From: Promethearchaeota archaeon
Lineage (GTDB): Archaea; Asgardarchaeota; Lokiarchaeia; Sigyniarchaeales; SOKP01
Assembly (NCBI GenBank): GCA_019058295.1
Contig: JAHPZI010000025.1
Coordinates: 12,418-75,285 of the forward strand
Reading direction: 5' to 3'
DNA: 62,868 nt
In this document: positions 1 to 62,868 of the stretch, one piece after another
Position numbering within the stretch: the first letter of the stretch is position 1
Layout: every line of letters begins with the position of its first letter
The notes under the pieces: generated by a model
Databases searched by the model: none
What the model was told of the DNA's origin: nothing
What the model saw: the letters and a program-made list of their open reading frames with translations, nothing else
Position numbers and translations under genes: made by a program

Positions 1-221
1 TCAATTTTAATATTTCATTATAGGAGATGGATTTATTTATTTTTTTCCATCAAATATATATTTTTTTTTTTTTTTATTATGGTAGGTGATTTTTCTTTTC
101 CACAATATATTTTAAATCTGAAAAAATAAATCTCTTCATTCTGATATCTTATAATTATAAAAAAGAAAGAAGAAGAATAACTGTAAATTATATTAAATTA
201 TTTAATAAAGAAAATGAGCTA

Positions 222-671
222 TTGGAGTACATTAAAGCCAATGATTTGAAATTAACAAAATATTCAACTGAAGAAAATTTAATCTCTAACTTAATTATTT
301 TAATTAACAATTATTTATCTGGCAAGAAAATCAATTTATATGATAAGATTAATGATTTAAAAGTAGATTTAAACTTAAAAGATGAATTCTCAACGGAATT
401 TGCCTTAAAAGTTATAAACCATTTAATAAATATCAAATATGGAGAAATTACATCATATTCAGAAATAGGTACAGTAATAGGCTCAAAAGCTTATAGAGCT
501 ATTGGAAATGTTTTAAAAAGAAATCCATTCCCTCTAATTATTCCTTGTCATCGCGTTATAAGAAAAAATGGAAAAGTTGGGGGATTTATGGGAAAAATAA
601 ATAATGAATGGCAACAAAATCTTAAAAAACATTTACTAAAAATGGAATCACAAAATGAAAATTATACATAA
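222..671 (+). CDS. ogt: O6-methylguanine-DNA methyltransferase; the frame is open from nt 90, so the true start may be upstream
   Basis: Active-site PCHRV; YGEITSYSEI...RAIGNVLKRNP helix-turn-helix. Confidence 0.93.
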   Translation: MEYIKANDLKLTKYSTEENLISNLIILINNYLSGKKINLYDKINDLKVDLNLKDEFSTEFALKVINHLINIKYGEITSYSEIGTVIGSKAYRAIGNVLKRNPFPLIIPCHRVIRKNGKVGGFMGKINNEWQQNLKKHLLKMESQNENYT

Positions 672-680
672 ATCTCATTT

Positions 681-1718
681 TTAAGAATCCTCTGTTCTAA
701 ATTCAAAAATCGTCCCGACAGAGCAATTAAAAGCATTTGTATTTTGAATTCTTGAAGTATTTATCTCTTGAATAAATCTTTCCCCTGAACAATGAATCGG
801 AAAAAGATACAATTTTTCCGATTTTAATGTTTTAAAAAATTTAATTGTAGAGCTAAATCTTTCTCTTGAAGCATTGGCCATGTGCATTCCGCCAATTATA
901 TGAGTTATTGGTTTATCAGGATCAGTCATATTTTTTACATAATCTACTGTATTCATAATTCCAGAATGGCAACATCCTGTTAGTAAGACAATATTTTCAT
1001 TGTATTCGAAAATTAAACATTTATCATCTAAAATTTTATCTACTTTAAGGGTTTCTTCTTGAAGCGAGAAAAAATTGTTAAAATCTTCTTCCTTGTATTT
1101 TCTTGGTATTTCACCACTTACAGTTATTTTAAGATCAGCATCCTTATACAGCTCGTAAGGATCTTTTGAAAAAACCATATTACCACCTAAATCTTTAATC
1201 CTTTCTAAATTCACTGGCTCTTGACTCACTATTTTGGAGGTTGATAATAACGGTAGTATCTCTTCCCGAGTTTTACCATTTAAATCTTTATTTTTAATTT
1301 CTTCTGCGCGTCTAAAAAACCTTTCGTATTTTGCATCAGGATGGCAAATAATTGTTATATCTTTTTCAATTCGCTTTAAAATCTCATTTAATCCACCAGT
1401 ATGATCGTAATGCCAGTGTGATAGAATTATATTATCAACATCATAGAGATTATAATTTCTAACATCTAGATTATGAAGATATGTTCTATTAGGCCCTCCA
1501 GTATCAAAAATAAATTTTTTTTTCAATTTTGGCCAATCCATATCATCAAGGTCATCCATATCATAAATATTTATTAAAAAACCTAATCCATGCTCAGCAA
1601 GGGATTGAGTTGCAAATAATTTATTAAATTCAATAAAGTTTAATCCATTAGTTTTTTGAAGTTTTTGAAATGGTATGACTATGTTATTGGATAATACGAT
1701 AATTTCTGTTTTTATCAT
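681..1718 (-). CDS. MBL-fold metallo-hydrolase (COG1237-like)
   Basis: AEHGL, FDTG, SHWHYDHTGG, GCCHSG, GGMH, HCSG motifs. Confidence 0.88.
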   Translation of the reverse strand: MIKTEIIVLSNNIVIPFQKLQKTNGLNFIEFNKLFATQSLAEHGLGFLINIYDMDDLDDMDWPKLKKKFIFDTGGPNRTYLHNLDVRNYNLYDVDNIILSHWHYDHTGGLNEILKRIEKDITIICHPDAKYERFFRRAEEIKNKDLNGKTREEILPLLSTSKIVSQEPVNLERIKDLGGNMVFSKDPYELYKDADLKITVSGEIPRKYKEEDFNNFFSLQEETLKVDKILDDKCLIFEYNENIVLLTGCCHSGIMNTVDYVKNMTDPDKPITHIIGGMHMANASRERFSSTIKFFKTLKSEKLYLFPIHCSGERFIQEINTSRIQNTNAFNCSVGTIFEFRTEDS

Positions 1719-1836
1719 TAGAAAATAAACTTCCTAATAAAATAAAATAATATAATTTCCTAATATAATTAAAAATACCGCAAGTAAAAATTTTTATAAT
1801 ATTATTTAAATACAATTATTAAATGAACAAAATGTA

Positions 1837-2637
1837 ATGATGAAAAAGCTGAAAAGGACAAATCCATTAAAAAAGAAGAGGAAAAAAATAATAATCATTA
1901 GTCCCGAAAAAAAAAAAGTAATTCAAGAACACTTACAAGATATTAAAAATTCAATAAGAATTTTCTTCTTCAATATAAACGCATCCATAAGCAGATACAG
2001 AGACAAAATGAAAAACAAGCAGATACAAAGACAAAATAAAAAACATCATAAAAACGTTTTACTTACATTAAGTAAAAAAAGGTTTGAAAATGGCTCATCA
2101 ACCGAATCACCTCAGATAACTATAAAGACGACTCCGCCGTCAGAAGAAATTGAAAATAGCATAGATTTAATAGACTGTGATCTTGAAATACGAGAAAGAC
2201 TTGCAGACTTATTCCAAGACATTCAAAAAAGTGATGATTTTAATGATGTTTTAATGGAATCTTCTAATTTTAAAAAAAAGAAATTAAAAAAAAAAAGCAA
2301 GGATCCGCATTTTCAGCTTACTAAACAAATATACCAAAAATATATCGAATTAGAAGAAAAATTAGATAGAATTGAAACGACAACCGAGGCCATAAAGGAC
2401 GATACATTATGCATTCTCATTGACGTTTCTCAAATTGCCAAAATGATTGAAGTAGCTATCGATGATATTACCAATATTGAAGAATATATGAGGAACTATT
2501 TAGGTTCTGATTGGCAAAAAATCAAACATTATTGGCAAAAATATAAAGATAAAGAGATTACAAAATCCGAATTTGTAAAATCTTGCTTAAAATCAGTTGG
2601 ATTGAAATTTTTAAACATCTTCATTAGAACTAAATAA
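1837..2637 (+). CDS. Hypothetical basic/coiled-coil protein
   Basis: 266-aa ORF; Lys-rich N-terminus, heptad-like middle, compact helical C-terminus (LGSDWQKIKHYW). Confidence 0.65.
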   Translation: MMKKLKRTNPLKKKRKKIIIISPEKKKVIQEHLQDIKNSIRIFFFNINASISRYRDKMKNKQIQRQNKKHHKNVLLTLSKKRFENGSSTESPQITIKTTPPSEEIENSIDLIDCDLEIRERLADLFQDIQKSDDFNDVLMESSNFKKKKLKKKSKDPHFQLTKQIYQKYIELEEKLDRIETTTEAIKDDTLCILIDVSQIAKMIEVAIDDITNIEEYMRNYLGSDWQKIKHYWQKYKDKEITKSEFVKSCLKSVGLKFLNIFIRTK

Positions 2638-2640
2638 TTG

Positions 2641-3210
2641 TTATTTTTCTTTCATAGAATCATCAATAATTTTACCAATTAATATTCTATCAGTATAGGT
2701 GCCATTTTTTAGTTTTCCCCCAAATCTCCTTCTCCCTTCGATTTGGTATTTTAGCTTTTCAACATATAATTTCTCTGCCCTTACATTCCCTAAAAAATAT
2801 TCGGTTTCTAATTTTTTAACTCCTTTTTTTTTAGCGCATTCTTCTATAATCTGGAGTAACCTTGTTCCCAATCCTTGGTTCTGGAATAAATGGTGGATCG
2901 CTATGCCCCACTTTCCGAGATGTCCCAATTTTTTATTGTTTTGATTTAATTCTAAATTGGCAGTAGCTATTATTTTTCCATTATAAACTCCTCCAATCAT
3001 AATAAGTCCTTCCTTAGACATTAAAAATCTAAAATTAGTTCTATCTCGCTCTAAATCTTCTTTTTCAAATTCTAATGCAAGGAATTTATTAACCTTATTA
3101 AGCCAATCATGGACGTATTCATAATTATTATCAGCGTCATAATCGTCCATCGTTAATCTCTTAATATTAACGATTCTTCCATCTTTTAATTTAAATTCTT
3201 CAATCTCCAT
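2641..3210 (-). CDS. GNAT family N-acetyltransferase
   Basis: Acetyl-CoA motif FQNQGLGTRLL; NVRAEKLY. Confidence 0.9.
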   Translation of the reverse strand: MEIEEFKLKDGRIVNIKRLTMDDYDADNNYEYVHDWLNKVNKFLALEFEKEDLERDRTNFRFLMSKEGLIMIGGVYNGKIIATANLELNQNNKKLGHLGKWGIAIHHLFQNQGLGTRLLQIIEECAKKKGVKKLETEYFLGNVRAEKLYVEKLKYQIEGRRRFGGKLKNGTYTDRILIGKIIDDSMKEK

Positions 3211-3216
3211 TTATTT

Positions 3217-3284
3217 AAAATAGTTTTAAATAATTTTAAAAGTATATTAAAATAAGCATAATAAACGTCCTTTATGCATTCTTA
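3217..3284. repeat. 68-bp perfect direct repeat, copy 1
   Basis: AAAATAGTTTTAAATAATTTTAAAAGTATATTAAAATAAGCATAATAAACGTCCTTTATGCATTCTTA, identical to 4160-4227. Confidence 0.95.
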
Positions 3285-3328
3285 GCAAATCTTTAAAACA
3301 ATTTGAATATTTTTAATAAAGGGAAACT

Positions 3329-4159
3329 ATGCTTAATTTAAAATATGTTAAAGAGGGTAATATCTATCTTCAATTCTTGATTATATTTATTTTAACAATA
3401 ATATTGTTTTACGAGATCATTCCATTACTATACTTTGGAGGTATCAGAGTATTAGTTTATATTAGTGAGTTAAAGAAATTGAGTTCTTTCTGGATATCAA
3501 CTAGGATTATTTGTGAGATTATCCTTATGGGGCCTGTATTTGCTATAATCTATTATTTTATGATGAAACGACTTATAGTAGAGATTGATATAGAGAAAGG
3601 GAAGAATAAGTATTATGTGGCTTTGATTGAAATTGGAGTATTGACGTTTATGTGTATCTCCGTTATGGGGCACACCATCCATATGCTTTTTGATCAGGCA
3701 AACCGTGTATATTATAACTCGAATGATGGAATGGATACCAGCGAATTATATTCTCTTCTATATTATTCAGATGAGTGGTTGGGGCATCATCTTATTCATA
3801 TTGCTTATTCTGGTTATATAGCTATGGCATTAATAACAGAATTCTTAGGTGAAAACCATAAAAGATTAAGAAATGATGAATTAATTTACACCATTTGTTG
3901 TGGTGTTGGAATGGGCTTAATGTTTGGTTATTCGACATATGAGGGACAAGCTGCAGTTTTAGTGGTTATTTTATGTATTATTCTTTTAATTGCTGACCTT
4001 ATCATTATTCTTGTGAAAAAAATTAACATTCTTGAGCGACCTATTTTAATCTGTACAATTATTCTTTCTATTATTGTAATTTGCTTATTTATCTGGTGGG
4101 TTGTTGTTTTTGGATTAAAACCATATTATCCTTATATTTACCAACCTTCAGAAATGTGA
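3329..4159 (+). CDS. Multi-pass membrane protein of unknown function
   Basis: About 7 hydrophobic segments; His motifs GHTIH and DEWLGHH. Confidence 0.75.
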   Translation: MLNLKYVKEGNIYLQFLIIFILTIILFYEIIPLLYFGGIRVLVYISELKKLSSFWISTRIICEIILMGPVFAIIYYFMMKRLIVEIDIEKGKNKYYVALIEIGVLTFMCISVMGHTIHMLFDQANRVYYNSNDGMDTSELYSLLYYSDEWLGHHLIHIAYSGYIAMALITEFLGENHKRLRNDELIYTICCGVGMGLMFGYSTYEGQAAVLVVILCIILLIADLIIILVKKINILERPILICTIILSIIVICLFIWWVVVFGLKPYYPYIYQPSEM

Positions 4160-4227
4160 AAAATAGTTTTAAATAATTTTAAAAGTATATTAAAATAAGC
4201 ATAATAAACGTCCTTTATGCATTCTTA
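4160..4227. repeat. 68-bp perfect direct repeat, copy 2
   Basis: Identical to 3217-3284; starts immediately after the stop of 3329..4159. Confidence 0.95.
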
Positions 4228-4255
4228 TTAAAATTTTTTCAATTTCAGTATAAAA

Positions 4256-4540
4256 GTGTTTAGAATGGAATTTATAAAGCTAATAAAAAGAATGCCTTAT
4301 ATTCATTGTGCGAGAGGCCCTTTAAGATGTGAAAAGTGTAAAGAATTTGAAAATAGAAGCGAAAGTTTTGCTTTAATTAAAGTTTATTTAAAACAAGGTG
4401 ATATCGCTAGACCTATGACAGAAGTTTATGTTGGTTGTCAAAGGATATTTGGAGAGTATGATGTGTTGAAAAGATTTGAGGATGATAATGAAGCAAAACA
4501 TTATGCTATAAAAAATGGAATAGAAATTATTTTCTCATAA
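4256..4540 (+). CDS. Small hypothetical protein, possible Zn ligands
   Basis: HC-x6-CEKC; fills the gap before psmB. Confidence 0.6.
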   Translation: MFRMEFIKLIKRMPYIHCARGPLRCEKCKEFENRSESFALIKVYLKQGDIARPMTEVYVGCQRIFGEYDVLKRFEDDNEAKHYAIKNGIEIIFS

Positions 4541-4647
4541 AAAGTTAGTTTTATAGTTAATTAAATTCAATAGAGTTTCAATAATTCAATACAAATTTTT
4601 AATTTATTTGGAGAAATTTAATAAATTTTGAGTTATTTTTTGAAATT

Positions 4648-5349
4648 ATGAGAAAAGAAGAAATATTAAAGCATATTGATACTAAATTTATGAAAGATTT
4701 TGAAGTTCAAAAACCATATACTAACCAAAATAATAAATCAATAACATTTAGCACTGGAACTACCACTGTAGGTTTAATTTGTAAAGATGCTGTTGTTTTA
4801 GGAACTGATAAACGAGCAACGATGGCATATTTTATTGCTAGTAAAATTTCTGAAAAATTGCACAAAATTCAAGATCATTTATGGATGACAATTGCGGGTT
4901 CTGTGGCTGATGCTCAATATCTCGTTGATATAATAAAGGCTGAAACAACAATATACCAATTACAAAAAGAAAAATTGATTCCAGTAAAAGCAGCTGGAAA
5001 AATGATGTCAAATCTCCTTTATCGATATAAATTATTTCCTTTTGAAGTTGGTCTTATATTGGGAGGTGTGACCAAAGAAGAAGGACCAGTATTATTAGAC
5101 ATTGGAGCTTATGGTTCAATTTTGCCGGAGAAATATGTTGCTGTGGGAAGTGGTCAGAATTTTTCTTATGGTGTGTTAGAAGCTAAGTATAAGGATGATC
5201 TATCGATTGAAGAAGGTAAAGAAATTGTTAGGACGGCTGTTACCTCCTCAATAAATCGAGATATGGCAAGTGGAAATGGAATTGACATTGTAGTTGTTAA
5301 AGCGGAAGGTCCCGCTGAAAAAGAATTTATCTCTATAAATCAAACCTAA
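4648..5349 (+). CDS. psmB: 20S proteasome beta subunit
   Basis: Propeptide followed by TG/TTTVG; DKRAT, AGSVADAQ, GSG, RDMASG. Confidence 0.97.
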   Translation: MRKEEILKHIDTKFMKDFEVQKPYTNQNNKSITFSTGTTTVGLICKDAVVLGTDKRATMAYFIASKISEKLHKIQDHLWMTIAGSVADAQYLVDIIKAETTIYQLQKEKLIPVKAAGKMMSNLLYRYKLFPFEVGLILGGVTKEEGPVLLDIGAYGSILPEKYVAVGSGQNFSYGVLEAKYKDDLSIEEGKEIVRTAVTSSINRDMASGNGIDIVVVKAEGPAEKEFISINQT

Positions 5350-5525
5350 AAGTGCTTTTTTACTTATTTTTTCATTAATAATTTTTTCAACAATCATTAA
5401 ATTCTTCCTTAAGAATAAAGTTTAAAAGTAGTGATTTTTCTAATTTTAATGATTTTAATAATTTTTAATAATAATAGCATATCTTAATAAAACAAATTAC
5501 AAAATTTTTTACTGTAAATTATAAT

Positions 5526-6281
5526 TTGGATCAACATAATTTTCGTGATAAAGCAGTGCCCTATAAAATTATCGTAGATTTGTCTCATCGTGAACAAGTT
5601 GAGTTCCCAGAACTTGCTTTAAGTGATGATGATTATGATGTTGATTACATAGATAAAAATGATATATTAGATTTTGACGCCTTGGAAGATTACGATATTT
5701 TATTTATCGGGAATATTCAACATGCTAAAAATAAAAAAACTGATAAATTTACTCCAGATCAATTAAAAGATATAAAAAGATTTATAGGAGAAGGTGGAGG
5801 TCTTTTATTAACTAGTGGTGCTGGTGGAGATAACAATATATCAATGAAAGAAGGTTCTATTAGAGTATTATACAAAGTAACAGGAGTAAAGAGATTCTGG
5901 AATGGGAGGATTCTTGAATCTAGTTCTAATTTTTTAGTAAAAAAGAAAAATGTTTTGATTACTGAGTTATTTTCACATCCTATTACAAAAGGGATAACGG
6001 AATTGGTTTTCCCGAATTGCACTTTTTTTAATTTAACAGAAGAAGACGTTGAGGATATTATATTGACTTCGGAGAAAGCAGAATTTGAGTATCACAACGA
6101 TGATGAGATCGATGATGTTGGACAAGTTCCGATATGTGTTGTTAGCGAATTTTTTCGCGGAAGGTGTGTAACAGTAGGCTCTTCCGATTGGTTGCTTGAA
6201 GACAATGATTTTGGCTTAGATGCCGGAGATAATCTCAAATTTCTTGAGAATATCATAAATTGGTTATCCTTTGAGATTTAA
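5526..6281 (+). CDS. GATase-like / DUF4350 / GIFT (IFT52-like) domain protein
   Basis: VDLSHRE, YDILFIG, FIGEGGGLLL, HPITKGI, GRCVTVGS, DNLKFLENIINWL. Confidence 0.65.
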   Translation: MDQHNFRDKAVPYKIIVDLSHREQVEFPELALSDDDYDVDYIDKNDILDFDALEDYDILFIGNIQHAKNKKTDKFTPDQLKDIKRFIGEGGGLLLTSGAGGDNNISMKEGSIRVLYKVTGVKRFWNGRILESSSNFLVKKKNVLITELFSHPITKGITELVFPNCTFFNLTEEDVEDIILTSEKAEFEYHNDDEIDDVGQVPICVVSEFFRGRCVTVGSSDWLLEDNDFGLDAGDNLKFLENIINWLSFEI

Positions 6282-6307
6282 CTGATAAAGTAATTTGAAT
6301 AAGGATT

Positions 6308-7423
6308 ATGGCTTTTAGAATTTTACGTCCAGACTCGCTTTCAGTTTGGGAGAACGAAGATATTCTTAAACGTTTTTCTAATTACAGAGGAATTTTAGAT
6401 GGAAAGCAAATAGCAAGATATTTAATTGCTAAAAGCTTAGAATGTAAATTTGATTCTAATAATGATTCTTTAGAGGTTTTAGAAAAATTATTAAAAGAAA
6501 AATCTATTGAATTTAACGAGTTACTAAAACACAACATCGAATCACTTAAAAATCGAGAAAGTAAAGCTTCATCTTATATAGATTTAGCTACAACCATCGC
6601 AAATAGGTATCTTGAGAGTTGCATATTTTGCGAACGAAGGTGTGGTGTCAATCGAATTCAAGATGAAACGGGCTATTGTTTATTAACAAAAGACTCTTAT
6701 GTTTCTTCAGCTTTTCTACATTTCGGAGAAGAATCTGTTCTAATTCCTTCCGGCACTATTTTCTTTCAGTCTTGCAACTTTGGATGTGTATTTTGCCAGA
6801 ACTACGATCTCTCCCAAGCTTGGAAAGGTAGAAGAAATATTGAAGATATTGCTCAAAAAATCGATGAAAAAAAATTAGCAGCAATAGCGGAGAAACTAGT
6901 GGAAAAAGGAGCATTTAATATTAATTATGTCGGAGGTGATCCTATCCCAAATTTGCACACGATTGTTGGGAGTTTAAAATATCAAACATCCAATATTTGT
7001 CAGTTATGGAATTCAAATTTTTATTTAACAAACGAATCTTTATCTCTAATTATTGATTTTATGGATTTTTGGTTGCCTGATTTTAAATATGGAAATAATG
7101 AATGCGCTGAGAAATACTCAGGAATTAAAAATTATTTCGATGTTGTATCTCGAAATCATAAAAGAATACATGATGAGGGTAGCGGTGAAATTATTATTCG
7201 TCATCTTGTAATGCCGAATCATATTGAATGCTGTTCAAAACCTATTTTGGATTATGTAGCAAAAGAAATCCCTAAATGTGTTGTAAATATTATGGGTCAG
7301 TACCGGCCACAGTACAAAGCAAATAAGTATAAAGAAATTAATAGACATCCTACATCACAAGAGATGACAGATGTCAAAAATTATGCTGACAAGTTGGGGA
7401 TTCTATATGAACCTGTTTCTTAA
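6308..7423 (+). CDS. Radical SAM protein, PflX family
   Basis: CNFGCVFCQN; CIFCERRCGVNR; HFGEE; DFKYGN; RHLVMP. Confidence 0.9.
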   Translation: MAFRILRPDSLSVWENEDILKRFSNYRGILDGKQIARYLIAKSLECKFDSNNDSLEVLEKLLKEKSIEFNELLKHNIESLKNRESKASSYIDLATTIANRYLESCIFCERRCGVNRIQDETGYCLLTKDSYVSSAFLHFGEESVLIPSGTIFFQSCNFGCVFCQNYDLSQAWKGRRNIEDIAQKIDEKKLAAIAEKLVEKGAFNINYVGGDPIPNLHTIVGSLKYQTSNICQLWNSNFYLTNESLSLIIDFMDFWLPDFKYGNNECAEKYSGIKNYFDVVSRNHKRIHDEGSGEIIIRHLVMPNHIECCSKPILDYVAKEIPKCVVNIMGQYRPQYKANKYKEINRHPTSQEMTDVKNYADKLGILYEPVS

Positions 7424-7484
7424 TATTTTAGTAATACAATTTTAAAGGAACAATAATCTAAATTAGAAAATAAAAAAAAATTAA

Positions 7485-9071
7485 TTATTTGTTATTTTTT
7501 CTCAATTTTTTTACGACTGCTATTAGCGCTAGTATTGATGATAACAATATTAGATACAAATCGAATCCTGGAATCGCCTCTTCTCCATCATCATCATCAT
7601 CATCGTCACCACTAGGTGCAGCAGCAGGTGGAGGAATGGTTGCGGTAAAATCAACAAGATCTTCAGCACTCGCATCGATAATAAATTTAATTGCTTTTTC
7701 AGTAAGAGGTAAGGTTGGAGCGTAATTATTATAATATGTTAGATCACCGTGGTCTAAACCGATAATAGGAAAATCAGCATAAGCAATATCAGTAACCAAT
7801 TTATACTGAAACTTAATATTACCACTCTCGTGGAAAAATACCTCAAAATCTCCTACTAACATCTCATTATCAAAATCATACGCTCTATAATATTCTATTA
7901 TCAAATATCTATTCGGGCTAGATCCTCCGAAATAATAATAAACATCTCCACCTGTCTCTAAGTCTAAATCTGCAGATAATAAGGAAACGCAATCTTGGTT
8001 CTCGAGTATATTATTAGGAATATCAACAATCCAATTCCTTGTATCTCCCAGATTAGGAAAACTCATCCACCCATTAGAGCTAACACTGATATTAGTGTAC
8101 TCAGTATCATAAAATGTAAAGTTCCAACCTTGTCCAGTAAAATTAATAATATCGTATTCATCATCTTCATTTGAGAGCCATGTCATGTGAGTCCCGTCCC
8201 GTCTTAATTCATACCAATTATAATCCGCATTAGTATCCATCGTATAATTTCTATTTAATCTGAAATACACTGCCAATTCGTTGACGGCACCGCCAAAGGC
8301 TGCATTCCAATCGTTAGTATAATTGCTGTAATTAATCAAATCACCGTGAACTAACCCCACCTTAGCATCAGGATAGTCCCATCCCATTCCAGACATAGGA
8401 TCTGTTATATTTTTATATTGAAATTTAATATCTCCATTTTCATAGAAAATTGCTTCCATAGTTAGATATGATTCAGCGTTAATTTCCGCAACTTCAAAAT
8501 ATTCTATCACTAAGTATCTATTTGGTGCATTTCCAAAGAATTCATAGAATATTTGTCCGTAGTCACTTGGAATTAAATCAGTAGCCAATAGGCAAACGGT
8601 ATCATTATGATTTCTATTATTATCATATGAATCGCTCCAGTCGCTACAATTTTGGGGTATATCTCGCCAGTCATATGAGCCTTGTCCATCAAAATTATAC
8701 GTCCATCCATCGTTTGCATTTTGAAATGTCATCCATCCATTTGTATCTACAGTAATGTTTGTATATGATGTTCCGTAAAATGTGAATTCCCAACCATCTT
8801 CTGCGGTGATATTTATTGATTCAGCATCATCATCTTCATTGGAAACATATGCCAATAATGTCCCAGTTTCGTTTATTTCAATCCACGAGTAGGGATAGTT
8901 ATCAATTATCGTATAGTTAAAACCGGGGACCCATTCAGAAGTTTTTATATGATTATCTTTATTAACTTCATTACTCTTATCATCAGAGATCTCTACAAGT
9001 GATAAGGGAAACGTTGCCAACACTATTGCAAAAAGGATAACCATCAAGAGAATCTCTTTCTTTTTTGCCAA
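7485..9071 (-). CDS. Secreted surface protein with two tandem NIDO-like repeats and a Loki-CTERM-type anchor
   Basis: Signal peptide; duplicated FTFY..Y.NI.V..NGWM.F / PNRYL.IEY / G.IKFQY; poly-Asp linker, IPGF, TM helix, basic tail. Confidence 0.8.
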   Translation of the reverse strand: MAKKKEILLMVILFAIVLATFPLSLVEISDDKSNEVNKDNHIKTSEWVPGFNYTIIDNYPYSWIEINETGTLLAYVSNEDDDAESINITAEDGWEFTFYGTSYTNITVDTNGWMTFQNANDGWTYNFDGQGSYDWRDIPQNCSDWSDSYDNNRNHNDTVCLLATDLIPSDYGQIFYEFFGNAPNRYLVIEYFEVAEINAESYLTMEAIFYENGDIKFQYKNITDPMSGMGWDYPDAKVGLVHGDLINYSNYTNDWNAAFGGAVNELAVYFRLNRNYTMDTNADYNWYELRRDGTHMTWLSNEDDEYDIINFTGQGWNFTFYDTEYTNISVSSNGWMSFPNLGDTRNWIVDIPNNILENQDCVSLLSADLDLETGGDVYYYFGGSSPNRYLIIEYYRAYDFDNEMLVGDFEVFFHESGNIKFQYKLVTDIAYADFPIIGLDHGDLTYYNNYAPTLPLTEKAIKFIIDASAEDLVDFTATIPPPAAAPSGDDDDDDDGEEAIPGFDLYLILLSSILALIAVVKKLRKNNK

Positions 9072-9320
9072 ATCTCAACAACTTTTTCATATTAGATTTT
9101 ATTATTTTAATTCAACCATTCGGATATATTAAAACTTATTCAAAAAAATCACAATTCTTTTTGATCCTGTTTCTTAAAAATTAGTGAAATTTGACTTATC
9201 CATTTAAAGATTATTATCTCTCTATGTTTATTTAGTAAAACCTATAAGGACTCCAATACTTTGGTATTTAACTTATTAACAGTTATTAGGCTTAATGTTT
9301 AAATTGGAAATGAATTTATT

Positions 9321-10427
9321 ATGAGTCTTAAATTAGAAGATGTAAAAGGTTTGGGTAAAAAAGTGGAAAATCTTAAAGAAGCGGGAATAGATTCTGTTGA
9401 AAAGTTAGCAAGTGCGAAAATAGATGATTTATTAAAAATTAAAGGTATTGGTAAAGCATCCGCCCAGAAATTTATTGATAACGCAAAGACATTATTAGGA
9501 GAACAATCAAATGAAACAGAATCCGAAGTGAAGGAATCCACCGAAGAAATTGATGAAGAGAAAAAAATTCAAGAAGAGCTTAAAAAGCTGGAAGAGAAGA
9601 AAAAACAATTAGAAGGAAAAAAAGTTGAAAAAGGAGATTTTATCTTAGTTAAAATAACGGGAAAAACTCAAAAAGGTCGAATTTTTCAAGTTTCTTCAAT
9701 TGAAGATGCTAAGAAAGCGGGAATTTACGATGAGAAGAAGGAACATATTTATACCCCCGAATTTGTAATCGTAGGAAAACCAGGATTTTTAAATGAAGGT
9801 GTTATGGAAACTATTGAAAAATTGAATTATTTTGAAAAAAAATCTGTTCGTATTCCGCCATCAAAGGGATTTGGCAAAAGAGATCCAGCAAAAATAGAAA
9901 GGATAGGAATAGCTAAATTTAGAAAATTAAATGAAGGCAAGAATCCGGAATTAGGACAAGATTTTGTTAAGAAGGATGGTCAAAGAGGAACAGTAACAAA
10001 CATTTTGCAAGGTAGAGTTATCATTGACTATAATCATCCATTAGCGGGACAAAATCTGGATTATAATATCGAAGTAATCGATAAAATTGAAGATTTTAAT
10101 GACAAGATTGAGTATTTTATGATAAATAAAGGAATTCCAAAAGCAAATATAGCCGATTTTAAAGCAAATTATAATAAGAAAGAAAAATCAATTGAATTTA
10201 CAATTCCTAAACAATTTTTATTCCAAAACTTAATAATGTTAAAGTTCGGGCTATCTATGGACTTACAAACTAATATGGGAGATGAAATTAATGATGTTAA
10301 ATTCATTGAAATTTACGAAAAAATGCCCCTACCAGCAACACCCTCAGAATCGGTTGCCTCAAAAGTTGAGGAATATAATAAACAACAAGAATCGGAACAA
10401 GAAGAAGAACAAGGCAAAAAAACTTAA
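9321..10427 (+). CDS. Long-type archaeal FKBP PPIase (SlyD-like) with N-terminal HhH domain
   Basis: IPPSKGFGKRD, IDYNHPLAGQNL; N-terminal VKGLG...IKGIGKASAQK. Confidence 0.88.
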   Translation: MSLKLEDVKGLGKKVENLKEAGIDSVEKLASAKIDDLLKIKGIGKASAQKFIDNAKTLLGEQSNETESEVKESTEEIDEEKKIQEELKKLEEKKKQLEGKKVEKGDFILVKITGKTQKGRIFQVSSIEDAKKAGIYDEKKEHIYTPEFVIVGKPGFLNEGVMETIEKLNYFEKKSVRIPPSKGFGKRDPAKIERIGIAKFRKLNEGKNPELGQDFVKKDGQRGTVTNILQGRVIIDYNHPLAGQNLDYNIEVIDKIEDFNDKIEYFMINKGIPKANIADFKANYNKKEKSIEFTIPKQFLFQNLIMLKFGLSMDLQTNMGDEINDVKFIEIYEKMPLPATPSESVASKVEEYNKQQESEQEEEQGKKT

Positions 10428-10463
10428 GAAATTTAAATATTTAAGCAATTTTAATCTACATAA

Positions 10464-11456
10464 TTAAGTAACTCTAATTCTTGATACAAGTTTTTTTTTA
10501 CTCAGTTTTGCTTTTTTATATTCAGCTTTCTTAATCATATATTCATCAAATTTTAATTGAAGATCAATTTTCAATTGAGAAGCATCTTTATTCGTTTTTA
10601 GAAATTCTTTTTTTATTTTCTTGTATTTCTTCTTTGCTTTTCTAAACTCCTCTTTTCTTAATTTATATTTTTTATATTGTAATTTAATATCTTCTCTCGA
10701 CATATCAATTATATCCTTTAAGCCCAAATCTTTCAATTGTCCTTTAAACTTCTGAATCGACTCAAATTTGATTACATAGATCCCTAATTGCCGAGCAGGA
10801 ATAAGATTTACCATTTTATCGTCAATAAAAATACAATACTTTGGTTTTGTTTTTAATTTTCTTAAAACATACTTATATTTTTCCAATTCTGGTTTTCTTA
10901 TCCCAATCTCATTTGAAAGAAAAATATTATCAAATAAATCATAAAAACCTCTAAGTTCATTTAATTCCGCATGAATTTCAAATGTATTTGACATTAGACT
11001 AACTATAAATCCAGCATCATGCAAATTCTCTACTATTTCTTTCATATCTCCAGATAAATTAGCAAATTTAGAATATAACTGAAACCAAAGTTCCAAATAA
11101 TAACTAATATTTACTTTTTTCTCAGGTAAAGCACCTTCTTTTTCTTCTTTTATAGTATAATAGTATTTGTCGAGAATTTTTGTAATAAAATCTCTAGAAG
11201 AGATTATGCCTGAACCAACCTGCCTGAAGAGCTTTCTATAATACGAATTTTCTGACCGAGGGATTGTTATTTTTAAATCACTCTCAATAATATCTATTAA
11301 ATTTTTTATACAAAACGTTTGTTCAATCATCACACCCCCAAAATCAAATATGAAGTGTTTAATCCTATATAATCTAATTTTCTGAGAACCAAATACCTGT
11401 TTTATTATATTTTCTTCTTGTTTTTGAATTTCCCTTCGCATTTGAAGATAATCCAC
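10464..11456 (-). CDS. HAD phosphatase (DxGGV subtype) with Lys-rich C-terminal extension
   Basis: FDFGGVM, LMSNT, RKPE, FIDDK..N. Confidence 0.88.
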   Translation of the reverse strand: MDYLQMRREIQKQEENIIKQVFGSQKIRLYRIKHFIFDFGGVMIEQTFCIKNLIDIIESDLKITIPRSENSYYRKLFRQVGSGIISSRDFITKILDKYYYTIKEEKEGALPEKKVNISYYLELWFQLYSKFANLSGDMKEIVENLHDAGFIVSLMSNTFEIHAELNELRGFYDLFDNIFLSNEIGIRKPELEKYKYVLRKLKTKPKYCIFIDDKMVNLIPARQLGIYVIKFESIQKFKGQLKDLGLKDIIDMSREDIKLQYKKYKLRKEEFRKAKKKYKKIKKEFLKTNKDASQLKIDLQLKFDEYMIKKAEYKKAKLSKKKLVSRIRVT

Positions 11457-11485
11457 TTTTTATTTTATATATTTAAAAATTATTG

Positions 11486-12298
11486 TTAGTTTTTTAACTT
11501 CTTATATTCATTTAGTATTAGATTTCCAATTAAAGGCACAGGATCTCCTCCACACTTCCAATTAGAGAACTCAGGGAAAGAACCAGTATCAACAACTAAA
11601 TGTTTATGTGTTTTTTTTTCTACAACTATATCGAGATGTCCAAATAAGAGATTATATTGATTTTTCCATTTCATTATAATTTGTTTCATTTCCTTCGAGA
11701 GTTCCCTTCTTGTCATTTCAGAATGTTCATTTTTTAAGGGAATTTTCTCCATTGCACATATTTTATCACCAATAAAATAAACAGTATAATGTGTTCCTTC
11801 AATAAATTTCTCCAAATAGAGAATATCCTCATTTAAATTTTCAATATCACCAAAATTATAAATAACTTTAACACCTCTACTCCCGGAACCTGAAACAGGT
11901 TTTAAAATAAATGGAAAATCTTTATCCTTAAGGTTTTTTTTAATTGTTTCTGGAGTTCCATAATACCATTTTGGATATAGCAAACCCGCATTTTTTATTA
12001 ACAGATAGGCTTCAAATCTATCTTTATGTTTTTGGCTAATGTCAGTATTTGGAATAACTGGAATGCCATGTGATTCTGCGTAAAATCCAGCATAGACAAA
12101 AGGTATCTGATGCTTAGATTTTAGAATATATAAATCATTTTCAAGCATAGATTCGTTAATACATAAATTTTCTTTTGTATAAATTATAGTATTATGTCCC
12201 TTACTTTCAAAAAAGTTCTTAAGTTTACCAGTGAAATGTCCTCGTCTTTTAGATAAAATTCCAATTTTTAAACGCATTTTTATTTTATAACTATTCAA
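11486..12298 (-). CDS. ATP-grasp protein (ITPK1/RimK-like)
   Basis: ILKPVSGSGSRGV, LEKFIEG, FGHLD, VDTGSFPEF. Confidence 0.8.
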   Translation of the reverse strand: MNSYKIKMRLKIGILSKRRGHFTGKLKNFFESKGHNTIIYTKENLCINESMLENDLYILKSKHQIPFVYAGFYAESHGIPVIPNTDISQKHKDRFEAYLLIKNAGLLYPKWYYGTPETIKKNLKDKDFPFILKPVSGSGSRGVKVIYNFGDIENLNEDILYLEKFIEGTHYTVYFIGDKICAMEKIPLKNEHSEMTRRELSKEMKQIIMKWKNQYNLLFGHLDIVVEKKTHKHLVVDTGSFPEFSNWKCGGDPVPLIGNLILNEYKKLKN

Positions 12299-13149
12299 TT
12301 TCTTGTTTGTTCAATTAAAAAATCTACCATAATTCTTGGCCCATCCTTAATATAATTAAAATTAGGTGTAGAATTTATATCTGTTAAATAATACTGACCC
12401 TCTTTAGATTTAAGAAAATCTAATGATGCTACTTTTAGATCCAAAATTTTCATTGCTCTTAAAACAATTTCTTTTAATTCTGGGATCTCCTCAATTTCTC
12501 TTCTAGTTTCCATTTTGTTAGGATTAACTAATACTGGTAGTTGTTTGTAAAAATATAAATCTTCTCCAAAACCATAAACCTTGTATTCCCATTTACTTTT
12601 TATAAACATCTGATAGTATAGATATTGATATTTCTCATCTTTTCCTTCAACTTCCTCAATTGCTCTTTCATCACTTACTTTTATATGTCCATCTTCCTTT
12701 AAAATATTTGGTTGGAAAGAATATGTTTTCTGATCAATTATATTTTTTATAATATAATTTGGAAAAGGAGATTGACAATTTGAAGGGTTTAAAGAAAAAT
12801 CAGGGACGCTAATACCGCCCTTTTTTAATATAAGACTATTCATAAATCTATTAATAGATATCCAAATTCCCTTATGAGAATTTATTATTGGTATTGAAGT
12901 TTCATTTTCAATCATTCTCGTCATAGCAATCATTAATTTTCCTTTTCCTTTAACAAAAAATAGATCCACATCAAAATTTAGATTATCAATATTCAATAAA
13001 TATGACTCTTCCAAATAAATCGAAACTTTAGCTTTAGATTTTAAGATTTTTAAAAATTCGGCTACTTTATTTTCCAAATGATAACGATCTATTATGAGTC
13101 CAATCTCTTTCATTTTTCTATTTTGGCTCTTAAATTTTTTATAAGTCAC
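12295..13149 (-). CDS. ATP-grasp protein, ITPK1-like
   Basis: YQMFI...EYKVYGFG, ASLDF, YYLTDINSTPNF. Confidence 0.78.
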   Translation of the reverse strand: MTYKKFKSQNRKMKEIGLIIDRYHLENKVAEFLKILKSKAKVSIYLEESYLLNIDNLNFDVDLFFVKGKGKLMIAMTRMIENETSIPIINSHKGIWISINRFMNSLILKKGGISVPDFSLNPSNCQSPFPNYIIKNIIDQKTYSFQPNILKEDGHIKVSDERAIEEVEGKDEKYQYLYYQMFIKSKWEYKVYGFGEDLYFYKQLPVLVNPNKMETRREIEEIPELKEIVLRAMKILDLKVASLDFLKSKEGQYYLTDINSTPNFNYIKDGPRIMVDFLIEQTRN

Positions 13150-13331
13150 ATATTTTAATATTTAATAAAAGCGTTTTATTTGATTTATATAAATTTATCT
13201 ACTTCTCTTTTTACACTATTTTCATTTTGAATATATAATTTTACATAACAATGGTGTAATCTACTATATAAATAACAAATACATTTATATAACTTAATAA
13301 CTATATTTAGACAAACTAATGAGATTTTTTT

Positions 13332-14249
13332 ATGCCTAAAAAAATCATTGTTGGTTCAATTTGCAATCGGGATCTTGATATATTTGACGAGATCAAGAGA
13401 TTTTCTAAGATTAATTATGGAATCAAGTTTGTTAATCTCTTAAAAAATGGTTCTTCTTTTTCTGTGAAATATTTTAAAAAAAAGTTGAAAAAATACCAAA
13501 TTTCATTCTTAATTGTTAAATTATATTCAGAGGAAACGAATCAAAAGATTTATGATGCGTTAAATACATACGCACCCAATATTCCACGTTTAAATAGTCT
13601 AAAATCTGTTAAAACATGCGAAAGTCGCAAGGAGACATTTAAATTAGTGGAACAAAAATGTAAAAAGTTGAAGATTCCTCAATCTTTTTATTCAATAAAC
13701 ACTGCATATGAAGCAGTTTCTAAAGGAATCCCTTTAATTGTTAAGTTAGATACGCATAATATAAGAAACTTATCTAAATATGATCGGATTGTTGGTGTCG
13801 CAAGAAATCCTGACGATTTGCAAAATTTAATTAGACATTACGATATACAGAATAATTGTTTATTTTTCCAAGAATATTTAGGAAAATATGAAGACGTCTA
13901 TAAAGTATACATAATTGATCGCTATGTACAAACGATTACCTCTCAAAATCTTATACAGCAACGTAAGCATTCATCTAAAAAATTAGTACATATTAGAGTT
14001 CCTATTGATAAAGAATTTAAAAGACAAATTTTAAGAACAGGAAGAAAATTTGGAATGTCGATTTTTGGTGTAGATTATATTTTAAAGGATGGGATTCCTT
14101 ATATCGTTGATATTAATGATTTTCCTAGTTTTAGTAATATTCCGGAATCAGTGAGCATGATTTCCGAATATATATATAGATTCTGTTTAGCAAGACTAAG
14201 CCTCACCAAAATTCCTATGAGAATGAAAGTTAAGACATACACTACATAA
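13332..14249 (+). CDS. ATP-grasp protein, ITPK1-like inositol phosphate kinase
   Basis: FQEYL...VYKVYII, IFGVDYI, YIVDINDFPSF. Confidence 0.82.
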   Translation: MPKKIIVGSICNRDLDIFDEIKRFSKINYGIKFVNLLKNGSSFSVKYFKKKLKKYQISFLIVKLYSEETNQKIYDALNTYAPNIPRLNSLKSVKTCESRKETFKLVEQKCKKLKIPQSFYSINTAYEAVSKGIPLIVKLDTHNIRNLSKYDRIVGVARNPDDLQNLIRHYDIQNNCLFFQEYLGKYEDVYKVYIIDRYVQTITSQNLIQQRKHSSKKLVHIRVPIDKEFKRQILRTGRKFGMSIFGVDYILKDGIPYIVDINDFPSFSNIPESVSMISEYIYRFCLARLSLTKIPMRMKVKTYTT

Positions 14250-14280
14250 AAAGAAAGTAAATAAATACTGATTTATTAAA

Positions 14281-15372
14281 TTATCTCGTTCTTTTTCCTT
14301 CTATAAATCTTATAAGGCGTCGTTTCGCCCGAAAATCATCGAGTTGCTTTGGTGGATATTTCATGAAAAATGAACATGCTGTATGTAATACACCCCCGAC
14401 ATGTCGATCTTTAGCTATTTTTGATATTCGAATACAATCCGCAATAATTCCTGCTGAATTATTCCCATCTTCAACAAACATTGTAATATCCACTCTAACA
14501 GGAGCACCTCCAAAAATACGTCCTTCCAATCTCATATATGCCTCTTTTTGGTTCTTTAAGAATGGGATATAATCTACAGCAGATATTTGACATTCAACAG
14601 TATCTTTGTTTTTTAATTTAGCAACGACAGAGGCTGTTTTGGATTGGCGCTTTCCTTCTTCATAAAATAATTCTCCATTAGGTTTAGGAGTTAACAAATT
14701 GCAAAAGTCACTGCATCCGCCCCAATCTAATTGAATAGTACGATCCAATATTGCACCACGCATTGGAAAAAGGTTAGCTAAAGATCTATGAATGATAGTT
14801 GCTCCAATTTGTGATTTCACATCATCTCCTATTAATGAAAGTCGTGATTCTTCAGCTTTCCTTACTAAATCCGGATCTTTTGCAACATGTGATGGCATTC
14901 CACAGATCACACAAGCTCCCGCATCAAGAGCTGCCATAGCATAGAATTTTACAGCTTTATGAGCGCCTGTTGGCAGAAGAATTACTGCGACATCTATATT
15001 ACGATCTTTCATTTCTTTTACAATATCAGCTTCTTCTTGATTATCATCCACAGGAACGATGTTTTTTATATTGCTTTGTAACCCGTCCAAAATTGGACCC
15101 TTAACCACTGGCGCATCTATAAAATCTGGAGTAAATAATTTCATATTACAGTTAGGTTCAGCGAATATTGCTTCACTAAGATCTTTTCCTACTTTGTTTG
15201 CATTAACTTCTATACCTAAAACAAAATTGATATCACTAATGTTATACTGGGTGATTTCAGGTAAAATGCCAATAATTTTCTCTGGATTTTTTTTATAATT
15301 TTCAATTCCCTGTACTAAAGCAGAAGCAACGTCTCCGATCCCGATAAGAGCCACATTTATTTTGTTAGGCAT
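14281..15372 (-). CDS. ino1: myo-inositol-1-phosphate synthase
   Basis: GIGDVASALVQG, GDDVKSQIGAT, DFCNL, QSKT, EDGNNSAG, FFMKYPP. Confidence 0.95.
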   Translation of the reverse strand: MPNKINVALIGIGDVASALVQGIENYKKNPEKIIGILPEITQYNISDINFVLGIEVNANKVGKDLSEAIFAEPNCNMKLFTPDFIDAPVVKGPILDGLQSNIKNIVPVDDNQEEADIVKEMKDRNIDVAVILLPTGAHKAVKFYAMAALDAGACVICGMPSHVAKDPDLVRKAEESRLSLIGDDVKSQIGATIIHRSLANLFPMRGAILDRTIQLDWGGCSDFCNLLTPKPNGELFYEEGKRQSKTASVVAKLKNKDTVECQISAVDYIPFLKNQKEAYMRLEGRIFGGAPVRVDITMFVEDGNNSAGIIADCIRISKIAKDRHVGGVLHTACSFFMKYPPKQLDDFRAKRRLIRFIEGKRTR

Positions 15373-15494
15373 CTTATTGTTTATAATTAAATTATTATAT
15401 TTAAATCATTATGAATGAGAATAAAATTTTTAAAAGTAAAAAAAAAAGAGTAATCAATTTTAAATATTATATTAAATTTTTTTAGTTTTTCAAC

Positions 15495-17201
15495 CTAAGT
15501 TTTATGCCAAAGTTTGCGAAGGAAGTGCGCTGCCATTTTTGGTTTTCTATCTCGAGTAAATACGCCTTTATGGTTGAGTCCTTTAGCTCTTATTATGCTT
15601 TGAGATGTTTTAAAATCACACATATTCCATATATGAGCACCTACAACATAATCTTTAGATTTTAATACTTCTAAATAATTTTTTATAAATTCAACTTGAT
15701 ATTCTTCACTCCACATTTCTGGCTGTTCGGAATGGCATCCAGCAAGCGTATCTGTTCCAAATTCTGAAAGTATTAAAGGCTTTTTGTATTTACTATTTAT
15801 TTTATCCAATTCATTAGATAATAATTTACATCCTTCATCAATTTGACCGGATTGTGTATACCACCCATAATATCGATTTAAGCATATGACTTCTAAAAAT
15901 TCAAATGCTCGTTCTGAAGCTCCAACCATGCTTACTAAAGTAATTGGTCTAGTTGAATCTATATTTCTCGCAGTATCATACATCGCTCGAAAAAAATCTT
16001 TAGCTGCTATGCTTCGACTTGGTTCATTTGCAAGGCTCCACATTATAACACTTGGATGATTTTTATCCCGTTCAATTAACTCCTTAATATATCTTTGACA
16101 TAAATCCAAATGACGATCGATAATATCTTTGCTAAACGTAAGTCCAACAGCAGGTGTTTCGTCAATGATTAAAAATCCCAATCTATCTGCCATGTCCATC
16201 ATTTGTTCTGAATATGGATAATGAGAAGTACGAAATGAATTTGCTCCAATCCACCTTAATAAATCATAATCTTTAGTTATAAGTGCTGGAAGATATCCTT
16301 TTCCAACGACTGGAAAATCTTCATGTTTTGCGCAGCCTTTTAAGAAAATAGGTTTTCCATTTAGAAGTAATTGAGTCCCTTTGACCTCAATCGTACGAAT
16401 ACCCACAGATAAGGAATATTCATCAAAAACAATTCCATTATCTAAAAGTTCTACTTTCAAATCGTATAGGTTAGGATATTCTGGAGACCATAATTTAGCA
16501 TTTTCTACATTAAGAAAAATTTCAGTAGTAGCATCAAGTGATATTCTCGATTCTATTTGAATCCCATAACCCGTTAATATAGCATTAGCTTCTTTTCCTT
16601 TCACTCCATTCTTTTCTAGCAAAACCTTTACTAATCCAGTTGTGCCTTCAATAGTGGTTATTACCGTAATATCATTGATACCTTCCTTAGGTATAGCATA
16701 GAGTAAAACGGGGCGTTGGATTCCACAATATGGATAAAAATCAAAATTAGTATCTGGGTAATTCATCGTCCTTCCACTCGGAGGAACGTGCTCCTTTAAG
16801 AGATTCCCATCTACTCTAACAATTAATTTGTTTTTCTCAACTTTACATCTCTCCGTAATATCAAACTTAAAAGGTAAATGTCCTCCCTCATGTTCACCAA
16901 GCTTCTCACCATTTAACCATACATCAGATAAATAATTTATTGATCCAAATCGTAAGAATATTTTTTGGTTCTCCCATCCCCATGGAATATTAAATTCTGT
17001 TTGATACCACGCAGGTCCTAAGAAATCGCGCCCTTCGGCAAAAATTTCATTCCAACTGGCGGGTACAGCAATCGGACGGCTTCCAACTAAACCCTTTTCC
17101 CAATTTTCTGTTAAACCCTCATTTTTAAAATCAAAACGAAAATCCCAAAAGCCAGATAAATCAATACATTGACGATGTTTATTTCTTTGAGGATAAACCA
17201 T
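15495..17201 (-). CDS. uidA: Beta-glucuronidase (GH2); start re-called to ATG 17201
   Basis: VPASWN, KHED, FRTSHYPY, WSLANEP, SEFG, NHKG motif; AGGAGA upstream of MVYPQ. Confidence 0.9.
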   Translation of the reverse strand: MVYPQRNKHRQCIDLSGFWDFRFDFKNEGLTENWEKGLVGSRPIAVPASWNEIFAEGRDFLGPAWYQTEFNIPWGWENQKIFLRFGSINYLSDVWLNGEKLGEHEGGHLPFKFDITERCKVEKNKLIVRVDGNLLKEHVPPSGRTMNYPDTNFDFYPYCGIQRPVLLYAIPKEGINDITVITTIEGTTGLVKVLLEKNGVKGKEANAILTGYGIQIESRISLDATTEIFLNVENAKLWSPEYPNLYDLKVELLDNGIVFDEYSLSVGIRTIEVKGTQLLLNGKPIFLKGCAKHEDFPVVGKGYLPALITKDYDLLRWIGANSFRTSHYPYSEQMMDMADRLGFLIIDETPAVGLTFSKDIIDRHLDLCQRYIKELIERDKNHPSVIMWSLANEPSRSIAAKDFFRAMYDTARNIDSTRPITLVSMVGASERAFEFLEVICLNRYYGWYTQSGQIDEGCKLLSNELDKINSKYKKPLILSEFGTDTLAGCHSEQPEMWSEEYQVEFIKNYLEVLKSKDYVVGAHIWNMCDFKTSQSIIRAKGLNHKGVFTRDRKPKMAAHFLRKLWHKT

Positions 17202-17244
17202 ATTATTTTCTCCTTTAAATGCTACTTTGAAATTTAAATTTATA

Positions 17245-17943
17245 TTAATTTTGACTATTATCGATAAAATATATTTTCTTTCCAATTAAAATAAGTATAA
17301 TTCCAATTGCAATACCGAGTGGTACTCTAAAAAATAGCATATTGTATAGATTCCAAGTACCTGCCGGGGCTAAATAAAAGAAATAATGAAAATTCGGGTC
17401 GTATAATCCATACCATACGAAATAAAACAAGACATCTTGAGGTGCGGCTAACCAAATGATATTAAGTCCTGTAGATATACATAAGACAACTATAAATCCA
17501 TCTCTATGCTTTATCTTTTTCTCAAAAGGATTTAGAATGCTGATAGATATCGCTAAACATCTAATAGGAACTTGCAATACCCATTTAAAGAACCAATACT
17601 TTTGTAGTAATCCTGGTTGAACGATACTCCATTTCCATTCTATTAATAAAGGTGGACCAGCCCACCATGAGTGATGTCCCATTGCAACTAGGTCAACAAA
17701 AGAATCTAAAAATAGAAAAATAATTACGGCGAATATTAATTGTTTAAATGTTTTAGTACGTAAAGCTATTATTATTGAAAGAACCACCCATAATATTTCT
17801 GCGTAAGGATAAAGATCCCATGTTTCTCCTTTTCCTATATAATTAATAAAAATATTAAAAAAAGCTCCAATTGAAAGTATTATAATATAGACCGAAATTA
17901 AGCTATATTGGAAAAGGTTTGAAGATTCTTCTTTTAATTCCAT
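17245..17943 (-). CDS. Membrane protein of unknown function
   Basis: About 6 hydrophobic segments, Trp-rich. Confidence 0.7.
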   Translation of the reverse strand: MELKEESSNLFQYSLISVYIIILSIGAFFNIFINYIGKGETWDLYPYAEILWVVLSIIIALRTKTFKQLIFAVIIFLFLDSFVDLVAMGHHSWWAGPPLLIEWKWSIVQPGLLQKYWFFKWVLQVPIRCLAISISILNPFEKKIKHRDGFIVVLCISTGLNIIWLAAPQDVLFYFVWYGLYDPNFHYFFYLAPAGTWNLYNMLFFRVPLGIAIGIILILIGKKIYFIDNSQN

Positions 17944-18041
17944 TAATTAAAATAATATCATAAAGATTTAAAAAATATTTAATAAAATTCTTAAATTCAT
18001 TTAAAAGTTATATAATAAAAAAGAAAAACATATTTTATTCC

Positions 18042-18938
18042 TTGACTATGGTTAAAAAATTAGTACTTTCTGCTAAAAAAGAGCACGATGTCATTAAGAA
18101 TGTTATTAGGAAACTGAAAGTAGTCCCTGAAATCGAATTAATTCTGCACGATCCTACAGAGGATTTCCTTGATTTGGAAGATATGCAGACCCAATTTGGA
18201 GATGTTGATCTCATAATAACTAAAGTTGCTAACGATTGTTCAATTGATTTGCTCCATTTTGCAAAACTTTATAATATTCCAACTTTGCATGATGTTTACA
18301 CAGTTTTACTATGTAAAAACAAGGTTGCACTTGATCAAGCTATAAGAAAGATATTTGATAAGCATTCAGGCGATTTGGAAAATTTCCTGTTACCAAGATC
18401 ATGGACGCAATCCTTACAAAATATTAATAGATTTAAAGAATGGGCTTCTCCAAAATTACCTATTGTGTTAAAAAGTCATTACCAACACGATAAATACAAC
18501 CGTTTTAATTTTTTAGTTCGAAAAATAGATGAAATTGACAAATTCTGTAAGATATATTCAAATTTTTTATATTACAATATATATATTCAAAAATTCGTTG
18601 AAAGCGATGGTATAGAGCGAAAAATTTATGTTGTTGGTGATAAAATCTACGGTACTCAGCGGGAAAATCCAATATATTATTGGTTAAGAGAGAAACCTGA
18701 AAAAATTGATGTAGAAACATTTAAAAGGGAAAAATTCGAAGTATCTGTTGATATGCAAAATTTAGCTAAAATTCTTGCGAAAGGATTAAACCTAAGAATA
18801 TTTGGCTTTGATTTAGTTAAACCTCTTAATCAAAATAAATATTATCTAATTGATTTAAACGATTTTCCTGGTTTTAAGGGAATTAAAGATATTGATAATG
18901 AGTTAGCTGATTATTTAATAACATACGTAAATCCTTAA
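18042..18938 (+). CDS. ATP-grasp protein, ITPK1-like inositol phosphate kinase
   Basis: IQKFV...ERKIYVVGD, LRIFGFDLV, YYLIDLNDFPGF. Confidence 0.85.
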   Translation: MTMVKKLVLSAKKEHDVIKNVIRKLKVVPEIELILHDPTEDFLDLEDMQTQFGDVDLIITKVANDCSIDLLHFAKLYNIPTLHDVYTVLLCKNKVALDQAIRKIFDKHSGDLENFLLPRSWTQSLQNINRFKEWASPKLPIVLKSHYQHDKYNRFNFLVRKIDEIDKFCKIYSNFLYYNIYIQKFVESDGIERKIYVVGDKIYGTQRENPIYYWLREKPEKIDVETFKREKFEVSVDMQNLAKILAKGLNLRIFGFDLVKPLNQNKYYLIDLNDFPGFKGIKDIDNELADYLITYVNP

Positions 18939-18975
18939 GATTATAATAACTCATTTTTATTTATTTAAAACTTCT

Positions 18976-19461
18976 CTAATTTTTATCAAGAAATTTTTGT
19001 AATCCTTTCATTAAACACTCTTTTATTTCATCCCGAATTAATCTAAAACCTTCAATTCCTTTCATTGAAGGATCTTCAATATCCCCTCTCTCACCCGCAA
19101 ATTCCTTTAAGGTGAGAACTGGTTTATTATTAACTTCTTCTAATTTGAAAAGATCTTCCTTATGCTTTTCAGTAAGAGCCAAAATTAAATCTGCGTCTTG
19201 AATTAACTTTCTATGCTCTTTTTTTTTCAAATCAATAGATTCAGAAGTATCTGATAATTCTATTCCTATCTCTTTCATTACATCTTGCGCATCAATCGAT
19301 ATCAAGCAACCATCTCTTGCATTTGAAGCGATACCTCCAGATTTTACATCGATTTTTAATTTGTTTTTTGAAAAACAATCTCGTAGAAAACCCTCTACCA
19401 TACAACTTCGCGCTACGTTTACACTACATACTACTAACACAGATTTATAAGGAAAATTCAT
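18976..19461 (-). CDS. Low-molecular-weight protein tyrosine phosphatase / ArsC family
   Basis: P-loop VCSVNVARS; DIEDP acid loop. Confidence 0.9.
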   Translation of the reverse strand: MNFPYKSVLVVCSVNVARSCMVEGFLRDCFSKNKLKIDVKSGGIASNARDGCLISIDAQDVMKEIGIELSDTSESIDLKKKEHRKLIQDADLILALTEKHKEDLFKLEEVNNKPVLTLKEFAGERGDIEDPSMKGIEGFRLIRDEIKECLMKGLQKFLDKN

Positions 19462-19499
19462 ATTTAAAAAGTAAAAAGAAGGATATAAAAAAACAATTA

Positions 19500-29166: not shown

Positions 29167-31431
29167 ATGAAAAATAACACTCAGATGAGTCTTTTTAAAA
29201 TATCTGTTGATAGAAGATATAAAGATCCTCTCTTATATCATCTCTCTAAAATTAATTCAGTTCATATTAAATCAAAAATAAAACCTGAATTAAAAAAAAC
29301 TGGTGAAGATTTCCCTTTTTCAGATAAGATAAAATCAGTAAGAAATAATTTAGATACTCTATTTAAAAAACTTAGAATAACAGAATCAGATTTTCAAGCA
29401 TTAAAATTTGAAAAAGAGGATAGAATTAAATTTGATACAAAAGATTTGCAAGAACTATTGAAATTCGTCTCAGAAGAAATAGATTTTTTCAATAATAGAG
29501 CTGTTGAATTAGAAAAATATATAACAAGAGCAAATATAGAATTAGATAATTTAAAATCTATAAAAAATTGTTATTCTTTTTTAGATAAATTTAATCTAAA
29601 TATTGCAGTTTTAAAAGTTTTTAAAAACTTAGATATAAAAGCTTATACAACTTTTACTAAAAATTTACCAAATCTAAGATCTTTTTTTGATATTTCACAA
29701 TTTCCAAATGTCCATCAAATAAGTCCACCCTCAGAGGATCGAATAAGTTTTTTTATTATATATCCAAAAGATAAAGAGGAGGATTTAAAAGATCGAATAA
29801 ATCTTGTTTACGCAGAAGAGGTTCCAATATTAAAAAAGTATCTAACTCATAAAGGAATAAATTTTGACCGGATTTTGAAAGAAATTGATTTAATTAGCAA
29901 ATCTCTAAACAAATATTTAAAAGAACAATCTCGTATAAGAAATGCAAATCTCCTTAAATTTGCTGCTATTAACGAAATCGTCCAAAATATTGAAGAATAT
30001 GATTGGGCTGAAAGGCAATTTGAAGAATTACCGTCTAAATATTTGTCCATTAAATTCTTTGTTCCATTAACCAGAAAAAATCAAATTATACAATATTTAA
30101 ATAAAAATTTAGGGAGTCATATAATAATTGAATCTATAAATATTGGAAAAGATAAATCTATAAATGAAATTAATGAATTTATAAAACTTGAATCGAAAGA
30201 ATCCAAAGAATCTGATGAACTGGATGATTTTGAACAAGAAGATAATGCTGATGCTGAGGGGAAAGATTTACGTGAAGAAACTCCAAGAGTTATGAAAAAT
30301 TTCTTTTTATTTAGACCGTTTGAGACATTAACAAAAATGTATGGTACTCCATCTTATTCTGAAATTGATCCGACCCCATTTTTATTCTTTACATTTCCCA
30401 TTCTCTTTGGTTTAATGTTTGGTGATATTGGACATGGTATATGCTTGATTATTGCAGGATTGGTTGGTGCAATGGTTTTTAGGAAAAAAAAAGGTAAAGA
30501 TTTTACTAATTATTGCTGGATAATATTTTGGTGTGGATGGGCTGCTGTAATAGTTGGTTTTTTATATGGAGAATTTTTTGGAATGCATGAAATTTTTGGA
30601 TATGAATTAAAACCTATAACTATATTTTCCATAACACTTCATAACCCATTAAATAATATCATTACTCTTTTTTTATTTGTGATTTTTATTGGAGTAGTTC
30701 ACATTTGTTTGGGCTGGTTTATTCAATTTTTAAATTATTGGAAACAAGGTTATAAATATTTTGCTTTCTCTGACTCTTTATGTAAAATTTTTTTTTTAGC
30801 TTTGGGAACTGTTTTACTCTTCGTTTGGCAATTTGATATCAACGCATGGTTTTCCCCTCCTTATCCAATTTTATTACCCTTAATCCCGGGATTAGCATTA
30901 TTTTTGCTTAAACCCCTTGGTAAGGCAATAGGTGTAAAACATTTAAGAGAAATGAAATATTCAGAATTAATAGGAGAAGGATCAATGGAGACTTTTGAAA
31001 CAATTTTATCTGTTTTGAGTAATGTTGCATCTTATGTAAGATTACTTGCTTTAGCATTAATTCATATTGCTTTAATGATTTCAATTGAAGCAATGATTTC
31101 TCTAATAAATACAGGTTTTATTTTTTGGGATCAATTCTTTATTGTAATTGGATTAATACTTGGAAATATAGTGGTAATTTTATTAGAGGGTCTCCTTGTT
31201 TTTATAAATGCGCTGAGGCTTAATTTTTATGAATTCTTTTTTAAATTTTATCAAGGTACTGGAATCGATTTTTTTCCTTTTTACTTAGACGATGATTATT
31301 CAGTCATTAATTTTAAAATCGAGTCAGATATAGATATAATTTCAAAAGAAATAGAGAAGGAAATAGAATCTGAAAAAATTAAAAAAGATATTGATGAAGC
31401 TTATCATTATATATCTAAAAAATTCTTTTAA
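29167..31431 (+). CDS. atpI: A/V-type ATPase subunit I/a
   Basis: YGTPSYSEIDPT, FGLMFGDIGHG, SYVRLLAL (essential Arg), LRLNFYEFF. Confidence 0.95.
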   Translation: MKNNTQMSLFKISVDRRYKDPLLYHLSKINSVHIKSKIKPELKKTGEDFPFSDKIKSVRNNLDTLFKKLRITESDFQALKFEKEDRIKFDTKDLQELLKFVSEEIDFFNNRAVELEKYITRANIELDNLKSIKNCYSFLDKFNLNIAVLKVFKNLDIKAYTTFTKNLPNLRSFFDISQFPNVHQISPPSEDRISFFIIYPKDKEEDLKDRINLVYAEEVPILKKYLTHKGINFDRILKEIDLISKSLNKYLKEQSRIRNANLLKFAAINEIVQNIEEYDWAERQFEELPSKYLSIKFFVPLTRKNQIIQYLNKNLGSHIIIESINIGKDKSINEINEFIKLESKESKESDELDDFEQEDNADAEGKDLREETPRVMKNFFLFRPFETLTKMYGTPSYSEIDPTPFLFFTFPILFGLMFGDIGHGICLIIAGLVGAMVFRKKKGKDFTNYCWIIFWCGWAAVIVGFLYGEFFGMHEIFGYELKPITIFSITLHNPLNNIITLFLFVIFIGVVHICLGWFIQFLNYWKQGYKYFAFSDSLCKIFFLALGTVLLFVWQFDINAWFSPPYPILLPLIPGLALFLLKPLGKAIGVKHLREMKYSELIGEGSMETFETILSVLSNVASYVRLLALALIHIALMISIEAMISLINTGFIFWDQFFIVIGLILGNIVVILLEGLLVFINALRLNFYEFFFKFYQGTGIDFFPFYLDDDYSVINFKIESDIDIISKEIEKEIESEKIKKDIDEAYHYISKKFF

Positions 31432-31471
31432 TCTTTAACTATTAATTAATTATTACTTTCAGAGTGAGAAT

Positions 31472-31930
31472 TTGGAAAAAAATAATAGAAAAACAAATGA
31501 AAAAACTACTAAAAGAAGTGCAACTTTAAAATCAATATTATTGCTTATCAATGCAATTATTATTCTAATTTTAGTTGCACTTTTTTATCAATATGGACCA
31601 AATCCTATAATTATATTTTTTATATTATTATTAGCTATTTTTACAATAGTAGGACCATTTTTAAGAAGAAAAAAGAAATCATTATATTCAAGTATTTTTC
31701 CAGATAAAACGAAAGCGAGAGAAAGACAACGATCTCAAAAAGAATTTATCAGAAAAAGAACCGAGATAATCACATCTAAAGAAGAAGAAATAACACCTAA
31801 TGATATTGATCTTGATATTAAATTTGGCAAATCTCTGAAATCTGTTATTCATAAATGTAGCAACTGTGGTATGACATTGACAAGTTTTATGAAAAAATGT
31901 CCTAACTGTGGAACATCTGTAATTGATTGA
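31472..31930 (+). CDS. Two-TM protein with C-terminal zinc ribbon
   Basis: Two TM segments; CSNCG...CPNCG. Confidence 0.75.
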   Translation: MEKNNRKTNEKTTKRSATLKSILLLINAIIILILVALFYQYGPNPIIIFFILLLAIFTIVGPFLRRKKKSLYSSIFPDKTKARERQRSQKEFIRKRTEIITSKEEEITPNDIDLDIKFGKSLKSVIHKCSNCGMTLTSFMKKCPNCGTSVID

Positions 31931-31953
31931 CTTTGTATCTATATCTTTTTAAT

Positions 31954-34900
31954 CTAACTTTTAAAGTGCTTTTTAACCAAAAAAATTGTTCCTTTCCATT
32001 TATGAGTCATTATGCATACTCTTTTAATATCTTTCATTTGTTCTCTGTAATAGTCCTCAAAATCTTCTATTAGCGCGTTTAATTTTTTCTTAATAACAGG
32101 ATTTTCTTCTTCAACAATAAGGACAAATACTACATCTTCAGTACTATTTAATTTAAACATGATTTTTCGATCTCCATGATCAATTGTTCTGATTTTTTTT
32201 TCCCCTTTTATAATTTCTTTTAACATACTCATCATCCCTATAATACCCCCAGAAATTATTAATGAATCATTTGAATCTCCCTCTATTAGAAATGGATGAT
32301 CATATAATAGTATACCACTATGGTAAATAATATATAAGTGGATTAATTTATCATACCAATTTATCATGGGCAACATTATAGTTATAGTCCTTTTACTCTT
32401 ATTTCTGTCAAATTCCCTTAATAAAACTCCTTGGTGGAGCTTCATAATATCGTCCGAATATTGCATTTCGAAGGGATACTCATCATATTTAGCTTCGATT
32501 TCATGATTTTTTATTTGGATTTTGGCGTAGTCATCTTTCTTTTGTAATGATATAGATATCTTCTCTTGTTTAGGTGTATTTTTCATTGAGCTAATTAAAA
32601 AATACTCAAAAATCTGTTTAAATCTGATCTTATCAACTTCAGCGAAAATTTCTTCTCTTACTTTTAAAGTTATTCCAACTTCCCGGAATTTTAAATTCTC
32701 GTAGGCTTCATGGATACATTCATTTACAATCTCGTTAATATTTTCAATCTGCTTTTTTAATTGAAATTTATGAGATTCAATTTTTGAAATATCAAGAATT
32801 CTTTCTATCATATTGGTCGATTTTTCTCCACCTTCCCTAATAAGTTCTAATAATCTTTGAGCATTGGTATCTAATTGATCTTGGTACGATTCAATAAGGA
32901 CCTCTGAAACATCAGAAATAACGCTAAGAGGGTATTTTAATTTTTCAGATAATTGAGTTGTTAAATCCCGTTTTATTACATCCAGTTCTTTTAATTTTTC
33001 TCTTTCCTTTTTGATCAATTCTTTTGCTTCTTTTCTCTCGGTAATATCTCGATACACTCCATAAAAGCCAATTTTATTCCCTTGGGAATCATACTTTAAA
33101 TTTACTGAAGCTTCAATATATTTATGAGGTCCCTCTTTGGGAATCGTTTCATATTCAATTACTATTTGATCAACTTCTCCTTTAATAAGTTTTTTAGACT
33201 TTTCAAGAATATTATCTATATCCTTATCTGCAATAACTTGATTGACTTTCATTTTATACAATTCATCTTTAGAATATCCTGAAAATTCACTAACTCTTTT
33301 ATTAACGAAAGTAAAATTCCCTTTAAGATCTGTTTCAATATAACCCTCTCTCATGTTCTCAAGAATACTACGATATTTTTCTTCGGATTCCCTTAATTTT
33401 TCTTCAGCTAGTTTCCTTTTATTGATGTCTCTTGATATAAGAATACCTTTAATAAAGCCATCGCGATCTTTAAACAATTTTCCTCTAACTTCAAGCCAGA
33501 GATATGTGTCATCTTTTTTTCTAAACCTTAATTCTGAAGTTTCTTCCCCTTTCTTAATTCCCTTTCTCCATTTTTTCATCACTTTTCTAACATCATCTGG
33601 ATGTAACATTTCAACCGCAGGTTTTCCTAATAATTCATCTTTAGAATAGCCTAAAACATCTTGATGAGCTTTCTCATTAACATACTCATACTCAAATTTT
33701 TCGTTAATAACTGTTATCATATCGTAAGCGTTTTCTGAGATTACCCTGTACTTTTTTTCAGAATCTTTGAGCATTTGTTCTGCTATTTTTCTAGAGGTTA
33801 TATCTTGTGAGACAACCTGAATTAACGTCTCATTATCCAAAACAATTAAAGATACACTTGATTCAACCCATTTTTTAACATCCTCTTTATTATTGAATTC
33901 AAATTCGATAGGTTCTGTTAAATCGTTTTTTATCGCTTTTTTAAAAGTTTCTATTAACCAAGGAGTTTTTTCTTTTGGAATCGTAAATAAATCTATATAT
34001 TTATTTCCTAAAATTTTATCCATAGATAAACCAATAAGAGTAGCTGTTTCTTTATTGCAATCAATTATAACTCCTTTACTGTTTAATAGAGCTATTGAAT
34101 TAGGTGAATTTTCAACCAATGATCTATACTTTTCTTCCGATTCTCTAATCTTCTGTTCGGAGTTTATTCTTCCAGTAATATCTCTAGATATTATTAGTCC
34201 CTTCAATTGGTCATCTCTATCTCTAAATAATTTACCTCTACTCTCAAGCCAGATCCAATTACCATCTTTTTGTTTAAATCTTAGTTGCAGCATGGCTTCT
34301 CCAGTTCTAAACCCTTTATTTAGAGCTTCAATAACTATTGTCTTATCGGAAGGATGGATGAATTCTAAAACTGATTTACCTATTGCATCATTATTATTAT
34401 ATCCCATTAATCTAGACGTAGTTTCTTCATTGATATATTCATACTCGAATTTCTCATTAATCACAGCAATCATATCATTGGCATTTTCAGAAATAAGTCT
34501 ATATTTCTCTTCTGATTCTCTTAGTTTTTCCTCCGTATGTTTCTTTTCAGTAATATCCCGTAGTGCAGAAATCAAATTTATGCTACTACCATCTTCATCA
34601 TTGTAATAATCAGCTGAACCTGATAACCAAACATAATGGCCATCTCCATGCAATACTCTATATTCGACTTGTTCTTTTAAAAAATTACGTTTTTCTCTCA
34701 CAAATCGGCGTAATAACTCAGCTAATCTTCCTAAATCGTCTGGATGTATATGTTTAAATATTTTTGTTCCAGGTTTTATTTTTCTTCCTAAGATTTTCTC
34801 CAATTGAGGAGAGCTAAACTTTAAAATTCCATCTATTCCATATACAATAATTGCGTCTTTCGTATTTTCTATAATATTTCTATATTTCTCTTCTGATTCT

Positions 34901-36411
34901 CTTAATTTTTTCTCAGCTTCCTTTATATCCGTTATATTAGTAACAATTAACATGACTAAATCAGAATCTCCACCACGCTTAATAGGGATAAAACGTGTTG
35001 TATACCATGCTTCAGCAAATCCAGGAACATCAATAGTTAATGGAAATCCCGTTTCAAAAACCTTTTCAAAAGAATGCTTATACATATCTTGATTTTCTGG
35101 CATTAAATACTCGTATAAATTCATTCCAATAACAGGTTCTTTTATGATTTTTTGTGGTATATGGTTTATATACTGTATTATATTATTACGATCAACTGTT
35201 ATGATAAAATCTGGGGTGTTTTCTAATAAAGAGGTAAGTTGTGCTTCTGATTCTTTTAATTTTTGCTCTGACTCTTTTTGTTCAATAATAATTTTTAATC
35301 TATTTCCAATTTCTTTGATTAAATCTATTTCACTTTTAAGAAATGGAACATTTTCAAGGAAATAAACTGAAATCATTAATGGCTTTTCATTAATAATAAC
35401 TTGAGTTGAGAATTTCCATTTAGTCTTCCTTAAATTATCAGTTTCATACTTTTTATCATTATATATGATTCTTGCACATGTAAGTGTCGGAAATTGACAA
35501 GCATGAGGAATTAATTCCAAGATGCTTTCAATTACATCATTTATTGAGAGATCTGGGCTATCTATTATTGTGGAAATACTATATAAACAATTGAGTTCTC
35601 TTACTAATTTTCTAAGATTATTATCAAATTCCTCTAGTTTTTTCTCTGCTTCTTTACGCTCGGTAATATCTCTCGCTATTATAATTGCAAACATATCACC
35701 TTCTTCATTCGTATTTGTTTTACCTTTAACATCGATCCACATCCAATTTCCATCTTTATGTCTAACTCTTACTTCCTCTTTGCCTTCACCCTCTTTAAAA
35801 CCATTTTTTAGGGCATCATAGGCCTTCTTAATATCATCGGGATGAAGTACTTCTGATATATTCTTACCTATTAAATCGCCCTTTGTTCGACCTTTTATGG
35901 TAATAGCTGCCTTTTCATTAAGATATTCGATTTCAAAATTTTGATTAATAATTCCTATCATATCAATCGCATTCTCAGCAATAAGTCGATATTTTTCCTC
36001 GGATTCTCTCAATTTTAGTTCAGTTTGCTTTCTTGCTGTAACATCATTAGCAATTCCAATAATTGCGCAAATTTTTCCATTTCCCTTTATTGGAATCCCA
36101 TAAGTTTCAATATAAACAGCGTCGCTATTTTTTGTCTTAAGTTTAAGTTCAATGTAATCTCGATTTCTTCCATTTTTTATAATTTCTTTTACTCCATTAA
36201 AAAACTTTTCAGTATATTCTTGATCAAGCAAATCATTCAACATTATATCCATAAGTTCTTCTCTCTTATATCCAAAAGTCTCTAGAGCAATGTCATTTGC
36301 ATCAATAAAAATTCCATTTACATCTATAACATATATTAAGTCTAAAGAGCTATTAAATAGCTCTTTATAATGTTCCCTAACATTTTCCCGAATGGAAATA
36401 ACTTCTTCCAA
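31954..36411 (-). CDS. Multi-PAS sensor with degenerate HisKA/HATPase and C-terminal longin-like domain
   Basis: About 8 PAS/PAC units (RDITERK...ESEEKYR); H-box reads LSEKLKYPL. Confidence 0.85.
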   Translation of the reverse strand: MEEVISIRENVREHYKELFNSSLDLIYVIDVNGIFIDANDIALETFGYKREELMDIMLNDLLDQEYTEKFFNGVKEIIKNGRNRDYIELKLKTKNSDAVYIETYGIPIKGNGKICAIIGIANDVTARKQTELKLRESEEKYRLIAENAIDMIGIINQNFEIEYLNEKAAITIKGRTKGDLIGKNISEVLHPDDIKKAYDALKNGFKEGEGKEEVRVRHKDGNWMWIDVKGKTNTNEEGDMFAIIIARDITERKEAEKKLEEFDNNLRKLVRELNCLYSISTIIDSPDLSINDVIESILELIPHACQFPTLTCARIIYNDKKYETDNLRKTKWKFSTQVIINEKPLMISVYFLENVPFLKSEIDLIKEIGNRLKIIIEQKESEQKLKESEAQLTSLLENTPDFIITVDRNNIIQYINHIPQKIIKEPVIGMNLYEYLMPENQDMYKHSFEKVFETGFPLTIDVPGFAEAWYTTRFIPIKRGGDSDLVMLIVTNITDIKEAEKKLRESEEKYRNIIENTKDAIIVYGIDGILKFSSPQLEKILGRKIKPGTKIFKHIHPDDLGRLAELLRRFVREKRNFLKEQVEYRVLHGDGHYVWLSGSADYYNDEDGSSINLISALRDITEKKHTEEKLRESEEKYRLISENANDMIAVINEKFEYEYINEETTSRLMGYNNNDAIGKSVLEFIHPSDKTIVIEALNKGFRTGEAMLQLRFKQKDGNWIWLESRGKLFRDRDDQLKGLIISRDITGRINSEQKIRESEEKYRSLVENSPNSIALLNSKGVIIDCNKETATLIGLSMDKILGNKYIDLFTIPKEKTPWLIETFKKAIKNDLTEPIEFEFNNKEDVKKWVESSVSLIVLDNETLIQVVSQDITSRKIAEQMLKDSEKKYRVISENAYDMITVINEKFEYEYVNEKAHQDVLGYSKDELLGKPAVEMLHPDDVRKVMKKWRKGIKKGEETSELRFRKKDDTYLWLEVRGKLFKDRDGFIKGILISRDINKRKLAEEKLRESEEKYRSILENMREGYIETDLKGNFTFVNKRVSEFSGYSKDELYKMKVNQVIADKDIDNILEKSKKLIKGEVDQIVIEYETIPKEGPHKYIEASVNLKYDSQGNKIGFYGVYRDITERKEAKELIKKEREKLKELDVIKRDLTTQLSEKLKYPLSVISDVSEVLIESYQDQLDTNAQRLLELIREGGEKSTNMIERILDISKIESHKFQLKKQIENINEIVNECIHEAYENLKFREVGITLKVREEIFAEVDKIRFKQIFEYFLISSMKNTPKQEKISISLQKKDDYAKIQIKNHEIEAKYDEYPFEMQYSDDIMKLHQGVLLREFDRNKSKRTITIMLPMINWYDKLIHLYIIYHSGILLYDHPFLIEGDSNDSLIISGGIIGMMSMLKEIIKGEKKIRTIDHGDRKIMFKLNSTEDVVFVLIVEEENPVIKKKLNALIEDFEDYYREQMKDIKRVCIMTHKWKGTIFLVKKHFKS

Positions 36412-36685
36412 TTAATTTTCACCTTATCTTTTTATTGGACTTAATTAGCCTAATTATTAAGTTAATTGGGTTAACCAAATAATCGAACATAATCAGATTT
36501 TCACTACTTCCTCTATTTATTAAAGTGTAAAAAGGATTTATATAATATCATTTGTCCAGTATATAAATAACAAAAAAATACTTATTTATATCCTCGCTTT
36601 AGAATCAGATTTTAATGGTTTTATTAAATGAAAAAAACTTATTTTAAAGCTCTTATTATAACATATTGTATTTAATAATATCCAA

Positions 36686-36756
36686 GCGCTCGTAGTATAG
36701 GGGTAGAATATCAGGTTCCCAACCTGATGACCCGGGTTCAATTCCCGGCGGGCGCA
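36686..36756 (+). tRNA. tRNA-Gly(CCC)
   Basis: Acceptor GCGCTCG/CGGGCGC-A; anticodon arm TCAGG-TTCCCAA-CCTGA; T arm CCGGG-TTCAATT-CCCGG. Confidence 0.96.
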
Positions 36757-36765
36757 TTTGATTTT

Positions 36766-38955
36766 TTACCAAGATAACCCTTTTAAAAAACGTAAATCAT
36801 TTATTAAATTCTCTGCTTCGTGTGATGGAACCTCCAAAAACGCAAAAAGCTCATTTTGCCAAAATGCTCTACCAGATGTGGCAGATCTTATCTCTTCAGC
36901 AAATTTGATTGAATGTCTAACTGGTAATAATATCTCAATTATCGCTTGATAATCATTTTCTTGATTAATTTCTTTTATTTTTGCAGAATATTTTGTTAAT
37001 AATGAAACAGTCTTTTTTATGTAATCGGGAGGGAGTTGTATTATAGTATGATAAATTGGTTCCATAAGAATAAGTTCAGCTTCATTTAACGCTTTTTTGA
37101 TTGCCTCATAAAACATCGCAGATAATTCTGTGAATGCTGTTTGCTCATCGATACTGGTGATATTTAAAACGTTAATAATAATTTTAAGTTCGGTTAGTTT
37201 TTCACCACATAGAGGGCCATTTAAACTAATATTCTCAATGATTTCTATTACTAAATTTTTAAGGAACTCGTCAAATTCGTTTTTCTCTTGACAAATTAAT
37301 AAATTTAAATGATCATTACAATTCCAAAAATTCTCAATTTCTGAATCTGAAAGATTTGTGTTTTCTTTTAGTGCTGTTTGAAGCTTCTCACGAGGTTTGA
37401 ATGCTCTATAATCATGTGTTTGGAAAAATTTCAACGTTTTTTCATCCAGCCTTTCAATTTTTAGTTCAAGTGAATTCTGGTTATTAGGAGCTACTACTTT
37501 TATTATAGAAGATTGAGTTCTACATGATTCCTTAAAAACTGGTCTGGGTTCTGATGTTGAAACTTTAATACCTCTTTTTTCAATATCATTAACAGTAATT
37601 TCAAGATGTAAGGGACCCATTCCAGAAAGTAAAAATTCTCCATTTTCCTCATTAATTTCAAATTTGAGATTAGGATCTTCAATAAGTAAGTTCTCAATTA
37701 GTTCCTTCATTTTATCTAATTCTCTCAAATATTCAGGTTCTATTGATACTGAAACTACTGGTGTGGATATATATTTAACATTCTCAAAAGGAACCATCTT
37801 CTCAATATAACTAGGATCGACAATTGTCTCACCGCTACGAATCTTTTTAAGCCCTTCGAGCGCAACTACATTCCCTACTGGAATGGAATCAACTTGTTCA
37901 CGCCTCTGCCCCATAAAGATTGCTATGCGTTGAATGGTTTCATAATTATTTTCTCTTAATAAGAAAACTTCTGTTTTATTTGAACATTGTCCTGAAAAAA
38001 TTCTTCCTGTTGCGACTAACCTATTTTTATCTGCTTGAACCTTACTCAAACAAATAATTAACGGTCCCTTAGGCTCGCAAGATATCATTGCTTTCCCAAC
38101 ATGAGAATCTAATTCCCCCTCATATATTTTTTTAATTCTATATTTTTGAGCTTCAATAGGATTTGGTAAGTGATCTACAACCATTTCCAACACAGCCCTG
38201 TGAATTGGAAGATAAACAGCTAAATCCGCATAAGTTTCTTTGGAATAGGTCTCTTTATTGTATCTTTGTTTAATGTCCTTAAATTTCAAATCACTTTTTT
38301 CTATGATATTTACAGTAAATCCCCATTTATGGAGCGCTGATCCAAATGCTACGTTTCCATCTGCAGGAGAAACTTTCCATTCCTCATTAAAAGGAGGATC
38401 TGCATATCTCTCAATGAGAGTATTAAAATCTTTAATTATTCTAATATACTTTTTTCTAATATCTTCATCTCCAAGCTTTAATTCTCTGATAAGGCGATCG
38501 ACTTTATTAATGAAAAGTACAGGTTTGACGCCTTCTTGTAATGCTTGTCTTATGACGGTTTCCGATTGGGTTATAATTTCTTCTACGGCATCAACAACTA
38601 CAACAACACCATCAACAAGTCTTAATGCTCGAGTGACCTTTCCGCTGAAATCTAAATGTCCTGGTGTGTCAACAAGATTTATAAGAAAAGGTTCGTGTTC
38701 TTCAAGAGTTTTTTCGTAATAAAGTGAAATATTTGTAGATTTCATCGTAATACCACGTTTCTGTTCTTCTTCAAGATAATCGAGGGCCCGAGCTTCACCC
38801 GCTAAATCTGGAGACAAAAATCCTGCTTCACTTAAAAGAGAATCACTTAGAGTTGTTTTACCGTGGTCTATATGACCAACAAAACCAATATTTCTAATTT
38901 GATGAGTCTTTTCCATTAATTTTAGAATTTCAGAAATTTCCTTGCGCCGTGGCAT
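36766..38955 (-). CDS. Elongation factor 2-like GTPase (probable aEF-2 paralog)
   Basis: GHIDHGKTT, RGIT, DTPGH, NKVD, GMGPLHLE; domain IV lacks HRG. Confidence 0.9.
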   Translation of the reverse strand: MPRRKEISEILKLMEKTHQIRNIGFVGHIDHGKTTLSDSLLSEAGFLSPDLAGEARALDYLEEEQKRGITMKSTNISLYYEKTLEEHEPFLINLVDTPGHLDFSGKVTRALRLVDGVVVVVDAVEEIITQSETVIRQALQEGVKPVLFINKVDRLIRELKLGDEDIRKKYIRIIKDFNTLIERYADPPFNEEWKVSPADGNVAFGSALHKWGFTVNIIEKSDLKFKDIKQRYNKETYSKETYADLAVYLPIHRAVLEMVVDHLPNPIEAQKYRIKKIYEGELDSHVGKAMISCEPKGPLIICLSKVQADKNRLVATGRIFSGQCSNKTEVFLLRENNYETIQRIAIFMGQRREQVDSIPVGNVVALEGLKKIRSGETIVDPSYIEKMVPFENVKYISTPVVSVSIEPEYLRELDKMKELIENLLIEDPNLKFEINEENGEFLLSGMGPLHLEITVNDIEKRGIKVSTSEPRPVFKESCRTQSSIIKVVAPNNQNSLELKIERLDEKTLKFFQTHDYRAFKPREKLQTALKENTNLSDSEIENFWNCNDHLNLLICQEKNEFDEFLKNLVIEIIENISLNGPLCGEKLTELKIIINVLNITSIDEQTAFTELSAMFYEAIKKALNEAELILMEPIYHTIIQLPPDYIKKTVSLLTKYSAKIKEINQENDYQAIIEILLPVRHSIKFAEEIRSATSGRAFWQNELFAFLEVPSHEAENLINDLRFLKGLSW

Positions 38956-39184
38956 TGCTTTTTATAAAAATATTCCTAAATCTTATTAATACAAATAAAT
39001 AATACGATTAAAATTTTAGTATTGATAATCTACAGAGGAAATGGGGGTTTTGTTAATCATGATTATGGATTTACTTTTGTTTATTTTGTATATCTTTTTA
39101 TATAATGAAAATCAGTATTAAACATACGAACTCACCAATTAATTAATTAATAAAATAAAAAAAATTTTTGAGGCTGTAAATAAA

Positions 39185-39682
39185 ATGAGTGCGAGATTAC
39201 CTTTAATTATCGTAGGCGCAGTATTGATGATTGTGTCTATTTTTTTACCAACTCTATACTGGTATGTACATATGGAAGCTTTTGGTGTTGAAGTTGATGG
39301 TGCAATATATTACTGGATGTATGGTTTAATTTATGCCATAATAACAGCAAAATCAGAATATACAGATACAGAATATACAAGTTCATATGTTGGTATTGAC
39401 CCCGATCCACTTGGCGTAATTTTTATGATGCTAATTATTGCAGGTGCAATAGTGGCACTGGTATTAGGGACAGCCACAGAACAAAAAGTTGCTTTTATTG
39501 GGGGATTACTTGGATTACTTGGCATAATCGGTTTTTATGTAAGTGTTCTAATGGCAATACCTATGACCCCTACACATGTGATTGTAGAAGAAGGTTTTTA
39601 TCCTTTGCCCTTCATTGGATTTTTTGTATGTATAACAGGCGGGATCCTAGCTTTAGTTGGAGGAGTATTAGAAAAATACTAA
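39185..39682 (+). CDS. Small 4-TM membrane protein
   Basis: Four hydrophobic Gly-rich segments with a loop after TM1. Confidence 0.75.
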   Translation: MSARLPLIIVGAVLMIVSIFLPTLYWYVHMEAFGVEVDGAIYYWMYGLIYAIITAKSEYTDTEYTSSYVGIDPDPLGVIFMMLIIAGAIVALVLGTATEQKVAFIGGLLGLLGIIGFYVSVLMAIPMTPTHVIVEEGFYPLPFIGFFVCITGGILALVGGVLEKY

Positions 39683-40011
39683 ATTTAAAATTTTTTTCTT
39701 TTTTTTTTTTTGGATTTTATATTTGGTCATTACAACATCAATAAGTATAATTTTTAACCCTTTCAAAAAGCATCAAGTTTATTAATAAAATCTATTTTAT
39801 CTTAAAACATATAAGGATGAGCTTTAATCTTTAAAAAATATAAGCAATAATTCTATAAGCTACGAAATCTTTTTTATTAAAAAGTGGAAGAGGGAAATGA
39901 TTCTTCATAACTCAAGATCTTCTACATTTATCGATTTAAGCTAATCGATTTCAGATGGGTCAGAGCATTCAATAAAATCATTTCCCATAATAAAAGTATC
40001 TAATCTTTTAT

Positions 40012-40644
40012 TTATAATTTAACTTCACCATCAATTCTAACTATTCTTCCATCCACATGCAATCGATTCTCATAAAATAATTCAATTGCTTTAGGAAATG
40101 CTTTATGTTCCCATTCTAATATTCTAGGTCCCAGTATATCCTTTGTGTCCGTATCATAAACCGGTACAGCATACTGTATTATGATTGGTCCATGATCTTC
40201 TTCTGGATCAACAAAATGAACAGTAACGCCTGATACTTTGACTCCATAAGCGAGAGCATCCTCATGTGCATGCATTCCTTTAAAAGATGGCAATAGAGCA
40301 GGATGGATATTCATAACATTTCTATCAAAATGTTCTATAAATAATTGACTTACAAAACGCATATATCCAACGAGTACAATCAGCTCGCAACCGTATTTAT
40401 CTAAGACTTCAATCATTTTCTGGTCAAAGTCTTCCCTAGTTCCCTTAAATTTATCTGATTCAATTAAGACACTGGGAATATTATGATTTTTTGCCCGTTC
40501 CATGCAAAATGCTCCAGCTTTATTACATATTAAAACTTCTACTGCTGCTTTATTTTTTAAAATTCCATTTTCAGTTGCTTGAACAATTGCTTCGAAATTA
40601 GAACCACTTCCGCTTGCGATAGCTCCAATTTTTAAAATTGCCAT
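40012..40644 (-). CDS. purN: Phosphoribosylglycinamide formyltransferase
   Basis: SGSGSNFEAI, GYMR, NIHPALLPSFKG, GVTVHFV, DHGPII. Confidence 0.97.
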   Translation of the reverse strand: MAILKIGAIASGSGSNFEAIVQATENGILKNKAAVEVLICNKAGAFCMERAKNHNIPSVLIESDKFKGTREDFDQKMIEVLDKYGCELIVLVGYMRFVSQLFIEHFDRNVMNIHPALLPSFKGMHAHEDALAYGVKVSGVTVHFVDPEEDHGPIIIQYAVPVYDTDTKDILGPRILEWEHKAFPKAIELFYENRLHVDGRIVRIDGEVKL

Positions 40645-40959
40645 AATACCATCTAATATTCATTTTTAAAAAAACTTTGTATGAAATAGAGAATTTAAAC
40701 TATAACTTTATTTTAATACATAATAGAAAGGTTTTTATTTGTTCTTTTTTATTTCTTACTTAGAACTTTAAAGTTGTTTCTTCAAATTTAATTCTCTTAT
40801 AATTAAATTGATTCAAGAGAATTATAACCTGTTTATTCGAATTTAACATTAACATATAATGAAAATATATTCACGTATAAATGAATTTGTAGTGAAATAA
40901 ATAGAGATTCAATAGATAATCCTATAAATAATATTTATTTTAAAATAGAGGGATAGAAT

Positions 40960-42876
40960 TTGAGTTTTGAAAGGGAATTAGAAAGAATTAAGCAAGAAAT
41001 AATCCAGAATCTTCCTCCGGATATTATTATTAAAGATATCGAATTTGAAGGTCCTGAAATCGCAGTTTACTCTGAAAATAGTTCCGATCTTAATACAATT
41101 GATAGCTCAAATGTTTTAAAAGATTTAGCGAAATTAATGAGAAAAAGAGTTGTCTTTCGATGGAATGTTGATAAAAGAAAAGATCCTAGCGAAACAGAAG
41201 ATTATATAAGAAATCTAATAGGAGAAGAAGCGGAGATTTCTGCTATCGAATTTGATCATACAAGAGGCGAAGTTATTATAGAATCAGGGAAACCAGGCCT
41301 AGTAATAGGCAAAAAAGGGGTTAATTTAAAAGAGATAAGAGCTAATACGTTTTGGCAACCTAAAACAATACGAACGCCTCCTTTAGCTTCAAGGACTATT
41401 CAGTTAATAAGGGGTATGTTAAGAAAGGAAAGGAAAACACAAAAAGATATTTTATTGCGAATTGGGAAAAGAATACATAGACCAACACTTTTTAACAATT
41501 TAAACATAAGAATGACTGCTTTGGGAGGGTTTAGAGAAGTTGGTCGATCTTGTATATTGATGCAAACAAAAGATAGTAATGTTTTAATTGATTGTGGATT
41601 AAATGTCGGCAACCCTAAAGATAAATTCCCTTTCTTTGATATTCCTGAGTTTTCAGTAAGAGATCTAGATGCCATCATTATATCTCATGCACATTTAGAT
41701 CATTGTGGTCTTGTTCCATTTCTCTTCAAATATGGTTACAGAGGGCCTGTGTATTCCACATTACCGACGAGGAATTTATCTACCATGCTCCAATTGGATT
41801 ATGTTCAAATTTGTGAAAAAGAAGGTATAAGTCCTCCATACTCTAAAAGAGATGTTAAAGCAGCTGTACTTCATACAATACCTCTATCTTGGGGAAAAGT
41901 AACAGATATAGCACCTGATATTAAATTAACCCTTCACAATTCTGGTCATATATTAGGATCTTCTATAATACATTTACACTTTGGAAAAGGAGGGTACAAC
42001 TTTGTTTATACAGGCGATTTTAAATTTCAAAAAACGCGATTGCTTGAAAAGGCTACTGTTAAATTTCCAAGAGTTGAAAGTTTACTTATTGAGGCTACTT
42101 ATGGCGGGCCACAAGATCGGATTCCGAGTCGACAAGAATCAGAAAAAGAACTTAAACAAATATTAAATTCTACTCTTAGAAAGGGGGGCAAGGTTTTAAT
42201 TCCAGTATTAGCTGTGGGAAGAGCTCAAGAACTAATAATAATTTTAGAAGAATTTATCTCTAAAGACATTATAGAAAAAGTCCCAATATTCCTTGATGGA
42301 TTAATAAGTGAAGCTACAGCAATTCACACTGCTAACCCGGATTTTCTTAGCAGCGATCTTCGGGAGAAAATTTTACATCAAGGAAAAAATCCATTCTTGT
42401 CAGACTTCTTCACAACCGTAACTTCTCACGAAGAACGATTAGATATTATTAAAGGAGGACCATGTATTATAATGGCGACGAGTGGCATGCTGATTGGAGG
42501 TCCATCTGTGCAGTATTTAAGAGAATTAGCAAACGACGTCAAAAATTCGCTAATTTTTGTTTCTTATCAAGTAGCTGGAACATTAGGTAATAGAATTCAG
42601 AGGGGCTTCAAAGAGTTTCAATATATAAACCAAAAAGGGCGAACTCAACTTGTAAAATTGAATTTAAAAGTTTTTACGCTAGAAGGGTTCTCAGGTCATA
42701 GTTCGCGTAGCCAGATTTCCCAATTCTTAAGAAAAATTCAACCTAGACCAAAAATGGTGATAACAAACCATGGAGAATCTAGCAAATGCGTAAGCTTATC
42801 CCAGATGATTCATAAAAAATTGAGAAAAAGCACTAAGTCACCTCTTAATAGAGAAACTTTATTATTAAAAGAATGA
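40960..42876 (+). CDS. aCPSF1 beta-CASP ribonuclease / termination factor FttA
   Basis: N-terminal KH domains, GGFREVGRS, SHAHLDH, GHILGS, GFSGH, NHGE. Confidence 0.96.
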   Translation: MSFERELERIKQEIIQNLPPDIIIKDIEFEGPEIAVYSENSSDLNTIDSSNVLKDLAKLMRKRVVFRWNVDKRKDPSETEDYIRNLIGEEAEISAIEFDHTRGEVIIESGKPGLVIGKKGVNLKEIRANTFWQPKTIRTPPLASRTIQLIRGMLRKERKTQKDILLRIGKRIHRPTLFNNLNIRMTALGGFREVGRSCILMQTKDSNVLIDCGLNVGNPKDKFPFFDIPEFSVRDLDAIIISHAHLDHCGLVPFLFKYGYRGPVYSTLPTRNLSTMLQLDYVQICEKEGISPPYSKRDVKAAVLHTIPLSWGKVTDIAPDIKLTLHNSGHILGSSIIHLHFGKGGYNFVYTGDFKFQKTRLLEKATVKFPRVESLLIEATYGGPQDRIPSRQESEKELKQILNSTLRKGGKVLIPVLAVGRAQELIIILEEFISKDIIEKVPIFLDGLISEATAIHTANPDFLSSDLREKILHQGKNPFLSDFFTTVTSHEERLDIIKGGPCIIMATSGMLIGGPSVQYLRELANDVKNSLIFVSYQVAGTLGNRIQRGFKEFQYINQKGRTQLVKLNLKVFTLEGFSGHSSRSQISQFLRKIQPRPKMVITNHGESSKCVSLSQMIHKKLRKSTKSPLNRETLLLKE

Positions 42877-42988
42877 CCTAAAGTGATAATAAAATAAAAG
42901 CTCTTTTGTTTTAATAGGAAAACTTAATTTTTTTAAAAAGCAATTATTTTTAGAATTATCTCGAATATTGATATCTTAGTGTGATTTT

Positions 42989-43939
42989 TTGAGTCGAATA
43001 AAATCTAGTATATCTAATAATAAAACGTCAATTTTTCGTCGGTTTATCCAGCTGACTTTTTTTGTCGTTATTAATTACGTAATTATCGAATGGATTTTCT
43101 CTATTAATTTAAAAAGCTTTGAAGTTTTTGTAAAAGCACTCCCAGTTCTCAATTCGCCAAGAAACCCCCTCTCAAAGGGAGCTGGTTTCGTAGAATATAT
43201 ATTTTATTCTATAGCTAAAGGTGAATTTCCATTTTTTATTATAGCTTTATTTTTATTATTCATATTATTTACAAATAGGTTTTTTTGCGGGTGGATCTGT
43301 CCTATCGGAACAATCCAAGATGGTTTATCCGCACTAGGGGCTAAAAATAAAACTTTTAAGAAGGAAACACATGACTCTTTATTAAAATTCAAATATTTCC
43401 TTATTGTATTATTATTAATTATTATTGTTCCTTTAGGGGTAACTAAAACAACGGATATAGCATTTCATAACGATTATAAAGAAAATCTAGGTTCTTGGGC
43501 AGAACAACCCGTAGGATTCTTTTCATTATCAGAATATATTTTTGTTTTTTTTCCCAATTTAATGACCGAAATTTTCGAAAATTGGGAAGAAACTGCATTA
43601 GAACCACTTTTTTCTGACTTTTGGGTATTCTTTTTTTTTCTTTTCTATTTAATTGTTATAACGTTAGCAATATTCTATCCACGATTTTATTGCAAATATA
43701 TGTGCCCATTTGGTGCAATTGCTGCGAGGTTAAGTCGTTATAGTTTCTTAAAACTGACAAGAAGCCCTGTTCGATGTGTTGGTAGAGCAGAATGTGGTAT
43801 ATGCGAACGGGTCTGTCCTAAGCAGATTAGAATCTTAGATGAACCTTATGAATTTTTTACAGGTAATGGCGAATGTAACCTTTGCGGAAAATGTATCGAT
43901 AAATGTCCTTATAACGCAATAAGTATAAGATTTGGATAA
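42989..43939 (+). CDS. Membrane polyferredoxin (NapH/MauN-like)
   Basis: FCGWICPIG, YCKYMCPFG, C-terminal 2x[4Fe-4S] Cys motifs. Confidence 0.88.
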   Translation: MSRIKSSISNNKTSIFRRFIQLTFFVVINYVIIEWIFSINLKSFEVFVKALPVLNSPRNPLSKGAGFVEYIFYSIAKGEFPFFIIALFLLFILFTNRFFCGWICPIGTIQDGLSALGAKNKTFKKETHDSLLKFKYFLIVLLLIIIVPLGVTKTTDIAFHNDYKENLGSWAEQPVGFFSLSEYIFVFFPNLMTEIFENWEETALEPLFSDFWVFFFFLFYLIVITLAIFYPRFYCKYMCPFGAIAARLSRYSFLKLTRSPVRCVGRAECGICERVCPKQIRILDEPYEFFTGNGECNLCGKCIDKCPYNAISIRFG

Positions 43940-44008
43940 TATAAGCAAATATTTTATTATTACATGTTGTCTTTATTTATATACTAGGTATTAACATTAA
44001 CTTGAACT

Positions 44009-45223
44009 ATGGATCATAACAAGATAGAACAGCTTCGGTTGCGTTTAAGAAAAGATAGCGATATCGGAATCCATGGAATACTAGATTCACAAGCTGTTAG
44101 ATATTATGAAGAAAAAGAAGAAGATAAAAATTATATTGATATTAGATCTCCTTTTTTCAGAGATGTGGATCGGATTGTTCATAGCAAAGCATACTCGAGA
44201 TATATTGACCGCTCCCAAGTGTTTTTTGATATAAATAACGCAAATATCACTCATCGTTCTTTACATGTGGTCTTAGTTTCGAGAATAGCACGCCAGATAG
44301 GTAGAGTTTTAAAACTTAATACTGATTTAATAGAGGCAATAGCTTTAGGACATGATATCGGACACCCGCCATATGGGCACTTAGGAGAGCAAATTTTAGA
44401 TAATATTAGTAAAAAATATAAGATGGGTGGATTTTTACACAACGCTCAAAGTATTAGGTGGCTAACCCATCTAGAAAAAAGATTTCCTAAGAAGCCTGCT
44501 AATGGATTAAATTTAACCCTACAAGTATTAGATGGCATCCTTTGCCATGATGGAGAAATTAACGAACAAAAGTTAAAACCAAAAAAAATTAATAGTAAAA
44601 CTTGGAATGACCATTTTAGAGAATATAACGATTGCTTTAACGAAAACATAATTAAAAGAATTCCTATGTCAAATGAAGGTGTTGTTGTAAGATTTGCTGA
44701 CGCCATTTCTTATATAGGAAGAGACATTGAAGATGCGATTCTGTTAAAGTTCATAAAACGCTCTGATATACCAGAAACTTGCAGAAAAATTCTCGGAGAT
44801 ACAAATCGAAAGATTATTAATACATTAATAATGGATCTCCTTGACTTTAGTTTAGATAACGATATAATTGGATATTCTGAGAAAATATTTGAGGCTTTGA
44901 AAGAATTAAAGATGTTTAATAATAATGAAATATATCTTAGAAGAGATTTATATCAAAAGAAAGATTCTAAAATTCCCTACGCAGATGAATTAACTAAAAA
45001 ATTCGAATTGATTTTTAAAAAATGTCTAAAAGATTTAGAAGAGGAAAATTACGAAGAACCAATTTTTAAAGATCATATCGAATATATTGATAACGAAAAT
45101 TATACTACTTATTTTAAACCCCTTAAAGAGAATAATTTGACTCTTATTGTGCGAGATTATATCGCAGGAATGTCAGATAAGTATTTCAAAGAGATATATG
45201 AAAAATCTTCAAAAAAGATTTAG
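44009..45223 (+). CDS. dGTP triphosphohydrolase-like HD protein
   Basis: RDVDRIVHS, HRSLH, GHDIGHPPYGH, ADAISY, DYIAGMSD. Confidence 0.9.
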   Translation: MDHNKIEQLRLRLRKDSDIGIHGILDSQAVRYYEEKEEDKNYIDIRSPFFRDVDRIVHSKAYSRYIDRSQVFFDINNANITHRSLHVVLVSRIARQIGRVLKLNTDLIEAIALGHDIGHPPYGHLGEQILDNISKKYKMGGFLHNAQSIRWLTHLEKRFPKKPANGLNLTLQVLDGILCHDGEINEQKLKPKKINSKTWNDHFREYNDCFNENIIKRIPMSNEGVVVRFADAISYIGRDIEDAILLKFIKRSDIPETCRKILGDTNRKIINTLIMDLLDFSLDNDIIGYSEKIFEALKELKMFNNNEIYLRRDLYQKKDSKIPYADELTKKFELIFKKCLKDLEEENYEEPIFKDHIEYIDNENYTTYFKPLKENNLTLIVRDYIAGMSDKYFKEIYEKSSKKI

Positions 45224-45281
45224 CCTTTTTATTTTTCATTGGTGAAATAAAAATTAGCTAACTATATTATTATAGGTAAGA

Positions 45282-45464
45282 GGATTACACATAACGGAGG
45301 AAAAACAAGGGTTTCTTTTTCAGTCACGGGGTTTTTTACGCTTCATATAGAAACGATTTTTTTTAGTTCAGTTATTACGGGGTTTTTAAAGAATTAGTAT
45401 TTAACTGAATTATTTTTTTTTTACATCCTCCGTGCAATTTTGAAAAATTGTATATGTGTAATCC
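45282..45464. ncRNA. Putative structured non-coding RNA (unclassified)
   Basis: 12-bp terminal helix, 8-bp inner helix, three hairpins, duplicated ACGGGGTTTTT motif. Confidence 0.5.
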
Positions 45465-45574
45465 CAGTAAATATATGATCCTTATCAATAAAAATCTATC
45501 TGATCGGTATATTTAAATTACAATTCTTATGTGAAAGAAAAACTTTTTAGGAATCTTAAGTTTTAATACATTAA

Positions 45575-45677
45575 AGCCGAGTGGTGTAGTGGCCAAGCAT
45601 CGGGGGCCCTGAACCCCTGGACCACGGTTCGAAAATTAGCGATATGGCGTTGCTCTTCGAGATTCCGTGCTCGGCTA
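45575..45677 (+). tRNA. tRNA-Gln(CTG) with a 30-nt intron at position 59/60 (45634-45663)
   Basis: Acceptor AGCCGAG/CTCGGCT-A; anticodon loop CCCTGAA; T stem CACGG/CCGTG; BHB helix TTCG/CGAG. Confidence 0.88.
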
Positions 45678-45686
45678 TATTTCTTT

Positions 45687-46046
45687 TTACCCTGTTCGTT
45701 TAATAATATGATATCCAAATTGGGTTTTGACAGGTTGGGAAATTGATCCGACTTTTAATTTTGTACAAGCATTCCAGAATTCGGATACCATTTTACCTTT
45801 TGGAAATTCCCCTAAATTACCTCCTTTATTCTTACTCGGGCACTCAGAATATTGTCTTGCGAGTTTTTCAAAGCTTTCACCAGCTTGCAAATCTTCATAA
45901 ATTTCTTGGGCCATACTTAGCTTATTAACTAATATATGGCTTGCTTTTATTTTTCCCCCTTTTATTGGGGCTCCATCTTTTCCTGTGGAGCCCTTTGATG
46001 CTCCAACCTTTTTTTGCATCCCTTTTCCATATTTTGGCTTTCCCAT
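45687..46046 (-). CDS. Parvulin-type PPIase with basic N-terminal tail
   Basis: [26 protein letters not shown]. Confidence 0.93.
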
Positions 46047-46114
46047 AATTTCAAACCTAAAATTATCGGTTAATTTTATTAATATTATTAAAAGTTCAAG
46101 TTAAGAAAAAGTTG

Positions 46115-46549
46115 TTAATTGATGATTAGATACCTGAAGTTTTTAATTTCCTTTATACTATTGATTTCAACAACAATACTACGAAAATCTTGAAGGCTTC
46201 CCTCAAAAACCAAAAAGAATGTATTATGAGGATTATTAGTATAGAATTGCTGATTCTTACTTACAATCTGATCGCAATATTTATTTTCTATTTTATTCAA
46301 TTTTTTTAGAATATTTATATCATTAGGCACGACGATGATCATATTACCGATAATCTTTTTAGTTAATGGAGTAAAAAAATCGATAGTAGCAGCATCCATA
46401 TTTGAAAAGTCAGGACTTTGCTGTAATCTCAATATTGCATCCCTAATAAGCTTAGATTTGTTCTTGTACTTATTTTTAGTAATTAGTTTATCCAAGAACT
46501 TCTTAAGGTTCTCATTAATCGAGATGCTTATTATCGGAATGACATCCAC
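46115..46549 (-). CDS. Ribbon-helix-helix regulator, NikR-like architecture
   Basis: IISISINENL...NKSKLIRDAI plus an ACT-like C-terminal part. Confidence 0.75.
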   Translation of the reverse strand: MDVIPIISISINENLKKFLDKLITKNKYKNKSKLIRDAILRLQQSPDFSNMDAATIDFFTPLTKKIIGNMIIVVPNDINILKKLNKIENKYCDQIVSKNQQFYTNNPHNTFFLVFEGSLQDFRSIVVEINSIKEIKNFRYLIIN

Positions 46550-46632
46550 CTTTTTTTTATTTCTATCTTTGCTTTATATATAATTAGATATTAAAATTTA
46601 TATATTTATTGCATACAATTGAGAATGATATT

Positions 46633-49005
46633 TTAAATTTTTAAAGTTCTAGTCAATACATTTCTGAAGCTTTCTACATCATTAACTAATTTATCGGCAT
46701 CATCCTCACTAATACTCTCCTCCTTTTCATATTTATTTAATCTTGTAAGCCAGAATTCAATTCGCCCTAATACTGGGCTATCTTCTCCAATAATCTTTCT
46801 TAAGCGAATAAAAGTATCGTGTAATTTAGTTCTTATGTTTTGTGCTTTCCAACGAAGCATGCAATAATCGCTTACCTCTGCCAAATTCTGGGTTATTGCC
46901 ATGACATCGAGCGTTTTTTCTCGTTCTTCACTTTTGATCTTGCGAATAATTTCTATTTGTTCATACAATAACTCTATTAATTTTGCTAAGAATCCCGTAA
47001 GTTGCCCAGGATTAGCACACCAAACTCTTATTTCCATGGATTGATTTACCGCGGATACAAAAAGCCTTATAATAATTCTCCCACCAGTCACTTTTGCTTC
47101 GCTACAGCACCAACACTCCCCAACATAGCTCCCAGAATCGTCAGTTCCTTCATGAGACGTAACTATGCTTGTATCAAAATTTTTTAAAGTTCTAATTCCA
47201 GCTCTATAAGCTAATCGAGGATCTAAATCAGCAATTAAAAAAGCCCGAGCATCATTAGGAAGGTCTTGAATTGATAATTGGCAATCTTCGATAGTTGTTA
47301 GAGAAGCACAAACTAAAGGACACTTAATTTGTACTTCTTTTTTTCTCACATGAATCGTTTTTTGCTCACCAACAGCATTTTTGTAAATGACAGTTCCACC
47401 AATATTAGAAATTCCACATTCCTTAGGTTCTAAATAGAAATCTACTCCCCTTGAATTCCCTTGTTCAATGACTGGAATAGTAATTAAAGATTGTTTTAAA
47501 TTGTAGCTTGTAGGAGCATCTAATACAATTTTTACATTATTAATCGCCATATCACTATGATTTCTAACAACAACTTTGAAATGAAGTTGACCCCCTATAA
47601 AATCATAATCGCGTAATGCTTCAATTTTCCCCTCATCTTTTGGCTCAATTTTTTCTTTTGAAACTTGAGCTGCCTTTCTTGAAGCTATTGGTACATCATA
47701 GGCTACAAGCATTTTTTTTTGAGAGTCAATATATCCATCTATCTCGCCCCTTCCGATTAAGATTGCTAAATTTTCTTCAATAGTTGCCTCTGTCACTCCT
47801 AATCTATTTGATAATTCTTTCAATTTTAAGTTTCTGTATGCTCTCGTGAGTTCTTTTAGTTTTGTTTCGAGATGTTTCGTTGTCATGAATTCTCTTCGTT
47901 GAGTAAATATTCCCCTAATATCACCACTTTTAATCATTTCGTGAAGACTTTTTCTACTTAATTCCAATGCGATATTCTGTTTTTCAGCAAGTTTTGAAAG
48001 TTTAAAAACTCCCATATCTTTTGAAAATTTTTTAATCTCACTATAAATTTGATTGGTAGTAATTATTTGTTTACCATGATCAGCAAAATATCCATTAATA
48101 GCTTTAGTTTTCATAAGATTAATACAATTATTCTTAATTAACTCAGAGGGCATATTAAAACTTTTAGCAAGCTCAAATAACGGAATTCTACCTTTTTCAT
48201 TAATAGTTTTTATTAAATTATCAGTAATATAGTTCTGAGAATAATATATTCTTTTATCTTTTGAAAAGGCTCCTTTAATTTGGAATTTACTGATTTGCTT
48301 GTAAATTACTTTAAGGGCCATATCTGAATTCATATCCAGCATCAACGCTAAATCTTTTACCTTTATAATCCCCTCTTTTTGAATTTTTGCAGCTAATTTC
48401 TTTCGCATCTCAAAAGATATATAATAAAATATTCGGTTTTTAGAATCTATAATTCCATATATTCGGTCTTCTTCAATATATTTCTTAATTAATTTTACCA
48501 TCTGTTCTGCTGAGATATGAAAGGCATCCATTATAGATGAAAAATTCGTTGTAGGAGCTCTCTTTAAAAGGTCTAAGAAACATTTAGGGCAAATCTCTTT
48601 TCCAATAATATGTTTTAGTTTTTTGTTACACTTCGAAAAGGATTGAATAAGATTATACCTTCTCGCTTCTTTTTTCAATTGATCTTCTGATGGATAAAAT
48701 ATACCAGGTGTTTTTAAATACGAATTCCATCCATCTTCAGGGTTCGTACATTGAAGAAAATACTGACCTGATGATAATTGCTCGATTCTTAAAAGAGAAC
48801 CACAATCTGGACAAGAACTATCTTCCATGATTGAACAGCGATATTGTAATTCAGAAGCTTTCGCTTTTGAGTATTGTTGATTATGTTTCTTACATTCCCA
48901 TAACTCCGTTGTTGCTGTGTGGTTAATACAAAAGCTAGTTTTACATTTTTCGCATTTAAATTCTATGCGTGAACTGTCACAGAACAAACATTTTTCCGTC
49001 GCCAT
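46633..49005 (-). CDS. Zn-finger, tandem winged-helix (PCI/UFL1-like) and appendage-like domain protein
   Basis: N-terminal Cys clusters; about 5 repeats of LA...L...G.I.G; C-terminal beta-sandwich and alpha/beta regions. Confidence 0.7.
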   Translation of the reverse strand: MATEKCLFCDSSRIEFKCEKCKTSFCINHTATTELWECKKHNQQYSKAKASELQYRCSIMEDSSCPDCGSLLRIEQLSSGQYFLQCTNPEDGWNSYLKTPGIFYPSEDQLKKEARRYNLIQSFSKCNKKLKHIIGKEICPKCFLDLLKRAPTTNFSSIMDAFHISAEQMVKLIKKYIEEDRIYGIIDSKNRIFYYISFEMRKKLAAKIQKEGIIKVKDLALMLDMNSDMALKVIYKQISKFQIKGAFSKDKRIYYSQNYITDNLIKTINEKGRIPLFELAKSFNMPSELIKNNCINLMKTKAINGYFADHGKQIITTNQIYSEIKKFSKDMGVFKLSKLAEKQNIALELSRKSLHEMIKSGDIRGIFTQRREFMTTKHLETKLKELTRAYRNLKLKELSNRLGVTEATIEENLAILIGRGEIDGYIDSQKKMLVAYDVPIASRKAAQVSKEKIEPKDEGKIEALRDYDFIGGQLHFKVVVRNHSDMAINNVKIVLDAPTSYNLKQSLITIPVIEQGNSRGVDFYLEPKECGISNIGGTVIYKNAVGEQKTIHVRKKEVQIKCPLVCASLTTIEDCQLSIQDLPNDARAFLIADLDPRLAYRAGIRTLKNFDTSIVTSHEGTDDSGSYVGECWCCSEAKVTGGRIIIRLFVSAVNQSMEIRVWCANPGQLTGFLAKLIELLYEQIEIIRKIKSEEREKTLDVMAITQNLAEVSDYCMLRWKAQNIRTKLHDTFIRLRKIIGEDSPVLGRIEFWLTRLNKYEKEESISEDDADKLVNDVESFRNVLTRTLKI

Positions 49006-49102
49006 GATATCTTATCTTTATTAATATTTTTTCTTTTATCTCTTATATATTAATATAAAAAAATTCAGATTTAAATTCTTTACATAGTCCATTTTTTATT
49101 TT

Positions 49103-49864
49103 TTATTTTAAACGGGAAACTGGAAAAAGATTAATTTGTAAGAAGCTCAAAACCATAATAATTATATTGACACCGATTATTATCAATAACATAATTATAT
49201 AAATAGTAATCGTTCCTTTTTTCTTAGATCCTTCCATTTCAGTTTTAGTTTCCTTCGGAAATGGCTTAATCGTTTCAGCAGTTCGTTTTGCAAGCGCCAA
49301 TGGAAATAAGCCTATTAATGTTCCCAGTGAAAAATAGAATACTGTAAAAAATCCTTCTAACCACCCGTAGCTTAAAGAAAAGATTAAACATTGAGAATAT
49401 ATATATAATTCGAATAAACAAGGGGGAAACCCTGCAAGAAGTCCAAAAATGTAAGGTGTTCTTCGTTTATTCCAATCCAAATTCATAATACTATCTTTAT
49501 ACTTTGAATGTGGGAAGTAGTCCTTCCTTGTGATAAAAAATAAAAATGTAATAGCTACAAATGTAGAAGAAAATGCTCCAAAAAAAGTGATAGTATGAGG
49601 GTCTAAAACAACAGAGGGGAGTAATATTAAAGGAATTAAAATAACTAGAATAGAAATAATGGCAATAGTTAAATTGGCAGTCATTAGACCAAGTCCGTAT
49701 AAAATTAATATAAAGAAACTGCTTTTGGGTTCTTTAGTTACTCCAAAACTATAAAAACAAAAAAGAGCCTTATCTTCACAGGGCATAACAGTGTGGAGCA
49801 AACCTAATAAAAATGCTGGCAAGAAAATAATCCAATATTCCTGTAAAATAAGAAATTGCAACAT
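49103..49864 (-). CDS. CcdA/DsbD_2/UreH-like membrane protein
   Basis: About 6 TM; LHTVMPCED and GFPPCLFE Pro-Cys motifs. Confidence 0.65.
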   Translation of the reverse strand: MLQFLILQEYWIIFLPAFLLGLLHTVMPCEDKALFCFYSFGVTKEPKSSFFILILYGLGLMTANLTIAIISILVILIPLILLPSVVLDPHTITFFGAFSSTFVAITFLFFITRKDYFPHSKYKDSIMNLDWNKRRTPYIFGLLAGFPPCLFELYIYSQCLIFSLSYGWLEGFFTVFYFSLGTLIGLFPLALAKRTAETIKPFPKETKTEMEGSKKKGTITIYIIMLLIIIGVNIIIMVLSFLQINLFPVSRLK

Positions 49865-49936
49865 TTTTTTAAATTTTTAGAGTAATTAATTTATCGTTAA
49901 ATCAAATATATTTGATGATATTTTGTATTACTATTT

Positions 49937-50662
49937 TTAATCATTATATTTAGCATTTTTGATTATTGAAAAAGGAATTTTCTCTTCATAAAAAGCTTTA
50001 CCTATGATTACACCATAAGTACCAATTTTTTTAAGATTTTCTATATCCTTTTCATTCCTGACTCCGCCTGCAGCATATACAGGTATTTTAACAGACTTGA
50101 TCATCTTCTCAATATTTCCAAAATCGGGACCAGTAAACGCCCCATCCGCTTCTACAGAAGAGAAGAGGATGTATCCAGCACCTAAATTCTCAAATTTTTT
50201 CCCGAAACTGAATGGATCCTTGTCTGTTTGTTTTGTCCATCCGTGTGTAGAAATCTTTCCCTGTTTATAATCTAAAGCAACAATAATATGTTTAGAACCA
50301 ACCTCATCTGTTAATTTTTTAATAATCTCAGGTTTTTTTATTGCTAACGTTCCAATTATAACTCGGTCAGCACCAATTTTAATAAGTTCTATCGCTGCAT
50401 TAAGGCTTCTAATTCCTCCCCCAATTTGAACTTTTGATTTATTTGATGCTTTTTTTATCATTTTTTTTAATAATTCTTTGTTCTTATCTGAGCCCCATGC
50501 TCCATCTAAATCTACAAAGTGTATTCGTTGTGATCCTTGACTAATCCAAAAATCCAGAGCATCGAGAGGATTCTCGTAATATATTTTTTCAGTTCCCTTT
50601 TCTCCTTTATACAATCTTACGCATTTTCCACTGCTAATATCAATCGCAGGTATTATCTCTAT
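49937..50662 (-). CDS. hisA: ProFAR isomerase HisA; probable ATA start at 50662
   Basis: (M)EIIPAIDISSGKCVRLYKG lies upstream of the track start; HFVDLDGA, QIGGGIR, AAGGV. Confidence 0.95.
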   Translation of the reverse strand: MEIIPAIDISSGKCVRLYKGEKGTEKIYYENPLDALDFWISQGSQRIHFVDLDGAWGSDKNKELLKKMIKKASNKSKVQIGGGIRSLNAAIELIKIGADRVIIGTLAIKKPEIIKKLTDEVGSKHIIVALDYKQGKISTHGWTKQTDKDPFSFGKKFENLGAGYILFSSVEADGAFTGPDFGNIEKMIKSVKIPVYAAGGVRNEKDIENLKKIGTYGVIIGKAFYEEKIPFSIIKNAKYND

Positions 50663-50692
50663 TTTATATCACCCCTTTTGTATTAGGTAAAT

Positions 50693-51484
50693 TTAACCTA
50701 TTAAAATCTTTTTGTAAATAAAATATATAATTCCGATATAAAATATAATTAATATCACTGGTATAAAAAATTCTATTATTGGTAGAATAGATTTATCTTC
50801 TAAAACAATTTCGACAATTATCTGATGATTTTCAATGTACAGCTTATATGATCTTAAAATACCTTGATCATTATACATTGCGTGAATTTTGACATATTCA
50901 GTAGGATAATCACCTTTCAAATCATATTTTTGAATTTCACAGCTTATAGCTGATATGGATCTGGCATCAATAGAGTAACCTTCATATAAATCTATATCTT
51001 TTAAATAATCATCTAATGGAAGAGGTAGCCAAATTGGAGCACAATTCAGAAATATAAAATCATCAGAATAATCTTTTGGATCACAAAAATGTGTAATTTG
51101 GTCTATATAATCATAATCGCCCCATTTATCATCACTCGTCCATGTCCACTTTCTAAAAGTAATACTAAAAAATTCCTCGTTTTTTTGTGATTTGGGGTTG
51201 TATATTTTTAAATCTTTATTAGTTTTTGTAATCCACAATCTCATCTGATTTCCACGTTTTAGATCCTCAAAAAGACCTGTTCCATTAGAATTCCAATTTT
51301 TTCCAAATAAATCCTCCATTTTCTCTTTATCGCATATATTACATTTCCAGATAAATGAATCGCCTTTCTTGACGCCAATATCATAATTTGATGCAACTGC
51401 ATTAGAAGTAGTAATAACAATAAATCCTATAAATACCATTGATATCAATAAAAGCAATTTAATCTTCAAAATTAATTTCCTCAA
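50693..51484 (-). CDS. Secreted, C-terminally anchored protein
   Basis: Signal peptide, YDIGVKKGDSFIW, YNDQGIL, C-terminal TM. Confidence 0.75.
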   Translation of the reverse strand: MRKLILKIKLLLLISMVFIGFIVITTSNAVASNYDIGVKKGDSFIWKCNICDKEKMEDLFGKNWNSNGTGLFEDLKRGNQMRLWITKTNKDLKIYNPKSQKNEEFFSITFRKWTWTSDDKWGDYDYIDQITHFCDPKDYSDDFIFLNCAPIWLPLPLDDYLKDIDLYEGYSIDARSISAISCEIQKYDLKGDYPTEYVKIHAMYNDQGILRSYKLYIENHQIIVEIVLEDKSILPIIEFFIPVILIIFYIGIIYFIYKKILIG

Positions 51485-51511
51485 AATTATAATATTTTGA
51501 ATTATATTTAT

Positions 51512-52759
51512 CTATTTTTTCTCTGACCTTAAAGCATATTTTGTTATTCCAATAAAACTTAATATTAGAAAAATCGTGCTTGCAAAATTATAGGGAAATA
51601 ATATCCAAATTAAAAACCAAATTCCCATAAAGGCTAAATCAAATAAAGTGAAAAAGAGAATACTTTTTCTTAAATATTTCATAGTTATTTCTGAATGTCT
51701 CGGTAAAATAAATATAATTATAGTCAATAACGGAATTAAAATCAGAAGATGATGGTCCCAAGAATCGTAATATCCTAACAGCATAATTATTATGCCAATA
51801 GTAATCCCATAAATTATTTGGTAATTTTCATCAAATTTTCCAATAATGAAAATTATGAATCCAATCCCCCCTATGATACTTAGGACAACAATTAACACAT
51901 ATAGTTGATTAAAGGGAATATTGTATACAAAGCAGAAATTTAAGATTAATTTAGTAATACTAAATGAAAAATTTAAAGTAACGGGATTACTTCCTGTGAA
52001 ATTTGTTTCTATAAAACCCTCCCATAATTTCGGATATGATAGAAATATGAAAATATTTAACGAAACTGGCAAAAAAACTCCAATTAACCTTACGAGGCTT
52101 GTTGAAAAATCACCAGTAAGCTTTTTTCTTCTATTAAAATCTAAATTTATTACTAATAAAAAGGGAATTAAAAATAAAGCTATAGGTTTAAGGATAATAC
52201 TTACCCCTAAAATTAAACTACCAACAAATTGCCATATAAGTTTATCATATTTAATAAAGATGTAAAGAGAGATTAGTATAGAAAGAGTAATATATAAATT
52301 AATTTGCCCTAAAAGATAGTTAAAAATTTGGGGTATTCCTGTCAAATAAATGCAAATATATAAGATAATTCGCTTATCGTCTTCTTCATGATCCTCACCT
52401 TTAACAAATTTACAAATTTTGTATAAAAAAATACAAATCAATATATTAAGAATTAAATTAAAAGTATGGAAAAGTAGGAAACCTAATTCAAAACCTAAAA
52501 GATAAAAAGGGACGAAAAACATTGCAGAGAGAGGCAAATACCTATAATCCCATAAATAATGTTCTTGATCATATAAAGCATTTATATTATTGTAGAATAT
52601 TCCCCCAGCATTAAAGTAAATTATAAAATCATTTTGCTCTCTGAGAATTGTTAGAACAATGATTAACGTGACAATGAAATAACCTAAATGACCTATGACC
52701 GCATATCGAAAAAATTTAAAATTAATCCAGAGTTCTTTGAATCTCTTAATCGGTTTCAT
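51512..52759 (-). CDS. GT-C glycosyltransferase family 87 (DUF2029)
   Basis: DFIIYF, YRYLP, GQIN, LKP, SWDHH; multiple TM. Confidence 0.85.
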   Translation of the reverse strand: MKPIKRFKELWINFKFFRYAVIGHLGYFIVTLIIVLTILREQNDFIIYFNAGGIFYNNINALYDQEHYLWDYRYLPLSAMFFVPFYLLGFELGFLLFHTFNLILNILICIFLYKICKFVKGEDHEEDDKRIILYICIYLTGIPQIFNYLLGQINLYITLSILISLYIFIKYDKLIWQFVGSLILGVSIILKPIALFLIPFLLVINLDFNRRKKLTGDFSTSLVRLIGVFLPVSLNIFIFLSYPKLWEGFIETNFTGSNPVTLNFSFSITKLILNFCFVYNIPFNQLYVLIVVLSIIGGIGFIIFIIGKFDENYQIIYGITIGIIIMLLGYYDSWDHHLLILIPLLTIIIFILPRHSEITMKYLRKSILFFTLFDLAFMGIWFLIWILFPYNFASTIFLILSFIGITKYALRSEKK

Positions 52760-52862
52760 TGAAATTTAAAAGAGTTATACAATTTGCGTAAATTTAATTT
52801 TCTATTAAATTCTTAAATTAAATTAGTAAAATTAATTTTTTTAAATTTTAAAAGGGATTTAA

Positions 52863-54272
52863 ATGAAAACTAGTTTTGGAGTTATAGTTGGGAACCGAGA
52901 TGCATTTCCAGATCATCTTGCAAAAGAGGGAAGGTTAGAAATTATCGCTGTTTTAAAAGAATTAGGTTATGATTTTGTTATTTTAGGAGAAAATGACACA
53001 AATTTTGGAGTAGTAGAAACATATGATGATGCAAAAAAATGTGCTGAAATTTTTAAAGCTAACAGAGAAAAAATCATAGGGGTCTTACTTGTGCTCCCTA
53101 ATTTTGGCGATGAAAAAGGAATTGTTTCGACGCTCAAACTCGCAAACCTAAATGTTCCTGTATTAATTCAAGCATCCTCAGATGAAATCGATAAAATGGG
53201 TAGAAAATTCAGGAGAGATGCTTTTTGTGGAAAAATTTCAGTATGTGGCGTTTTATACCAACATGGAATTCCATTTACTTTAACAACCCTTCACACTTGC
53301 AGTATTAAATCAGATAATTATAAAAATGATATCATAAAATTTGAAAAGGTATGTAAAATCGTTGATAAACTTAAAAATGCTAGATTGGGCCAAATTGGAA
53401 CGAGACCTAATGCGTTTGAAACAGTTCGTTATAGTGAAAAAATCTTAGCATTTAGCGGAATAACCATTGAACCTATAGATTTATCAGAAATCCTTGGATT
53501 TATTAATGAATTGAGTAATGATGATCCCCAAGTCAAAGAAAAAATGGAATTTCTTACTAATTATACCTCAACACGTGAGTTTCCAGAATTAGGTCTTGTC
53601 AAACTCGCAAAATTGGCAGTAGTAATTGATAACTGGGTAAAAGAAAAAGAGTTAGATGGATTTGCTTTTCAATGCTGGCCCTCACTCGAATCAAATTTAG
53701 GGATTGTTCCTTGCGCTGTTATGAGCACTTTTAGTGAAGGATTAGTACCCGCCGCATGTGAAGTGGATGTAGCTGGATTAATCGGGATGTTAATACTTCA
53801 AATTGTTACTGATTCCCCTTCAGCAATTTTAGATTGGAATAATAATTATGGTGATGATCCAAATAAGATGGTATTATTTCACTGTAGTAATTTACCTAAA
53901 TCCTTTTTTCAAGATACTTCAATGACACTACATCCGATTATGAAAGATTTCAGAGGTGAAGACAATACTTTTGGGGCGATTCAAGGACGGATAAAGACGA
54001 AACCTTGCACTCTTCTGCGTGTGGAAACAGATGATATTTATGGTGAAATTAAAGCCATTATTGCTGAAGGAAATTATACAGACGATAAATTAGAAACTTT
54101 TGGTGGATACGGGGTAATAGAAATCCCAAATCTACAGTCTTTACTTAAGAAAATATGTAATAATGGATTTGCTCATCATGTTGCAGCAAACTTAAATAGA
54201 GTTGGAGATATCATCTACGAAGCACTCAACAATTATCTAGCCTGGAATGTTGAATTCCATAATCAAGATTAA
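52863..54272 (+). CDS. L-fucose/L-arabinose isomerase family protein
   Basis: NFGDE, RRDAFCGKIS, QCWP, ACEVD, FHCSN, GFAHH. Confidence 0.88.
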   Translation: MKTSFGVIVGNRDAFPDHLAKEGRLEIIAVLKELGYDFVILGENDTNFGVVETYDDAKKCAEIFKANREKIIGVLLVLPNFGDEKGIVSTLKLANLNVPVLIQASSDEIDKMGRKFRRDAFCGKISVCGVLYQHGIPFTLTTLHTCSIKSDNYKNDIIKFEKVCKIVDKLKNARLGQIGTRPNAFETVRYSEKILAFSGITIEPIDLSEILGFINELSNDDPQVKEKMEFLTNYTSTREFPELGLVKLAKLAVVIDNWVKEKELDGFAFQCWPSLESNLGIVPCAVMSTFSEGLVPAACEVDVAGLIGMLILQIVTDSPSAILDWNNNYGDDPNKMVLFHCSNLPKSFFQDTSMTLHPIMKDFRGEDNTFGAIQGRIKTKPCTLLRVETDDIYGEIKAIIAEGNYTDDKLETFGGYGVIEIPNLQSLLKKICNNGFAHHVAANLNRVGDIIYEALNNYLAWNVEFHNQD

Positions 54273-54292
54273 AATTTCTTTATTTTTTCTTT

Positions 54293-54937
54293 TTATTTTA
54301 GCCTAAAAACATAACTAACTGTATGCTCTTCGCCAAAGATTTCTGATGTTTGTAGTTCTTTATGCATTTTTAGGAGTTTCATACCTAAAGGAGTAAATAT
54401 ATCAATAACCTCTTCTATAAAATATCCTCGTGAGTACATTTTTTCTCCTAATATTTCAATAATCGTATGTTCATCTGGATCTTCTCCCCAAGGCTCATTT
54501 AAGGAAAGATAAAGAAAGCCTCCTTTTTTTAAGGCTCGAGCAATTCTACTCGCAACATCCTTAAATTGTAGCGGTGAAAGCAAGAGCATTGAAAAGGATG
54601 ATACTGCTCCATCGAACATATTCTCATAGTTTAGTTCGGTCATAGATAATTCTTTAAATTCAGCTTGAGGAACATTTCTCTGAGCCACCTTTAACATTTG
54701 GGGTGAAATATCAATACCTAAAACAGAAAATCCTCTTTCAATTAGGAGTTTAGCATAAGGTAGTCCTGTTCCAGAGCCAATATCTAACACTAAACTCTTT
54801 TCAGATAAGAGGGAACAAAATAAATCAAATAAAACATTTAATTCATCAAGCCATATTGGACGATGTTTTTCATATTTTTCAGCTAGATTGTCCCAAGCTG
54901 TCTTATTCAAACTGAGAATATCATCGTCTTTCTTCAT
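54293..54937 (-). CDS. Class I SAM-dependent methyltransferase
   Basis: VLDIGSGTG, GIDISPQML, LKKGG. Confidence 0.92.
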   Translation of the reverse strand: MKKDDDILSLNKTAWDNLAEKYEKHRPIWLDELNVLFDLFCSLLSEKSLVLDIGSGTGLPYAKLLIERGFSVLGIDISPQMLKVAQRNVPQAEFKELSMTELNYENMFDGAVSSFSMLLLSPLQFKDVASRIARALKKGGFLYLSLNEPWGEDPDEHTIIEILGEKMYSRGYFIEEVIDIFTPLGMKLLKMHKELQTSEIFGEEHTVSYVFRLK

Positions 54938-54943
54938 TACTAA

Positions 54944-56041
54944 TCATTTTTTTCTTTTTATTGAAAGGTCCTTATTAAAAAAGCTAGAATCAAGTAATTT
55001 TTGTCTATCCTCAGTCAATTTTGTATATACTTCAAAAGGAAATAAGGTTTCTTTCAAATTATTTTGAAAATTTAAAATTCTTTTTCGAGTGAGATAAATG
55101 GCATATTCGGAAATGTCGCATCCTATCCATTTTCTTTTTAACTTTTCTGCTATTAAAACAGTTGTACCAGAACCGCAAAAAAAATCTGCTATTAAATCAC
55201 CCTCATTACTTCCTAATTTTATTATTCGCTCAAGTAATTTATGATGCTTCTGAGTAGGAAACCCAGTCCATTCTTTAGATGCGGGTTGCATACAAGGTAT
55301 TTTCCACACATCGTCCATTTTTTTATCCTTTACGATGCGGTATACCACATGACCATCTTCACCTTTTACATTTTTTAAAACTCCATTTACCATCTCTCTT
55401 TTGAGTTGTTTCCTAGGTTTTTTACGCTGTATTCTTATCTCGTTAAAAGTATAATTGGAAGTTTTAGAGTAGCACATGATATCATCATGTCCTCTTGGCA
55501 AGTTTCTCTTCCCTGCTGAATATTTATTATAATAATACCATACAATATGATTTACAAACCTATTTTGTCCAAAAACCTCATCCAAGATTGCTCTTATATA
55601 ATGACTTGCGTGCCAGTCTATATGAATAAAAATTAACCCCTTTTTAGATAATAATTCTTTAAATAAAATTATCCTTTCATACAACATCTGCAGATAGGAA
55701 TCTATATTTTTTTCCCAGTGGTCATAATAGGCGATTGAATCGTAATGTAAATCATTGTCTTTTATTTTTATATGGTAATTAGAACCGGAAAAGAAAGGGG
55801 GATCTATGTAAATCAAATCTATTTTTTCTTCAAAATCATTTAGTAGATAATATAAAACGTCTAAATTTTCACCCCAAAATAATTTATTTTTCCATTTGTA
55901 TGAAAAATTTTTTTTTTTAGCGTGTGTTTCAGAAGAGCTTGATAAAATTTCAATTTTCTTAAAATCACTCAGATATTTCTTCTTTAACTTATCTATATTG
56001 CTTGTTATATTATTTTTATCTTCCCAGACTAATTTAACCAT
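54944..56041 (-). CDS. Beta-class N6A/N4C DNA methyltransferase
   Basis: DPPF precedes FPTQK and DFFCGSGT. Confidence 0.92.
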   Translation of the reverse strand: MVKLVWEDKNNITSNIDKLKKKYLSDFKKIEILSSSSETHAKKKNFSYKWKNKLFWGENLDVLYYLLNDFEEKIDLIYIDPPFFSGSNYHIKIKDNDLHYDSIAYYDHWEKNIDSYLQMLYERIILFKELLSKKGLIFIHIDWHASHYIRAILDEVFGQNRFVNHIVWYYYNKYSAGKRNLPRGHDDIMCYSKTSNYTFNEIRIQRKKPRKQLKREMVNGVLKNVKGEDGHVVYRIVKDKKMDDVWKIPCMQPASKEWTGFPTQKHHKLLERIIKLGSNEGDLIADFFCGSGTTVLIAEKLKRKWIGCDISEYAIYLTRKRILNFQNNLKETLFPFEVYTKLTEDRQKLLDSSFFNKDLSIKRKK

Positions 56042-56152
56042 AATTATTTAAAGCTTCAATATTGATTTAAACAAGATGATTGTTAATATATAATTTATAG
56101 ATTATTATAGTTAAAAAAAAATATTGAAGTTTGTTAATATTAATGAAATAAG

Positions 56153-56953
56153 ATGGTTAAAATACATGTAGGATGTGCAGGATGGGACTACAAAGACTGG
56201 GTCGGTCCATTTTATCCTAAAAGACTTGAGAAATATCGTCATTTAGAATATTACGCGAACTATTTCGATTTAACTGAAATAAATACTACATTCTATAATC
56301 TTCCTACTGAAGAAACAGTTTATAAGTGGGCAAATCGCGTTCCAGAAACCTTTAGCTATATTGTAAAAATATGGCAAGAAATTACACATAAATTAAATGA
56401 TCCAGAGATAGAATCTCGTATAGCAGAATTCTTTTATCGAATGCAACCTCTACGTGAGAAAATTGTTGCTTTCCTGTTTCAATTTCCGCCTTGGTTTAAA
56501 TATGCTGATAAGCATCTAAAACGATTAATTTGGTTGCTTAATGAAATTCCCTCAGAATATCAGTACATCATTGAATTACGAGATAATTCATGGTTTGACC
56601 CCAAAATCCTTTCGAAGTTCATAGATGGTTCTCAAAAAATTCTTGGAACTTCATATATCCCATATGCAAAACCATATTACCTCCTTGATCAACAATATTA
56701 CTATATAAGACTTATTGGAGATCGAGAACTCACGGTTTTCAATCGAATTCAAAGAGAACAAAAAGAAACAATGAACCACTTAAATGAAATTGTTAATAAG
56801 CTGATAAAAAAACCGAAAATAAAAGAGATTTTCATCATTGTTAATAACCATTTCGCAGGTTTTGCTCCTGCATCTGCAAATCAACTTAAAAAACAATTTG
56901 GTTTATCATTCCATCGATTTAATCAGCAGAAAAAATTGTCTGACTTTCTTTAA
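56153..56953 (+). CDS. DUF72 (YecE) family protein
   Basis: GCAGWDY, EINTTFY, QFPP, ELR..SW, YIRLIG, NNHF. Confidence 0.93.
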   Translation: MVKIHVGCAGWDYKDWVGPFYPKRLEKYRHLEYYANYFDLTEINTTFYNLPTEETVYKWANRVPETFSYIVKIWQEITHKLNDPEIESRIAEFFYRMQPLREKIVAFLFQFPPWFKYADKHLKRLIWLLNEIPSEYQYIIELRDNSWFDPKILSKFIDGSQKILGTSYIPYAKPYYLLDQQYYYIRLIGDRELTVFNRIQREQKETMNHLNEIVNKLIKKPKIKEIFIIVNNHFAGFAPASANQLKKQFGLSFHRFNQQKKLSDFL

Positions 56954-57041
56954 CGTAAATCTTTTTGAAAATGTTTAATTGAAATTATAAATATTTTCGA
57001 ATTTTAATAATTATAAAATCAAAATAAAAATAGGATTCAAT

Positions 57042-58034
57042 ATGGCTGGATTATCAAGACTTTTTAAAAAAAAATACAGACTTTTTCTCTTAATAACTAT
57101 TTGGTTAGTGATCGGGATTTTTATAGCTGCTTTTAGATTTGGTCTTGGCATATTTATTCTGACTCCATTAATTCCGCTCTGTATTGTCTTATGTGCGATC
57201 TCTTTATTTACAGATTTAAGAGACATGAAATTGCTTACATTTATTATTGTCATTATTATTACAGCGATCTTAGTTTACTTTTTTTATATATTTCGTAATA
57301 CAATAGTTCCATTTTTATTCTCTTTAGCAATAATAAGTTATATTATAATAACAGCATTATTTACACTCTATGCTTGCTACGAAGGGGGTAGAAATTTAGA
57401 TGAATTTATTTACACAAAGTTTCCCAGCCCCACACATCATCTATTTAGATGGTTGGAATTCGCAGGTGGTATAGCTTTAGGGCTTTTAATCATTTGGGCG
57501 ATATATATTTTTACAGGGTCTCAATTAAACCTTATCACATTGATTATTTTTATAACTATTTTAGTGTTAGCGGGAATTGCTGTAATATTGATATTAACAG
57601 GACTTTTTAATGCTTGGCTTGGAACTTTCTCTCTTTATGCTGGAATTTATTTTGCATATTTAGTTGTTGCTTTTCTCTATGGTCCTACGCTACTTCAAAT
57701 GGGTGGCGTTTATCCAATAATGATAGTTATTATTTTTGCTGTATTTGATATCATAATTTTACTCTTTACGATAGGCGTTTTAGTAGGTGATAGAGCAGAT
57801 ATCATTAGCAAGAAGACTAAAATAGGCCCAGATACTATTCTTATGTGGTTAATTTTTTCTAAAGCCGCTTATGAACTTGCGAAATTACTCGATCCTTCAA
57901 CGATTTCATTTAAATATTGGTGGGTATTAGTGATATTTGTAGTTTTGCTTGGAATTGTCGGATTTGTGGGAATTATAAAGTACAAGAAGTTTAAGAGAGC
58001 TATAAAAAGTAAAAGAACTAGGAAAAAGGGGTAA
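57042..58034 (+). CDS. Polytopic membrane protein, tandem paralog 1
   Basis: About 10 TM; NAWLG, MWLIFSKAAYE. Confidence 0.85.
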   Translation: MAGLSRLFKKKYRLFLLITIWLVIGIFIAAFRFGLGIFILTPLIPLCIVLCAISLFTDLRDMKLLTFIIVIIITAILVYFFYIFRNTIVPFLFSLAIISYIIITALFTLYACYEGGRNLDEFIYTKFPSPTHHLFRWLEFAGGIALGLLIIWAIYIFTGSQLNLITLIIFITILVLAGIAVILILTGLFNAWLGTFSLYAGIYFAYLVVAFLYGPTLLQMGGVYPIMIVIIFAVFDIIILLFTIGVLVGDRADIISKKTKIGPDTILMWLIFSKAAYELAKLLDPSTISFKYWWVLVIFVVLLGIVGFVGIIKYKKFKRAIKSKRTRKKG

Positions 58035-58167
58035 TAGAACAACCTTTATTTCTAATAAATTCTTTTTAAATTTTTTTTCAGAGTTAATAATGTTAGAAAT
58101 TAATTAAAAAGGTTTAAATAATCTTAGAATTAATTATCTTTATCAATACTATAAAAGGTTTTTTAAT

Positions 58168-59205
58168 ATGGTAATTGAAGATCTGAAAGCATTGTTTATT
58201 AAAAAGGAAAACATAATTATTTTACTCTTAACTATCTGGTTGATAATAGGATTTACGCTATTTTCATTTATACAGTTTTTTTCTTACGAGATAGCATTGG
58301 CTATTTTCCGACCAATTTTAGGTTTCTGTTTTGCGTTTTTTGTTATATCTCTGGTTACTCGAAGAGATTTAAGAGAATTGAACTGGAAATTGCTCTTATT
58401 GGGAGTAGGTATAGCAGTTGCTATTGCATTTTTGTTTACTGGAATTTGGAGATTCATTGTAACTTTCCTTTATCGATTTGGGATTCTTTCCTACATTTTT
58501 ATCACCGCAATATTTTATATGTATGCTTGCTACAAATACTCATTTAAAGCAGATGAGAAAGCTTCTAAATTGGAGGAACCAAAGAACCATATTTTAAGGT
58601 GGATTATGTTCATTGGAGGAACTCTTCTTTCGTTATTTATAATACGTATTGTTGCTATAGTTGGAATAAATTGGGCTAGAAGATCTCCTAAAATAGTAAA
58701 TGGCCTCGCTTTAGTCGGGATTATAATCATGGTTATAATGGTTGTTTTAGCTGTACTTGGCATTTTAACTCTATTTATTAAGCGATTGAATGCCTGGCTT
58801 GGTGTATTCTTTCTACTCGTAACATTCTTAGCGATTTATCTTATGTTTAGTGCTTACTATGCATTAGGCTCTAGCGGGAATACCACTTCTGATTTATGGA
58901 TGCAAATTGGACTATATCTATTTGATTTAGGATTGATAATATACACAATATCAACAATTATAGGAGAAAAATCAGAAAAAATTAGTGAAACACTAAAAAT
59001 TTTGAAAGTTGATGCTATAATCATGTGGTTGATCTTTTCCAAAGCAGCATACGAACTTGCTGTTGCCGCTGATCCTAGAATTGCTGCTGATTTATTGAAT
59101 AGCGTATTAGGATTCCTCCTTTTTATTCCATTACTAATAATAGCTGGTATCTTTGGAATAATAAAATACGGTAAAATTAAAGAAGAAAGAGAATCGGCTG
59201 TATAA
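58168..59205 (+). CDS. Polytopic membrane protein, tandem paralog 2
   Basis: About 10 TM; NAWLG, MWLIFSKAAYE. Confidence 0.85.
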   Translation: MVIEDLKALFIKKENIIILLLTIWLIIGFTLFSFIQFFSYEIALAIFRPILGFCFAFFVISLVTRRDLRELNWKLLLLGVGIAVAIAFLFTGIWRFIVTFLYRFGILSYIFITAIFYMYACYKYSFKADEKASKLEEPKNHILRWIMFIGGTLLSLFIIRIVAIVGINWARRSPKIVNGLALVGIIIMVIMVVLAVLGILTLFIKRLNAWLGVFFLLVTFLAIYLMFSAYYALGSSGNTTSDLWMQIGLYLFDLGLIIYTISTIIGEKSEKISETLKILKVDAIIMWLIFSKAAYELAVAADPRIAADLLNSVLGFLLFIPLLIIAGIFGIIKYGKIKEERESAV

Positions 59206-59353
59206 GAATTATCGAATAAATTTTCAATACCTTAAACTCTTTTTTTTTTATTTCTGTTATTACTTTATTATCGGTACTTAATCTTAGCTCCAAAAATTTT
59301 AAATAATTATAGTATTATTAATTTTTTACTAAAAAAATATTTGGTGTAGATAA

Positions 59354-60391
59354 TTGTTTACAGAACTTAAAAAGCTTTTTTTAGAAAAGGAATACAGACT
59401 ATTTCTTATACTATTTCTTTGGCTCTTAATCGGATTTACAATATTTCAATTTAAAGACTTTCTCCCAATATGGATAGGATATCTAATCTTTTTACCATTA
59501 TTAGTGATATGCGCTATACTCTTTATAATTTCATTGATTTTTCGAGCGAATCTGAAAGAACTGACTTTTAAAAGAACCATTATATACTGTATAATTGCTG
59601 CTGTGATTGTCATTATTTTTATTTACATTGCTGCTGTATTATTTTTATTTTTGTTCACACTAGCTATAATTTCCTATGTGCTCATTACTGCGACATTCTA
59701 CATGTATACGTGTTATAACTATAGTGTAGATTTAGATGAAAAAATCAATAAAATTGGAGGGATCTGGAGAAATCTTTTGAGATGGGGTGTGTTTCTAGGA
59801 GGAACTATTATTTCTATAATAATAATGTTAATAATTGTTATTCTTGGAATATATTGGGGAAAAATAGGGAGTGAGATTCAATTTTCATTTGGTGCAATGG
59901 CTATTGCTATGATGGTTATTATGATCTTTCTATTAGTTATAGGAATCATAACACTATTAAGAGGCAAGTTAAATGCTTGGTTAGGCCTTTTCTTTTTATT
60001 TGTATGCATATATTACTTATATTTAATGATTAGTGCCTTCTACATCCTGAAATCTGATGGTGAGACTGCTTATGACATAGGACCACGAATATTACTCTAT
60101 GTTTTTGATGTTATATTAATAATCTATACTACTACATCTTTAATAGGAACTAAAACAGAAGTTCTGAGTGAAAAACTTAAATTTATTAAACCTGATGGTG
60201 TGTTAATGTGGTTGTTTTTTTCCAAAGCAGCTTACGAATTCGCCAAAGGGGGTATAGAAAACATTAATATTGCTGCTTTCAATGCTATAGCTGGAATATT
60301 ACTATTCGTTGTATTATTTTTTATAGCTGGTTTGTATGGAATTAAAGCATATGGTAAAAGAAAAAAGGATACTAAGGAATCTGAAGATTAA
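59354..60391 (+). CDS. Polytopic membrane protein, tandem paralog 3
   Basis: About 10 TM; NAWLG, MWLFFSKAAYE. Confidence 0.85.
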   Translation: MFTELKKLFLEKEYRLFLILFLWLLIGFTIFQFKDFLPIWIGYLIFLPLLVICAILFIISLIFRANLKELTFKRTIIYCIIAAVIVIIFIYIAAVLFLFLFTLAIISYVLITATFYMYTCYNYSVDLDEKINKIGGIWRNLLRWGVFLGGTIISIIIMLIIVILGIYWGKIGSEIQFSFGAMAIAMMVIMIFLLVIGIITLLRGKLNAWLGLFFLFVCIYYLYLMISAFYILKSDGETAYDIGPRILLYVFDVILIIYTTTSLIGTKTEVLSEKLKFIKPDGVLMWLFFSKAAYEFAKGGIENINIAAFNAIAGILLFVVLFFIAGLYGIKAYGKRKKDTKESED

Positions 60392-60474
60392 ATAATATCT
60401 CGTAAATTTTTAATTCTTTTTTTTTAATATTCAATTAAATTAAATTTAAATAAATCCAATTTGACTATATTTTT

Positions 60475-61722
60475 ATGGGATTTATTAAAAATCTTAAAAA
60501 GTTAGGAGAAGAGGAGAACAAAGTTTTTCTTTTTCTTGTAGTATGGCTTCTAATGGCGTACGCTTGTATGATAATCTTCACATTCCTTGGAATGGCGATA
60601 GTAGGAATAATGATATATTATCCTTTATTGGCATTTACTTTATTCCTATGGTTTATATCTTTATTTAGAAAAAAGATAAGAGACTTTTCAATGAAAAAAT
60701 TAATTCTTTTATTAGCTATTGACATTATTTTAATGATTATCCTCTTATTTGCAATAGTCGTAGTCTTAATGGTAGCAGTCCTTTCATATATATTTCTCAC
60801 GAGCTATTTCATAGTCGTCGGATGTTATCAGGCAGGCAAAGATCGCGATGAGAAGCTATACTATAAAAAAGGTGCTTGGTTTTGGAGGCGCTTAGAATTT
60901 CATGGAGGATTAGCATTTTCTCTAATTCTACTTATTGTTCTTTTATTTGCAACATTAGAAGTGGCTTCGTTTGCTGATGTAACTGGTTTAATTGTTATTG
61001 CGTATATTGCTGTCATCATAGTCCTCCTTGTTTTAACAATATATTGCTACATAGAATCTTTTCTTAAAAAACGGCTGAATGGTTGGCTCGGAACTTTTTT
61101 TGTTTTTATCACGTTTTATACATTCTATTTAGTATTGAAAGTCTTTCTTAGACTATATGAAGGTACTGGTGGAGAAACTCCTCTCTATCAAGTAATAGCT
61201 CTGCTGTTTTTAGATCTTTTTATTCTTTTATATTCAATCGGGGCAATATTAGGAAAACAAGGGGAAGTTTTAGCAAAAAGAACAAAAATATTCAGCATCG
61301 ATACAATTTTACTCTGGCTTATTTTTTCTAAGGCTGCATTCGAATTTGGCTCAAACTTTCCTTGGGGCACGTTTGGCTTAGTTCAAGCGTTCGGATTCGG
61401 AAATCCATCTGAAATAGGACCTCTCTTCAACCTTATTGCGGTTTGCGCTATTTTAGCTATCTTTTTCTTCCTAATCATTGTTTTTGGCTTCTATGGAATT
61501 CATCAATACAGTAAGGAAAAGGAGCACCTGAAAGCAAAAAGGGAAGAGATAATGGAGGCAAGAAAATCTGGAAAGGAAGAAGAAGCTGAGATCAAACCAG
61601 ATGATTTAGTTGTTGCTGATTTTGAAGGGGCGGTCGAAAAATCCGAAATTGAAGAAGAAACTATGGATGAAGAAAATGAGGATGGTACTACTTTGGATAA
61701 CGAGTATGTAAACAATGATTAA
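60475..61722 (+). CDS. Polytopic membrane protein, tandem paralog 4, with acidic tail
   Basis: NGWLG, LWLIFSKAAFE; about 70-aa acidic C-terminal tail. Confidence 0.85.
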   Translation: MGFIKNLKKLGEEENKVFLFLVVWLLMAYACMIIFTFLGMAIVGIMIYYPLLAFTLFLWFISLFRKKIRDFSMKKLILLLAIDIILMIILLFAIVVVLMVAVLSYIFLTSYFIVVGCYQAGKDRDEKLYYKKGAWFWRRLEFHGGLAFSLILLIVLLFATLEVASFADVTGLIVIAYIAVIIVLLVLTIYCYIESFLKKRLNGWLGTFFVFITFYTFYLVLKVFLRLYEGTGGETPLYQVIALLFLDLFILLYSIGAILGKQGEVLAKRTKIFSIDTILLWLIFSKAAFEFGSNFPWGTFGLVQAFGFGNPSEIGPLFNLIAVCAILAIFFFLIIVFGFYGIHQYSKEKEHLKAKREEIMEARKSGKEEEAEIKPDDLVVADFEGAVEKSEIEEETMDEENEDGTTLDNEYVNND

Positions 61723-61860
61723 TTTCCGAATCTAATATTCAAATCTAATAAATACTATTTTTTTTATTTTTTATGACAAATCAAAAAATCGTAAAAGATT
61801 AACAATTTAATAATTAGATTTATTAAATATTAATTTAAGAAGTATCATACTTGATTTGTT

Positions 61861-62397
61861 TTGGAGTTTAAAATGAAGCCTCTTGAAACTGAAGGTGAAA
61901 TAAAGGAAATCGTTCTCGAAAAATTTGAAAAATTATCCTTAAAAGTGGAACAGTTAAGAGACGAGATATCTAAAATGAAATTTAAATTAGATAAATCAAA
62001 TAAAATGAATAGAACCTTTGGGCTCAAGACTCTTCGAAATTCAGAACCTTTAAATTTCGCTAAAGACGTTAATGGAATTGGAAGTCCTACAAAGAATTAT
62101 GTCTTATCTATCAGAGCTATAACAGAAGAATGGAAGGGACGTCAAAATGATATAATGATAACCATCCGTCAACAAGATAAGGAAACTCAACAAGATTTAA
62201 AATCACTTGGAATTCGTATTCCCATAAATGATATAAAAAAGATTAGGAAGCTGTCTAAAGAAATAATTTCCTTATTATTTGTTGCATGCGAATTAAAAGG
62301 AATTGAAATAAATGATATCCTACGAGAGATTTTATTAGAAGTTAATGAGGATGGTTCTAAAATGATTAATGAAATCAAGCAGAAAATGGTTTTTTAA
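61861..62397 (+). CDS. Hypothetical protein
   Basis: 178-aa ORF with N-terminal coiled coil. Confidence 0.65.
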   Translation: MEFKMKPLETEGEIKEIVLEKFEKLSLKVEQLRDEISKMKFKLDKSNKMNRTFGLKTLRNSEPLNFAKDVNGIGSPTKNYVLSIRAITEEWKGRQNDIMITIRQQDKETQQDLKSLGIRIPINDIKKIRKLSKEIISLLFVACELKGIEINDILREILLEVNEDGSKMINEIKQKMVF

Positions 62398-62582
62398 TTA
62401 AATTCCTTAGATTTCTTCCTTATCTATTTTTTACTACAATAATAAAAAATCGCATTTATATTAATTATAAAATATAAAATTGGTTGCAAAAAAACCTCCC
62501 TTATGATTTTAAATGAAAATATGATCTTATTTTAGATAAATATAAATATTTTTAATTTATAAGACAAAAATGTGATTAAAGA

Positions 62583-62868
62583 ATGAAAAAAAAAATTATA
62601 AAACGAGGGTTGATCTTATTTTCAGTACTCATAGGGTTATTCCTAACTTCTATTATCTTTAATTCAATAACGCCAATTGCTCTTAACTCTAATGGCGATG
62701 ACTTTGATGAAATTAATACGGATGTATTTAAATTGCCAAAAACGAGCGGCACACAGATTAATATTACAACACCTGAAAATAAAACGTATTATGAACCGAT
62801 GAGTGAGTACTACCCTGCGACATTTGGATTTGAAAATGATAAACACGGAAACTTTCCAGACGGGTGGT
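62583..62868 (+). CDS. Secreted protein, N-terminal part (runs off the window; not in the ORF track)
   Basis: MKKKIIKRGLILFSVLIGLFL signal peptide, then INITTPENKTYYEPMSEYYPATFGFEND; no stop. Confidence 0.75.
   Translation, partial: MKKKIIKRGLILFSVLIGLFLTSIIFNSITPIALNSNGDDFDEINTDVFKLPKTSGTQINITTPENKTYYEPMSEYYPATFGFENDKHGNFPDGW

What the first reader, a model, noticed from the sequence alone, without database searches (positions are those of the whole stretch)
10464..19461. Inositol-polyphosphate synthesis and turnover locus: ino1, four ITPK1-like kinases and phosphatases
Seen: four ATP-grasp paralogs surround ino1. Three end in D(I/L)N..P.F (DINDFPSF, DLNDFPGF, DINSTPNF) after K(V/I)Y and FG.D-type motifs. 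Established: this matches ITPK1 (KVFVVG...FGID...IDINAFPGY) rather than RimK (EVN..P), and Ino1 makes Ins3P from glucose-6-phosphate. From memory, Lokiarchaeal ITPK1-like kinases have been reported, so the core may not be new. Inference: a lipid-independent relay from Ins3P to higher InsPs, with work split among paralogs and a co-oriented HAD phosphatase (and possibly the LMW-PTP) as erasers, i.e. a prokaryotic InsP metabolism/signalling module.
Basis: partly seen in the sequence, partly recalled or inferred. Interest (0 to 1): 0.8.

Follow-up and report, generated by a model that had tools for sequence, protein, structure and literature searches.

The report
Loki archaeal inositol synthase-kinase gene cluster
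This Loki-type Asgard archaeon has its own copy of a gene cluster published in 2019 that pairs an inositol-phosphate synthase with relatives of the eukaryotic kinase ITPK1; only two of its four ATP-grasp genes are such kinases, and the other two are an apparently undescribed, tightly linked enzyme pair with no known substrate.

Summary
An ino1 gene (14281-15372) lies among four ATP-grasp genes, with a HAD phosphatase and a low-molecular-weight phosphatase nearby, and the quoted motifs are present.

P3 (13332-14249) and P4 (18042-18938) are ITPK-type. They match Pfam PF05770, their family profiles hit only ITPK structures first, and they group with canonical ITPK1s in a tree (support 100/97).

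P1 (11486-12277) and P2 (12295-13113) are different. Their folds are closest to LysX/ArgX/RimK (Z 25 and 22; ITPK1 below 19.9 and 19.5). In the tree they fall on the RimK side (94/83). They lack RimK's signature motifs and reach no RimK-family cut-off, and P1 has Gly in place of the metal-binding Asn. A complex prediction supports a P1-P2 heterodimer (0.90 against 0.00 for controls).

In 80 Loki-type genomes the order P4, ino1, P3, P2, P1, (HAD) is almost invariant. The glucuronidase and membrane genes are passengers. The LMW phosphatase is linked by general synteny only.

The core was published by Desfougeres et al. 2019 (PMC6900528). This scan has already reached the same reading on other genomes. 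This copy is a new member of a known kind; the P1/P2 pair is the open question.

The parts
10464..11456 (-). HAD-IA phosphatase, YihX-like, with motif I D38-x-G40 and a Lys-rich C-terminal tail. It is the last gene of the P2-P1-HAD unit.
   Evidence: PF00702 56.4 bits and TIGR01509 42.4 bits, both above cut-off. Best solved relatives are YihX glucose-1-phosphatase 8pno and 2b0c at 3e-10. Present after P1 in 56/72 related genomes.
11486..12298 (-). P1: a LysX/ArgX-like ATP-grasp protein. Its likely start is ATG 12277. It has a GSGS loop and FGHLD...VVDxGSFPEF, with the third metal ligand Asn replaced by an invariant Gly.
   Evidence: ATP-grasp_3 34 bits and Ins134 24.3 bits. The family alignment gives the invariant residues. 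Model pLDDT is 92, and VIA gives Z 25.3 to LysX/ArgX with no ITPK1 in the top 50. The tree places it with RimK and P2 at 94/83. It lies next to P2 in 76/76 genomes.
12295..13149 (-). P2: a divergent ATP-grasp protein, likely starting at 13113 (272 aa). It has a DxN motif (D257, N259) and no Gly-rich loop. It is the first gene of the P2-P1-HAD unit.
   Evidence: Only weak Ddl_C and RimK Pfam hits. The best PDB hit of the family profile is ArgX at 6.6e-5, with no ITPK hit at E up to 1. Model pLDDT is 86. VIA gives Z 22.4 to RimK/ArgX, 20.9 to PPIP5K2 and 19.5 to ITPK1. In the phylum sample it was found only in one Loki family.
13332..14249 (+). P3: an ITPK-type ATP-grasp kinase, divergent from P2 and convergent with ino1.
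   Evidence: PF05770 scores 21.8 bits here (23.7 in the six-frame search), and most orthologues carry PF05770. The top 10 PDB hits of the family profile are all ITPKs, best AtITPK4 at 2.9e-6. It groups with canonical ITPK1 at 100/97. It lies next to P2 in 72/72 genomes.
14281..15372 (-). ino1: myo-inositol-3-phosphate synthase, the only one found in this 79%-complete genome.
   Evidence: PF01658 71.7 bits. 269 bits, 4e-79, full length to M. tuberculosis Ino1 1GR0. Single hit in the genome.
15495..17285 (-). GH2 beta-glucuronidase-like gene (likely start near 17201). It is a variable passenger between ino1 and P4.
   Evidence: NF007538 beta-glucuronidase 600 bits, above the 544 cut-off. It sits between ino1 and P4 in only 2 of the 80 loci (L063, L065) and in the two same-genus genomes G002 and G006; elsewhere it is absent or lies beyond FKBP.
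17245..17943 (-). Multi-pass membrane protein with no family match; a passenger alongside GH2.
   Evidence: No Pfam or NCBIfam hit. No BLAST match to it was returned in any of the 92 related loci compared.
18042..18938 (+). P4: the clearest ITPK1 homologue (likely start 18048), with K144, K194, D257 and D271-x-N273-D-F-P-G.
   Evidence: PF05770 50.4 bits. The family profile hits ZmITPK1 7tn6 at 2.6e-17 over residues 64-289. It groups with canonical ITPK1 at 100/97. It is kept next to the FKBP gene even in genomes that lack the ino1-P3-P2-P1 block.
18976..19461 (-). Low-molecular-weight phosphotyrosine-phosphatase-type enzyme (C12-x5-R18-S, D130-P131). A neighbour by synteny only.
   Evidence: PF01451 71.6 bits; the arsenate-reductase and Wzb models score far below their cut-offs. 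It is near P4 in 47/52 genomes, but the unrelated genes beyond it are conserved in the same way.

Best explanation
This is the Lokiarchaeial ino1/ITPK cluster.

Ino1 makes inositol 3-phosphate from glucose 6-phosphate (established for the family). P3 and P4 are ITPK-type ATP-grasp kinases that most likely phosphorylate Ins3P and lower inositol phosphates stepwise, in a lipid-independent route. This is inferred from homology and from published work on ITPK1 and LcIKC; it was not shown here.

P2 and P1 are read as one unit with the HAD gene. They are a separate, lineage-restricted pair of LysX/RimK-like ATP-grasp proteins that probably work as a heterodimer (predicted only). Because they are gained and lost together with ino1 and P3, they probably act on an inositol-derived substrate. 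Their chemistry (phosphotransfer or ligation) is unknown.

The YihX-like HAD enzyme probably removes a sugar- or cyclitol-phosphate group from an intermediate or product of that unit.

The beta-glucuronidase, the membrane protein and the LMW-PTP are neighbours, not demonstrated parts of the pathway.
For: - Ino1 identity.
- P4 and P3 as ITPK family: Pfam, orthologues carrying PF05770, family profiles hitting ITPK structures first, and a careful ML tree that groups them with nine two-domain canonical ITPK1s at UFBoot 100 / SH-aLRT 97.
- Published precedent: four Lokiarchaeum ITPK1 homologues flank IPS genes, and LcIKC partly restores InsP6 in yeast plc1-delta. The paper reports (abstract and a section heading) that ITPK1 uses Ins3P (PMC6900528).
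- Module coherence: the order P4, ino1, P3, P2, P1, (HAD) holds in 80 genomes. In sister genera P4 and the FKBP gene are adjacent with the whole ino1-P3-P2-P1-HAD block missing, and those genomes have no P3.
- The P2 stop and the P1 start are 17 nt apart.
- P1 and P2 are not ordinary RimK ligases. No RimK, LysX, MptN or CofF cut-off is reached, and the RimK motifs are absent while Lys and DxN-type residues are shared with ITPK1.
- Heterodimer: ipSAE 0.90 against a best control of 0.00. That mark was reached by 58 of 80 solved complexes and 2 of 110 mismatched pairs. The runs agree in at least 93% of contacts and the partner's pLDDT is at least 87.
- No IPK-family or IPPK gene was found in this genome, so the ATP-grasp genes are the only candidate inositol kinases (the genome is 79% complete, and the IPPK model matched none of the control genomes either, so that blank is weak).
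Against: - No activity was measured for any of these proteins, and no RNA data were found.
- P3 aligns to solved ITPKs only over its C-terminal third.
- A 100%-complete sister genome (G016) keeps P4 but has no detectable inositol-phosphate synthase, so P4 does not strictly depend on de novo Ins3P.
- Conserved order among related genomes is partly plain vertical inheritance; unrelated flanking genes are conserved too.
- The heterodimer pass may reflect the model's memory of solved LysX, ArgX and RimK homo-oligomers, and homodimers could not be tested.
- P1 lacks the Asn metal ligand and the Lys equivalent to ITPK1 K199, so it may be non-catalytic.
Confidence: 0.6

Rival explanations
1. One reading: all four ATP-grasp proteins are inositol-phosphate kinases that share the ring positions among them. 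In this version P1/P2 supply steps that ITPK-type enzymes cannot, and HAD (and perhaps the LMW-PTP) act as erasers.
For: All four share with ITPK1, and not with RimK, the strand Lys, the Asp-type metal ligand and the FP(x)F motif, and all lack RimK's nucleophile-binding W(K/R)(T/S)N...GG motif. The P2 fold matches the ATP-grasp inositol pyrophosphate kinase PPIP5K2 nearly as well as RimK (Z 20.9 against 22.4). Nine of 23 P1-family members touch PF05770. The AU test does not reject P1 and P2 on the ITPK side (p 0.098). No IPK or IPPK was found.
Against: The tree places P1 and P2 with RimK-family proteins (94/83), across a 100/97 branch from the ITPKs. The P1 fold is clearly LysX/ArgX-like (Z 25.3, rmsd 2.3 A over 250 residues), with no ITPK1 among the top 50. 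The P2 profile finds no ITPK structure at E up to 1. P1 lacks the Asn ligand and the K199 equivalent.
Confidence: 0.2
2. P2-P1 is a ligase, using ATP-grasp acyl-phosphate chemistry. Together with Ino1 and the HAD phosphatase it builds an inositol-containing small molecule such as a solute, a thiol-like cofactor or a head-group precursor. P3 and P4 are a separate story.
For: The nearest folds and the tree neighbours of P1 and P2 are carboxylate-amine ligases. The pattern of a synthase, a phosphatase and an ATP-dependent ligase recalls inositol-conjugate pathways such as mycothiol (from general knowledge, not tested). The best bacterial/archaeal model for this Ino1 is the mycothiol-type INO1, at 289 bits and below its cut-off. 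A HAD sugar-phosphatase is in the same transcription unit.
Against: There is no glycosyltransferase, amino-acid-supplying gene or small LysW-like carrier ORF in the locus. The RimK and LysX substrate motifs are absent. P3, an ITPK-type kinase, is always adjacent (72/72).
Confidence: 0.15
3. The arrangement is inherited gene order with no shared pathway, and the ATP-grasp genes serve unrelated functions.
For: Unrelated genes (FKBP, an isochorismatase-family gene, an unknown gene) are conserved in the same order. P4 persists without ino1 in some genomes.
Against: The ino1-P3-P2-P1-(HAD) block is present or absent as a unit between fixed flanks. P2 and P1 are 17 nt apart and always adjacent. The published Lokiarchaeum loci show the same kinase-synthase pairing.
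Confidence: 0.05

Closest known systems
Lokiarchaeum LcIKA-LcIKD / IPS loci (Desfougeres et al. 2019, PNAS, PMC6900528)
   Same: Loki-type archaeon. ITPK1 homologues flank an inositol-phosphate synthase, which matches the P4, ino1, P3 arrangement seen here and in about 70 related genomes. The proposed role is also the same: a lipid-independent route from Ins3P.
   Different: This is a different genome. The paper describes 'two pairs' of kinase genes flanking two IPS genes on separate contigs. That wording fits P3- and P4-type genes best. I could not check whether the P1/P2 types were among LcIKA-D, because no accession numbers or supplements are held. In the parts of the paper I read (abstract, the ITPK1 section and text searches for archaea, Asgard and LcIK), the HAD gene, the P2-P1 pair and its predicted heterodimer are not mentioned.
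Eukaryotic ITPK1 and ITPK4 (PF05770; PDB 2Q7D/2QB5, 7TN6, 8OXE, 1Z2N, 7PUP)
   Same: P3 and P4 share the ATP-grasp kinase core, the FG.D...DxN(D/A)FP(G/S)(F/Y) metal site and the K59 and K199 equivalents, and they group with these enzymes in the tree. Plant ITPK4 carries a fused HAD-like domain (PMC7614388); here a HAD enzyme is a neighbouring gene.
   Different: The archaeal proteins are shorter (about 300 aa). They lack the long insert after the R212 region, and the Pfam N-domain model PF17927 does not detect them. The HAD here looks catalytically intact, whereas the ITPK4 HAD-like domain lacks several signature motifs.
LysX / ArgX / RimK amino-group-carrier and poly-glutamate ligases (PDB 5K2M, 3VPB, 3VPD, 7QYS)
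   Same: They are the best fold matches for P1 (Z 25.3-23) and P2 (Z 22.4-21), with similar size (about 270-290 aa). The predicted P1-P2 interface is between the N-terminal domains.
   Different: P1 and P2 score 29-42 bits against the RimK-family, LysX and MptN cut-offs of 143-350 bits. They have Lys for Arg, Asp for Glu in the metal motif, and no W(K/R)(T/S)N...GG motif. There is no LysW-like ORF nearby. The genome has its own true RimK-family gene elsewhere (contig 8, 143.6 bits).
PPIP5K / Vip1 / Asp1 kinase domain (PDB 3T9B, 8E1H, 9GR8)
   Same: An ATP-grasp inositol (pyro)phosphate kinase with a RimK-like fold. It matches P2 at Z 20.9-19.5, between RimK and ITPK1.
   Different: There is no sequence-level match from the P2 profile, no phosphatase domain, and the substrate here is unknown.

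Membership tests
ITPK (Ins134_P3_kin, PF05770) | P4 and P3: Pfam PF05770 at or above the gathering score, and family profiles that hit solved ITPKs first | tested here: met
   P4 scores 50.4 bits (cut-off 23), and its profile hits ZmITPK1 at 2.6e-17. P3 scores 21.8 bits here and 23.7 in the six-frame search; most orthologues carry PF05770; the profile's top 10 PDB hits are all ITPKs.
ITPK (Ins134_P3_kin, PF05770) | P1 and P2: the same sequence criteria | tested here: not met
   P2 has no PF05770 hit; in its family 5/23 members match at E no better than 0.016, against RimK in 17/23; its profile finds no ITPK in the PDB at E up to 1. P1 scores 24.3 bits, but ATP-grasp_3 is better at 34; ITPK appears at E 0.03, rank 19.
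ITPK (Ins134_P3_kin, PF05770) | Groups with canonical two-domain ITPK1 proteins in a maximum-likelihood tree | tested here: met
   This holds for P3 and P4: one side of a branch with UFBoot 100 / SH-aLRT 97, together with 9 proteins, seven of which carry both PF05770 and PF17927 and two PF05770 alone. P1 and P2 lie on the other side with RimK-family proteins (94/83). An AU test that forces them to the ITPK side gives delta lnL 12.1 and p 0.098, so the result is inconclusive for P1 and P2.
ITPK (Ins134_P3_kin, PF05770) | Metal-site motif D ... D-x-N followed by FP(G/S)(F/Y) | tested here: met
   P2 has D244, D257, N259. P3 has D248, D260, N262. P4 has D257, D271, N273. P1 does not meet it: D223, D237, G239, with Gly in every family copy in which the motif was found (70 of 80).
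ITPK (Ins134_P3_kin, PF05770) | ATP-dependent phosphorylation of inositol phosphates | not testable with these tools
   Only published data exist: LcIKC partly rescues InsP6 in yeast plc1-delta (PMC6900528).
RimK / LysX / MptN / CofF alpha-L-glutamate ligase family (TIGR00768, PF08443) | Curated HMM cut-offs | tested here: not met
   On TIGR00768 the scores are P1 37.4, P2 36.6 and P4 31.7 bits, against a cut-off of 143.4. The LysX, MptN and CofF models are all far below their cut-offs. On PF08443, P2 scores 17.3 and P3 16.4, below 21. P4 scores 30.8 but is outscored by PF05770.
RimK / LysX / MptN / CofF alpha-L-glutamate ligase family (TIGR00768, PF08443) | Signature residues: strand Arg, RDxR, W(K/R)(T/S)N...G(G/A), ExN | tested here: not met
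   I aligned the four with 18 Asgard RimK-family proteins (104-145 bits on PF08443). None of P1-P4 has these residues; they carry Lys and Asp instead.
RimK / LysX / MptN / CofF alpha-L-glutamate ligase family (TIGR00768, PF08443) | Nearest solved fold | tested here: met
   P1: Z 25.3, rmsd 2.3 A, 250 residues to LysX/ArgX 5k2m. P2: Z 22.4, rmsd 3.1 A, 254 residues to RimK 7qys. This shows fold likeness only. No model was made for P3 or P4 to calibrate the comparison.
myo-Inositol-3-phosphate synthase (PF01658 / PF07994) | Family HMM above cut-off and a full-length match to a solved enzyme | tested here: met
   PF01658 scores 71.7 bits (cut-off 27). 1GR0 matches at 4e-79 over residues 4-359. 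The mycothiol-type equivalog TIGR03450 scores 289 against 638, so that specific subtype is not met.
HAD-IA phosphatase, YihX-like | HAD family HMMs above cut-off with the catalytic motifs present | tested here: met
   PF00702 56.4 and TIGR01509 42.4, both above cut-off. Motif I is D38-F-G40, as in YihX; a DD motif IV is present. Best PDB relatives are YihX and 2b0c. Substrate was not testable.
Low-molecular-weight phosphotyrosine phosphatase (PF01451) | Family HMM, the C-x5-R-(S/T) loop and the D-P general acid | tested here: met
   71.6 bits (cut-off 23.2), with C12...R18-S19 and D130-P131. The arsenate-reductase models are far below cut-off. Activity on inositol phosphates was not testable.

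The most novel reading that the evidence does not exclude
P2 and P1 form a heterodimeric ATP-grasp enzyme of a family not yet described, and it acts on inositol phosphates. It might phosphorylate positions that ITPK-type enzymes cannot, or make a pyrophosphate. With Ino1, P3 and P4, some Loki archaea would then build highly phosphorylated inositols without any IPK, IPMK or IPPK enzyme. That would be a prokaryotic inositol-polyphosphate pathway with a new enzyme class, in the lineage closest to eukaryotes.
Probability: 0.2. Interest if true: 0.75.

Novelty: new member of a known kind. Interest (0 to 1): 0.35.

Why it matters
Inositol polyphosphates were long regarded as a eukaryotic hallmark. 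The Lokiarchaeal ITPK1 homologues are the main evidence that the soluble synthesis route predates eukaryotes.

This copy adds little to that core claim. It does sharpen the anatomy in three ways:
- Only two of the four ATP-grasp genes are ITPK-type.
- The ino1-P3-P2-P1-(HAD) block behaves as one gain-or-loss unit, and in the sample searched it is confined to part of one Loki family.
- The block contains an apparently undescribed enzyme pair.

If that pair acts on inositol phosphates, it would define the missing steps of an archaeal pathway. If it is a ligase, ino1 in these archaea feeds a different product, and the 'ancestral signalling module' reading would weaken.

Tried and rejected
I used the search for related loci with my own ORF and BLAST mapping instead.
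- No RNA holder was listed for window:11486-15372, so read laying was not used and nothing can be said about expression.
- The supplementary files of PMC6900528 are not held, and the main text gives no accession numbers. LcIKA-D therefore could not be mapped onto P1-P4.
- The ESM Atlas look-ups for P1 and P2 returned mixed RimK, Ins134 and unnamed clusters and did not discriminate.
- Foldseek ranking alone did not separate RimK, PPIP5K and ITPK1 for P2. The VIA Z-scores gave a clearer order.
- hhalign probabilities of 99% between the P1, P2 or P3 families and the P4 family show only shared ATP-grasp ancestry, so I did not use them for family assignment.
- I read the Bacteroides inositol-lipid cluster paper (PMC9246714) for an ATP-grasp precedent and found none.
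- I looked for a small LysW-like carrier ORF in the intergenic regions and found none.

Full report
**What is there.** The window is part of contig 25 of a 3.2-Mb, 79%-complete Loki-type Asgard MAG. Between 10464 and 19461 lie nine ORFs:
- HAD (-)
- P1 (-)
- P2 (-)
- P3 (+)
- ino1 (-)
- a GH2 gene (-)
- a membrane protein (-)
- P4 (+)
- an LMW-PTP (-)

Pfam and NCBIfam gave the following.
- HAD: PF00702 at 56 bits.
- P1: ATP-grasp_3 at 34 bits and Ins134_P3_kin at 24.3.
- P2: only weak Ddl_C and RimK hits.
- P3: Ins134_P3_kin at 21.8, just below the cut-off of 23.
- ino1: PF01658 at 71.7.
- GH2: the beta-glucuronidase equivalog at 600 bits, above its 544 cut-off.
- P4: Ins134_P3_kin at 50.4.
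- LMW-PTP: PF01451 at 71.6.

The fourth ATP-grasp gene, P1, reads VVDTGSFPEF instead of DxN.

**Ino1 and the accessory enzymes.** Ino1 aligns over its full length to M. tuberculosis inositol-3-phosphate synthase (269 bits, 4e-79). It is the only such gene found in the genome.

The HAD protein is YihX-like, with motif I D-x-G. Its best solved relatives are glucose-1-phosphatase YihX and 2b0c.

A canonical IMPase-family gene lies elsewhere, on contig 19. No IPK-family or IPPK gene was found, though the genome is incomplete and the IPPK model matched none of the control genomes either.

**P3 and P4 are ITPK-type.** Single-sequence searches of the PDB put ITPKs first for both. Family profiles strengthen this. 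The P4 family hits maize ITPK1 at 2.6e-17 over residues 64-289. The ten best hits of the P3 family are all ITPKs, best AtITPK4 at 2.9e-6, although only the C-terminal third aligns. Most P3 orthologues carry PF05770 in the precomputed annotation.

**P1 and P2 are something else.** Both families are well conserved in Promethearchaeota MAGs, where sources name them 'RimK family ligase' or 'ATP-grasp domain protein'.
- Pfam by member: the P2 family matches RimK in 17/23, Ddl_C in 19/23 and Ins134 in 5/23. The P1 family matches ATP-grasp_3 in 23/23 and Ins134 in 9/23.
- Profile against the PDB: the best hit for P2 is ArgX at 6.6e-5, with no ITPK at E up to 1. For P1 the best hits are PurK and ArgX, with ITPK at 0.03.
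- AlphaFold models are confident (pLDDT 86 for P2 and 92 for P1).
- VIA Z-scores for P1: LysX/ArgX 25.3-24.5 (rmsd 2.3-2.6 A over about 250 residues), RimK 23, and no ITPK1 in the top 50, which ends at Z 19.9.
- VIA Z-scores for P2: RimK/ArgX/LysX 22.4-21, PPIP5K2 20.9, ITPK1 19.5.

**Tree.** I combined the following 72 rows:
- 8 members of each of the P1, P2 and P3 families;
- 11 P4-family and related proteins;
- 9 canonical ITPK1s, seven of which have both PF05770 and PF17927;
- 10 other PF05770-matching proteins;
- 18 true RimK-family proteins taken from Asgard genomes.

The careful IQ-TREE run (LG+C20, 72 rows by 306 columns) puts P3, the P4 core and the canonical ITPK1s on one side of a branch with UFBoot 100 / SH-aLRT 97. 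P1, P2 and the RimK family form a group on the other side (94/83), and P1+P2 as sisters is weak (61/24). An AU test that forces P1 and P2 to the ITPK side costs 12.1 log-likelihood units with p 0.098, so that placement is not rejected.

It is therefore approached for P1 and P2 and clearly not met for P3 and P4.

**Residue-level evidence points the other way for P1 and P2.** In the same alignment the RimK-family rows have an Arg on the hhhR strand, RDxR, W(K/R)(T/S)N...G(G/A) and ExN. All four proteins of this locus have Lys on that strand, lack the W..N..GG motif, and use Asp in the last metal motif, as ITPK1 does. P2, P3 and P4 also have the Lys that matches ITPK1 K199; P1 has Thr there.

None of the four approaches the NCBIfam cut-offs for RimK, LysX, MptN or CofF. 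The genome has its own genuine RimK-family gene on contig 8 (143.6 bits).

P1 has an invariant Gly where the metal-binding Asn should be, and it keeps a GSGS loop that the other three lack.

My reading is that P1 and P2 are two separate, divergent families in the RimK/LysX/PPIP5K/ITPK neighbourhood of the ATP-grasp superfamily. They are not members of either named family.

**Gene order across genomes.** Twelve relatives were fetched by handle. Eighty species-level loci were found with the P2 profile, all Promethearchaeota-type apart from some odd NCBI labels. They show the order PTP, P4, [0-2 variable genes], ino1, P3, P2, P1, (HAD), FKBP. The counts, taken where enough flank is available, are:
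- P1 76/76
- P3 72/72
- ino1 68/70
- HAD 56/72
- P4 within 10 kb 50/52
- PTP 47/52

The P2 stop and the P1 ATG are 17 nt apart here.

GH2 plus the membrane gene lies between ino1 and P4 only in 2 of the 80 loci (L063, L065) and in the two same-genus genomes G002 and G006. In more distant genomes GH2 lies beyond FKBP or is absent.

In five genomes of sister genera, P4 sits directly beside the FKBP gene or close to it, with no ino1, P3, P2, P1 or HAD between them. The P3 profile finds only P4 there. Four of these genomes have another type of synthase elsewhere, and one (G016, 100% complete) has none.

In an even sample of 150 genomes of the phylum, P2 was found only in the window's own family (15/25) and in none of the 125 others. 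P4 is somewhat wider (18/24 in the family, with weak hits beyond).

The block ino1-P3-P2-P1-(HAD) therefore behaves as one unit, while P4 has its own older position. The LMW-PTP is conserved together with an isochorismatase-family gene and an unknown gene. That pattern is general synteny, not a specific link.

**P1-P2 complex.** The two family alignments were folded together. The ipSAE was 0.90, against 0.00 for the best of three controls. That mark was reached by 58 of 80 solved complexes and 2 of 110 mismatched pairs. The runs agree in at least 93% of contacts, and the partner's pLDDT is at least 87.

The interface is pseudo-symmetric between the N-terminal domains (P2 residues 47-54, 71-82, 102-110 and 118-128; P1 residues 42-48, 65-76, 95-99 and 110-123). 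Related ATP-grasp ligases are solved as homo-oligomers, so this pass may reflect likeness rather than show a true heterodimer. Homodimers could not be tested.

**Comparison with the literature.** Desfougeres et al. 2019 (PMC6900528) reported four ITPK1 homologues in Lokiarchaeum (LcIKA-D), 'two pairs' flanking two IPS genes on contigs from Spang et al. They reported partial restoration of InsP6 in yeast plc1-delta by LcIKC. They also state (abstract and section heading) that ITPK1 phosphorylates Ins3P. Later papers cite this as the archaeal origin of ITPK.

The P4, ino1, P3 arrangement found here is what that description predicts. I could not verify whether P1/P2-type genes were included.

Plant ITPK4 has a fused HAD-like N-terminal domain (PMC7614388). 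That is an interesting parallel to the separate HAD gene here, but no more than a parallel.

**Earlier notes of this scan.** These notes reached the same reading on several other Loki genomes. One of them claims the cluster is near-universal in Asgard archaea, which my sample does not support for P2.

**Verdict.** The locus is a new member of a known, published kind. The open and moderately interesting part is the P2-P1 pair, with HAD: it is always tied to ino1 and P3, is predicted to be a heterodimer, has one subunit with an altered metal site, and its chemistry is unknown.

Noticed in passing
window 15495-17943: A beta-glucuronidase equivalog (NF007538, 600 bits, above cut-off) and a membrane protein with no family match lie between ino1 and P4. 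This holds only in 2 of the 80 loci and in the two same-genus genomes G002 and G006; elsewhere the GH2 gene lies beyond the FKBP gene or is absent. A UidA-like enzyme in an Asgard archaeon is unusual in itself.
   Followed up: partly
L133 (DATKTW010000070.1), whole locus: A contig labelled 'Candidatus Nanopelagicaceae bacterium' carries the full Loki order P4, ino1, P3, P2, P1, FKBP, GH2, with P2 at 56% identity. The shared flanks suggest a mis-binned Loki contig rather than gene transfer.
   Followed up: no
L016 / L088 (G001:C9, isolate LW40_45): Three tandem ino1-like genes (34%, 40% and 81% identity to the window's Ino1) stand where other genomes have one. The two divergent copies may have other cyclitol-synthase functions; the second-best PDB hit for the window's Ino1 is a five-membered-cyclitol-phosphate synthase (6k96).
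   Followed up: no
G016 (sister genus, 100% complete): This genome keeps a P4 orthologue but has no detectable inositol-phosphate synthase (PF01658), so P4 can exist without de novo Ins3P.
   Followed up: partly
window 10464-10700 (HAD C-terminus): The Lys-rich tail of the HAD protein (about 80 aa) is covered in same-genus orthologues (97-99% query coverage) but not in the next genus (71-75%), so the tail is not a conserved part of the enzyme. Some genomes (L062, L064, L065) have two tandem HAD copies.
   Followed up: partly
window 13113-13149, 12277-12298, 18042-18048, 17201-17285: The mechanical ORF starts (GTG or TTG) of P2, P1, P4 and GH2 are probably too far upstream. Homologues begin at M13 (P2), at the ATG at 12277 (P1), at the ATG at 18048 (P4) and near residue 29 (GH2). 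With the later GH2 start, the apparent overlap between GH2 and the membrane gene disappears.
   Followed up: partly
window 9321-10427: An FKBP-type prolyl isomerase with an N-terminal helix-hairpin-helix domain is the fixed flank of the cluster in nearly all related genomes.
   Followed up: no

What the first reader, a model, noticed from the sequence alone, without database searches (positions are those of the whole stretch)
45282..45464. Unannotated ~183-nt multi-helix non-coding element upstream of tRNA-Gln
Seen: P1 GGATTACACATA (45282-93)/TATGTGTAATCC (45453-64); P2 ACGGAGGA (45294-301)/TCCTCCGT (45426-33); hairpin GCAATTTT-GA-AAAATTGT (45434-51) completing a three-way junction. Inside are two hairpins (GTTTCT/AGAAAC 45311-54; TAGTTCAGTTA/TAACTGAATTA 45364-412). 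Each carries TTCAGT..ACGGGGTTTTT and is followed by a T8-10 tract. G-U pairs mildly favour the + strand. It matches no tRNA, SRP, RNase P or C/D RNA I recognise. Inference: a novel ncRNA with two equivalent protein-binding or guide hairpins, whose U tracts could bind Sm/Lsm proteins. A MITE or ssDNA structure is an alternative.
Basis: partly seen in the sequence, partly recalled or inferred. Interest (0 to 1): 0.7.

Follow-up and report, generated by a model that had tools for sequence, protein, structure and literature searches.

The report
New small RNA gene, Loki archaea
The flagged fold-back is a real, single-copy gene for a folded non-coding RNA of about 135-220 bases, kept in one family of Loki-type Asgard archaea; it is most likely read from the strand opposite to the one proposed, fits no catalogued RNA family, and its job is unknown.

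Summary
The helices are in the sequence as described, and the fold is well beyond chance (z -4.7 on the plus strand, -6.1 on the minus strand). There is no Rfam match.

**Distribution.** The element is single copy in this 3.2-Mb Asgard (Loki-type) genome. A covariance model finds exactly one copy per genome in 96 of 131 sampled genomes of the same family. It finds none in 24 genomes of six other families of the class.

**Structure.** The two closing helices, P1 and P2, carry many compensatory changes.

**Strand.** On the minus strand a conserved archaeal promoter has its TATA-like box 23-30 nt before the first G of GGAUUAC. The genome's RNase P and SRP RNA genes have the same promoter. T-runs follow the minus-strand 3' end, while the plus strand carries internal U8-U12 terminator tracts.

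**Expression.** Short contigs from RNA libraries of three studies lie on the element.

**Anatomy.** A long closing rod carries an A/U-rich top. The top has an invariant AACUA-U5 tract and two copies of the module AAAACCCCGU(G)..ACUGA. Either ACUGA can pair with one UCAGUU.

**Ruled out.** MITE, SRP RNA, RNase P RNA, Y RNA, C/D and H/ACA RNAs, and a small ORF.

**Function.** My guess is a stable trans-acting platform RNA. This is inferred, not shown.

The scan's first stage flagged the same element in another genome (e1-5585204).

The parts
45282..45464 (-). The ncRNA gene. The mature core is 183 nt, from the 5' G at 45464 to the 3' C at 45282.
   Evidence: CM hits of full length, one per genome. 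P1 ends define both borders in 45 homologues. Contigs from RNA libraries lie on 45282-45448.
45487..45502 (-). Promoter. A BRE-like CAGATAGA sits at -38..-31 and a TATA-like TTTTTATT at -30..-23 relative to 45464.
   Evidence: Conserved at fixed spacing in 45 loci, with 27.0 bits of information against 13.2 on the other flank. The same motif and spacing stand before this genome's RNase P and SRP RNA genes.
45468..45476 (-). Conserved proximal A/T element (ATATATTTA, -12..-4) just upstream of the start.
   Evidence: Consensus taTATATTTA in 45 loci. Its role is not tested.
45453..45464 (-). P1, 5' strand (GGAUUACACAUA).
   Evidence: Pairs with 45282-45293. 97.7% of cells are paired and 9 of 10 pairs show changes on both sides. 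Examples are GGUGGAUGU/ACAUCCACC and GGAUUAUAC/GUAUAAUCC.
45282..45293 (-). P1, 3' strand (UAUGUGUAAUCC).
   Evidence: As for the P1 5' strand.
45435..45450 (-). H1, a small hairpin between P1 and P2. It is specific to part of this genus.
   Evidence: Present in the window, G005, G002 and G006, with a shifted register in two of them. Other genera have an unpaired 5'-side loop here.
45426..45433 (-). P2, 5' strand (ACGGAGGA).
   Evidence: Pairs with 45294-45301. 87% of cells are paired and 7 of 8 pairs show changes on both sides. Variants include GAAGAUA/UAUCUUC, GAGGAGAAUUUU/AAAAUUCUCCUC and UGAAGGAA/UUCCUUCA.
45294..45301 (-). P2, 3' strand (UCCUCCGU).
   Evidence: As for the P2 5' strand.
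45413..45422 (-). A-tract (A10) after P2. It can pair with the U-tract at 45301-45308 (P3).
   Evidence: The complementarity AAAAAG/CUUUUU is kept in most members, but only 63% of cells are paired in the sequence-based alignment and there is little covariation. P3 forms in the MFE folds.
45402..45412 (-). P4, 5' strand (UAAUUCAGUUA, core UCAGUU).
   Evidence: Can pair with either ACUGA element: 8 bp each in the window, 6 and 7-8 bp in most relatives. Covarying forms are GGCUA/UAGCC (G001, G003) and UUCGGUUU/AAACUGAA (G015).
45388..45401 (-). Conserved AACUA-U-tract (family consensus AAAAACUAgUUUUU).
   Evidence: The highest interior conservation besides the C-rich modules.
45375..45387 (-). 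Module 1: AAAAACCCCGUAA.
   Evidence: AACCCCGU is near-invariant in 45 homologues.
45364..45374 (-). First ACUGA element (UAACUGAACUA), the 3' strand of P4a.
   Evidence: P4a is the predicted ground state in this genus.
45339..45355 (-). H3, a small hairpin CGUUUC-UAUAU-GAAGCG. It is genus-specific.
   Evidence: Kept with a G-U pair that moves between the window and G005. On the plus strand it would be an A-C mismatch.
45315..45338 (-). Module 2: UAAAAAACCCCGUGACUGAAAAAG. It includes the second ACUGA, the 3' strand of the alternative helix P4b.
45249..45253 (-). First T5 run after the 3' end, the likely terminator of the primary transcript.
   Evidence: A run of at least four T lies within 20 nt of the 3' end in 29 of 45 homologues. 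U-tracts are archaeal terminator signals (PMC8716108).

Best explanation
**What it is.** A stand-alone gene for a stable non-coding RNA. The RNA is 183 nt here and 128-222 nt in relatives. It defines a new RNA family of one family of Lokiarchaeia-type Asgard archaea.

**Shown or strongly supported.**
- It is transcribed from the window's minus strand. Its own BRE/TATA promoter is at 45487-45502, the start is the G at 45464, and the RNA ends at or shortly after 45282, before a T-run.
- The 5' and 3' ends pair (P1, then P2) into a long closing rod.

**Plausible from conserved complementarity.** The rod is prolonged by an A-tract:U-tract helix (P3) and by a UCAGUU:ACUGA helix (P4).

**Anatomy of the top.** The A/U-rich top carries an invariant AACUA-U5 tract. 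It also carries two copies of a module AAAACCCCGU(G)-N0-4-ACUGA. The single UCAGUU strand can pair with either ACUGA. The two predicted conformers differ by a median of 2.2 kcal/mol, so one module sits at the base of a helix while the other is exposed.

**Inferred mechanism (about 30% for this step).** The rod protects the RNA from exonucleases. The top acts in trans as a platform that presents the two C-rich modules, and perhaps the A- and U-tracts, to a sequence-specific partner. I think the partner is more likely a protein, either dimeric or an Sm-like ring, than a nucleic acid. On that reading the RNA is a scaffold or decoy of a housekeeping ribonucleoprotein.
For: **Real and non-random.** Fold z-scores are -4.7 and -6.1.

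**Single copy.** One copy in the own genome. One full-length copy per genome in 42 of 101 genomes with model R1 and in 96 of 131 family genomes with model R2. A further diverged member in genus g5 was found by synteny.

**RNA structure is selected.**
- P1: 97.7% of cells paired, 9 of 10 pairs with changes on both sides.
- P2: 87% paired, 7 of 8 pairs.
- 0 of 500 shuffles reach the observed values. Sliding the partners drops pairing to about 45-49%.
- The raw sequences show whole-helix swaps.

**Strand.**
- The conserved promoter is at a fixed distance from the start.
- The same promoter type stands before this genome's RNase P and SRP RNA genes.
- A T-run of at least 4 lies within 20 nt after the minus-strand end in 29 of 45 loci, against 6 of 45 for the other strand.
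- The longest internal U-run has a median of 6 on the sense strand and 9 (up to 12) on the antisense strand. U4-tracts are archaeal termination signals that Loki aCPSF1 also uses (PMC8716108).
- G-U pairs in P4a, H3 and H2 variants fit the minus strand only.

**RNA libraries.** Contigs of 112-163 nt from metatranscriptome runs of three studies lie on 45282-45448, one of them at 100% identity.

**Weak strand hint.** In X19 the adapter orientation puts read 1 on the plus strand. That means a minus-strand RNA in most stranded kits.

**Alternative helices.** Both are present in 35 members, and the MFE is one of the two in nearly all.

**Module uniqueness.** The composite module CCCCGU..ACUGA occurs nowhere else in the genome.
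Against: - No partner has been identified and the function is untested.
- P3, P4 and P5 show little covariation. They are mostly invariant or A-U.
- G-U against A-C counts in P1 and P2 are 7 against 4, so they do not settle the strand on their own.
- The RNA-library evidence is assembled contigs. They cannot show strand, ends or level, and DNA carry-over cannot be excluded.
- The sense strand itself has U5-U7 runs that might terminate some transcripts early.
- In members with an inserted hairpin, the CCC of module 1 is paired with GGG, so that module is not always single-stranded.
- The family seems restricted to one taxonomic family, which is unusual for a core housekeeping RNP.
Confidence: 0.55

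Rival explanations
1. Same minus-strand RNA, but it works as a base-pairing regulatory sRNA. On this reading the two C-rich modules are redundant seeds that pair with G-rich sites (..ACGGGGUU..) in target RNAs. Bacterial RsaE/RoxS, 6C and CcsR RNAs work this way, and Methanosarcina sRNA41 is recalled to work this way as well. An Sm-like protein might help.
For: - There are two copies of an invariant C-rich motif in an A-rich, probably unpaired context.
- The terminal stem followed by a U-run resembles Hfq/Lsm-binding ends.
- There is an 8-bp match, AACCCCGU with ACGGGGUU, around position 393 of a family 16S rRNA.
Against: - The genome has only 2 sites matching TCACGGGGTT and 11 matching ACGGGGTTT, counting the element's own antisense. 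None lies at a convincing ribosome-binding site.
- Duplexes with RNase P RNA, SRP RNA, tRNA-Gln and 16S rRNA are no better than shuffled controls.
- The motif is not an anti-Shine-Dalgarno sequence.
- Strict invariance over a whole family fits one conserved partner better than many mRNAs.
Confidence: 0.2
2. One reading: a plus-strand ncRNA of about 183 nt. Its U8-U10 tracts would bind Sm/Lsm proteins.
For: - The helices are strand-symmetric and the plus-strand fold is slightly more stable.
- One G-U pair in the window's hairpin, and one C-A/G-U case in P1 of three related genomes, fit the plus strand.
- One RNA-library contig ends exactly at 45282.
Against: - There is no conserved promoter on that side: 13.2 bits against 27.0.
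- Internal U-runs with a median of 9, up to 12, in four or five tracts would terminate archaeal transcription inside the element (PMC8716108).
- A T-run follows the plus-strand end in only 6 of 45 loci.
- The model built on the minus strand scores its own strand 68-120 bits against 34-41 bits for the antisense.
Confidence: 0.07
3. A DNA-level or cis element rather than an RNA gene. Options are a palindromic protein-binding or recombination site, a bidirectional terminator/insulator between the dGTPase-like gene and tRNA-Gln, or the 3' UTR of the dGTPase-like gene.
For: - The element lies just past the 3' end of the dGTPase-like HD gene in 35 of 45 loci, convergent in 34 and in tandem in one. 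It lies next to tRNA-Gln(CUG) in at least 21 of 45.
- It has T/A-tracts on both strands.
- Inverted repeats bound by one protein could also co-vary.
Against: - The HD gene has its own T5 T5 terminator directly after its stop codon.
- The adjacency is lost in the sampled loci of genera g3, g4, g6 and g7, while the element is kept.
- In one genome (L062) the element sits in tandem rather than convergent with the HD gene, with its promoter intact.
- P2 changes sequence freely while keeping its pairing, which a protein site would not do.
- The element has its own conserved promoter and is present in RNA libraries.
Confidence: 0.05
4. A MITE or other mobile element with terminal inverted repeats.
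For: A 12-bp perfect terminal inverted repeat.
Against: - One copy in the genome and one copy per genome across the family, at a syntenic place.
- No target-site duplication is seen at the borders.
- No match in phage records or viral contigs.
Confidence: 0.01

Closest known systems
Orphan stand-alone structured ncRNA genes of AT-rich archaea (for example the Hgc RNAs of Methanocaldococcus; from memory)
   Same: A discrete structured RNA gene in an intergenic gap of a 31% G+C genome. It has its own archaeal promoter and U-tract terminator, and no known function.
   Different: No sequence or structure similarity to any Rfam family, the Hgc families included. Restricted to one Lokiarchaeial family.
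Bacterial sRNAs with repeated C-rich motifs (RsaE/RoxS, 6C RNA, CcsR 'cuckoo' RNAs; from memory)
   Same: Two copies of an invariant C-rich motif shown in an otherwise A/U-rich, weakly paired region of a small stable RNA.
   Different: Those motifs are anti-Shine-Dalgarno-like and sit in hairpin loops. Here the motif is CCCCGU(G) followed by ACUGA. No G-rich target class was found, and the organisms are archaea.
Sm/Lsm/Hfq-bound small RNAs (Sm-class snRNAs, archaeal SmAP-associated sRNAs)
   Same: A terminal stem followed by a U-run, plus internal conserved U5 and A-tracts that such rings could bind.
   Different: No canonical Sm site (RAU4-6GR). The conserved tract is ACUAgUUUUUAA. Binding was not tested.
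6S RNA and Y RNA (abundant RNAs whose 5' and 3' ends form a long rod)
   Same: Size of 135-220 nt. The ends pair into a long, partly sequence-conserved stem that encloses a large weakly paired region. Single copy, and recovered in contigs of several RNA libraries.
   Different: No Rfam 6S or Y RNA match. No central bubble flanked by two rods. No TROVE/Ro gene in four family genomes. Archaea have no sigma-70 holoenzyme.
MITEs
   Same: Short, AT-rich, with a 12-bp terminal inverted repeat.
   Different: Single copy, syntenic, with a promoter, compensatory changes and presence in RNA libraries.

Membership tests
Any Rfam 15 family | Score at or above the family's gathering threshold | tested here: not met
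   The only window hit is tRNA-Gly at 36686-36756. With permissive filters the best hit on the element is a plastid group II intron piece at 21 bits against a threshold of 140, which reflects A/U composition only.
MITE / transposable element | Multiple dispersed copies with target-site duplications | tested here: not met
   One copy in 3.2 Mb. One per genome in 96 family genomes. Same neighbours in most loci.
Archaeal SRP RNA | It is the genome's SRP RNA (match to RF01857) | tested here: not met
   The SRP RNA lies elsewhere, at G000 C10:19378-19615 (E 7.7e-13). The UGUAAUCC resemblance to the Alu-domain motif is on the untranscribed strand and is base-paired.
Archaeal RNase P RNA | Match to RF00373 with the conserved P4 regions | tested here: not met
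   RNase P RNA lies at G000 C7:12632-12958 (131 bits).
Y RNA | A Ro/TROVE protein is encoded in the genome | tested here: not met
   PF05731 was not found in G000, G006, G078 or G106.
Box C/D sRNA | Box C (RUGAUGA) near the 5' end and box D (CUGA) near the 3' end, forming a K-turn | tested here: not met
   No RUGAUGA on either strand (reading). GUGA and CUGA are adjacent, or flank a helix with Watson-Crick pairs rather than sheared G-A pairs.
Box H/ACA sRNA | ACA box 3 nt from the 3' end, after a hairpin with a pseudouridylation pocket and a K-turn | tested here: not met
   The 3' end is ..GUGUAAUCC followed by (A)ACC(C)U-run. No conserved ACA.
Telomerase-type template RNA | Genomic G-rich repeats complementary to the AAAACCCC template | tested here: not met
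   No G4Tn-type tandem arrays in the genome or at contig ends.
Small protein gene | A conserved open reading frame | tested here: not met
   Only ORFs of 21-37 codons. 1-nt indels between close relatives break every frame.
Sm/Lsm-bound sRNA | Binding of an Sm-like ring to a U-rich site | not testable with these tools
   U5-U7 and A7-A10 tracts are present. There is no binding assay.
Stand-alone archaeal ncRNA gene (generic kind) | Own promoter, own terminator, conserved structure with covariation, evidence of RNA | tested here: met
   Promoter and terminator. Covariation. Contigs in RNA libraries of three studies.

The most novel reading that the evidence does not exclude
The RNA is the subunit of a so-far unknown housekeeping ribonucleoprotein of Lokiarchaeia. 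It would be a stable, abundantly made RNA whose two CCCCGUG..ACUGA modules and A/U-tracts are held by a dedicated protein, either dimeric or an Sm-like ring. Its toggling UCAGUU helix would switch which module is exposed. That would make it an Asgard-specific counterpart of particles such as the 7SK, Y or 6S RNPs.
Probability: 0.2. Interest if true: 0.8.

Novelty: new variant of a known kind. Interest (0 to 1): 0.55.

Why it matters
Asgard archaea are the closest known relatives of eukaryotes, and almost nothing is known about their non-coding RNAs.

This is a well-defined RNA gene. It has a promoter, a terminator and proven closing helices. It is single copy and is kept in nearly a hundred genomes. 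It turns up in contigs of RNA libraries from environmental samples of three studies. It has no assigned family or function.

It gives a concrete bait for pull-downs to find RNA-binding partners in this lineage. It also gives annotators a model that fills a recurrent 'empty' gap next to tRNA-Gln. Finally, it shows that strand calls made from helices alone can be wrong in AT-rich archaea.

Tried and rejected
**RNA families and mobile elements**
- Rfam gathering and permissive scans found nothing.
- A BLAST for copies in the own genome found only short A/T-rich chance hits.
- The phage collection gave no match.
- A viral-contig pattern scan gave 34 chance matches. None scored with the model (best E 0.08).

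**Distribution outside the family**
- The other families of the order (0 of 19) and of the class (0 of 24) gave no hit.
- The strict filters lose diverged members: genus g5 has one that only synteny revealed. Genus g8 has nothing downstream of its dGTPase gene.
- In family f2 the tRNA-Gln hits lie in a different context, with no comparable element.

**Search for a partner**
- Exact and near-exact complements of the modules in the genome are few and are not at start sites.
- RNAduplex against RNase P RNA, SRP RNA and tRNA-Gln is no better than shuffles.
- 16S rRNA is missing from G000 and G106. In a family 16S (G016) an 8-bp match at about position 393 lies only at the 5% tail of shuffled queries.
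- 23S rRNA was not obtained.
- TROVE/Ro is absent.
- There are no telomere-like repeats.

**Helices and strand**
- RNAalifold on MAFFT alignments recovered only P1 and P2.
- P3, P4 and P5 are not proven by covariation.
- G-U against A-C counting does not settle the strand.

**Sequencing runs**
- The RNA-library contigs leave the flanks 45117-45271 and 45458-45550 uncovered. The 5'-most 16 nt (45449-45464) are not covered either. This proves nothing, because these are contigs and a filter applies.
- X18 and X19 both stop at 45448, in X19 at an adapter. I cannot interpret this.
- X20 covers only the tRNA.

**Literature and unused tools**
- Two full-text searches found no paper on Lokiarchaeial small RNAs.
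- No complex prediction was run, because there is no candidate protein.

Full report
**1. What is in the sequence**

- A 12-bp outer helix (P1) runs on directly, on one side, into an 8-bp second helix (P2).
- A small hairpin sits between their other strands.
- The interior holds a longer hairpin, two copies of TTCAGT..ACGGGGTTTTT, and T8-T10 tracts.

Both strands fold far better than dinucleotide shuffles. The plus strand gives -47.2 kcal/mol (z -4.7). The minus strand gives -41.5 kcal/mol (z -6.1). One proposed inner helix, GTTTCT/AGAAAC, is not kept even within the genus. The conserved feature there is a 6-bp hairpin at 45339-45355.

**2. Organism and surroundings**

The neighbouring genes place the window in an Asgard archaeon. 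They include the FttA/aCPSF1 termination factor and a protein with UFM1-ligase, DDRGK, PCI and VPS28 domains. The genome has 31% G+C.

The element lies between two genes.
- One is a dGTPase-like HD-domain gene at 44009-45223 on the plus strand (TIGR01353, 173 bits). It has its own T5 T5 terminator right after the stop codon.
- The other is a tRNA-Gln(CUG) gene at about 45575-45677 on the plus strand. It carries an intron in the T-loop, so ARAGORN and Rfam miss it.

**3. Copy number and distribution**

The genome holds one copy. BLAST against relatives found the element with its neighbours in the same genus at 81-91% identity, and in pieces in other genera.

A covariance model built from four close sequences (R1) found exactly one full-length hit per genome in 42 of 101 family genomes. 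A second model built from 33 sequences (R2) found one per genome in 96 of 131.

No hit came from 19 genomes of three other families of the order, nor from 24 genomes of six other families of the class. The filters are strict. A diverged member in genus g5 was found only by looking downstream of its dGTPase gene (36.5 bits). Absence elsewhere is therefore 'not found', not 'absent'.

Nothing similar is in phage records or viral contigs. A MITE is excluded.

**4. The helices are selected as RNA pairs**

The test alignment holds 45 sequences. Its interior was aligned by sequence only. Results:
- P1 is paired in 97.7% of cells, and 9 of 10 pairs show changes on both sides.
- P2 is paired in 87%, and 7 of 8 pairs show such changes.
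- No shuffle out of 500 reaches the observed values.
- Sliding the 3' partners by 1-3 columns drops pairing to about 42-49%.

The raw sequences show the swaps directly:
- P1: GGAUUACAC/GUGUAAUCC becomes GGUGGAUGU/ACAUCCACC or GGAUUAUAC/GUAUAAUCC.
- P2: GGAGGA/UCCUCC becomes GAAGAUA/UAUCUUC, GAGGAGAAUUUU/AAAAUUCUCCUC or UGAAGGAA/UUCCUUCA.

The alignment was fitted to P1 and P2 by the model, which favours them somewhat. The unaligned sequences make the same point.

Three further helices have conserved complementarity but little covariation, so they remain plausible rather than proven:
- P3, an A-tract with a U-tract.
- P4, UCAGUU with ACUGA.
- P5, around the AACUA-U5 tract.

**5. Which strand**

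Helices cannot tell the strand, and G-U counts in P1 and P2 are 7 against 4. The flanks can.

Reading the minus strand, all 45 loci have the consensus AGATAgATTTTTATT. Its T/A box lies 23-30 nt before the first G of GGAUUAC. A second A/T element lies at -12 to -4. Together they carry 27.0 bits, against 13.2 bits for the flank that would serve the plus strand.

The same GATTTTTATT / AAATTTTTATT box, at the same distance, precedes this genome's RNase P RNA and SRP RNA genes.

After the minus-strand 3' end, 29 of 45 loci have a run of at least four T within 20 nt, typically (A)ACC(C)TTTTT. After the plus-strand end only 6 of 45 do.

Inside the element, the plus-strand RNA would carry U-runs with a median length of 9, up to 12, in several tracts. 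The minus-strand RNA has a median of 6. U4-tracts are the archaeal termination signal. They act together with aCPSF1, and a Lokiarchaeal aCPSF1 does the same (PMC8716108).

Several lineage-specific pairs are G-U on the minus strand and would be A-C on the plus strand. These are P2 in G002 and G006, hairpin H3, the P4 variants of G001 and G015, and the U-G in P4a of 23 sequences.

I conclude, at about 85-90%, that the RNA is the minus strand: 5' G at 45464, 3' end at or shortly beyond 45282. In the window the first T5 lies 29-33 nt further on, at 45249-45253. The primary transcript may therefore be trimmed back to the stem.

**6. Evidence of RNA**

One look-up found four metatranscriptome runs with a small share of the words. 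I laid them on 44900-45800.
- Contigs of 112-163 nt from three studies (wetland, rhizosphere, wetland) lie on 45282-45448.
- One of them is 100% identical over 45299-45438.
- A fourth run has only the tRNA.
- Two contigs carry sequencing adapters at both insert ends, so those inserts were short.
- In X19 the adapter types place read 1 on the plus strand. In most stranded kits that means a minus-strand RNA. This rests on one or very few fragments of a library whose kit I do not know, so it is only a hint.

Contigs cannot give level, ends or strand, and DNA carry-over is possible.

**7. Anatomy of the RNA (sense strand)**

The typical member is 135-145 nt. In outline, from 5' to 3':
1. GGAUUACAC (P1).
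2. An unpaired stretch of about 10 nt on the 5' side only.
3. UGGAGGA (P2).
4. AAAAAG (P3).
5. AUAUCAGUUU (P4).
6. AAAAAACUAgUUUUU.
7. AAAACCCCGUG(U)GACUGA (module 1).
8. A7-10.
9. CCCCGUAUAAACUGA (module 2).
10. AAAUACUUUUUU (P3 return strand).
11. UCCUCC (P2 return strand).
12. GUGUAAUCC (P1 return strand).

The window's genus adds two small hairpins (H1, H3), which gives 178-184 nt. Other lineages insert a hairpin between CCCCGUG and ACUGA. That hairpin is closed by CCC(G)/(C)GGG with a 3-nt CGU bulge, and it does not have K-turn geometry.

In 35 members the single UCAGUU strand can pair with either ACUGA: 6 bp with the first, including a U-G pair, and 7-8 bp with the second. The predicted ground state is nearly always one of these two conformers. 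They differ by a median of 2.2 kcal/mol, with a range of -3.2 to +5.9. This genus prefers the first conformer and genus g11 the second.

The composite module occurs nowhere else in the genome.

**8. What it is not**

- Not SRP RNA or RNase P RNA. Both lie elsewhere in the genome.
- Not a Y RNA. Four family genomes have no TROVE/Ro gene.
- Not a C/D or H/ACA RNA. The boxes are absent.
- Not a telomerase-like template. There are no G4Tn arrays.
- Not a coding gene. ORFs are at most 37 codons, and 1-nt indels between close relatives break every frame.
- Not the 3' UTR or terminator of the dGTPase-like gene. That gene has its own terminator. The adjacency holds in 35 of 45 loci (34 convergent, one tandem) but is lost in four genera that keep the RNA. 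In one genome the RNA, with its promoter, lies in tandem rather than convergent.

**9. How it most likely works**

Shown: there is a gene for a structured RNA with a protected, paired 5'/3' end.

Inferred: because the closing helices change sequence freely while the interior motifs are near-invariant, the interior is what a trans partner reads.

I looked for a nucleic-acid partner and found none.
- Complements of the modules are rare and are not at ribosome-binding sites.
- Duplexes with RNase P RNA, SRP RNA, tRNA-Gln and 16S rRNA are no better than controls.
- 23S rRNA was not available.

I therefore favour a protein partner. This is a stable platform or decoy RNA that offers two copies of CCCCGU(G)..ACUGA, plus U5 and A-tracts, to a dimeric or ring-shaped RNA-binding protein. 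The alternative UCAGUU pairings would set which copy is exposed.

I put about 30% on this mechanism and about 20% on a base-pairing sRNA with C-rich seeds. The remainder goes to functions I cannot name.

**10. Novelty**

No paper in the held library describes small RNAs of Lokiarchaeia, and Rfam has no such family.

Earlier notes of this scan describe several other orphan RNA families in Loki-type genomes. One first-stage note (e1-5585204) is on this same element in another genome, without follow-up.

It is a new RNA family of a known general kind, the stand-alone archaeal small RNA gene.

Noticed in passing
window 45575-45677 (+): tRNA-Gln(CUG) has an intron of about 30 nt inside the T-loop, so ARAGORN and the Rfam tRNA model do not report it. 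Relatives carry introns at other positions of the same tRNA: after the anticodon, in the variable region, or none.
   Followed up: partly
G000 contig C22:30303-33335 (outside the window): About 30 intron-less tRNA genes stand back to back, on both strands around one point. Elsewhere in this genome the tRNA genes are scattered and mostly carry introns. This looks like a tRNA array of mobile, viral or foreign origin, or contamination.
   Followed up: no
G000 contig C10:19378-19615 (outside the window): The SRP RNA matches the archaeal model only over positions 67-307 and stays under the gathering score (59.8 against 96.5 bits). The 5' (Alu-domain) part seems diverged in this lineage.
   Followed up: no
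window 45487-45502 (-); G000 C7 upstream of 12632; C10 upstream of about 19290: Three stable-RNA genes (this RNA, RNase P RNA, SRP RNA) share a promoter of the form (A/G)AT(A/T)TTTTTATT about 23-24 nt before the start, followed by a TATAT-like element near -10. This could serve as a search pattern for further ncRNA genes in this family.
   Followed up: partly
L062 (G098:C10), positions 157-1371 and 1501-1676: In this one genome the dGTPase-like gene lies upstream of the RNA on the same strand, instead of convergent with it. The RNA gene with its promoter has been inverted relative to its neighbour.
   Followed up: no
several family genomes: 16S rRNA matches are split into pieces at model positions about 496/517 and 828/829 in several genomes. 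This suggests insertions or introns in the 16S genes of this family. G000 and the closed genome G106 show no 16S or 23S match at all.
   Followed up: no
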